Shown here: one piece after another, positions 1-13,497 of the stretch
How positions within the stretch are numbered: position 1 is the stretch's first letter
How the letters are laid out: each line of letters starts with the position of its first letter
Notes under the pieces: model-generated
What the model was told of the DNA's origin: nothing
What the model saw: only the letters and a program-made list of their open reading frames with translations
Databases searched by the model: none
DNA from: Candidatus Fervidifonticultor sextus
GTDB lineage: Bacteria > Sysuimicrobiota > Sysuimicrobiia > Sysuimicrobiales > Humicultoraceae
Direction of reading: 5' to 3'
Length of the DNA stretch: 13,497 nt
Assembly: GCA_031459875.1 (NCBI GenBank)
Contig: JAVKHQ010000054.1
Span: 1 to 13,497 of the forward strand
Made by a program: the position numbers and the translations under genes

Positions 1-415
<415 letters not shown>

Positions 416-716
416 AAACCCTTGTGTTGCGACCTCCACTGGCGACAGTGGATGCCAAACTCGGCTGTATGCTGGGAACCCCGCAAGGATCCCGCGCTAC
501 CTGTGCAGTCTTTGCCGGCGTGTCCAGCGGCGTGCAGGTGACAACGCGGCGGGTGAGGCGGACAATCAGCAGGGAAGTCGCCCGTCGGGCGTGTGCGTGA
601 TGGGTTGACCCCTCAGAGACTACACGCCGACATCCCCCGATGGGCCGGCCGCAAGGGCCGGGTCCGGGGGGATGAAGAGATAGTCCGCGCCTCCAGGCGA
701 CTGGGGGAAACACGCG
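416..716 (+). mobile_element. Group I intron in 16S rRNA, inserted after U1498; 301 nt, no internal ORF
   Basis: Removing it restores gaagtcgt|aacaaggtagcc. The 5' exon ends in U (415) and the intron ends in G (716). P1: gtcgtaa 411-417 with ttgcgac 427-433, U415-G429 wobble at the splice site. P10: tgtt 425-428 with 3' exon aaca. P2: 435-452 with GCGA loop. P atgctgggaac (469-479) pairs with Q aatcagcagg (564-573). R tcagagactaca (613-624) and S aagagatagtcc (675-686) form P7. P3: tcggc 461-465 with gccga 626-630. P8: catccccc/gggggatg. P9: 690-707 with GCGA loop. Confidence 0.96.
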
Positions 717-761
717 AACAAGGTAGCCGTACGGGAACGTGCGGCTGGATCACCTCCTTTC
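717..761 (+). rRNA. rrs: 16S rRNA exon 2 (helix 45 and anti-Shine-Dalgarno tail)
   Basis: aacaaggtagccgtacgggaacgtgcggctggatcacctccttt. Confidence 0.98.
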
Positions 762-842
762 TAGGGAGAACATAGGGCCTGTCGTGTGTGCGGTGCACAC
801 GCTCCAGGTACCCGGCGGACTCCTTGCCACCATGGGGTTGTC

Positions 843-884
843 AAAGCGAACGCCCGCTCCGACAGGAGCGGGCGTCGTGCTTTC
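843..884 (+). terminator. Probable terminator hairpin ending the 16S transcript
   Basis: Perfect 11-bp stem acgcccgctcc-gaca-ggagcgggcgt (850-875), flanked by aaagc/gcttt; the U-tract is weak. It is preceded by ttgtcaaag (838-846), complementary to a boxA-type ctttgacaa leader and so probably the 3' strand of the 16S processing stem. Confidence 0.6.
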
Positions 885-956
885 GTCGCGTCCTGCCCTT
901 CCCCACAATCATTCCCGAACTCCATAGTGGTCGCTGCCGATGAGACTATTGAAGGG

Positions 957-1589
957 ATGGACGGCCGCGTGACCGCACCGCCTGCGCCAGAGCACGATTC
1001 GACGCTCGACGCCATCGAGACCGAGATCTCCCGTGCCACGGCGAGCGAGATCCAGGCCTATCTGCGTGGTGCTTCCCGAGACGGTACCTTCAACCGACTG
1101 CACAGGACGCTTCGGATCGCCCAAGCCGACCTCCGGTGGCTCCGGGTCCTCGGGGATCTTCTTGGACGACTTGGGAAGCGCAGTTGGCCCTCCCGCGAGG
1201 GTGCTCGACGCGTCTGGGTGATCGAGACGACCTGGCGCCCTGAGCGTTTGGCAACGGTCCGCACGAAAGGCGAAGCCGCCATGTTCGTTCGTGGCTACTT
1301 CGATACCGAAGGCGGAGTGCCGGCAGACAGCCGTGCCCGGTTCGACGTTCAGTTCGTCCAGAAGAGTCACGCGGACCTGGCTTACACCCGCGGCCTGCTC
1401 GAGTTGCTCGGAGTACGGTGCGGGCGGATCCATAATCCCAGCGCGAGACGAGACGCCGACGTCGGACCTTCGTCCCGCTTCCTTCATCCAATCCGCCGCC
1501 GACATGGAGGGGATGGTTCGATCATCTCCGCTGAACTGGTGCATACTTCGAGGCGGCCTGTTCTATGGGCCAGGCACCGGCACGGATGA
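957..1589 (+). pseudogene. Two-motif LAGLIDADG homing endonuclease, free-standing; homology breaks near 1460 and the frame runs on to a stop at 1589
   Basis: Motif 1 AYLRGASRDGT (1056-1088) and motif 2 MFVRGYFDTEGG (1281-1316), followed by beta-strand VQFVQKS and helix LAYTRGLLELLGV typical of the LAGLIDADG fold. After ~1460 the DNA belongs to an epimerase fragment in another frame. Start codon uncertain (ATG 957 or GTG 969). Confidence 0.8.
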
Positions 1590-1938
1590 CGCTTGGCGCA
1601 AGGCAGCCCGGGAAGGTACATTGCGCCTGCCCGCGGACGGTTCAGGTTTCGTTTCCTTGATCCACGTGGTCGATATGGCTCGCGCCATTGTCCGGACCGC
1701 TGAGGCCACCCCCGTACAAACGGTCTTCAACGTTGTTGACGACGAGCCTGTGACCTACCGGGACTTGTTTGGATACATAGCCGCTCAGGAAGGCGCCAAT
1801 CCTCCCGAACCCGGAGGCGATAGTGTGCTGCCTTCCCTAGCCTGCTCGAACTCAAGGATTCGCTCGGAACTGGGATGGTCGCCCGTATTCAAGACCTATC
1901 GCTCTGGTCTCGCAGCGTCCCACACAGCATCGGCCTAA
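1462..1938 (+). pseudogene. NAD-dependent epimerase/dehydratase (extended SDR), C-terminal fragment; integron cassette remnant
   Basis: ILRGGLFYGPG, SLIHVVDMARAI, VFNVVDDEPV and SNSRIRSELGWSP are extended-SDR motifs. There is no N-terminal GxxGxxG or start codon. The stop TAA lies inside the R'' box of the following attC. Confidence 0.85.
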
Positions 1939-2032
1939 CAACTCGATGGAGCCGACCCGGCCAGCTGCGAGGAATCGGGTCCATGATAGGCTCTAAGCGC
2001 TGGCCGGGCGGCTCATCTCGAGACCGTTAGGT
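1933..2032 (+). mobile_element. Integron attC site (100 bp)
   Basis: R'' gcctaac (1933-1939, RYYYAAC) and R' gttaggt (2026-2032, GTTRRRY). Arms gagccg-a-cccggccagc (1949-1965) and gctggccgggcggctc (1999-2014) pair with an extrahelical base at 1955. Confidence 0.9.
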
Positions 2033-2062
2033 TGATCCCAGACCAGAAGCGGGGAGTAGGAG

Positions 2063-2260
2063 ATGGAGTAAGGAGCCCACCTCTCGTTGGTCTCCTTCCG
2101 CGGTGAGTCGCGGACACTCGCAGACCTCCTTCACTTCACGAAATCCGCCCGCCCCAACGTGCCAAGTATCGCCGATGCGTTGGGCGGGCCCGGGTTCACG
2201 GGAAGGATCGTGTATCTGGAGGCAGGTAGCAGGACCCATCTCCCAGGCCTTGCGTGCGGC
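2063..2260 (+). pseudogene. Possible remnant of the next cassette gene (unknown function)
   Basis: SD aggag and ATG at 2063 just after the attC, with an in-frame TAA at codon 3; the frame then continues as the 2087 ORF and runs into the toxin gene. No recognisable homology. Confidence 0.3.
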
Positions 2261-2265
2261 TCGTC

Positions 2266-2550
2266 TCAGCCACGTCGCCGCTCGAGTATCGAGTACACGT
2301 CGCGCCGGTGGCGGATCGCCCATACGGTGACCGCCTGTGCCTCGATCTCATAGCAAATACGGTAGTCACCTACCCGGATTTTCCAGAGGCCGGACAGCGA
2401 ACGCCGAAGGCGCTCGCCGTATCTAGCCGGTTCCGTCATCAGCCGGGCCTCGATCGCCCTGACGATTCGTGTGCGGAGGTTCTGCGGGATGCGCGGAAGG
2501 TCTTCCTCCACGACTTCCGGCCTGTACAGCAGCGTATAGGGAGGGTCCAC
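2266..2550 (-). CDS. Type II toxin, RelE/ParE family (RelE/StbE-like mRNA interferase)
   Basis: 94 aa, basic; G..LR..LSGLWKIRVGDYRICYEI and IRHRRDVY motifs; directly downstream of the antitoxin. Confidence 0.92.
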   Translation of the reverse strand: MDPPYTLLYRPEVVEEDLPRIPQNLRTRIVRAIEARLMTEPARYGERLRRSLSGLWKIRVGDYRICYEIEAQAVTVWAIRHRRDVYSILERRRG

Positions 2551-2553
2551 CGG

Positions 2554-2790
2554 CTATCGGATGCCCAGCCGCCGCTTGAGCTCCTCATGAGGGATCGAGG
2601 GTGCGGGATTCGTCCGGCGTCGGTCGACGAGTTCCTCCAGCGCCGCGTCTTCCCGCAATTCCAAAGCCTCGCGGACGAGCTCGCGAACCTTTTGAGAGAG
2701 CGAGACGCCGTCCCGCCTTGCCAGCTTCTTGACCGCCTCGAAGAGGGGCGGTTCCAGCACCGTGTTAATCCTGGGATGCACAGAAGGCAT
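2554..2790 (-). CDS. Antitoxin with ribbon-helix-helix DNA-binding domain
   Basis: 78 aa; [37 protein letters not shown] (RHH), acidic middle, [12 protein letters not shown] tail; SD ggaggtg; 3 bp upstream of the toxin. Confidence 0.88.
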
Positions 2791-2808
2791 CGAATCACCT
2801 CCACGCGG

Positions 2809-2837
2809 AGTGTAACATAGGTGTTCAACCCTGTCCA
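2809..2837 (-). promoter_or_regulatory. Sigma70-type promoter of the TA operon
   Basis: Minus strand TGGACA-17 bp-TACACT with an extended -10 TG. Overlapping gtgtaaca/gtgttcaa repeats could be the RHH operator. Confidence 0.6.
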
Positions 2838-2875
2838 GCGATGCTCGTGTCGCGGAGACGGGTGCATCTTATCTT

Positions 2876-3290
2876 CACCCCTGCCCGTGCGGCCACCGGG
2901 GCGATCTGTCCCGGGAGTGCCTGTGCAGCCCGGCTCAGGTGGCCCGCTACCTGGCGCGGGTGTCCGGGTCGCTGCTGGACCGCATCGACCTGCACGTGGA
3001 GGTTCCCCGGGTCGCCGCCGCGGAGCTGGTCGCCGCAGGACCCAGGGAGAGCTCGGCACAGGATGCGGGCGCGGGTGCTGGCGGCCCGTGAGATCCAGGC
3101 CGGCGGCTACGGGGGCGCGCGCACCAACGGCGCGTTGAACGCCCGTCAGGTCCGGATCCTGAAGGTGGCGCGGACCATCGCCGACCTGGAGGAGGCCGAG
3201 TCCATCGCGGTCACCCACCTGGCCGAGGCGATCCAGTACCGGGCCCTGGACCGGTCGCTGCGGCTGGTGGGCGGGGGCAGGCCGGGGTGA
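2876..3290 (+). pseudogene. comM: YifB/ComM Mg-chelatase-like AAA+ ATPase, 3' fragment
   Basis: [33 protein letters not shown] from 2879, a +1 frameshift near 3060, then [16 protein letters not shown] and [21 protein letters not shown]. The N-terminal majority is missing and the segment normally between ARQV and RILKVART is deleted. The stop overlaps the dprA start. Confidence 0.9.
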
Positions 3291-4168
3291 GGAGGCTGCC
3301 CGGGCCGGTGGATGCCGTCGGTCCCGACGACCCCGGATATCCGGCGGCGCTGCGGACCATTCCCGATCCGCCGGCGCGGCTGTACGTCCGCGGGCATCTC
3401 CCGGGAGACGGCGCGGCGGCGGTGGCGGTGGTGGGGGCGCGGCGGGCGACAGTGTACGGGGTGGCCGTGGCCCGCCACCTGGCCGCCGATCTGGCCCGCT
3501 GCGGCGTGGCGGTGGTCAGCGGTCTGGCCCGCGGCATCGACGCCGCCGCCCACGAGGGGGCTCTGGACGCCGGCGGGCGGACGGTGGCGGTGCTGGGGTG
3601 CGGGCCGGATGTCGTCTACCCGCCCGAGCATGCCTCTCTGATGGCCCGGGTCATCGACGCGGGGGCGGTCCTGTCTGAATATCCACCCGGTACGCCCCCG
3701 CTGCGCCACCACTTTCCCCGACGCAACCGCCTGATCAGCGGGCTGTCCCTGGGCGTGGTGATTGTGGGAGGCCGAGAAGACAGCGGGGCCCTAATCACCG
3801 CCGACTGCGCCCTGGAGCAGGGACGGGAGGTGTCCGCGGTGCCGGGGCCGGTCACGTCCGCGACGAGCGCTTTGCCCCACCGGCTGGTGCAGCAGGGGGC
3901 CAAGCTGGTCAGGGGTGTGGAGGACATCCTCGAAGAGCTGCGCCTGCGGGTGCGTCCGCCCCCGGCGCCGCCGGCCGTGGCCCTGGCGGGGGCCGAGGCG
4001 GCGGTCTACGCGGTCCTGACGCTGGAGCCGCAGAGTCTGGACGCCCTGGTCCTGCGCAGCCGGCTGCCCGTCGCCGAGGTCAGCCGGGCCCTGGTGGCGC
4101 TGGAGCTGGCGGGGCTGGCGCGGGCGCTCCCGGGCCAGCGCTACGTGCGGACCGCCCCGGGAGACTGA
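3287..4168 (+). CDS. dprA: DNA-processing protein DprA (Smf)
   Basis: [63 protein letters not shown] and LVQQGAKLV motifs plus a C-terminal winged helix; canonical position after comM; lacks the N-terminal SAM domain. Confidence 0.95.
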
Positions 4169-4222
4169 AGGCGCCCGTGACAGCGCGCCACGGCCGCACG
4201 ATGCACGGTTGGGGGGAACACG

Positions 4223-5476
4223 ATGCGCGCCCGGTGTGAGATCTGGATTGGGCCCGGCGAGGCGGGCAGGCTCGTCGTGCGCTTTTGCTACAGTCCCGAA
4301 GGCATCGCGAGGATCAAGACGATCCCCGGCCGCCACTGGCATCCGGAGGGAAAGTACTGGACAGTTCCTCGGACCGACAGCGCCCTCGCGCGTCTGCTGG
4401 CGGTGTTCGCCGACCGTCCCGTTGCGGTGGACCCTGCGCTTCGGCCTGGAAATCACCGCCATGATCAGGTCACGCCGGCCGCCGCGGCGGCTCCTCACCC
4501 CTTGCCCGGACCACCAGGGGTCCTGGGTCGGGTCCGCGAGGCTCTCCGCGCCCGCCACTACAGCCGGAGGACCGAGCAGGCCTATGCGGCCTGGGTTGCC
4601 CGATTCGTTGAGTTCCACGGTGGGCGCGACCCCGGCCAGTTGGGTGAGCGGGAGGTCAACGCGTTCCTGACCCACCCGGCCCTGAGCACACGTGTGGCCG
4701 CCTCGACGCAGAACCAGGCCCTGGCCGCCCTCCTCTTTCTGTACGACGGCGTGCTGCGTCGCCCGTTGGGCCGGGTCGAAGGAGTCGTGCGGGCGAGGCG
4801 CCCTCGGCGGATGCCGGTCGTGCTGACCCGCGAGGAGGTCAGAGCGGTTCTGGACGGTCTCGACGGGACCACGCGCCTGGCCTGCGCGCTGCTGTACGGC
4901 TCTGGGCTGCGCCTGCTGGAGTGCCTGCGTCTGAGAGTCAAGGACATCGACTTCCAGCGCAACGAGATCACCGTCCGTGACGGCAAAGGCGGCAAGGATC
5001 GGGTGACCATGCTGCCGGCGACCGTCAAGGCGTCGCTGCAGGCGCACCTGGAGAAGGTGCGTCGCCAGCACGAGGACGACCTGGCCCGAGGTCTCGGATG
5101 GGCCCCGCTGCCGGATGCGCTCGCCCGTAAGTACCCCAGCGCCGACCGCCAGTGGGCCTGGCAGTGGGTCTTCCCGGTGTCGTCGCATTACGTTGATGCC
5201 CACACCGGCGTGCGCCACAGGCACCATCTGCACGAATCGGTGATTCAGCGGGCGGTGAAGGAAGCCGTTCGCCGGGCGGGGCTGACGAAACCCGCCACGT
5301 GCCACACCTTCCGGCATTCGTTCGCCACACACCTCTTGGAAGACGGATACGATATCCGGACGATCCAGGAGCTGCTCGGACACAAGGACGTGAAGACCAC
5401 GATGATTTACACTCACGTGCTGAACCGCGGCGGAAAGGGCGTCCGGAGCCCGATGGACGGGCTGCACCCCGGTTGA
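4223..5476 (+). CDS. intI: Integron integrase (tyrosine recombinase) with ~100-aa N-terminal extension
   Basis: [42 protein letters not shown], the IntI-specific insertion [52 protein letters not shown] and [16 protein letters not shown]; catalytic R-K-H-R-H-Y intact. Confidence 0.97.
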
Positions 5477-5494
5477 GTCCTGCTGATCTTGAGG

Positions 5495-5660
5495 GTGCTA
5501 GACTGACCGATCAGACAGTATAATACCTGGCAAGGAGGCCGGGGCAGGATGAGGGGAATTCAGATAGGACGCGTGACCGCCGGGGGGCCCGGGCGTCTGA
5601 CCCCGTCGTGTTAGGCTGACAAGAGCGGGGTGTTAGACTGGTCTGTGTAAACACAAGGGG
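5495..5660 (+). mobile_element. Probable attI region downstream of intI
   Basis: Three direct repeats gtgctagactg (5495-5505), gtgttaggctg (5608-5618) and gtgttagactg (5630-5640), two containing GTTRRRY. These are followed by taaacacaag (5648-5657), resembling attI1 taaaacaaag|tt. A perfect TATAAT lies at 5519-5524 without a good -35. Confidence 0.55.
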
Positions 5661-5667
5661 GCGTTCA

Positions 5668-5769
5668 ACCTGACAAGGTGCTGCAGCCGTCGAGCCGCTC
5701 CCGTGGGAGTCGAAGCAAGGCAAGCGGCGAGCCGCGCGTGGCCCGCGGGTGAGCGCCAAGGCGTCGGGC
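5668..5769 (+). mobile_element. Degenerate attC site (102 bp)
   Basis: R'' acctgac (5668-5674) and R' gtcgggc (5763-5769). Arms ggtgct-g-cagccg-t-cgagccgc (5677-5698) and gtggcccgcgggtgagcgcc (5738-5757) pair with two extrahelical bases and a few mismatches. Confidence 0.7.
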
Positions 5770-5788
5770 GGCTCGGAACCACAATCAA

Positions 5789-6076
5789 ATGGTTGATACA
5801 CGTGTTCAACTAGAGGTCGAAGACTGGGTGCGCCAGAACTGGATGCCGAAGCAGTTTGGGCAGCAGTTCCGACGCGAGCGAATTCGACTTACTTCCGGCG
5901 GCTTCACCGTGCTCACGGATCCCGGCATGCACCAGCTCTGTCTCAAGGAGAAAGAGGGCGCCCGAGTACCACCTTCAATCGAGTTCCGGCTCGCGCCGGT
6001 CCCAACGGAGCTTCATGAGAGTCTGCGCCGCGCGCAGAGCGCCTCGCGAGAAGTGCGCCCGAGGCGTGACACATAA
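5789..6076 (+). CDS. Hypothetical cassette protein, possibly internally deleted
   Basis: 95-aa ORF starting 20 bp after the attC, protein-like composition, less GC-biased codons than the flanking genes. The abrupt change at SGGF|TVLTD suggests a missing middle. Confidence 0.6.
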   Translation: MVDTRVQLEVEDWVRQNWMPKQFGQQFRRERIRLTSGGFTVLTDPGMHQLCLKEKEGARVPPSIEFRLAPVPTELHESLRRAQSASREVRPRRDT

Positions 6077-6137
6077 TCGGCAGGGCCGCCTGACCAGCGC
6101 ATAAAGCCCTGCTCTACGGGGCTAAAGAGGGTTTCCG

Positions 6138-6993
6138 ATGAAAGACTGGCAGGTCAAAGTAGGTGGCGACCGTGAGCTCGCGTGCACAGATATTGGTGAG
6201 CGCGGTTGGCCCTGCGTTTTGTTCTTCCACGGTGCGCCCTCGAGCCGCCTGCGCCTCGCCTACCTGGAACAACAATTTTCTAGCCGAGGGCATCCGGGTT
6301 GTCTCACCCGATCGCCCTGGCTACGGGAGGTCGTCGCCGCAGCCGGGTCGGGCGATGACCGATTGGCCCTCGGACGTCGCTGTCCTCGCGGATGCGCTGG
6401 GACTCGGCCGCTTTGTCGTTGCCGGCCACTCGGGCGGTGGTCCATATGCGGTGATGTGTGCCGCGCTGCTCCCGGAGCGTGTGTCGGCAGGCATCATCCT
6501 GGGTGGCGTGACGGACATGGGGTGGCCCGACGCCTGGAAGGGGTACCTCGACAGCGAGGTTCTTCTCATGCGCATGCCTGACGAGGAAGCGGCTATCGCC
6601 TGGTGCGTGGAACGCTATGGCGCAGACGGGAGTGGGTTCCTGTCCGCATCTGGTATCGCGTTTACGGGACCCGACGCGCGACTGTATGCGGACGAAGAGG
6701 TCGCGCCCCTTCTGGCTTCGTCTCGTGCTGAGGCCTTTCGGCAGGGCGTGGCAGGATACGCTCAAGACCTCTTCATCCAGGGCCGCCCGTGGCCGTTCGA
6801 CCCAGGCACTATCACCTCACCGATCCATGTCGTCCACGGTGCGTTGGACACACTCCTCCCCCTGGCACACAGCCGCCACACCGCGGAAGTGGTTCCGGGA
6901 TCTATTCTGCGCGTGTTTCCCGCACATGGGCACTTTACCATCCTGAGTGAGCTCCCGACGATGGCGTCGGCTTTGGTGCGTTCGTTGTCCTAG
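6138..6993 (+). pseudogene. Alpha/beta hydrolase split by a single frameshift
   Basis: MKDW..VLFFHGAPSSR in the 6138 frame continues as GIRVVSPDRPGYGRS, GHSGGG (nucleophile elbow), HGALD and HGH in the 6163 frame. Removing one T from tttt 6276-6279 joins them. Confidence 0.88.
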
Positions 6994-7081
6994 GTCAGGA
7001 TGCTGACGCTCGCATCCCCGCTGATCACGGGCTGATGCGGGCGTACACGGTCGGAGCCTATCGGTGGGCTGGAGGGATATG

Positions 7082-7843
7082 ATGTACCGGACGGACATGT
7101 ACGAGGGAATGCTCGCGGAGACCGTCACGGTTCACGGCGCGGGCGGCGACCTCATCACCGCCTACGTCGCCCGGCCGCTGGGTCCCGGGCCCTTTCCCGG
7201 CATCGTCGTGATCCACCACATGCCCGGCTGGGATGAGTGGTACCGCGAGGCCACGCGGAGGTTCGCCCATCACGGCTACGCGGCGCTGTCGCCCAATCTC
7301 TACCATCGCGACGGCCACGGGACCCCGGAGGACGTGGCGGCAAAGGTGCGGGCCGCAGGCGGGGTTCCCGACGACCAGGTGGTGGGCGACGTGGAGGGGG
7401 CGATGCGCTATCTGCGCTCGTTGCCCTACCTCAACGGCAGGGTCGGCGTGTTCGGTACCTGCTCGGGGGGCCGGCACGCCTTTCTGGCGGCGTGTCGGGT
7501 GAGCGGGTTTGACGCGGCGGTGGACTGCTGGGGTGGGCGCGTGGTGATGTCGCCGGAGGAACTCACGTCGAAGCAGCCCGTGGCTCCCATCGAGTACACC
7601 AAGGACCTTTCGTGTCCGCTCCTGGGCCTCTTCGGCGAAGAGGATCGGAGCCCCTCGCCAGAGCAGGTCGGCCTGCACGAACAGGAACTCCAGAAACACG
7701 GCAAGACCTACGAGTTCCACATGTATCCGAACGCGGGGCATGGCTTCTTCTACTACGACCGGCCGGCCTACAGGCCGCAGCAGGCGGTGGACGGGTGGCA
7801 GAAGGTGTTTGCCTTCCTCGAGAAGTATCTCAAGACGCCGTGA
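7082..7843 (+). CDS. Dienelactone hydrolase family protein
   Basis: PGIVVIHH, GVFGTCSGG (nucleophile Cys), LGLFGEED and YPNAGHGF; SD ggaggg at 7071-7076. Confidence 0.93.
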   Translation: MYRTDMYEGMLAETVTVHGAGGDLITAYVARPLGPGPFPGIVVIHHMPGWDEWYREATRRFAHHGYAALSPNLYHRDGHGTPEDVAAKVRAAGGVPDDQVVGDVEGAMRYLRSLPYLNGRVGVFGTCSGGRHAFLAACRVSGFDAAVDCWGGRVVMSPEELTSKQPVAPIEYTKDLSCPLLGLFGEEDRSPSPEQVGLHEQELQKHGKTYEFHMYPNAGHGFFYYDRPAYRPQQAVDGWQKVFAFLEKYLKTP

Positions 7844-7880
7844 GTGTGCGCGAGATGTTCGTCCGAAAGGAGCACGACAC

Positions 7881-8171
7881 GTGTGCACCATGATCGTGAG
7901 GCAGGTGGCGGTTGAAGGCTGCGGCAGGGGAGCCGCCGGATGGTTCATGGTGCGGCAGGCCAACGTGTCCTATGACCATCCCTTCCACGCGCCGCTGGAA
8001 CACGCGCTGAACATCGACTTCGTGGACGAAGGGGGGGACCCCGGGGCGCGGGTGGCCGTCGAACTCACCGCAGCGTCGGCACGCGCGTTGGTCGAGGCAA
8101 TCCTTGCCGTGCTCGGCCGTGCAGAGGCGGGTGGGTACCTGGACCCGGAGACAACGTCCCGTGGCGTCTGA
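7881..8171 (+). CDS. Small conserved protein, DUF6295-like
   Basis: GTG start after SD aaaggag; MCTMI..G.GRG..GWF..V.YDHP.HAPLEHALNIDF..RVAVEL pattern. Family name recalled, not searched. Confidence 0.75.
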   Translation: MCTMIVRQVAVEGCGRGAAGWFMVRQANVSYDHPFHAPLEHALNIDFVDEGGDPGARVAVELTAASARALVEAILAVLGRAEAGGYLDPETTSRGV

Positions 8172-8208
8172 AGAGCTGCCGTCGACTCCTATCGTGTGAG
8201 GGTGAGAC

Positions 8209-9183
8209 GTGAAGCTCGAGGGCATCCACCACATTACAGCCGTGACCGCCAACGCACCCGGGAACGTCGAGTTCTACACGCGCGTGCTGGGCCTGCGCCT
8301 GGTTAAGAAGAGCGTCAACCAGGACGACCCGACCGTCTACCACCTTTTCTACAGCGACGAACGGGGAAGCCCGGGCGCGGACCTGACCTTCTTCGAGTAC
8401 CCCGGCGCGGAGCGCGGCCGTCCCGGGGCCGGGATGGTCCACCGCATCGTGTGGCGGGTCGCGTCGGAGGAGGCGCTCGACTTCTGGCAGGCCCGTCTGC
8501 GGGGCGAGGGGATCGCCTCGCGGCGCGAGGACGGTCGGCTGGTCTTTGACGACCCGGAGGGGCTGGGATTGGAGTTGGCGCTCGACGAGGGCCGCGACGC
8601 GCCCCTGGTGGCCGACCACCCCGAGATCCCCTCCCGCCTGGCCCTCCGGGGGTTTGCCGGCGTCCGGGCCTACGCCGCGGATCCGGAGGGCAGCCGTCAT
8701 TTCCTGGAGCAGGCGCTGGGGTTCGTGCGCACAGCCGAGGACCGCTACGAGGTGCGCGGCGACCACCGCGGATCTTTCTATATCTACGATCGCACAGCCG
8801 AGCCGGGCCGCAGCGGCGCCGGCACGGTCCATCACGTGGCCTGGACTTCCACCATGGAGGCGCACGCTGCGTGGCGGCGCCGCGTGCTCGAGGAGGGCGG
8901 GTCGCCCACGCCGGTCATCGACCGCTACTACTTCCGTTCGATCTACTTCCACGAGCCGAGCGGCGTCCTGTTCGAGATCGCCACGGACGGCCCCGGCTTC
9001 ACGACCGACGAGCCCCTCGAGCACCTCGGCGAGCGGCTGGCGCTGCCCCCGAAGTTCGAGCCGCTGCGCGAGCGCCTCGAGCAGATCCTGACGCCGTTGC
9101 GGAACCCGCGCGAGGGCGCGCCTGTGACGACCGGCCCTCCTCCTTCGACGCCGCCTGCAGGGCCGAACAGGTTGCGGCGCTGA
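8209..9183 (+). CDS. Ring-cleaving dioxygenase / glyoxalase (VOC family, MhqO-like)
   Basis: GIHHITA, FYTRVLGLRLVKKSVNQDDP..YHLFY, GTVHHVAW and DRYYFRSIYFHEPSGVLFEIATDGPGF. Confidence 0.93.
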   Translation: MKLEGIHHITAVTANAPGNVEFYTRVLGLRLVKKSVNQDDPTVYHLFYSDERGSPGADLTFFEYPGAERGRPGAGMVHRIVWRVASEEALDFWQARLRGEGIASRREDGRLVFDDPEGLGLELALDEGRDAPLVADHPEIPSRLALRGFAGVRAYAADPEGSRHFLEQALGFVRTAEDRYEVRGDHRGSFYIYDRTAEPGRSGAGTVHHVAWTSTMEAHAAWRRRVLEEGGSPTPVIDRYYFRSIYFHEPSGVLFEIATDGPGFTTDEPLEHLGERLALPPKFEPLRERLEQILTPLRNPREGAPVTTGPPPSTPPAGPNRLRR

Positions 9184-9300
9184 GGGCGGGAGGGCGTCCG
9201 GGAGGCCGCCTGTGGGACGCGCCGCGGTCGCCCAGGGGAGCTGCGAGAGGACGGCGAATGCGAGGCCTCGTCGAACCCCCCCACCGAGGAGGACTCCTGG

Positions 9301-9873
9301 ATGACGCAGGATCAAGGGCCGTCGGCTCGCAGAGAGGTGGCCACGCTGGCGGGTGGCTGCTTCTGGTGTCTGGAGGCGGTGTTCAACGACCTGCGGGGGG
9401 TGGAGCGGGTGGTCTCGGGGTACGCCGGCGGCACCGTGCCCAACCCCACCTACGAGCAGGTCTGCACGGGGACGACCGGCCATGCCGAGGTCGTCCAGGT
9501 GACCTTCGACCCGGAGGTCATCTCGTTTCGGGAGTTGCTGGAAGTTTTCTTCACCATCCACGACCCCACCACGCTCAACCGGCAGGGACCCGATGTCGGC
9601 ACCCAGTACCGATCGGCCATCTTCTACCACACGGCGGAGCAAAAGGCGACCGCCGAGCAGGTGATCCGGGACCTAGCGGCTTCCGGCCTGTGGCGCGACC
9701 CGATCATCACCGAGGTCGCCCCGTTGGAGGCCTTCTACCCGGCCGAGGCGTACCACCAGCGGTACTTCGAGCGCAACCCCCATCAACCGTACTGCCGGAC
9801 GGTGATCGCCCCCAAGGTCGCCAAGTTCCGCCGGCAGCACCTGGCCAGGCTCAAGCAGGCAGCCGGATCCTAG
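9301..9873 (+). CDS. msrA: Peptide-methionine (S)-S-oxide reductase
   Basis: GGCFWCLE, SGYAGG, TGHAEVVQ, HDPTTLNRQGPDVGTQYRSAIF and AEAYHQRY; SD gaggagg. Confidence 0.98.
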   Translation: MTQDQGPSARREVATLAGGCFWCLEAVFNDLRGVERVVSGYAGGTVPNPTYEQVCTGTTGHAEVVQVTFDPEVISFRELLEVFFTIHDPTTLNRQGPDVGTQYRSAIFYHTAEQKATAEQVIRDLAASGLWRDPIITEVAPLEAFYPAEAYHQRYFERNPHQPYCRTVIAPKVAKFRRQHLARLKQAAGS

Positions 9874-9886
9874 GGGCCAGCCTGTC

Positions 9887-10396
9887 ATGCCTGCCCAGGC
9901 CTTCCAGGACGCCTACCCCGACGCGCTGAGCCACTGCTACGGTTGCGGCCGGCTGAACGAACACGGCCTGCACCTCAAGAGCTACTGGGACGGCGACGAG
10001 ACGGTCGCCGTCTTCTCCCCGAAGCCCTACCACACGGCGATCCCGGGCTACGTCTATGGAGGGCTGATCGCCTCGCTGATCGACTGCCACGGCACCGGGA
10101 CCGCCGCCGCCGCCGCCTACCGGGCCGCCGGACGGGCGTTGGGGAGCGATCCGCCGCTGCGTTTCGTCACGGCTTCGCTGCGCGTGGACTACCTCCGTCC
10201 GACGCCGATGGGCGTGCCGCTGGAGATCCGGGGGCGGGTCAAGGAGATCACGGGGCGCAAGGTCGTCGTTGAGGCCACGGTCTCGGCCGGCGGGCAGGTG
10301 TGCGCGCGGGGCGAGGTCGTGGCCGTCCAGTTGCCCGAGCACCTGGTGCCCAAAGAGGGTGGAGGCTATAGCCGTTGCGACGCTGGGTCGGACTGA
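9887..10396 (+). CDS. PaaI/hotdog-fold thioesterase
   Basis: CYGCGRLNEHGL, GYVYGGLIASLIDCH and VTASLRVDYLRPTP. Confidence 0.9.
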   Translation: MPAQAFQDAYPDALSHCYGCGRLNEHGLHLKSYWDGDETVAVFSPKPYHTAIPGYVYGGLIASLIDCHGTGTAAAAAYRAAGRALGSDPPLRFVTASLRVDYLRPTPMGVPLEIRGRVKEITGRKVVVEATVSAGGQVCARGEVVAVQLPEHLVPKEGGGYSRCDAGSD

Positions 10397-10439
10397 GAGG
10401 AGTCCGGCCTCGGGCGCGACGGATCTCGGGGCGGATCCC

Positions 10440-10991
10440 GTGCGGCTCGACATCCCCAACCCCTCCCTGGTGGTGCTCTGTGGTCCGGCCGGCAGCGGGA
10501 AGACCACCTTCGCGGCCCGGCACTTCCCCCCGACCGCGATCGTGTCCTCGGACCGCTGCCGTGCCATGATCGCCGACGACGAGCGCAACATCGCGGTCTC
10601 CCGCGAGGCGTTCGAGCTCTTCCACCTGATCATCGACCGCCGATTGCGCTTCGGGCGGCTCGCGGTCGCCGACAGCACGGCCCTGCGGCGCGATGCGCGC
10701 CGCGCATTGCTCCAGATCGGCCGCCGCCACGGCGTCCCGGTCATCGTCATCGTGTTCGATGTCTCGCTGGAGCGCTGCTTCCATCACGACACGCTCCGCG
10801 ACCGCCGCGTAGGGCGTGCCGTCATCGAACGGCACGTCCGGCTGCTGCAGGACACGCTGCGGACCGTCGCGGATGAGGGGTTCGATCGGGTCGTGATCCT
10901 GGACGAGGTGCTCGCACGTCAGACCTCGGTGGTCCTCGGAGGGAGTCCCCCTCGGCGTTCCGGAGACCAGGGGCCGCCGCCGGCGCCCTGA
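10440..10991 (+). CDS. P-loop kinase (AAA_33), similar to the kinase module of bacterial Pnkp; start uncertain
   Basis: LVVLCGPAGSGKTTFA, IVSSDRCR, AFELFHLIIDRRLRFGRLAVADST. Confidence 0.85.
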   Translation: MRLDIPNPSLVVLCGPAGSGKTTFAARHFPPTAIVSSDRCRAMIADDERNIAVSREAFELFHLIIDRRLRFGRLAVADSTALRRDARRALLQIGRRHGVPVIVIVFDVSLERCFHHDTLRDRRVGRAVIERHVRLLQDTLRTVADEGFDRVVILDEVLARQTSVVLGGSPPRRSGDQGPPPAP

Positions 10992-11123
10992 GACTGGCCA
11001 GGGGAACCCCTGTCGTCTGTCGAACGGGCGGGAAGGGATTGTCCGCATGGGGCGCGCCGTGGCACCGGACCTGGCGATCGAGCCCGGACGCATCGCAGCC
11101 GTCCTGGGGATGGGGTCGGCGGC

Positions 11124-11687
11124 GTGACGGGGGCCGAACCGATCTCCCGGCAGGTCGGCGGCTGCCGCCTGACGCTCGTCCAGGGGGACATCACCACCCA
11201 GGAGGTGGACGCTATCGTCAACGCCGCCAACAGCCGGCTGGTCGGGGGCGGCGGGGTCGACGGCGCCATCCGCCGGGCCGGCGGACCGGCCATCGAGGAG
11301 GAGTGCGCGGCCATCCGGGCCCGCCAGGGCGGGTGTCCGACGGGGTCGGCGGTCATCACGGGCGCCGGGAGGCTCCCGGCCCGATACGTCATCCACGCCG
11401 TCGGGCCGGTCTGGCAGGGAGGCAGCCACGGCGAGGCGGACCTGCTGGCCTCGGCCTACCTGGCCAGCCTGGCGCTGGCCGCCCGGCACGGGGCCCGGAC
11501 CGTCGCCTTTCCGTCCATCAGCACCGGCGCCTACGGCTACCCGGTCGAACAGGCCGCCCGGGTAGCCCTCCGGACCGTCGCAGAGGTCTTGAAGGAGCAG
11601 GCCTTCGACGAGGTCCGCTTCGTCCTCTTTTCGCCGAAGGATTACCACGCCTACGCCGAGGCGCTGCGCGACCTGCCGCCAACCTGA
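11124..11687 (+). CDS. Macrodomain protein (O-acetyl-ADP-ribose deacetylase, YmdB-like)
   Basis: GDITTQEVDAIVNAANSRLVGGGGVDGAI, VIHAVGPVW and AFPSISTGAYGYP. Confidence 0.95.
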   Translation: MTGAEPISRQVGGCRLTLVQGDITTQEVDAIVNAANSRLVGGGGVDGAIRRAGGPAIEEECAAIRARQGGCPTGSAVITGAGRLPARYVIHAVGPVWQGGSHGEADLLASAYLASLALAARHGARTVAFPSISTGAYGYPVEQAARVALRTVAEVLKEQAFDEVRFVLFSPKDYHAYAEALRDLPPT

Positions 11688-11768
11688 GGCCCCTGCAGGA
11701 GGTCGTGGGGACGGCGGGTAAGTGGAAGGCCAGACGAGGAGCAGGCATCCCTGCCGGAGGTGAGGACC

Positions 11769-11996
11769 GTGGTCTCAGCCGTGGTGCTGCTGAAAGCCGC
11801 TCCGGGCCAGGCCCGCAAGGCCGCGATCGCCATCAGGAAGATCAAGGGCGTGCGCCAGGTCCACGTGGTCACCGGACCGTACGACATCATCTGCATGACG
11901 GAGGCCGGGACCATGGCCGCGCTGGGGGACACCGTCATTACGAAGATCCAGCGGACCCCCGGGGTGACCGACACGCTCACCTGCCTCGTCGTCTGA
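11769..11996 (+). CDS. Stand-alone Lrp/AsnC ligand-binding domain protein
   Basis: IKGVRQVHVVTGPYDII and IQRTPGVTDTLT; SD ggaggtgagg; no HTH domain. Confidence 0.85.
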   Translation: MVSAVVLLKAAPGQARKAAIAIRKIKGVRQVHVVTGPYDIICMTEAGTMAALGDTVITKIQRTPGVTDTLTCLVV

Positions 11997-12016
11997 AGTG
12001 GTCATGGACCCGGGTG

Positions 12017-12044
12017 TTGACAACCCCGATGCCCCTACTATAAT
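12017..12044 (+). promoter_or_regulatory. Consensus sigma70 promoter upstream of the 23S unit
   Basis: TTGACA (12017-12022), 16-bp spacer, TATAAT (12039-12044); a 16-bp spacer is typical of rrn promoters. Confidence 0.9.
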
Positions 12045-12129
12045 GGGTTGTGGCCTGAACACGGGGAGGGATTGGTGCTGAGGTCGCCAACCGGGTAAAC
12101 CGAATACGGTGTACCCGATGAGCATCCCG

Positions 12130-12158
12130 GAGGGGAGACGGCTCATCCCCTCTTTTTT
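12130..12158 (+). terminator. Intrinsic terminator between the promoter and the 23S leader
   Basis: Stem gagggga (12130-12136) with tcccctc (12146-12152), followed by tttttt (12153-12158). Confidence 0.75.
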
Positions 12159-12199
12159 GTGTCCCGTCCCCGCAAAGCCGTACGAGCATGCCTCAATGT

Positions 12200-12266
12200 T
12201 CCTGCCGGCGGGCCCGGCAGGATCCGACGCGCGGAGTCCGCGGCGGGGCGCACCTTGACAAGTGAA
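12200..12266 (+). promoter_or_regulatory. 23S leader: boxB-like hairpin and boxA/processing-stem sequence
   Basis: Hairpin tcctgccgg-cgggc-ccggcagga (12200-12222) and gcaccttgacaagtgaa (12250-12266), resembling rrn boxA/processing stems. Confidence 0.55.
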
Positions 12267-12356
12267 GATGGACGAAGACATCCCGCCCGCGGGTGGAAAC
12301 GGCACCGGCGGGAGGAGGATGTGTTGCCAGGCTCTATACAGCTGCTCCTAGGGCGG

Positions 12357-13497
<1,141 letters not shown>

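Follow-up and report, generated by a model that had tools for sequence, protein, structure and literature searches.

Nucleotides 416-716 of the window, by which we mean the whole 13,497-nt stretch of DNA analysed here, constitute a 301-nt ORF-less group I intron on the plus strand of a 16S rRNA gene, inserted between the nucleotides equivalent to E. coli U1498 and A1499 in a hot-spring bacterium of the phylum Sysuimicrobiota (CSP1-3). The insertion is very probably a functional-looking ribozyme of the S1498 family, which resides in this bacterium's single 16S rRNA gene as part of a homing element and from which it would be removed by splicing. What is new here is the host and not the intron family, because the available text of two papers already reports the site from DPANN archaea (Nawrocki 2018) and the CPR (Tsurumaki 2024). 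Previous descriptions of the S1498 family are confined to uncultured bacteria and archaea of tiny size; here it is found in free-living phyla with ordinary genomes.

Identity and position of the intron

The span 411-722 consists of the GUCGU end of the 5′ exon (411-415, with U415 corresponding to E. coli U1498), the insert, and the AACAAG start of the 3′ exon (717-722). Alignment by blastn to E. coli rrs (2017985-2019526; the match begins at 2019483) equates window position 717 with rrs position 1499, which confirms the insertion after U1498 proposed in the initial annotation, and the intron lies 44 bases ahead of the 16S 3′ end.

The Rfam group I model RF00028 matched the window with 48.0 bits (E 4e-11; span 406-707) over its full length (1-253), in keeping with the group I identity that had been claimed. 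The score lies 2 bits below the gathering score of 50 bits, so that the default-threshold Rfam scan of the window reported no intron and a permissive scan was needed. All 20 homologous same-site introns matched the model as well, 17 of them with at least 50 bits (54-95) and three with 45.7-49.8 bits. None of 100 shuffled sequences folded as well as the intron (z -3.85). Every hallmark named in the initial annotation could be located: the U.G wobble in P1, the guide sequence, the terminal G, and the GNRA loops on P2 and P9.

Table 1. Features of the 16S rRNA gene, its intron and the adjoining endonuclease gene (window coordinates)
Feature	Position	Strand	Basis
16S rRNA 5′ exon, contig's share (~E. 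coli 1076-1498), with organism-specific helix 44 at 336-402	1..415	+	RF00177 393 bits, model 1076-1533
Group I intron, site S1498	416..716	+	RF00028, same-junction homologues, covariation
Internal guide sequence GUUGCGAC	426..433	+	read from sequence, complementary to ligated exons
P2 hairpin, GCGA (GNRA) loop 442-445	435..452	+	compensatory changes in 7/7 pairs
P3 5′ strand, partner P3′ 626-630	461..465	+	U-A to C-G in 6/17, C-G to U-G in 5/17
P4-P5 domain	470..571	+	covariation for P5/P5a; P4 by conservation
P6/P6a hairpin	572..612	+	inner 5 pairs all compensatory, outer 6 invariant
P7 5′ strand GAGACUA, bulged A617, partner 681-686	616..622	+	invariant 17/17
P8 hairpin, GCAA loop 651-654, no ORF	631..674	+	covariation alignment
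P9.0 (687-689/713-715), P9 hairpin 690-707, GCGA loop 697-700, terminal G716	687..716	+	covariation, conservation
16S rRNA 3′ exon (E. coli 1499-1542), helix 45 and anti-Shine-Dalgarno end	717..760	+	permissive Rfam scan, E. coli alignment
3′-truncated LAGLIDADG homing-endonuclease gene	957..1460	+	PF14528 37.6 bits (cut-off 22.5)
Breakpoint; epimerase C-terminal fragment next, in another frame	1460..1461	.	blastn, Pfam

Predicted structure

The fold was evaluated on an alignment of 17 homologous sequences with 364 columns. For 70 pairs across P1-P9, 93.9% of the cells are paired and 28 of the 70 pairs show compensatory changes. None of 500 shuffles did as well, a control that overstates the significance here since the 17 sequences are kin and non-independent, and slid controls reached 37-45%.

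In P1, guide bases 429-433 pair with exon positions 411-415 and close with the wobble U415.G429, which is present in 17/17 sequences; the helix is 100% paired throughout the alignment, and the neighbouring exon/guide pair changes from G-C to A-U in the CPR locus L038, a compensatory exchange. Guide bases 426-428 have two alternative partners, either intron positions 416-419 in an extension of P1 or the AAC of the 3′ exon (717-719) in P10, for which pairing of 420-423 with 720-723 is a candidate extension.

P4 is formed by 470-475/566-571 and P5 by 481-484/558-561, with J4/5 at 476-480 and J5/4 (ACAA) at 562-565; an extended P5a/P5b arm occupies 491-553 and differs in length between relatives. 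One pair in P5 and three in P5a are compensatory, as are two of three in P9.0 (100% paired) and five of seven in P9, and G716 is invariant. P4, P7 and P10 are invariant and therefore outside the reach of covariation; P4 and P7 are backed by sequence conservation, and the P7 sequence recurs exactly in at least 119 genome contigs. Within P7, the pair G618-C685 is expected to bind guanosine on the general group I model. The predicted fold thus contains the conserved group I core, comprising P3-P8 pseudoknotted with P7 and the P4-P6 domain. J7/3 measures 3 nt, so that P3′ begins three bases past P7, and P7.1 and P7.2 are absent, as had been noted beforehand; judged from the sequence, this argues against subgroup IA and says nothing beyond that. 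In long relatives, P8 is the place of an endonuclease gene.

Distribution and relation to known introns

Among 94 genomes of the phylum, the intron core was found in 12, an intron-less junction in 27, and both in none, so that of the 39 genomes whose 16S end is assembled, 12 carry the intron. Four genera (g3, g4, g8 and g9) contain both intron-bearing and intron-less genomes. Beyond the phylum, the family survey used an exact 23-nt P7-P3′ pattern together with blastn, a search that diverged members escape, and the pattern was found in at least 119 contigs. Among the matches listed, the same family is also present in Actinomycetota, Dormibacteraeota, Acidiferrales, CPR and DPANN; the Actinomycetota carriers belong to Solirubrobacterales and Acidimicrobiales, and some of their records are titled 'chromosome' or are contigs >1 Mb. 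A junction-pattern test on 80 loci from these contigs placed both junctions at S1498 in 37, among them one CPR locus (L038) and two DPANN loci (L081 and L085), of which L038 and L081 align over the full length. The other 43, which are loci at contig ends, CPR loci whose exons have diverged, or loci at other sites, were left unclassified. Site and homology to the same-site introns of DPANN and CPR thus place the window intron, as far as sequence can tell, in the S1498 family.

In the available text of Nawrocki, Jones & Eddy (2018, PMC6125680), SSU/1498 group I introns of DPANN archaea are labelled IB4.8, IB4.19 and IB4.26, where IB4 is that paper's subgroup label for the DPANN introns and is not assigned to the window intron. 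Our link to DPANN is drawn through L081 and L085, which come from genomes other than the accessions in Table 1 of that paper and share both the junction and the exact 23-nt core with the window; short (~290 nt) and long (~740 nt) forms of DPANN-type introns both exist. In contrast to these, the host here is a bacterium from a phylum with ordinary-sized genomes. For the CPR, the consulted text of Tsurumaki (2024, PMC11270868) describes insertions at 16S position 1498 with LAGLIDADG genes. They are likewise group I introns at the same site, with a LAGLIDADG gene of the single-chain type; the core is shared by many CPR loci, and the CPR endonuclease proteins fall in the same tree as the window family. 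That text labels the proteins LAGLIDADG_2, whereas five of five proteins scanned here matched LAGLIDADG_3 (PF14528). The window differs from the CPR cases in its Sysuimicrobiota host and in having the endonuclease outside the intron.

According to the same text, the literature up to 2024 confines self-splicing 16S introns in bacteria to the CPR and, outside them, to giant sulfur bacteria (Salman et al. 2012, via PMC11270868 and PMC3984707). The latter, a different host group, likewise have group I introns in non-CPR bacterial 16S rRNA genes, and PCR surveys miss these genes. The initial annotation had described 16S introns as known mainly from sulfur bacteria and Patescibacteria and overlooked the 1498 site in DPANN (PMC6125680) and CPR (PMC11270868); its view that the host lies outside both intron-rich groups it named holds, the Sysuimicrobiota being neither CPR nor sulfur bacteria. 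Literature searches turned up no group I intron in the 16S rRNA genes of Actinomycetota, Dormibacterota or Sysuimicrobiota, and the word 'intron' has zero occurrences in the main text of the Sysuimicrobiota paper.

Host genome and reality of the insertion

The assembly of 3.05 Mb, 96% complete, contains a single 16S 3′ end, and an intron-less 16S 3′ junction was not found in it. It is a draft in which the 16S rRNA gene is divided over two contigs, with approximately positions 689-1075 missing, so that a second, collapsed 16S copy is possible. The genome also encodes an RsmE-family methyltransferase (PF04452, 139 bits). Since RsmE is encoded and the assembly has no intron-free 16S 3′ end, it is reasonable to suppose that splicing would be required for this 16S rRNA and would precede formation of m3U1498. 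U1498 is the base that we take to be methylated by RsmE beside the decoding centre; because the intron adjoins both, maturation of the ribosome would rely on a ribozyme step.

We regard it as extremely unlikely that faulty assembly or binning produced a chimeric contig carrying a foreign intron-bearing 16S end, or that misassembly made the insert. rRNA genes are often misassembled or misbinned, the contig begins within the 16S rRNA gene, and blastn similarity to the relatives L015, L009 and L005 stops abruptly at 1460 in all three. However, positions 1-1460 are 77-86% identical to the same 16S-intron-endonuclease stretch in three same-family genomes, and a homologous insert occupies the same junction in ten related genomes from separate assemblies. 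Independent DNA contigs, moreover, cross both critical points with zero differences, one from a public run (305-454) spanning the 5′ junction 415/416 and others from two runs spanning 1460/1461. The arrangement of the genes for 16S and 23S rRNA, which are unlinked yet co-oriented and here separated by 11.6 kb, recurs in G007 (~7 kb apart) and G016 (~8 kb). The insert shared by ten relatives and the contig across the 5′ junction show the insertion to be real and no assembly artefact, a point on which the initial annotation had made its reading depend.

Evidence bearing on splicing

Contigs from a single metatranscriptome run (X4), together with those from three DNA runs that bear the label hot springs metagenome, were placed on window positions 1-2000. 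Contig depth over the exons pools many organisms and carries no weight here. Two X4 contigs read as the intron-free junction, by 8-letter overhangs only (at places 417 and 717) that fit any bacterium; the same overhangs also occur in the DNA runs and therefore stem from any bacterium whose 16S rRNA gene lacks the intron. No organism-specific spliced junction was present among the X4 contigs on window 1-2000. Other X4 contigs of low depth (2-3.3) lie on the intron at 431-613, and their source may be precursor RNA, the excised intron or carried-over DNA.

Intervening sequences fragment some bacterial rRNAs, and the insert could similarly be transcribed and then either kept in the rRNA or excised without ligation. 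The unspliced 23S rRNA group I intron of Chlamydiales, cited in the reference list of PMC11270868, would be another parallel. The lack of an organism-specific spliced junction among the contigs of the RNA run and the low-depth contigs on the intron would agree with such a fate, although the latter have the three possible sources just named. The insert, however, has the decoding-site nucleotides on one side and helix 45 on the other, with 44 nt left to the 3′ end. Every catalytic element (the U.G pair, guide, P7, J8/7, P9.0 and terminal G) is invariant or covarying across phyla, which would be unexpected if the insert were simply an excised spacer. We therefore consider failure of ribozyme splicing very improbable and retain a self-splicing intron as the reading of the insert.

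The endonuclease gene outside the 16S rRNA gene

There is indeed no ORF inside the insert. The designation 'ORF-less' tells only half the story, however, because the endonuclease found in P8 of other members has a homologue here that begins 197 nt beyond the 16S end, within an open frame at 786-1589. Both LAGLIDADG motifs (YLRGASRDG and FVRGYFDTEGG) survive in the gene, including the acidic residues, and over residues 1-169 it shares 89% identity with the intact G003 gene; the ORF of G003/L015 has 211 residues. Its final ~45 conserved residues (YWRFYV...WHPRKR) are missing and replaced by unrelated sequence, and conserved positions are substituted (WIYREG to WPSREG, RFYVQ to RFDVQ), so that the gene is half-decayed and no longer full-length. 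Searched against PDB sequences, the endonuclease had no hit with an E-value of 1 or below, and a promoter and terminator scan of 700-1700 gave nothing convincing for it, flagging a GC-rich hairpin (853-880) on the minus strand only. One low-depth X4 contig covers 949-1160 with 10 differences, pointing to a related strain, and is no proof of transcription.

Some LAGLIDADG proteins also act as maturases. Were this one needed for splicing, its truncation would mark a dying 16S copy, with an unassembled copy serving the cell, and the draft state of the assembly with its broken 16S rRNA gene would fit. We hold this to be very unlikely. Fourteen assessable same-site introns, several of them on long-read chromosomes with linked 23S rRNA genes, have no endonuclease within 1.4-1.7 kb, so that the intron persists without the protein; the exons and ribozyme core in the window are no more decayed than those of relatives, and the assembly has no second 16S 3′ end.

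Among 45 distinct loci, the endonuclease lies inside the intron in 18, downstream in 11, and none is seen in 16. The downstream layout with an ORF-less intron also occurs in L005, L006, L009, L015, L019, L035 and L083. The outside gene is homologous to the ORFs in P8 of long same-site introns (35-50% identity), and the genes lying downstream group together in a single clade (96/98 support, 7 rows) that falls within the in-intron genes; since the tree is midpoint-rooted, this suggests and does not prove a move out of the intron. In relatives the outside gene is intact, and dN/dS values of 0.13-0.26 place it under purifying selection.

A free-standing endonuclease gene adjoining an ORF-less intron is the configuration of a collaborative, or trans, homing pair. 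The downstream gene could instead be an independent selfish gene with a target of its own, whether in the spacer or elsewhere, or a domesticated protein, and we consider this unlikely, though less so than the other alternatives weighed above. Purifying selection would fit domestication as well, and in G021 an endonuclease pseudogene survives next to an intron-less junction. Against this stand the membership in the same protein family as the P8 genes of same-site introns and the co-occurrence with the intron, endonuclease sequence being found in 8 of 12 intron-bearing and 1 of 27 intron-less genomes of the phylum. In L006, moreover, the gene is still trailed by decayed remains of J8/7-P7′-P9 and by another, almost perfect 16S tail, which scores 94 against a shuffle maximum of 28; in the 12 downstream regions searched, a clear second tail occurs in L006 alone (1 of 8 outside-gene loci). 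Any ribozyme-core vestige in the N-terminal coding part is weak (p 0.001-0.066 in L006 and mostly >0.03 in the others). On balance, we continue with the outside gene as the intron's mobility partner, whose putative target would be the 1498 site because of its homology to the in-intron genes of that site.

Proposed mechanism and history

In the precursor, GUUGCGAC would pair with the exon end GUCGU, placing the U1498.G wobble at the splice site. Free guanosine held in P7 would attack after U415; P9.0 would then place the terminal G716 in the P7 guanosine site, with P10 holding the AAC of the 3′ exon beside P1. Joining of U415 to A717 would yield GUCGU-AACAAGG, ahead of 30S maturation and of the methylation of U1498 by RsmE.

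At the DNA level, the intron would be part of a homing element, in most members of which the LAGLIDADG gene lies in P8. The outside layout would most likely have arisen from a 5′-truncated, endonuclease-bearing copy of the intron, followed by a second 16S tail, that came to lie behind a gene with a short intron and whose leftovers later decayed. In relatives, the intact outside gene presumably still cuts intron-less 16S alleles, so that intron and gene would travel together. In the present genome, a deletion has taken the 3′ end of the endonuclease gene, leaving an element that is probably immobile and vertically inherited.

More broadly, the S1498 element may have been turned inside out in Sysuimicrobiota and some Actinomycetota, such that a clade of genes derived from P8, kept by selection behind the 16S rRNA gene, mobilises an ORF-less ribozyme in trans across phyla. 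We advance this tentatively, as a possibility that falls somewhat short of an even chance, and the same reading includes the outside gene being the remnant of a duplicated, 5′-truncated intron copy with its own 16S tail. Collaborative homing is known from phage protein genes, as reviewed in PMC3984707 and described for T4 mobE/I-TevIII in PMC2790892, both as far as their consulted text goes, and there too an ORF-less ribozyme intron is adjoined by an endonuclease gene outside it. Unlike the phage cases, the present one concerns a cellular rRNA gene, and its outside gene, whose target is putative, is homologous to in-intron genes of the same family. These homologues, together with the intron and exon remnants in one relative, point to an exit from the intron and not to the arrival of a pre-adapted stranger. 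If true, the inside-out element would be a case of collaborative homing borne by cellular rRNA, and since at this one site a single protein family is found in either layout, the two layouts would form a natural series for the assembly and disassembly of mobile introns. With one endonuclease family both inside and outside the intron, this assembly and break-up is directly testable.

Consequences for 16S surveys and annotation

The insertion interrupts the site at which the universal reverse primer 1492R anneals, so that these lineages will go unseen in full-length 16S PCR surveys. Genome annotation is affected as well: because of the intron, annotation pipelines call the 16S end too early, and in the window the Rfam 16S match was made to stop at position 440.

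The intron and its site

Direct reading of the window yields an insert between two 16S exon ends (see the table), and alignment to E. coli rrs equates window position 717 with position 1499, which places the insert between U1498 and A1499 (site S1498). Rfam at default thresholds recognized two partial rRNA genes, the 3' third of a bacterial 16S at the start of the window and the 5' third of a 23S beginning at 12358, and missed the intron. A permissive scan of 350-1000 matched RF00028 (group I intron) at 406-707 over the whole model, with a short 16S fragment picking up again at 723. The covariance-model check proposed in the initial annotation gave a full-length match (E 4e-11), with a score of 48.0 bits against a cut-off of 50. 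Because a second Rfam run matched RF00028 to all 20 related loci tested (54-95 bits in 17, 45.7-49.8 in three), we attribute this near miss to the long P5 and P8 arms of this copy rather than to another identity. Folding of the 301-base intron beats 100 of 100 dinucleotide shuffles (z -3.85).

A blastn search of 60 related genomes with the intron found matches in 12. Ten of these carry the identical junction (GAAGUCGU, 228-274 nt, AACAAGGUA); the remaining two show contig-end cuts or partial matches only. The 5' junction is also crossed, with zero differences, by a DNA contig from a public run, and this, together with its recurrence in 10 relatives, speaks against the assembly chimera that had been named as a possible objection. 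The intron is therefore real and well supported, and the initial annotation interpreted it correctly as a 301-nt group I insertion after U1498.

The window (13,497 bases) is one entire contig of a draft assembly (67 contigs, 3.05 Mb, 96% complete) that has a single 16S 3' end and no intron-free junction. The sole 16S gene of this assembly is split between contigs C18 and C50: C18 carries positions 9-641, the contig end falling at about 688, the window begins at about 1076, and the middle, positions about 689-1075, was not found in the assembly.

Features of the window
Feature	Position	Remark
5' exon end	last base 415	...GAAGUCGU; direct reading
Insert	416-716	301 bases, final base G; direct reading
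3' exon	717 to ~760	AACAAGGUAGCC..., to anti-Shine-Dalgarno end; direct reading
P1	411-415 with 429-433	U415.G429 closing; extension 416-419 with 426-428
P2	435-452	GCGA loop
P3	461-465 with 626-630	
P4	470-475 with 566-571	
P5	481-484 with 558-561	extended arm 491-553
P6/P6a	572-612	
P7	616-622 with 681-686	
P8	631-674	GCAA loop
P9.0	687-689 with 713-715	
P9	690-707	GCGA loop
Terminal G	716	
Endonuclease open frame	786-1589	just past 16S end; Pfam LAGLIDADG_3
Epimerase C-terminal fragment	~1396-1734	Pfam match, profile 113-239 only
Mg-chelatase/ComM C-terminal fragment	2841-3290	directly before DprA
DprA	3287-4168	same strand as rRNA genes
Tyrosine recombinase	4223-5476	same strand
MsrA	9301-9873	same strand
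Macro domain	11124-11687	same strand
Two hydrolases, DUF6295, glyoxalase-type dioxygenase, thioesterase, AAA_33 kinase	within 760-12358	same strand

Secondary structure and splicing

The structure model was drafted from the window sequence and then scored on an alignment of 17 of the 27 distinct short introns at this site, the ten longer than ~310 nt being omitted for compactness. Standard pairs occupy 93.9% of 1168 alignment cells, and two-sided changes are seen in 28 of the 70 pairs. Among 500 shuffles, not one matched any of the five measures, and pairing fell to 37-45% when the 3' partners were displaced by 1-3 columns as a control. Covarying pairs were found in P2 (7/7), P9 (5/7), P9.0 (2/3), inner P6 (5/5), P5a (3/7) and P8 (3/5), and P3 and P5 also covary. 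P4 and P7 are invariant in the alignment, so that their support is conservation only. In P1, an exon/guide pair changes from G-C to A-U in one CPR member, in which the matching 16S base has changed too. The guide sequence GUUGCGAC is complementary to the ligated exons GUCGU-AAC; P10, extendable in the window to 7 pairs with a 2-base bulge, is invariant and hence beyond the reach of covariation. As had been noted from the window itself, P7.1 and P7.2 are lacking, P3' starting three bases after P7.

From this anatomy we infer canonical two-step, guanosine-initiated splicing. The public RNA-run contigs placed on the window contain no organism-specific spliced junction. Since the genome encodes an RsmE-family methyltransferase, it is plausible that splicing must precede formation of m3U1498.

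Host and distribution of the intron family

The best match to DprA of the window comes from a MAG titled Candidatus Calidihabitans tengchongensis (96% identity, against 56% for the next best), whose genus is classified in Candidatus Sysuimicrobiota (formerly CSP1-3). This places the host outside both CPR and the giant sulfur bacteria, in agreement with the earlier suggestion that it belongs to neither known intron-rich group. The public runs with the best DNA matches are labelled hot springs metagenome.

Among 94 Sysuimicrobiota species genomes, the intron core occurs in 12, an intron-free junction in 27 and both in none; judged by these patterns, the 16S end is unassembled in the other 55. 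Both states occur within four genera, a patchiness of the kind that a mobile element produces. Beyond the phylum, the exact 23-nt core (P6 end to P3') is present in at least 119 species-representative genome contigs. Among the matches listed, junction patterns put 37 of 80 at S1498 and left 43 unplaced; hosts at S1498 among them are Actinomycetota (Solirubrobacterales, Acidimicrobiales and others), some on records titled 'chromosome' or on contigs >1 Mb, as well as Dormibacteraeota, Acidiferrales, several CPR lineages and two DPANN archaea. Intron lengths at the site, again among the matches listed, fall into two classes, 244-413 and 545-834 nt. At an actinomycete locus, L019, a second RF00028 match (2824-3019, minus strand, 50.2 bits) lies elsewhere in the same 16S gene, which accordingly carries two group I introns.

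Nawrocki et al. (2018; PMC6125680) described three IB4 group I introns at SSU/1498 in DPANN archaea, by their account a site previously unseen as an intron site. Tsurumaki et al. (2024; PMC11270868) described CPR 16S insertions at position 1498 with LAGLIDADG genes, stating that the only other reports of self-splicing 16S introns concerned giant sulfur bacteria. The window intron shares its site with the former, although its host is a bacterium, and both site and LAGLIDADG association with the latter, although its host belongs to Sysuimicrobiota. The word "intron" is absent from the main text of the paper describing Sysuimicrobiota, and no description of such introns from Actinomycetota, Dormibacterota or Sysuimicrobiota turned up in our literature searches. 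The window thus adds a new host phylum to a published intron family and site.

An endonuclease gene outside the 16S gene

A more interesting detail than the intron itself is the endonuclease gene parked outside the 16S gene. The encoded protein retains both LAGLIDADG motifs with their acidic residues and is a putative homing enzyme, its target presumed from family resemblance. It is 32-47% identical to ORFs inside long introns at the same site and 43-79% identical to ORFs downstream of 16S in short-intron genomes. In long introns, the ORF is placed in P8. There, the J6/7-P7-P3' core encodes the N-terminal peptide TPQRLHAELL, and the frame terminates at the UAG of P7' in many copies (for example L036, L041 and L056) and slightly earlier in others; because the frame overlaps the ribozyme core, the same bases are under both RNA and protein constraint.

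Across 45 distinct same-site loci, a gene or remnant lies inside the intron at 18 and downstream of 16S at 11; 16 show no endonuclease, two of which were not assessable. Seven downstream genes are complete or nearly so, that of the window is truncated, two are stop-bearing remnants and one shows upstream similarity only. A midpoint-rooted maximum-likelihood tree was built from 37 rows, a filter having removed L019 along with rows that had stops or short matches. It unites the downstream genes from Sysuimicrobiota and two Actinomycetota in a single clade (96/98), which lies within a 19-row clade (97/89) that also contains in-intron genes from Actinomycetota, Dormibacteraeota and Acidiferrales. 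The other main branch holds most CPR genes and the DPANN gene; two Peregrinibacteria genes are unresolved beside the 19-row clade. Intact downstream genes are under purifying selection (pairwise dN/dS 0.13-0.26). Endonuclease sequence was found in 8 of 12 intron-bearing versus 1 of 27 intron-free Sysuimicrobiota genomes, a pattern rather than a test, as kin are non-independent. The sole intron-free case, G021, has a pseudogene with two in-frame TGA codons (C7:5960-6732) ~200 nt downstream of its intron-free 16S junction, as if the intron had been lost precisely and the outside gene had stayed in place.

Some loci retain traces of how this layout may have arisen. At L006 (genome G016), the downstream gene is followed by a decayed J8/7-P7'-P9 and a second, near-perfect 16S tail (local score 94 versus a shuffle maximum of 28), remnant and tail lying at C204:1860-1949 in 16S orientation. 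Because the preceding base is T, not G, this tail seems unspliceable. In L010 (G015), J8/7-P7' and a vestige of a second core survive; none of the ten remaining downstream regions yielded such intron or tail remnants. In L097, a Solirubrobacterales MAG (1321-2010, 16S orientation), the 16S end is complete and intron-free; ~330 nt beyond it lies the remnant of an S1498 intron that has lost its 5' part (P4' to P9 remain), and then another 16S tail starting AGCAAGG. The simplest reading is that the outside layout is the leftover of an intron copy that lacked its 5' part, carried the endonuclease and an exon 2 of its own, and lay behind a 16S gene bearing a short intron; at the DNA level, the entire cassette would be a single insertion between 1498 and 1499 that brought its own 16S end. 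The N-terminal coding region of L006 weakly resembles the ribozyme core (CCGCAGAGA versus CCUCAGAGA; codon-shuffle p 0.001-0.066), a similarity that agrees with this reading without being strong. The direction of the rearrangement is our inference.

In the window, similarity to three relatives stops exactly at 1460, past which the conserved last ~45 endonuclease residues are replaced by unrelated sequence, followed by the epimerase fragment in a different frame. This deletion is real, since DNA contigs of two runs bridge 1460 without differences. The protein is also altered at conserved positions, and comparison with the nearest relative over 144 codons gives a dN/dS of 0.48. The endonuclease is probably dead here; the ribozyme and exons are intact, a combination that matches the usual late stage of the homing cycle.

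Neighboring DNA

Gene debris lies behind the truncated endonuclease (1461-3290). Between the 16S end and the endonuclease gene, a GC-rich hairpin at 853-880 (10-bp stem, GACA loop) is terminator-like on the minus strand only, and an Rfam Thr-leader match there is chance-level. The 16S and 23S genes are co-oriented and 11.6 kb apart (760-12358), with ~12 same-strand protein genes between them. Unlinked rRNA genes seem to be a family trait, as the gap is ~7 kb in G007 and ~8 kb in G016 and the two genes lie on separate contigs in G018. The 23S match of G018 (C19:504-4214) spans 3711 nt versus a model of 2925 positions, which makes insertions of ~800 nt probable. On contig C27 of G058, weak intron-like matches (L016, L018) lie ~10 kb behind an intron-free 16S.

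Follow-up and report, generated by a model that had tools for sequence, protein, structure and literature searches.

A truncated LAGLIDADG endonuclease gene behind an intron-bearing 16S rRNA gene: a candidate decayed copy of a two-part rDNA element homing in trans

Why should a LAGLIDADG homing endonuclease gene stand just behind a 16S rRNA gene whose own intron, a short distance upstream, holds no open reading frame? The arrangement is found in a 13,497-nucleotide stretch of contig JAVKHQ010000054.1 from the hot-spring bacterium Candidatus Fervidifonticultor sextus, the whole of which was analysed and is called the window here. An earlier note on this DNA had proposed that the enzyme cut intron-less 16S alleles near position 1498, that the intron shielded its own allele by splitting the target, and that both parts spread by co-conversion. 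On the whole this interpretation is supported, and the reading that we favour, with modest confidence and from sequence comparison, is that the window probably holds the decayed copy of a two-part rDNA mobile element homing in trans, or "collaboratively".

The contig begins within the 16S rRNA gene, with positions 1-440 matching Rfam RF00177 at model positions 1076-1533. The 3′ part of exon 1 (1..415, plus strand; model positions 1076 onward) is collinear with the intron-less 16S gene of genome G012, and its last base, U415, is the equivalent of E. coli U1498. A 301-nt group I intron that holds no ORF follows at this 16S position 1498 (416..716, plus strand); its match to the Intron_gpI model (RF00028) spans 406-707 and reaches 48.0 bits (E 3.8e-11), slightly below the gathering score of 50, and homologous introns in relatives score 54.3-62.1 bits in five cases out of six and 49.0 in the other. 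As read from the letters, its P1 helix pairs the exon bases GUCGU with the internal guide GCGAC and has a U-G pair at the 5′ splice site. The 3′ terminal base is G716 and exon 2 starts at 717 with AACAAGG, the boundary carrying a 2-nt ambiguity because intron and exon 2 both start with AA. Among 13 homologous ORF-less introns, the P1 pairing (GUCGU before and AA after the splice site, against GCGAC) and the terminal G before AACAAGG are both invariant (13/13). Their alignment yields 67 predicted pairs in RNAalifold, 32 of them with pair-keeping changes on both sides, and the P7 strands AGACU and AGUCC, whose pseudoknot RNAalifold does not model, are conserved in sequence. That the intron lacks an ORF, as first claimed, holds in so far as no ORF with a Pfam match lies within 416-716, the P8 hairpin being ORF-free.

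The only assembled 16S 3′ end of this genome is the intron-bearing one, from which we infer that the intron is removed, and neither a second intron nor a second endonuclease copy was found elsewhere in the genome. Public read data comprised the contigs of one RNA run and three DNA runs. The RNA contigs cover the intron and a relative's gene in part, at depth 2-5, and the intron-less junction at 417 occurs as loose contig ends in both RNA and DNA contigs, which may be those of other organisms, since spliced RNA is indistinguishable in such data from other organisms' intron-less 16S.

Exon 2 (717..762, plus strand; AACAAGGTAGCC...GGATCACCTCCTTTCT), with the anti-Shine-Dalgarno end, is identical to the 16S 3′ end of G012 and is matched by the Rfam SSU model at 723-747. 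Behind it, on the same strand, the native 16S trailer leads through a conserved hairpin (850-875) into a leader with the motif GGTCGCTGCCGATGA (929-943), the whole occupying 763..956. As far as the hairpin, the trailer has its homologue in G012, a genome that lacks both intron and endonuclease gene, and the leader motif also precedes the empty sites and the copy in G001 described below. What had been called a terminator hairpin was confirmed as a hairpin, with an 11-bp stem kept in position and showing compensatory changes across relatives, but the terminator scan made no plus-strand call at 850-875. A promoter scan of 700-2100 gave 0 sites and thus none before the endonuclease gene, which this terminator-like hairpin precedes. 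The window was found to hold no second copy of exon 2 and no trailer repeat. As the earlier note had seen, the 16S gene is unlinked: the 5′ part of the 23S rRNA gene (12358..13497, plus strand; RF02541, 877.8 bits) begins 11.6 kb downstream of the 16S end, and in G012 the two are likewise unlinked, at a distance of 18.7 kb.

The endonuclease gene itself (957..1460, plus strand) starts 240 nt after the end of the intron and on the same strand, so the two-motif LAGLIDADG gene lies where it had been placed. Its start may be ATG 957 or GTG 969, within an open frame of 786/957-1589, and the product scores 35.8 bits (cut-off 22.5) with Pfam LAGLIDADG_3 (PF14528), a full-length relative (L003) reaching 40.6. 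Both LAGLIDADG motifs are kept, as AYLRGASRDGT and FVRGYFDTEGG, and over 168 residues the protein is 89% identical to the full-length protein of locus L017. In an alignment with eight full-length relatives, homology stops after RRDAD, at residue 168 and nt 1460, leaving codons 1-168 of about 211. The rest of the open frame (1461..1589, plus strand) is a non-homologous tail that runs out of frame through an epimerase fragment to the first stop, its DNA matching the epimerase gene region of G058. It forms the start of a 2.77-kb mosaic (1461..4228) that replaces the 3′ end of the gene and in which Pfam and NCBIfam recognise the 3′ part of an NAD-dependent epimerase gene (to about 1938), a ParE/RHH pair on the minus strand (2266-2790), a ComM C-terminal fragment (2841-3290) and dprA (3287-4168).

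The limits of this mosaic are set by comparison with L017, L004 and L005, with which the window is collinear across 1-1460 and again from 4229-4236 onward; L011 is 87% identical to bases 1460-1969 of the window. Collinearity resumes at an integron-type integrase gene (4223..5476, plus strand; TIGR02249, 472.6 bits against a cut-off of 265), whose orthologue in L017 starts 8 nt past the endonuclease stop codon. Contigs of two public DNA runs, which may come from the source sample, bridge nt 1460 without differences. Mapped on the L017 model, the truncation removes the strand 170-174 and the helices 176-185 and 191-202, so that the complete two-domain alpha-beta-beta-alpha-beta-beta-alpha fold, present in the model of the full-length relative, is absent here, and three nearly invariant residues are also replaced (Y79S, A117T, Y130D). 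The earlier note's inactivation by truncation is thereby borne out, and, judged by its reading frame, the copy in the window is dead, a pseudogene of its family with no function of its own.

What kind of enzyme the family encodes had to be sought by fold, since a sequence-profile search of solved structures reached I-DmoI alone, at E 0.42. For the full-length L017 protein, the AlphaFold model (pLDDT 92.7) finds its best solved matches in I-Tsp061I (PDB 2dch, E 1.8e-8) and I-DmoI (PDB 2vs8 and 1b24, E 6.8e-8), with TM of about 0.6. These are monomeric two-motif LAGLIDADG enzymes encoded in archaeal rRNA introns, and they resemble the family studied here in size, at about 190-210 residues, and in having both motifs on a single chain, but sequence identity to them is only about 17%; both are encoded in archaeal bulge-helix-bulge introns at other rRNA sites. 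Together with the LAGLIDADG_3 match, the fold upholds the assignment to LAGLIDADG enzymes. WhiA-like regulators and inteins, which the earlier note had named as contexts that would speak against its reading, appear as distant structural matches only: the WhiA N-terminal domain ranks 19th (E 6.6e-7), and PI-PfuI and the TliVMA intein match through their endonuclease domains alone. WhiA-type features are absent, the acidic residues being conserved and the 211-residue protein containing no further Pfam domain; so are intein features, as the ORF, free of any Hint domain, stands by itself between the rRNA trailer and the gene that follows.

Where relatives carry the gene bears directly on how it came to lie outside the intron. 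From 121 confirmed relatives in public genomes, DPANN and CPR loci among them, 80 related loci were kept; in 63 of these the gene lies within the P8 loop of the same intron, again at this 16S site, in agreement with the expectation that homologues would sit inside 16S introns at 1498, in 16 it lies outside, just behind the 16S trailer, and in one elsewhere. The window, L004 and L005 are further loci of the outside form. In inside-type loci exon 1 runs up to the intron, and exon 2 follows immediately on the gene. An nhmmer profile built from the ORF-less introns is split in 52 of the 62 inside-type loci classified by the exon 2 motif, matching over positions 1 to about 204 ahead of the gene and over about 223-282 behind it, so that the gene falls within P8 of a homologous intron. 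The same profile matches at full length in outside-type loci, and a full-length ORF-less intron lies upstream of the gene in 13 of the 16, as it does in the window.

The outside form comprises a bacterial clade (Sysuimicrobiota/Armatimonadota-labelled and Actinomycetota) and a separate archaeal one (Thermoplasmatota). In a tree of 83 proteins, 13 outside rows, the one free row and one inside row form a single clade with support 96/90, the four archaeal outside rows fall elsewhere, and the outside rows make up one clade in 0 of 200 bootstrap trees. Taken together, the evidence suggests that the gene began inside the intron and did not arrive as a standalone invader. Each host group has its own trailer sequence between exon 2 and the gene, so the whole unit was not simply carried from phylum to phylum; rearrangements within each group may have produced the outside arrangement independently. 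A crossover between ORF-less and ORF-bearing alleles was considered as a source of the outside form and set aside, as L019 and L076, two loci with a displaced second exon 2, hold no 3′ intron remnant between gene and displaced exon.

The same host-specific trailers could also be read as the mark of a relic, a gene expelled from the intron by local rearrangements and not yet decayed everywhere, which mobilises nothing and keeps company with the intron through shared descent. The outside form is confined to few lineages, being present in 11 of 93 other genomes of this class (12 of 94 with the window's own; a search across the 94 added no loci to those already found), and degenerate copies are many (the window, L040, L048, L096, G015, G020, G021, G006, G029 and G030). 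Yet the intact outside copies of three genera show dN/dS of 0.28-0.33, and in a 47-sequence family alignment the motif-1 aspartate D42 is nearly invariant and the motif-2 glutamate E118 invariant; the outside form is, by its substitution pattern, under purifying selection with its catalytic residues kept. Presence and absence are, moreover, patchy, both states being found within single genera, no intact copy lies beside an intron-less 16S gene, and the exon 2 duplications taken up below start exactly at the intron site in two loci. We therefore regard the relic as unlikely.

Association with the intron was counted directly. Intact outside copies with an assembled junction stand beside an intron-bearing 16S gene in 12 cases out of 12, and ten damaged copies do so in six and lack the intron in four (Fisher P = 0.029, on rows that are not independent). 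From the side of the host gene, 28 relatives have the end of exon 1 assembled, and the endonuclease gene or its remains occur in 7/10 of those with the intron as against 4/18 of those without it, these four being dead. The proposed survey of relatives accordingly returned co-occurrence that is present and patchy, and homologues behind intron-less 16S genes, which the earlier note had listed as evidence against itself, do occur (G021, G006, G029 and G030) but are pseudogenes or remnants in all four cases. The intron without the gene was found in three relatives (G004, G046 and G052), and a congener, G001, carries the gene away from any assembled 16S, the one copy counted elsewhere above. An intron tree (68 rows, 282 columns) left 32 of 65 inner branches unsupported and raised long-branch warnings; being poorly resolved, it was not used to judge co-transfer of intron and gene.

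Purifying selection alone would also fit a protein domesticated by its host, serving as an intron maturase, a role that LAGLIDADG proteins have in organelles, or as a DNA-binding regulator of the kind suggested by the structural match to WhiA. The intron is nevertheless retained in loci with a truncated, degenerate or missing gene (the window, G015, G020, G004, G046 and G052), in the window at the only assembled 16S 3′ end, which indicates that splicing is independent of the protein; the catalytic acidic residues are conserved, and 211 residues leave the protein with no extra helix-turn-helix domain. Domestication thus appears quite improbable to us.

A different alternative takes the intron at 1498 for an unrelated passenger and has the gene home to an intergenic site of its own behind the 16S gene. 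Members of family f1 invariably carry it between the 16S trailer/leader and the integrase gene, and G004 and G008 have empty versions of this site, which could be never occupied or precisely deleted. Such constancy would fit this alternative. The insertion context nevertheless differs among Sysuimicrobiota, Actinomycetota and archaea, and what the enzyme family shares is the context of 16S position 1498. The intron stands beside all 12 intact copies, and the duplicated exon 2 starts at 1497 and not at the point where the gene is inserted. We hold homing to an intergenic site to be improbable, somewhat more so than the relic.

These duplications are found in two cases, L019 and L076, both from metagenome assemblies. 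Each has a second copy of exon 2 and trailer after the endonuclease gene (in L076, after the gene and a DUF4440 ORF), and in both the displaced exon 2 starts GT/AACAAG, with the slash at the intron site, that is exactly at G1497, and follows an unrelated left-hand sequence. The second exon 2 is thus an apparent scar of a break at the intron site. Direct repeats around a gene would equally be expected if it were cargo in an island or cassette of the integron-type integrase, with the exon 2 repeats as attachment-site repeats like those of tRNA-gene islands, and an integrase gene does come directly after the endonuclease gene in L017, L004 and L005, and in the window it is found 2.77 kb downstream. 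In L019 and L076, however, there is no integrase between or beside the repeats, which measure 123-200 nt and, exon 2 apart, have diverged by about 12-15%, unlike a short core of identical sequence. At 19 loci of the outside or free type, 157 long open frames were listed downstream, and in the 83 of them run against Pfam no integrase or other common neighbour appeared; these 83 did not include the integrase frames of L017, L004 and L005. Of the alternatives weighed, integrase-borne cargo seems to us the least credible.

On the favoured reading of homing in trans, the two parts would be the ORF-less group I intron and the free-standing LAGLIDADG gene behind the 16S trailer. The enzyme's cut in intron-less 16S DNA would fall on position 1498 or beside it, with GTAA (1497-1500) as the probable 4-nt overhang, and repair from an allele that has both parts would copy the intron in each time. 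The endonuclease gene, some 130-240 nt further on, would be co-copied when the conversion tract is long enough, and the intron, by splitting the target, would shield its own host allele. In a recipient without homology past the endonuclease gene, repair may end by joining to the broken end, which would produce a displaced second exon 2 starting at G1497. The window would then represent the end of such a cycle, with an intact intron whose removal the only assembled 16S 3′ end presumably still requires, and with the last 43 or so codons of the endonuclease gene lost to a 2.77-kb insertion next to an integron-type integrase gene.

More tentatively, and at less than even likelihood, the homing endonuclease gene may have shuttled repeatedly, in bacteria and archaea and mostly outward, between P8 and its place behind the 16S gene. 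The free form would still home through the break at 1497-1500 with its central GTAA, dragging the ORF-less intron along, and would, where downstream homology is lacking, install a replacement 3′ exon and displace the resident exon 2. If this were true, the exon 2 scars of L019 and L076 would be a direct record of the cleavage position, and the loci would form a natural series of steps linking free-standing endonucleases and composite mobile introns.

Collaborative homing has been proposed, from two phage systems, as a route by which endonuclease genes and introns are united into one mobile element; we found no published description of homing in trans in cellular rDNA. The loci assembled here offer material for the question in cellular rDNA: dozens of natural cases from two domains, in which a single family of enzymes occurs both within and beyond the same intron, along with empty sites, dead copies and what look like scars of breaks. 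With this one family it becomes possible to test, for instance, in which direction introns and endonucleases become associated, how long co-conversion tracts are and whether introns protect. A 301-nt insertion within the 1492R primer site, together with a selfish gene after the 16S gene, is also easily missed or mis-assembled in surveys.

The displaced exons recall other mobile elements. An element of the Allomyces mitochondrial atp6 gene is reportedly a mobile endonuclease ORF that brings a replacement 3′ gene end, and homing of T4 introns is said to produce exon duplications through illegitimate double-strand-break repair. As in the Allomyces element, L019 and L076 have the functional 3′ exon before the endonuclease gene and the displaced copy after it; unlike it, this state is limited to two outside-type loci, not including the window, and the host gene is an RNA gene with an intron at the junction.

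The intron itself belongs to a site already described, as group I introns of IB4 type at SSU position 1498 in archaea (Nawrocki, Jones and Eddy 2018, PMC6125680) and as 16IS10 group I introns with LAGLIDADG_3/_2 genes in CPR bacteria (Tsurumaki et al. 2024, PMC11270868). Compared by description and in the available portions of these sources, they share with the introns studied here the 16S position, the kind of intron and a LAGLIDADG_3 gene inside most of them. In the same portions, genes are intron-internal or introns ORF-less, and the word "free-standing" is absent from the 2024 text and "downstream" from the 2018 text.

The closest parallel to the arrangement as a whole comes from phages, where collaborative homing has been described, in the portions of the sources available, for the free-standing F-CphI and an ORF-less psbA intron of cyanophage S-PM2, for the DNA polymerase intron of T7-like phages and a neighbouring HNH gene, and for T4 mobE and the I-TevIII intron (Hausner et al. 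2014, PMC3984707; PMC2790892). As far as these descriptions go, the likeness lies in a presumed target at the intron insertion site and in an intron that would protect its own allele and travel by co-conversion; the differences are that those systems occupy phage genomes and use HNH or Endo VII-like enzymes, whereas the present one lies in chromosomal rDNA of bacteria and archaea, has a LAGLIDADG enzyme and is known from sequence. In contrast to the phage systems, the relatives of this enzyme lie inside the same intron, so its probable course was out of the intron and not into it.

The window, which is the entire contig C50 of a metagenome-assembled genome (3.05 Mb, 67 contigs, 96% complete), starts within a 16S rRNA gene and finishes within a 23S gene. 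Its 16S match stops after GAAGUCGU and picks up 301 nt further on with AACAAGGUAGCC...GGAUCACCUCCUUUCU, the 46-nt exon 2 at 717-762. The segment between them, 416-716, gives an end-to-end match to the Rfam group I intron model (48.0 bits, E 3.8e-11, against a gathering score of 50). In P1, the guide GCGAC faces the exon end GUCGU with a U-G pair at the splice site, and the final intron base is G; since intron and exon 2 both start with AA, the boundary is uncertain by 2 nt. Counting from the 1492R primer region, we take the site to be E. coli U1498. This placement fits the insertion point that Nawrocki et al. 2018 (PMC6125680) list as “SSU/1498” for group I introns of archaea. When 13 homologous ORF-less introns, drawn from three host groups, were aligned, 67 pairs were predicted, and 32 of these show compensatory changes; the window intron looks intact. 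As the interrupted 16S 3′ end is the only one found in the assembly, we infer that the intron is removed by splicing. The 16S and 23S genes are unlinked, as the earlier note had stated, with 11.6 kb between them (762-12358); the gap is 18.7 kb on contig 1 of the nearly closed related genome G012, and no 23S gene was found within 2.5 kb in the Actinomycetota and archaeal loci that have the endonuclease gene behind exon 2.

Behind exon 2, a trailer hairpin with an 11-bp stem (850-875) is followed by an ORF with a Pfam LAGLIDADG_3 match and a likely start at ATG 957 or GTG 969, so that the combination of an ORF-less intron and a two-motif LAGLIDADG gene behind the 16S gene is as the earlier note described it. 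Acidic residues are kept in both motifs. No promoter-like site was found upstream of the gene, and a terminator-like hairpin precedes it. Full-length relatives have about 190-240 residues and a C-terminus of the form ...NPSxRxDADYWRFYVLAASHxxFxxxVGSWHPRKRxLL; the window copy matches them up to RRDAD (residue 168, nt 1460) and no further. In an AlphaFold model of the full-length protein of locus L017 (pLDDT 92.7), this truncation takes away two helices as well as a strand of the second DNA-binding sheet. Besides, three residues are replaced at sites at least 90% conserved among 47 family members, and dN/dS against the L017 gene is 0.52, compared with 0.28-0.33 among intact copies. Because of the truncated fold, the replaced residues and the elevated dN/dS, the window copy is a pseudogene, a dead remnant, in keeping with the inactivation by truncation proposed before.

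The window is collinear with three loci of related endonucleases (L017, L004 and L005) over 1-1460; collinearity resumes at 4229-4236, where an integron-type integrase gene begins (window 4223-5476, L017 3144-4424; TIGR02249, 472.6 and 453.1 bits). The gap is filled by 2.77 kb of foreign DNA, a mosaic in which 1460-1969 shares 87% identity with a stretch of an epimerase gene from another genome in the same order; behind it come a ParE/RHH pair, a ComM fragment and dprA. Contigs from two DNA runs span the 1460 junction without differences. The mosaic extends exactly from the truncated endonuclease gene to the integrase start, and in three genera the integrase gene lies directly 3′ of the endonuclease gene; the insertion may have involved the integrase or its attachment site. 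An imperfect 22-nt palindrome centred on GACGTC (window 1443-1478) falls exactly on the breakpoint (1460) where the endonuclease gene meets the epimerase fragment.

The end of exon 1 was assembled in 28 of 60 relatives of the order. Ten carry the intron, and their endonuclease gene is intact in five (including G049, where it is split over two contigs), degenerate in two and not found in three. Co-occurrence, which the earlier note proposed to survey, is patchy. Of the 18 intron-less relatives, none has an intact gene: one holds a pseudogene with two TGA stops, one a short fragment, two a remnant of about 100 nt, and in 14 none was found. Homologues behind intron-less 16S genes, which the earlier note had counted against its reading, thus exist, but all are dead. 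The two remnants (G029 and G030) include the last ORF codons. Across assembled junctions, the intron adjoins all 12 intact outside copies versus 6 of 10 damaged ones (Fisher P = 0.029, the rows being related by descent), which is in line with the idea that an active enzyme would be tolerated solely in hosts whose target sequence is split by the intron. Presence and absence of the intron both occur inside single genera (g1, g3, g4 and g8), and the junction from leader to integrase is clean in G004, with the intron, and in G008, without it. Class-wide, 12 of 94 genomes, the window's own included, have a match, in two families only. This distribution is one of gain, decay and loss, as expected for a homing element. 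Occupied, decayed and empty sites can be seen as a full series inside one family. A match in the relative G058 was rejected as an epimerase tail, and the unpublished genome G013, included in the tallies of relatives and class, is the basis for no claim.

A profile search over one genome per species returned 121 loci encoding relatives of the enzyme, of which 80 were retained, their 16S segments being located with the rRNA genes of the intron-less G012, exon motifs and an nhmmer profile of ORF-less introns. In 63 of the 80, the gene lies within the intron that separates exon 1 from exon 2, the placement at 1498 that the earlier note proposed to look for in homologues; in 16 it lies behind exon 2, and in one it is away from any 16S gene. 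The intron profile is split by the gene in 52 of the 62 loci classified as inside by the exon 2 motif, with positions 1 to about 204 upstream of it and about 223-282 downstream; this puts the gene in the P8 loop, within a homologous intron that occupies the same 16S site. Since relatives are mostly encoded in this intron, the most economical reading is that the family would recognise the intron-less 16S sequence around 1498. Hosts of the inside form include Solirubrobacterales, Dormibacterota, Chloroflexota, Omnitrophota, many CPR groups and DPANN archaea, and the CPR form corresponds to the 16IS10 introns with LAGLIDADG_3/_2 proteins of Tsurumaki et al. 2024 (PMC11270868), with a putative match in position. 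In three inside loci (L020, L023 and L024, about 2440-3100 in each), ORF and ribozyme core overlap: the conserved J6/7-P7 segment encodes the N-terminal TPQRLHAE, and the stop is a TGA within the conserved GGATGAAGATATAGTCC of J8/7. Five loci (L022, L027, L031, L040 and L073) carry a second 16S insertion of about 270-880 nt near G012-reference position 784, probably another group I intron site given weak intron-profile matches in L040, L031 and L073.

Beyond the window, the outside form occurs in relatives of Candidatus Fervidifonticultor (NCBI lineage Candidatus Sysuimicrobiota, formerly CSP1-3; hot springs), a set of Actinomycetota genomes and four Thermoplasmatota archaea. The archaeal loci (L082, L083, L092 and L096; Methanomassiliicoccales-type) have the same ORF-less intron at 1498 and the gene behind a trailer hairpin and T-run, an archaeal counterpart of the window arrangement. 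In a tree of 83 proteins, the window's clade comprises 13 outside copies, one free copy and the inside copy L020 (support 96/90), and the archaeal outside copies form a clade of their own. Outside copies formed a single clade in 0 of 200 bootstrap trees, so that at least three state changes are required; the outside form recurs and is maintained. The inside form occupies all remaining branches, with the same fusion of ORF and ribozyme core everywhere, and on these grounds we infer, the protein tree being unrooted, that it is ancestral and the outside form derived; L020 would then be a survivor of the ancestral state or else a reversal. A tree of the introns did not resolve their branching. The trailer between exon 2 and the gene is native to each host group and is shared with G012, which has neither intron nor gene; the unit was therefore not transferred wholesale across phyla. 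A 3.2-kb contig labelled Bryobacteraceae (Acidobacteriota; L048, JAIMAR010000330.1) carries a Sysuimicrobiota-type 16S trailer and the endonuclease gene, and is probably mis-binned. The free copy (locus L026, in which it spans about 2460-3140; contig C88 of the congener G001) is diverged yet open, with no 16S gene within 2.5 kb, and is preceded by the 15-nt leader motif GGTCGCTGCCGATGA, as is the window's gene (929-943).

In two metagenomic loci, exon 2 occurs again as a displaced second copy. The endonuclease ORF of L019 passes directly into such a copy with 75 nt of trailer; identity to the first copy is 100% in exon 2 and about 85-88% in the trailer. In L076, where the 16S gene has no intron and the endonuclease gene is dead, the order is endonuclease gene, DUF4440 ORF and a second exon 2 copy with about 200 nt of trailer and leader. 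Both second copies start GT|AACAAG, corresponding to G1497, with unrelated sequence to the left, and the intron profile detected no 3′ intron piece between gene and copy in either locus. These two cases suggest repair of a break at the intron site, in which one broken end would have copied the donor up through the endonuclease gene and then, because downstream homology was lacking, been joined to the remaining broken end. A LAGLIDADG-type cut leaving a GTAA overhang (1497-1500) would be expected to give a right-hand product that starts at G1497. The DUF4440 (SnoaL-like) ORF, at 3128-3502 between the dead gene and the displaced exon 2, may be donor DNA brought in with the element.

Every comparative test that was run backs the interpretation offered earlier, and the comparisons point to a trans-homing mechanism in which a separate endonuclease would mobilise the neighbouring ORF-less intron. 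The interest lies in the arrangement across the family and not in the window's dead copy. Our search, which covered literature outside subscription journals, found no paper in which a LAGLIDADG gene follows a 16S gene that carries an ORF-less intron, and the arrangement goes without mention in the group I intron database paper (PMC11835236) and the Sysuimicrobiota paper (PMC11604079). Of the unrelated contexts considered in the earlier note, the free copy in G001 is one real instance, but WhiA and intein endonucleases are only distant fold matches, remoter than I-Tsp061I and I-DmoI, to which the fold is closest. Collaborative or trans homing is known from cyanophage S-PM2, a T7-like phage and T4 mobE, as reviewed in PMC3984707. 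The window-type system, set behind a cellular 16S gene, would work in the same way.

What the first reader, a model, noticed from the sequence alone, without database searches (positions are those of the whole stretch)
4223..4520. Integron integrase with an extra HARP-like N-terminal domain
Seen: about 100 aa precede the normal IntI start, containing [33 protein letters not shown] followed by a Pro/Ala linker. Known: F.Y....I..IK.IPG..W....K.W..P is the pattern of HARP-type domains (SMARCAL1 annealing helicases and related prokaryotic modules) that bind ss/dsDNA junctions, and IntI recombines folded single-stranded attC. Inference: the domain could help capture or fold ssDNA substrates, defining a distinct IntI subfamily. 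The domain assignment is by eye.
Basis: partly seen in the sequence, partly recalled or inferred. Interest (0 to 1): 0.7.

Follow-up and report, generated by a model that had tools for sequence, protein, structure and literature searches.

The report
Integron integrase carrying a HARP domain
This gene encodes a complete integron integrase with an extra front domain related to the fork-DNA-binding HARP module of SMARCAL1-type helicases, a fusion seen in several bacterial phyla and not found in print.

Summary
Observation confirmed. Window 4223-5476 (+) encodes a 417-aa integron integrase: TIGR02249 472.6 bits, and it aligns end to end with VchIntIA from residue 103. About 100 extra residues precede that core.

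Residues 6-73 are a true HARP-family domain. Its profile matches prokaryotic HARP domains that pass Pfam's cut-off (hhalign 99.35%, E 6e-21). Those domains hit the SMARCAL1 HARP crystal structure (E 1.3e-10). The predicted fold has five strands and two helices and resembles the UvsW and XPB N-terminal domains. The window's own Pfam score (16.8 bits) is below the cut-off of 25.

The domain is under purifying selection (dN/dS 0.19-0.45). A nearly neutral Pro/Ala linker ties it to the core.

"A distinct IntI subfamily" is not supported. HARP-bearing IntIs sit in at least three places on the IntI tree (AU p 1e-44 against one clade), and decayed copies exist. The same domain heads insertion-less cassette recombinases, SNF2 helicases and XseA.

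The likeliest role, capture of ss/ds-junction or branched DNA, is inferred and not shown.

Earlier notes of this scan described HARP on insertion-less integron-like recombinases in other genomes. Here it sits on a canonical IntI.

Also noticed: this lineage's integron lies directly behind the 16S rRNA gene.

The parts
4223..5476 (+). HARP-IntI gene, 417 codons plus stop
   Evidence: ORF. TIGR02249 472.6 bits against a cut-off of 265. Pfam Phage_int_SAM_4 at residues 102-183 and Phage_integrase at 200-400.
4211..4218 (+). Shine-Dalgarno-like GGGGGGAA, 5-12 nt before the ATG at 4223
   Evidence: Read from the sequence. ATG 4223 is the first start codon after the upstream stop at 4178.
4238..4441 (+). 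HARP-family domain, residues 6-73 (strand-strand-helix-strand-strand-helix-strand)
   Evidence: Pfam HARP is the only family hit, but below its cut-off (16.8-17.4 bits against 25). hhalign against Pfam-passing prokaryotic HARP domains gives 99.35%, E 6e-21. AlphaFold2 pLDDT 83-85. Structural matches: UvsW N-domain Z 7.7, XPB N-domain Z 6.8, SMARCAL1 HARP Z 4.6. dN/dS 0.19-0.45.
4442..4522 (+). Pro/Ala-rich linker, residues 74-100, variable in sequence and length
   Evidence: Variable columns in A1. pLDDT below 50 from residue 76/77 to the model's end at residue 80. dN/dS 0.36-1.3.
4523..5473 (+). Canonical integron-integrase core with the IntI-specific insertion, residues 101-417
   Evidence: One unbroken alignment to VchIntIA 2a3v residues 8-318, E 2.5e-90, including the ALxxKYP...W.W.FP insertion region and the RHSFATHLL / GH..V.TT.IYTHV motifs.
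5496..5657 (+). attI-like region downstream of intI
   Evidence: It holds a TATAAT (5519-5524) and three direct repeats TG(C/T)TAG(A/G)CTG(A/G)(C/T)C (about 5496-5509, 5608-5620, 5630-5643). It also holds an L-box-like GTGTAAAC and the conserved ...ACA(C/A)(G/A)AG boundary at 5657. In the alignment of 6 related loci (A4), similarity is high up to this G and ends there in all six. Relatives continue with TTAGGC, TTAGCT or TTGGCG. The window continues with GGGGC, so its R box is not intact.
1933..2032 (+). Single canonical attC site (R'' GCCTAAC ... R' GTTAGGT), 2.2 kb upstream of intI
   Evidence: DNA fold -33.2 kcal/mol, z -5.1, 0 of 200 shuffles as good. The 5' half is nearly identical to attC sites in L035 and L080. 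ORF 1291-1938 ends in the TAA of R''. It is the only such site on this contig.
3287..4168 (+). Second, diverged dprA copy directly upstream of intI (54-nt gap), preceded by a ComM C-terminal fragment (2841-3290)
   Evidence: Pfam DNA_processg_A 240.9 bits plus DprA_WH; Mg_chelatase_C 50.7 bits. A 60%-identical comM-dprA pair lies on contig C20. This neighbourhood was not seen in 49 related loci.
1..762 (+). 3' part of the 16S rRNA gene, interrupted by a ~300-nt intervening sequence (418-717)
   Evidence: Rfam SSU 1-440. The 16S tail ...AACAAGGTAGCCGTA...CACCTCCTTTCT resumes at 718. The homologous insert in L011 scores as a group I intron (54.3 bits). Intron-less joints 323/328/331 to 717 appear in metagenome contigs.

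Best explanation
Shown: window 4223-5476 encodes an intact integron integrase. Its N-terminus carries one HARP-family domain (residues 6-73), tethered by a ~27-residue fast-evolving Pro/Ala linker to the usual IntI core.

Inferred: the HARP domain works as it does in SMARCAL1, UvsW and XPB, as a structure-specific DNA-binding module for ss/ds junctions and branched DNA. On a flexible leash it would raise the local concentration of the recombinase at one of three structures: the base of a folded single-stranded attC hairpin, a replication fork where attC strands become single-stranded, or the branched intermediate of attI x attC recombination. The IntI core would still do all site recognition and catalysis.

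The domain is an optional accessory. It is shared with a sister group of cassette recombinases that lack the IntI insertion, and it has been lost or has decayed repeatedly.
For: Identity of the gene:
- TIGR02249 472.6 bits.
- Full-length alignment to VchIntIA.

Identity of the domain:
- HARP is the only Pfam family hit, by 13 of 14 close relatives.
- A profile of the domain finds 1963 cluster representatives in 1.84 billion.
- 149 of the best 150 were scanned. 4 are SNF2 helicases with two tandem HARP domains, and 10 proteins pass Pfam's HARP cut-off. The profile matches those same positions.
- hhalign of 45 recombinase-type domains against 9 Pfam-passing HARP domains: 99.35%, E 6e-21.
- Those 9 domains hit the SMARCAL1 HARP structure 4o66 at E 1.3e-10.

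Fold:
- Five strands and two helices, pLDDT 83-85. PMC4666394 describes HARP this way and calls the UvsW N-terminus a HARP domain (passage read).
- Best structural matches: UvsW N-domain Z 7.7, rmsd 2.0 over 66; XPB N-domain Z 6.8; 4o66 Z 4.6, rmsd 2.3 over 51.

Translated and selected:
- dN/dS is 0.19-0.45 in the domain, 0.36-1.3 in the linker and 0.12-0.21 in the core (7 pairs).
- Metagenome contigs from 3 runs of one study bridge dprA, HARP and core (X1 4085-4573, X2 4099-5020, X4 4046-4986).

Functional association:
- The other fusion partners all act on ssDNA or branched DNA: SNF2 annealing-helicase-like proteins, the ExoVII large subunit (L054, L056), and cassette recombinases.
- An insertion-less HARP recombinase in L035 is followed by two cassettes with canonical attC sites.
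Against: - No DNA-binding test exists for any recombinase-borne HARP domain.
- The window's own Pfam HARP score (16.8 bits) is below the cut-off of 25.
- Direct profile hits to SMARCAL1 are weak (E 0.13-0.23).
- The structural Z scores (4.6-7.7) lie in the range the tool calls common. eIF1-like folds score as high (Z 6.6).
- The domain is dispensable. A second IntI in the same genome lacks it. 98 of 120 nearest IntI cores lack it. Three relatives carry truncated copies.
- This integron may be inactive. The attI R box is not intact and no attC follows intI.
- An in-frame TTG at codon 94 could give a plain IntI as well.
Confidence: 0.5

Rival explanations
1. Arm-type accessory-site binder. The HARP domain binds duplex DNA at the direct repeats TGTTAGRCTGRYC that flank the attI core. 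It would act like the N-terminal arm-binding domain of lambda-type integrases, shaping the synapse or controlling the cassette promoter.
For: - Three conserved direct repeats lie between the intI stop and the attI crossover point, one next to a conserved TATAAT.
- An N-terminal domain on a flexible linker matches the architecture of arm-binding tyrosine recombinases (recalled).
- Bacteroidota-type relatives carry 2-4 tandem copies (P0110, P0141, P0146), as would suit arrays of sites.
Against: - In class 1 integrons the attI direct repeats are bound by the IntI core itself (recalled).
- HARP domains are known for structure-specific rather than sequence-specific binding (PMC4666394 passage).
- I did not compare the attI of IntIs lacking HARP in the same lineage, so the repeats are not shown to go with the domain.
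Confidence: 0.2
2. Protein-level regulator. The domain docks on the IntI core, on another protomer or on a host protein. It tunes oligomerisation or activity without binding DNA.
For: - The domain is optional and evolves faster than the core.
- It occurs in variable copy number.
Against: - Conserved aromatic and basic positions (Y23, K32, R37, W39, K44, W46) match the HARP signature shared with DNA-binding HARP domains.
- No docking was tested here.
Confidence: 0.12
3. Relic with no present role in this gene. The extension is a decaying leftover, or it is skipped because translation starts at the TTG of codon 94.
For: - Truncated HARP copies exist in close relatives (P0165, P0167, P0184/L058).
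- The attI of this copy is damaged and no downstream cassettes were found.
- There is an in-frame TTG at codon 94.
Against: - The window's domain is complete (profile positions 2-83 of 83, E 5.8e-46).
- All near-invariant family residues are kept.
- dN/dS is 0.19-0.45 in 7 of 7 comparisons.
- The SD-like run stands before ATG 4223, not before codon 94.
Confidence: 0.08

Closest known systems
Integron integrases (IntI; NCBIfam TIGR02249; VchIntIA, PDB 2a3v)
   Same: Residues 101-417 are a full IntI. The model is covered end to end at 472.6 bits. Residues 103-412 align without a break to VchIntIA (306.8 bits, E 2.5e-90), including the IntI-specific insertion and the catalytic-region motifs. A conserved attI-like region follows the gene.
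   Different: About 100 extra N-terminal residues: a HARP domain plus linker. VchIntIA starts at the equivalent of residue ~96. The gene is co-oriented with its attI, which lies downstream of intI. As I recall, that layout is known from the 'inverted integrase' group. The gene also sits behind a 16S rRNA gene.
HARP domains of SMARCAL1 (PDB 4o66; Pfam PF07443) and of prokaryotic HARP-SNF2 helicases; N-terminal domains of T4 UvsW and archaeal XPB
   Same: Same domain family by profile-profile comparison. Same five-strand, two-helix fold in the model. Same signature: aromatic-x-Y, IK, PGR, W, K-W-x-P.
   Different: It is fused to a tyrosine recombinase instead of an SF2 motor, and there is one copy instead of the two in SMARCAL1. 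The window's sequence does not reach Pfam's own cut-off.
Insertion-less HARP recombinases heading cassette arrays
   Same: Same N-terminal HARP family and the same SAM_4 plus catalytic core. They form the sister group of IntI in the core trees. In L035 they sit next to the same kind of attC site. The recombinase HARP domains group together weakly, apart from helicase HARPs.
   Different: They lack the IntI insertion: TIGR02249 matches in two pieces below its cut-off, and the catalytic domain spans ~161 rather than ~201 residues. Some have 2-4 HARP copies. The window's protein is a canonical IntI.
Arm-binding N-terminal domains of lambda-type tyrosine integrases
   Same: An accessory DNA-binding domain placed N-terminal to the core-binding domain on a flexible linker (recalled).
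   Different: Unrelated fold and family. No arm sites have been shown here.

Membership tests
Integron integrase (IntI, TIGR02249) | Scores above the curated family cut-off over the whole model | tested here: met
   472.6 bits against a cut-off of 265; residues 101-414 cover model positions 2-315 of 315.
Integron integrase (IntI, TIGR02249) | IntI-specific insertion in the catalytic domain (the segment that contacts extrahelical attC bases in VchIntIA; that role is recalled) | tested here: met
   Unbroken alignment to 2a3v across the insertion region. The Pfam Phage_integrase stretch is 201 residues, against ~161 in insertion-less relatives.
Integron integrase (IntI, TIGR02249) | Tyrosine-recombinase catalytic residues (R, K, H-x-x-R, H/W, Y; the list is recalled) | tested here: met
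   [25 protein letters not shown] and [13 protein letters not shown] align with identical residues in VchIntIA.
Integron integrase (IntI, TIGR02249) | Adjacent attI site and attC-flanked cassettes | tested here: inconclusive
   The conserved attI-like region ends at the expected crossover G, but the window lacks the TTAGGC half of the R box. One canonical attC lies 2.2 kb upstream. My pattern-plus-fold scan found none downstream. IntegronFinder's attC model was not available.
Integron integrase (IntI, TIGR02249) | Catalyses attI x attC / attC x attC recombination | not testable with these tools
   Needs a recombination assay.
HARP domain (Pfam PF07443) | Reaches Pfam's gathering score | tested here: not met
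   14.8-17.4 bits against a cut-off of 25 for the window. One recombinase relative (L044) reaches 27.2 bits.
HARP domain (Pfam PF07443) | Homology to accepted HARP domains by profile comparison | tested here: met
   A3 against A5 (9 domains from proteins that pass Pfam's cut-off): hhalign 99.35%, E 6e-21, 61 columns. A5 against 4o66: E 1.3e-10. The A2 profile hits HARP-SNF2 proteins at E 1e-17 to 1e-20 in 1.84 billion proteins.
HARP domain (Pfam PF07443) | Compact fold of a five-stranded sheet against two helices (PMC4666394, passage read) | tested here: met
   Predicted only. Strands at 7-11, 16-20, 38-40, 45-49 and 67-69; helices at 25-31 and 54-61; pLDDT 83-85. Matches: UvsW Z 7.7, XPB Z 6.8, 4o66 Z 4.6. 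The Z values alone are not decisive.
HARP domain (Pfam PF07443) | Binds forked or ss/ds-junction DNA | not testable with these tools
   Needs EMSA or a structure with DNA.
SMARCAL1-type annealing helicase | SNF2 ATPase motor joined to the HARP domains | tested here: not met
   The window protein has no helicase domain; only the SAM_4 and Phage_integrase domains follow. It shares a domain with this family and is not a member.

The most novel reading that the evidence does not exclude
The HARP domain was already present in the common ancestor of integron integrases and their insertion-less sister recombinases, and classical IntIs are the lineages that lost it. It couples cassette recombination to replication forks or other branched, single-stranded DNA. 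In this thermophilic lineage the whole platform is parked directly behind the 16S rRNA gene, so that read-through from the rRNA promoter feeds intI and the cassette site. That would add a structure-sensing module and a new genomic niche to the integron paradigm.
Probability: 0.2. Interest if true: 0.85.

Novelty: new variant of a known kind. Interest (0 to 1): 0.6.

Why it matters
Integron integrases are unusual because they recombine a folded single strand (attC) with a duplex site. As I recall, how the enzyme finds transient single-stranded or branched DNA in the cell is still an open point.

Here a domain whose known job is to read ss/ds junctions is fused in nature to canonical IntIs in several phyla and to their closest insertion-less relatives. 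That gives a concrete, testable handle: compare activity with and without the domain, on defined DNA structures.

It also matters for annotation. The extension is missed by Pfam's threshold. The insertion-less HARP recombinases with true attC cassettes fall below the IntI family (TIGR02249) cut-off here, so searches that require an IntI-type integrase may overlook them (I did not run such a search).

The fixed position of the platform behind the 16S rRNA gene in about ten genomes is a second point I did not find in print. It bears on how cassettes may be expressed.

Tried and rejected
- Direct sequence search of the 100-residue extension against PDB gave only chance-level rows. 4o66 came fifth at E 0.21. 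Profiles A2 and A3 put 4o66 first, but at E 0.13 and 0.23. The link became significant only through prokaryotic HARP domains.
- Foldseek against PDB gave no match at E<=0.001. The best were XPB at 0.04 and 4o66 at 0.049.
- Synteny of dprA, the ComM fragment and the downstream genes with 49 related loci: only a glyoxalase (L025) and the LAGLIDADG gene (L011) recur. So I dropped the idea of a conserved dprA-intI pair.
- A cassette array downstream of the window's intI: there are nine small co-oriented genes, but no R''/R' hairpins in the gaps and some gaps are too short. My scan is crude (RYYYAAC...GTTRRRY plus fold) and would miss unusual attC sites.
- The sigma-70 promoter scan of 3900-6300 found none. 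The conserved TATAAT at 5519 has no good -35.
- RNA evidence: no RNA holder is listed among the 8 runs, so nothing can be said on expression or transcript ends.
- Literature: 'integron integrase'+'HARP' gave 19 papers, and the 10 listed are unrelated by title and abstract. 'HARP domain'+'tyrosine recombinase' gave 0. 'integron integrase'+'N-terminal extension' gave 2, both unrelated. 'HARP'+'SMARCAL1'+'bacterial'+'integrase' gave 1, unrelated. 'HARP-like'+'recombinase' gave 23; the 10 listed are on eukaryotic forks or evolution. 'integron'+'16S rRNA gene'+'downstream of the 16S'+'integrase' gave 0. The SMARCAL1 HARP structure paper (DOI tried) is not held, so residue-level DNA contacts could not be compared.
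- The HARP domain tree (80 columns) is too weakly resolved to tell one acquisition from several.
Full report
1. WHAT IS AT THE COORDINATES

The window holds an ORF at 4223..5476 on the + strand, 417 aa. Residues 101-414 cover the integron-integrase model TIGR02249 end to end (472.6 bits, cut-off 265). Pfam finds Phage_int_SAM_4 at 102-183 and Phage_integrase at 200-400. Against solved structures the best hit is VchIntIA (2a3v), residues 8-318 of 320 aligned without a break to window residues 103-412 (E 2.5e-90). The alignment includes the IntI-specific insertion region and the catalytic-region motifs.

The quoted peptide is residues 17-49, and residues 74-100 are a Pro/Ala-rich stretch. ATG 4223 is the first start codon after the upstream stop (4178). 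It has GGGGGGAA 5-12 nt before it. The only other candidate near the IntI core is a TTG at codon 94, which has no such run.

2. THE EXTENSION IS REAL PROTEIN

- A word-indexed search with residues 1-100 found 13 proteins, 56-83% identical over the extension. 12 of them carry recombinase domains.
- In their alignment residues ~9-73 are strongly conserved (invariant L17, V19, Y23, P25, A29, I31, K32, G36, R37, W39, W46, T47, P49 ...). The linker varies in sequence and length.
- I compared the window with 7 homologous genes from related loci. dN/dS is 0.19-0.45 for residues 6-73, 0.36-1.3 for the linker (one pair not computable) and 0.12-0.21 for the core.
- Metagenome contigs from three runs of one study bridge the end of dprA, the HARP part and the core (X1 4085-4573 with no differences, X2 4099-5020, X4 4046-4986). 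X1 may be the sample the genome came from.

3. THE DOMAIN IS A HARP DOMAIN

- HARP (PF07443) is the only Pfam family that the extension touches, but it scores below threshold: 16.8 bits for the 100-residue piece against a cut-off of 25. 13 of 14 close relatives hit it, best E 3.2e-4, and no other family appears at E<=1.
- A profile of the 14 N-terminal domains (A2), run against 1.84 billion cluster representatives, found 1963 proteins at E<=1e-3 and 502 at E<=1e-10.
- I scanned 149 of the best 150 with Pfam. By my count of that table, 50 carry tyrosine-recombinase domains. 4 are SNF2 helicases with HARP (P0073, P0082, P0117, P0123). 10 proteins pass Pfam's HARP cut-off (up to 55.5 bits in P0117). 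Most of the rest are short and without any family.
- The A2 profile matches both tandem HARP domains of the helicases at the Pfam positions.
- A wider alignment of 45 recombinase-type domains (A3) was compared with 9 domains cut by Pfam coordinates from proteins that pass the HARP cut-off (A5). This gives hhalign probability 99.35%, E 6e-21 over 61 columns.
- A5 in turn hits the SMARCAL1 HARP crystal structure 4o66 at E 1.3e-10.
- The direct hits of A2 and A3 to 4o66 rank first but are weak (E 0.13 and 0.23).

4. FOLD

Two AlphaFold2 models (14- and 45-row alignments) agree: strands 7-11, 16-20, 38-40, 45-49 and 67-69, helices 25-31 and 54-61, pLDDT 83.4 and 85.1.

A passage of PMC4666394 describes HARP as a five-stranded sheet packed against two helices. 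It says a single HARP domain sits at the N-terminus of T4 UvsW.

| Search | Best matches |
|---|---|
| All-against-representatives | UvsW N-terminus, Z 7.7, rmsd 2.0 over 66 |
| Second look at Foldseek's list | Archaeal XPB N-domain Z 6.8; 4o66 Z 4.6, rmsd 2.3 over 51, 24% identity |
| Foldseek alone | Nothing below E 0.04 |

These Z values lie in the range the tool calls common, and eIF1-like folds score about the same. So the fold evidence supports the assignment but does not carry it. The sequence chain in section 3 does.

5. WHERE ELSE THE DOMAIN OCCURS

A scan of one genome per species found 49 loci in records titled Armatimonadota, Nitrospirota, Methylomirabilota, Elusimicrobiota, Chloroflexota, Latescibacterota, WOR-3, Actinomycetota, Bacillota, Bacteroidota, Gemmatimonadota, Acidobacteriota and Myxococcota. 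I scanned 48 of the ORFs; L017 was left out because its frame is broken:
- 31 are tyrosine recombinases.
- 1 is an SNF2 helicase (L046).
- 2 are ExoVII large subunits (L054, L056).
- 14 show no family.

The recombinases are of two kinds. One kind is true IntI, with a catalytic domain of ~200 residues and TIGR02249 in one piece (for example P0003 and P0006 at 465-467 bits). The other lacks the IntI insertion: the catalytic domain is ~161 residues, TIGR02249 matches in two pieces at 186-222 bits, and the score is close to the XerA-type model (P0085, P0125, P0128, P0110, P0141, P0146). Some of the second kind carry 2-4 tandem HARP domains.

In L035, an Anaerolineae record, such an insertion-less HARP recombinase (549-1646) is followed by two co-oriented ORFs. 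Each ends in the TAA of a canonical attC site (1987-2043 and 2585-2710; fold z -3.4 to -4.4).

This agrees with earlier notes of this scan, which describe HARP recombinases without the IntI insertion at the head of cassette arrays in other genomes. I tested that claim only on L035.

6. IS IT A DISTINCT INTI SUBFAMILY? NO

- Among the 120 best relatives of the window's IntI core, 22 carry the domain. All are within the top ~30, at 77% core identity or more.
- In the genomes of the window's order-level group, 21 of 94 have an IntI-like match at E<=1e-60 and 18 are above the cut-off.
- Of their 27 IntI loci, 12 carry the domain in frame (one of them truncated), 14 do not, and one (L068) is cut at its contig end. 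Two loci (L073 with the domain, L081 without) come from G024, an unpublished genome. Without them the count is 11 of 25.
- The window's own genome has a second IntI on contig C55 (466 bits) without the domain.
- In a FastTree tree of 154 cores and an IQ-TREE tree of 60, the IntI clade has support 100. The HARP-bearing IntIs fall in at least three places: the window's clade, an Elusimicrobiota clade, and a Nitrospiraceae sequence next to a HARP-less one.
- Holding all 16 HARP-bearing IntIs together costs 272 log-likelihood units (AU p 1.2e-44).
- Inside the window's clade, seven proteins have N-termini unlike HARP, and three have internally truncated HARP copies (P0165, P0167, P0184 = L058).
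- The insertion-less HARP recombinases form the sister group of IntI in both trees (support 84 and 95).

Caveats:
- The group was named after the trait and after a first tree.
- HARP-less IntIs were sampled only near this core and in this order.
- Insertion-less recombinases were sampled only if they had HARP.
- Only two Xer outgroups were used.
- A tree of 64 HARP domains places 15 of 16 IntI domains with 8 insertion-less-recombinase domains, apart from most helicase domains. It has few columns and weak support.

The pattern fits an old fusion with many losses, but several gains are not excluded.

7. THE INTEGRON AROUND IT

Downstream of the intI stop, six related loci share a conserved region (A4). 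It holds a TATAAT, three direct repeats TG(C/T)TAG(A/G)CTG(A/G)(C/T)C, and GGTCTAAACACGAG. After that point all six sequences diverge. That is the signature of an attI crossover point (G|TTAGGC in most relatives).

The window keeps everything up to that G (5657) but continues GGGGC, so its R box is not intact. The layout is therefore intI, then attI, then cassettes, all on one strand. L022 and L080 show an attC downstream of intI in that orientation.

In the window I found only one canonical attC (1933-2032; fold z -5.1). It lies 2.2 kb upstream of intI, at the end of ORF 1291-1938, and there is none downstream. The nine small co-oriented genes after attI (alpha/beta hydrolase, dienelactone hydrolase, DUF6295, glyoxalase, MsrA, thioesterase, AAA_33, Macro and an unassigned 95-aa ORF) are thus not shown to be cassettes. 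This copy may be an inactive or empty platform, even though the integrase gene itself looks intact.

8. HOW IT MOST LIKELY WORKS

Shown:
- A complete IntI core.
- A complete, selected HARP-family domain.
- A floppy linker between them.
- Fusion partners of the same domain that all deal with single-stranded or branched DNA.

Established elsewhere:
- HARP-type domains are the substrate-recognition modules of fork-remodelling enzymes (PMC4666394 passage).
- Integron cassette insertion uses a folded single strand (title seen in the reference list of PMC3414803; the details are recalled).

Inferred: the domain holds the recombinase at ss/ds junctions, namely the foot of a folded attC, a fork, or the branched recombination intermediate. 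I put about 0.9 on 'true, translated HARP-family domain on a true IntI' and about 0.4-0.5 on this mechanism. The rivals are an arm-site-like binder of the attI repeats, a protein-level regulator, or a relic.

9. NOVELTY

None of six literature searches found the fusion. The library does not hold most subscription papers. Earlier notes of this scan had already seen HARP on insertion-less integron-like recombinases. What this window adds is the domain on a canonical IntI with the hallmark insertion, its scattered distribution on the IntI tree, and the link through shared attC and attI features. I class it as a new variant of a known kind.

Noticed in passing
window 1-762 and 4223; loci L009/L070, L010, L011/L064, L023/L061, L059, L060, L063, L069, L074: In this lineage the integron integrase gene lies directly downstream of a 16S rRNA gene and runs the same way. 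A complete 16S ends 64-460 nt before the intI ORF in L009, L010 and L023. In L011 a LAGLIDADG gene lies between them. The 16S 3' end or tail is found next to intI in 8 of 27 order-level IntI loci, both with and without HARP. In the window 3.4 kb lie between 16S and intI, and the 23S gene starts at 12358. One search found no paper on this.
   Followed up: partly
window 418-717 and 786-1589; L011 2858-3095 and 3211-3852: The 16S gene is interrupted ~45 nt before its 3' end by a ~300-nt insert. The insert is homologous to one that Rfam scores as a group I intron in L011 (54.3 bits). A LAGLIDADG endonuclease gene follows the 16S end (79% identical in L011). Other metagenome contigs join 16S position ~330 straight to 717. 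L009, L010 and L059 lack the insert.
   Followed up: partly
window 2841-4168: A ComM C-terminal fragment and a complete dprA sit right before intI in a stretch of 72-77% G+C, between flanks of about 60-66%. The genome has another comM-dprA pair on contig C20, only 60% identical. The copy here therefore looks acquired. The pairing with intI is not seen in 49 related loci.
   Followed up: partly
window 12017-12044: A perfect sigma-70-type promoter, TTGACA-16 nt-TATAAT, lies ~310 nt before the 23S rRNA gene. So 23S seems to have its own promoter, apart from 16S (read from the printed sequence).
   Followed up: no
L054 3869-5905, L056 3962-5566: The same HARP-family domain is fused to the N-terminus of the exonuclease VII large subunit (XseA) in a Terriglobia and a Hyalangium record.
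   Followed up: no
P0055, P0162: Two metagenome proteins join the domain to a LAGLIDADG_3 domain (P0055, 212 aa, cut at its end) and to AbiJ_NTD3 (P0162). P0055 may be a read-through of the LAGLIDADG-intI neighbourhood seen in L011.
   Followed up: no
L003 (G000 contig C55, 1489-2847 on the - strand): The genome's second integron integrase (466 bits) has no HARP domain. Its open frame upstream of the core holds a PGCAWS-type repeat that is probably non-coding DNA.
   Followed up: no
window 11768-11996: A small + strand ORF between the Macro-domain gene and the 23S promoter was not sent to any family search (seen in the print). Its kind is unknown.
   Followed up: no
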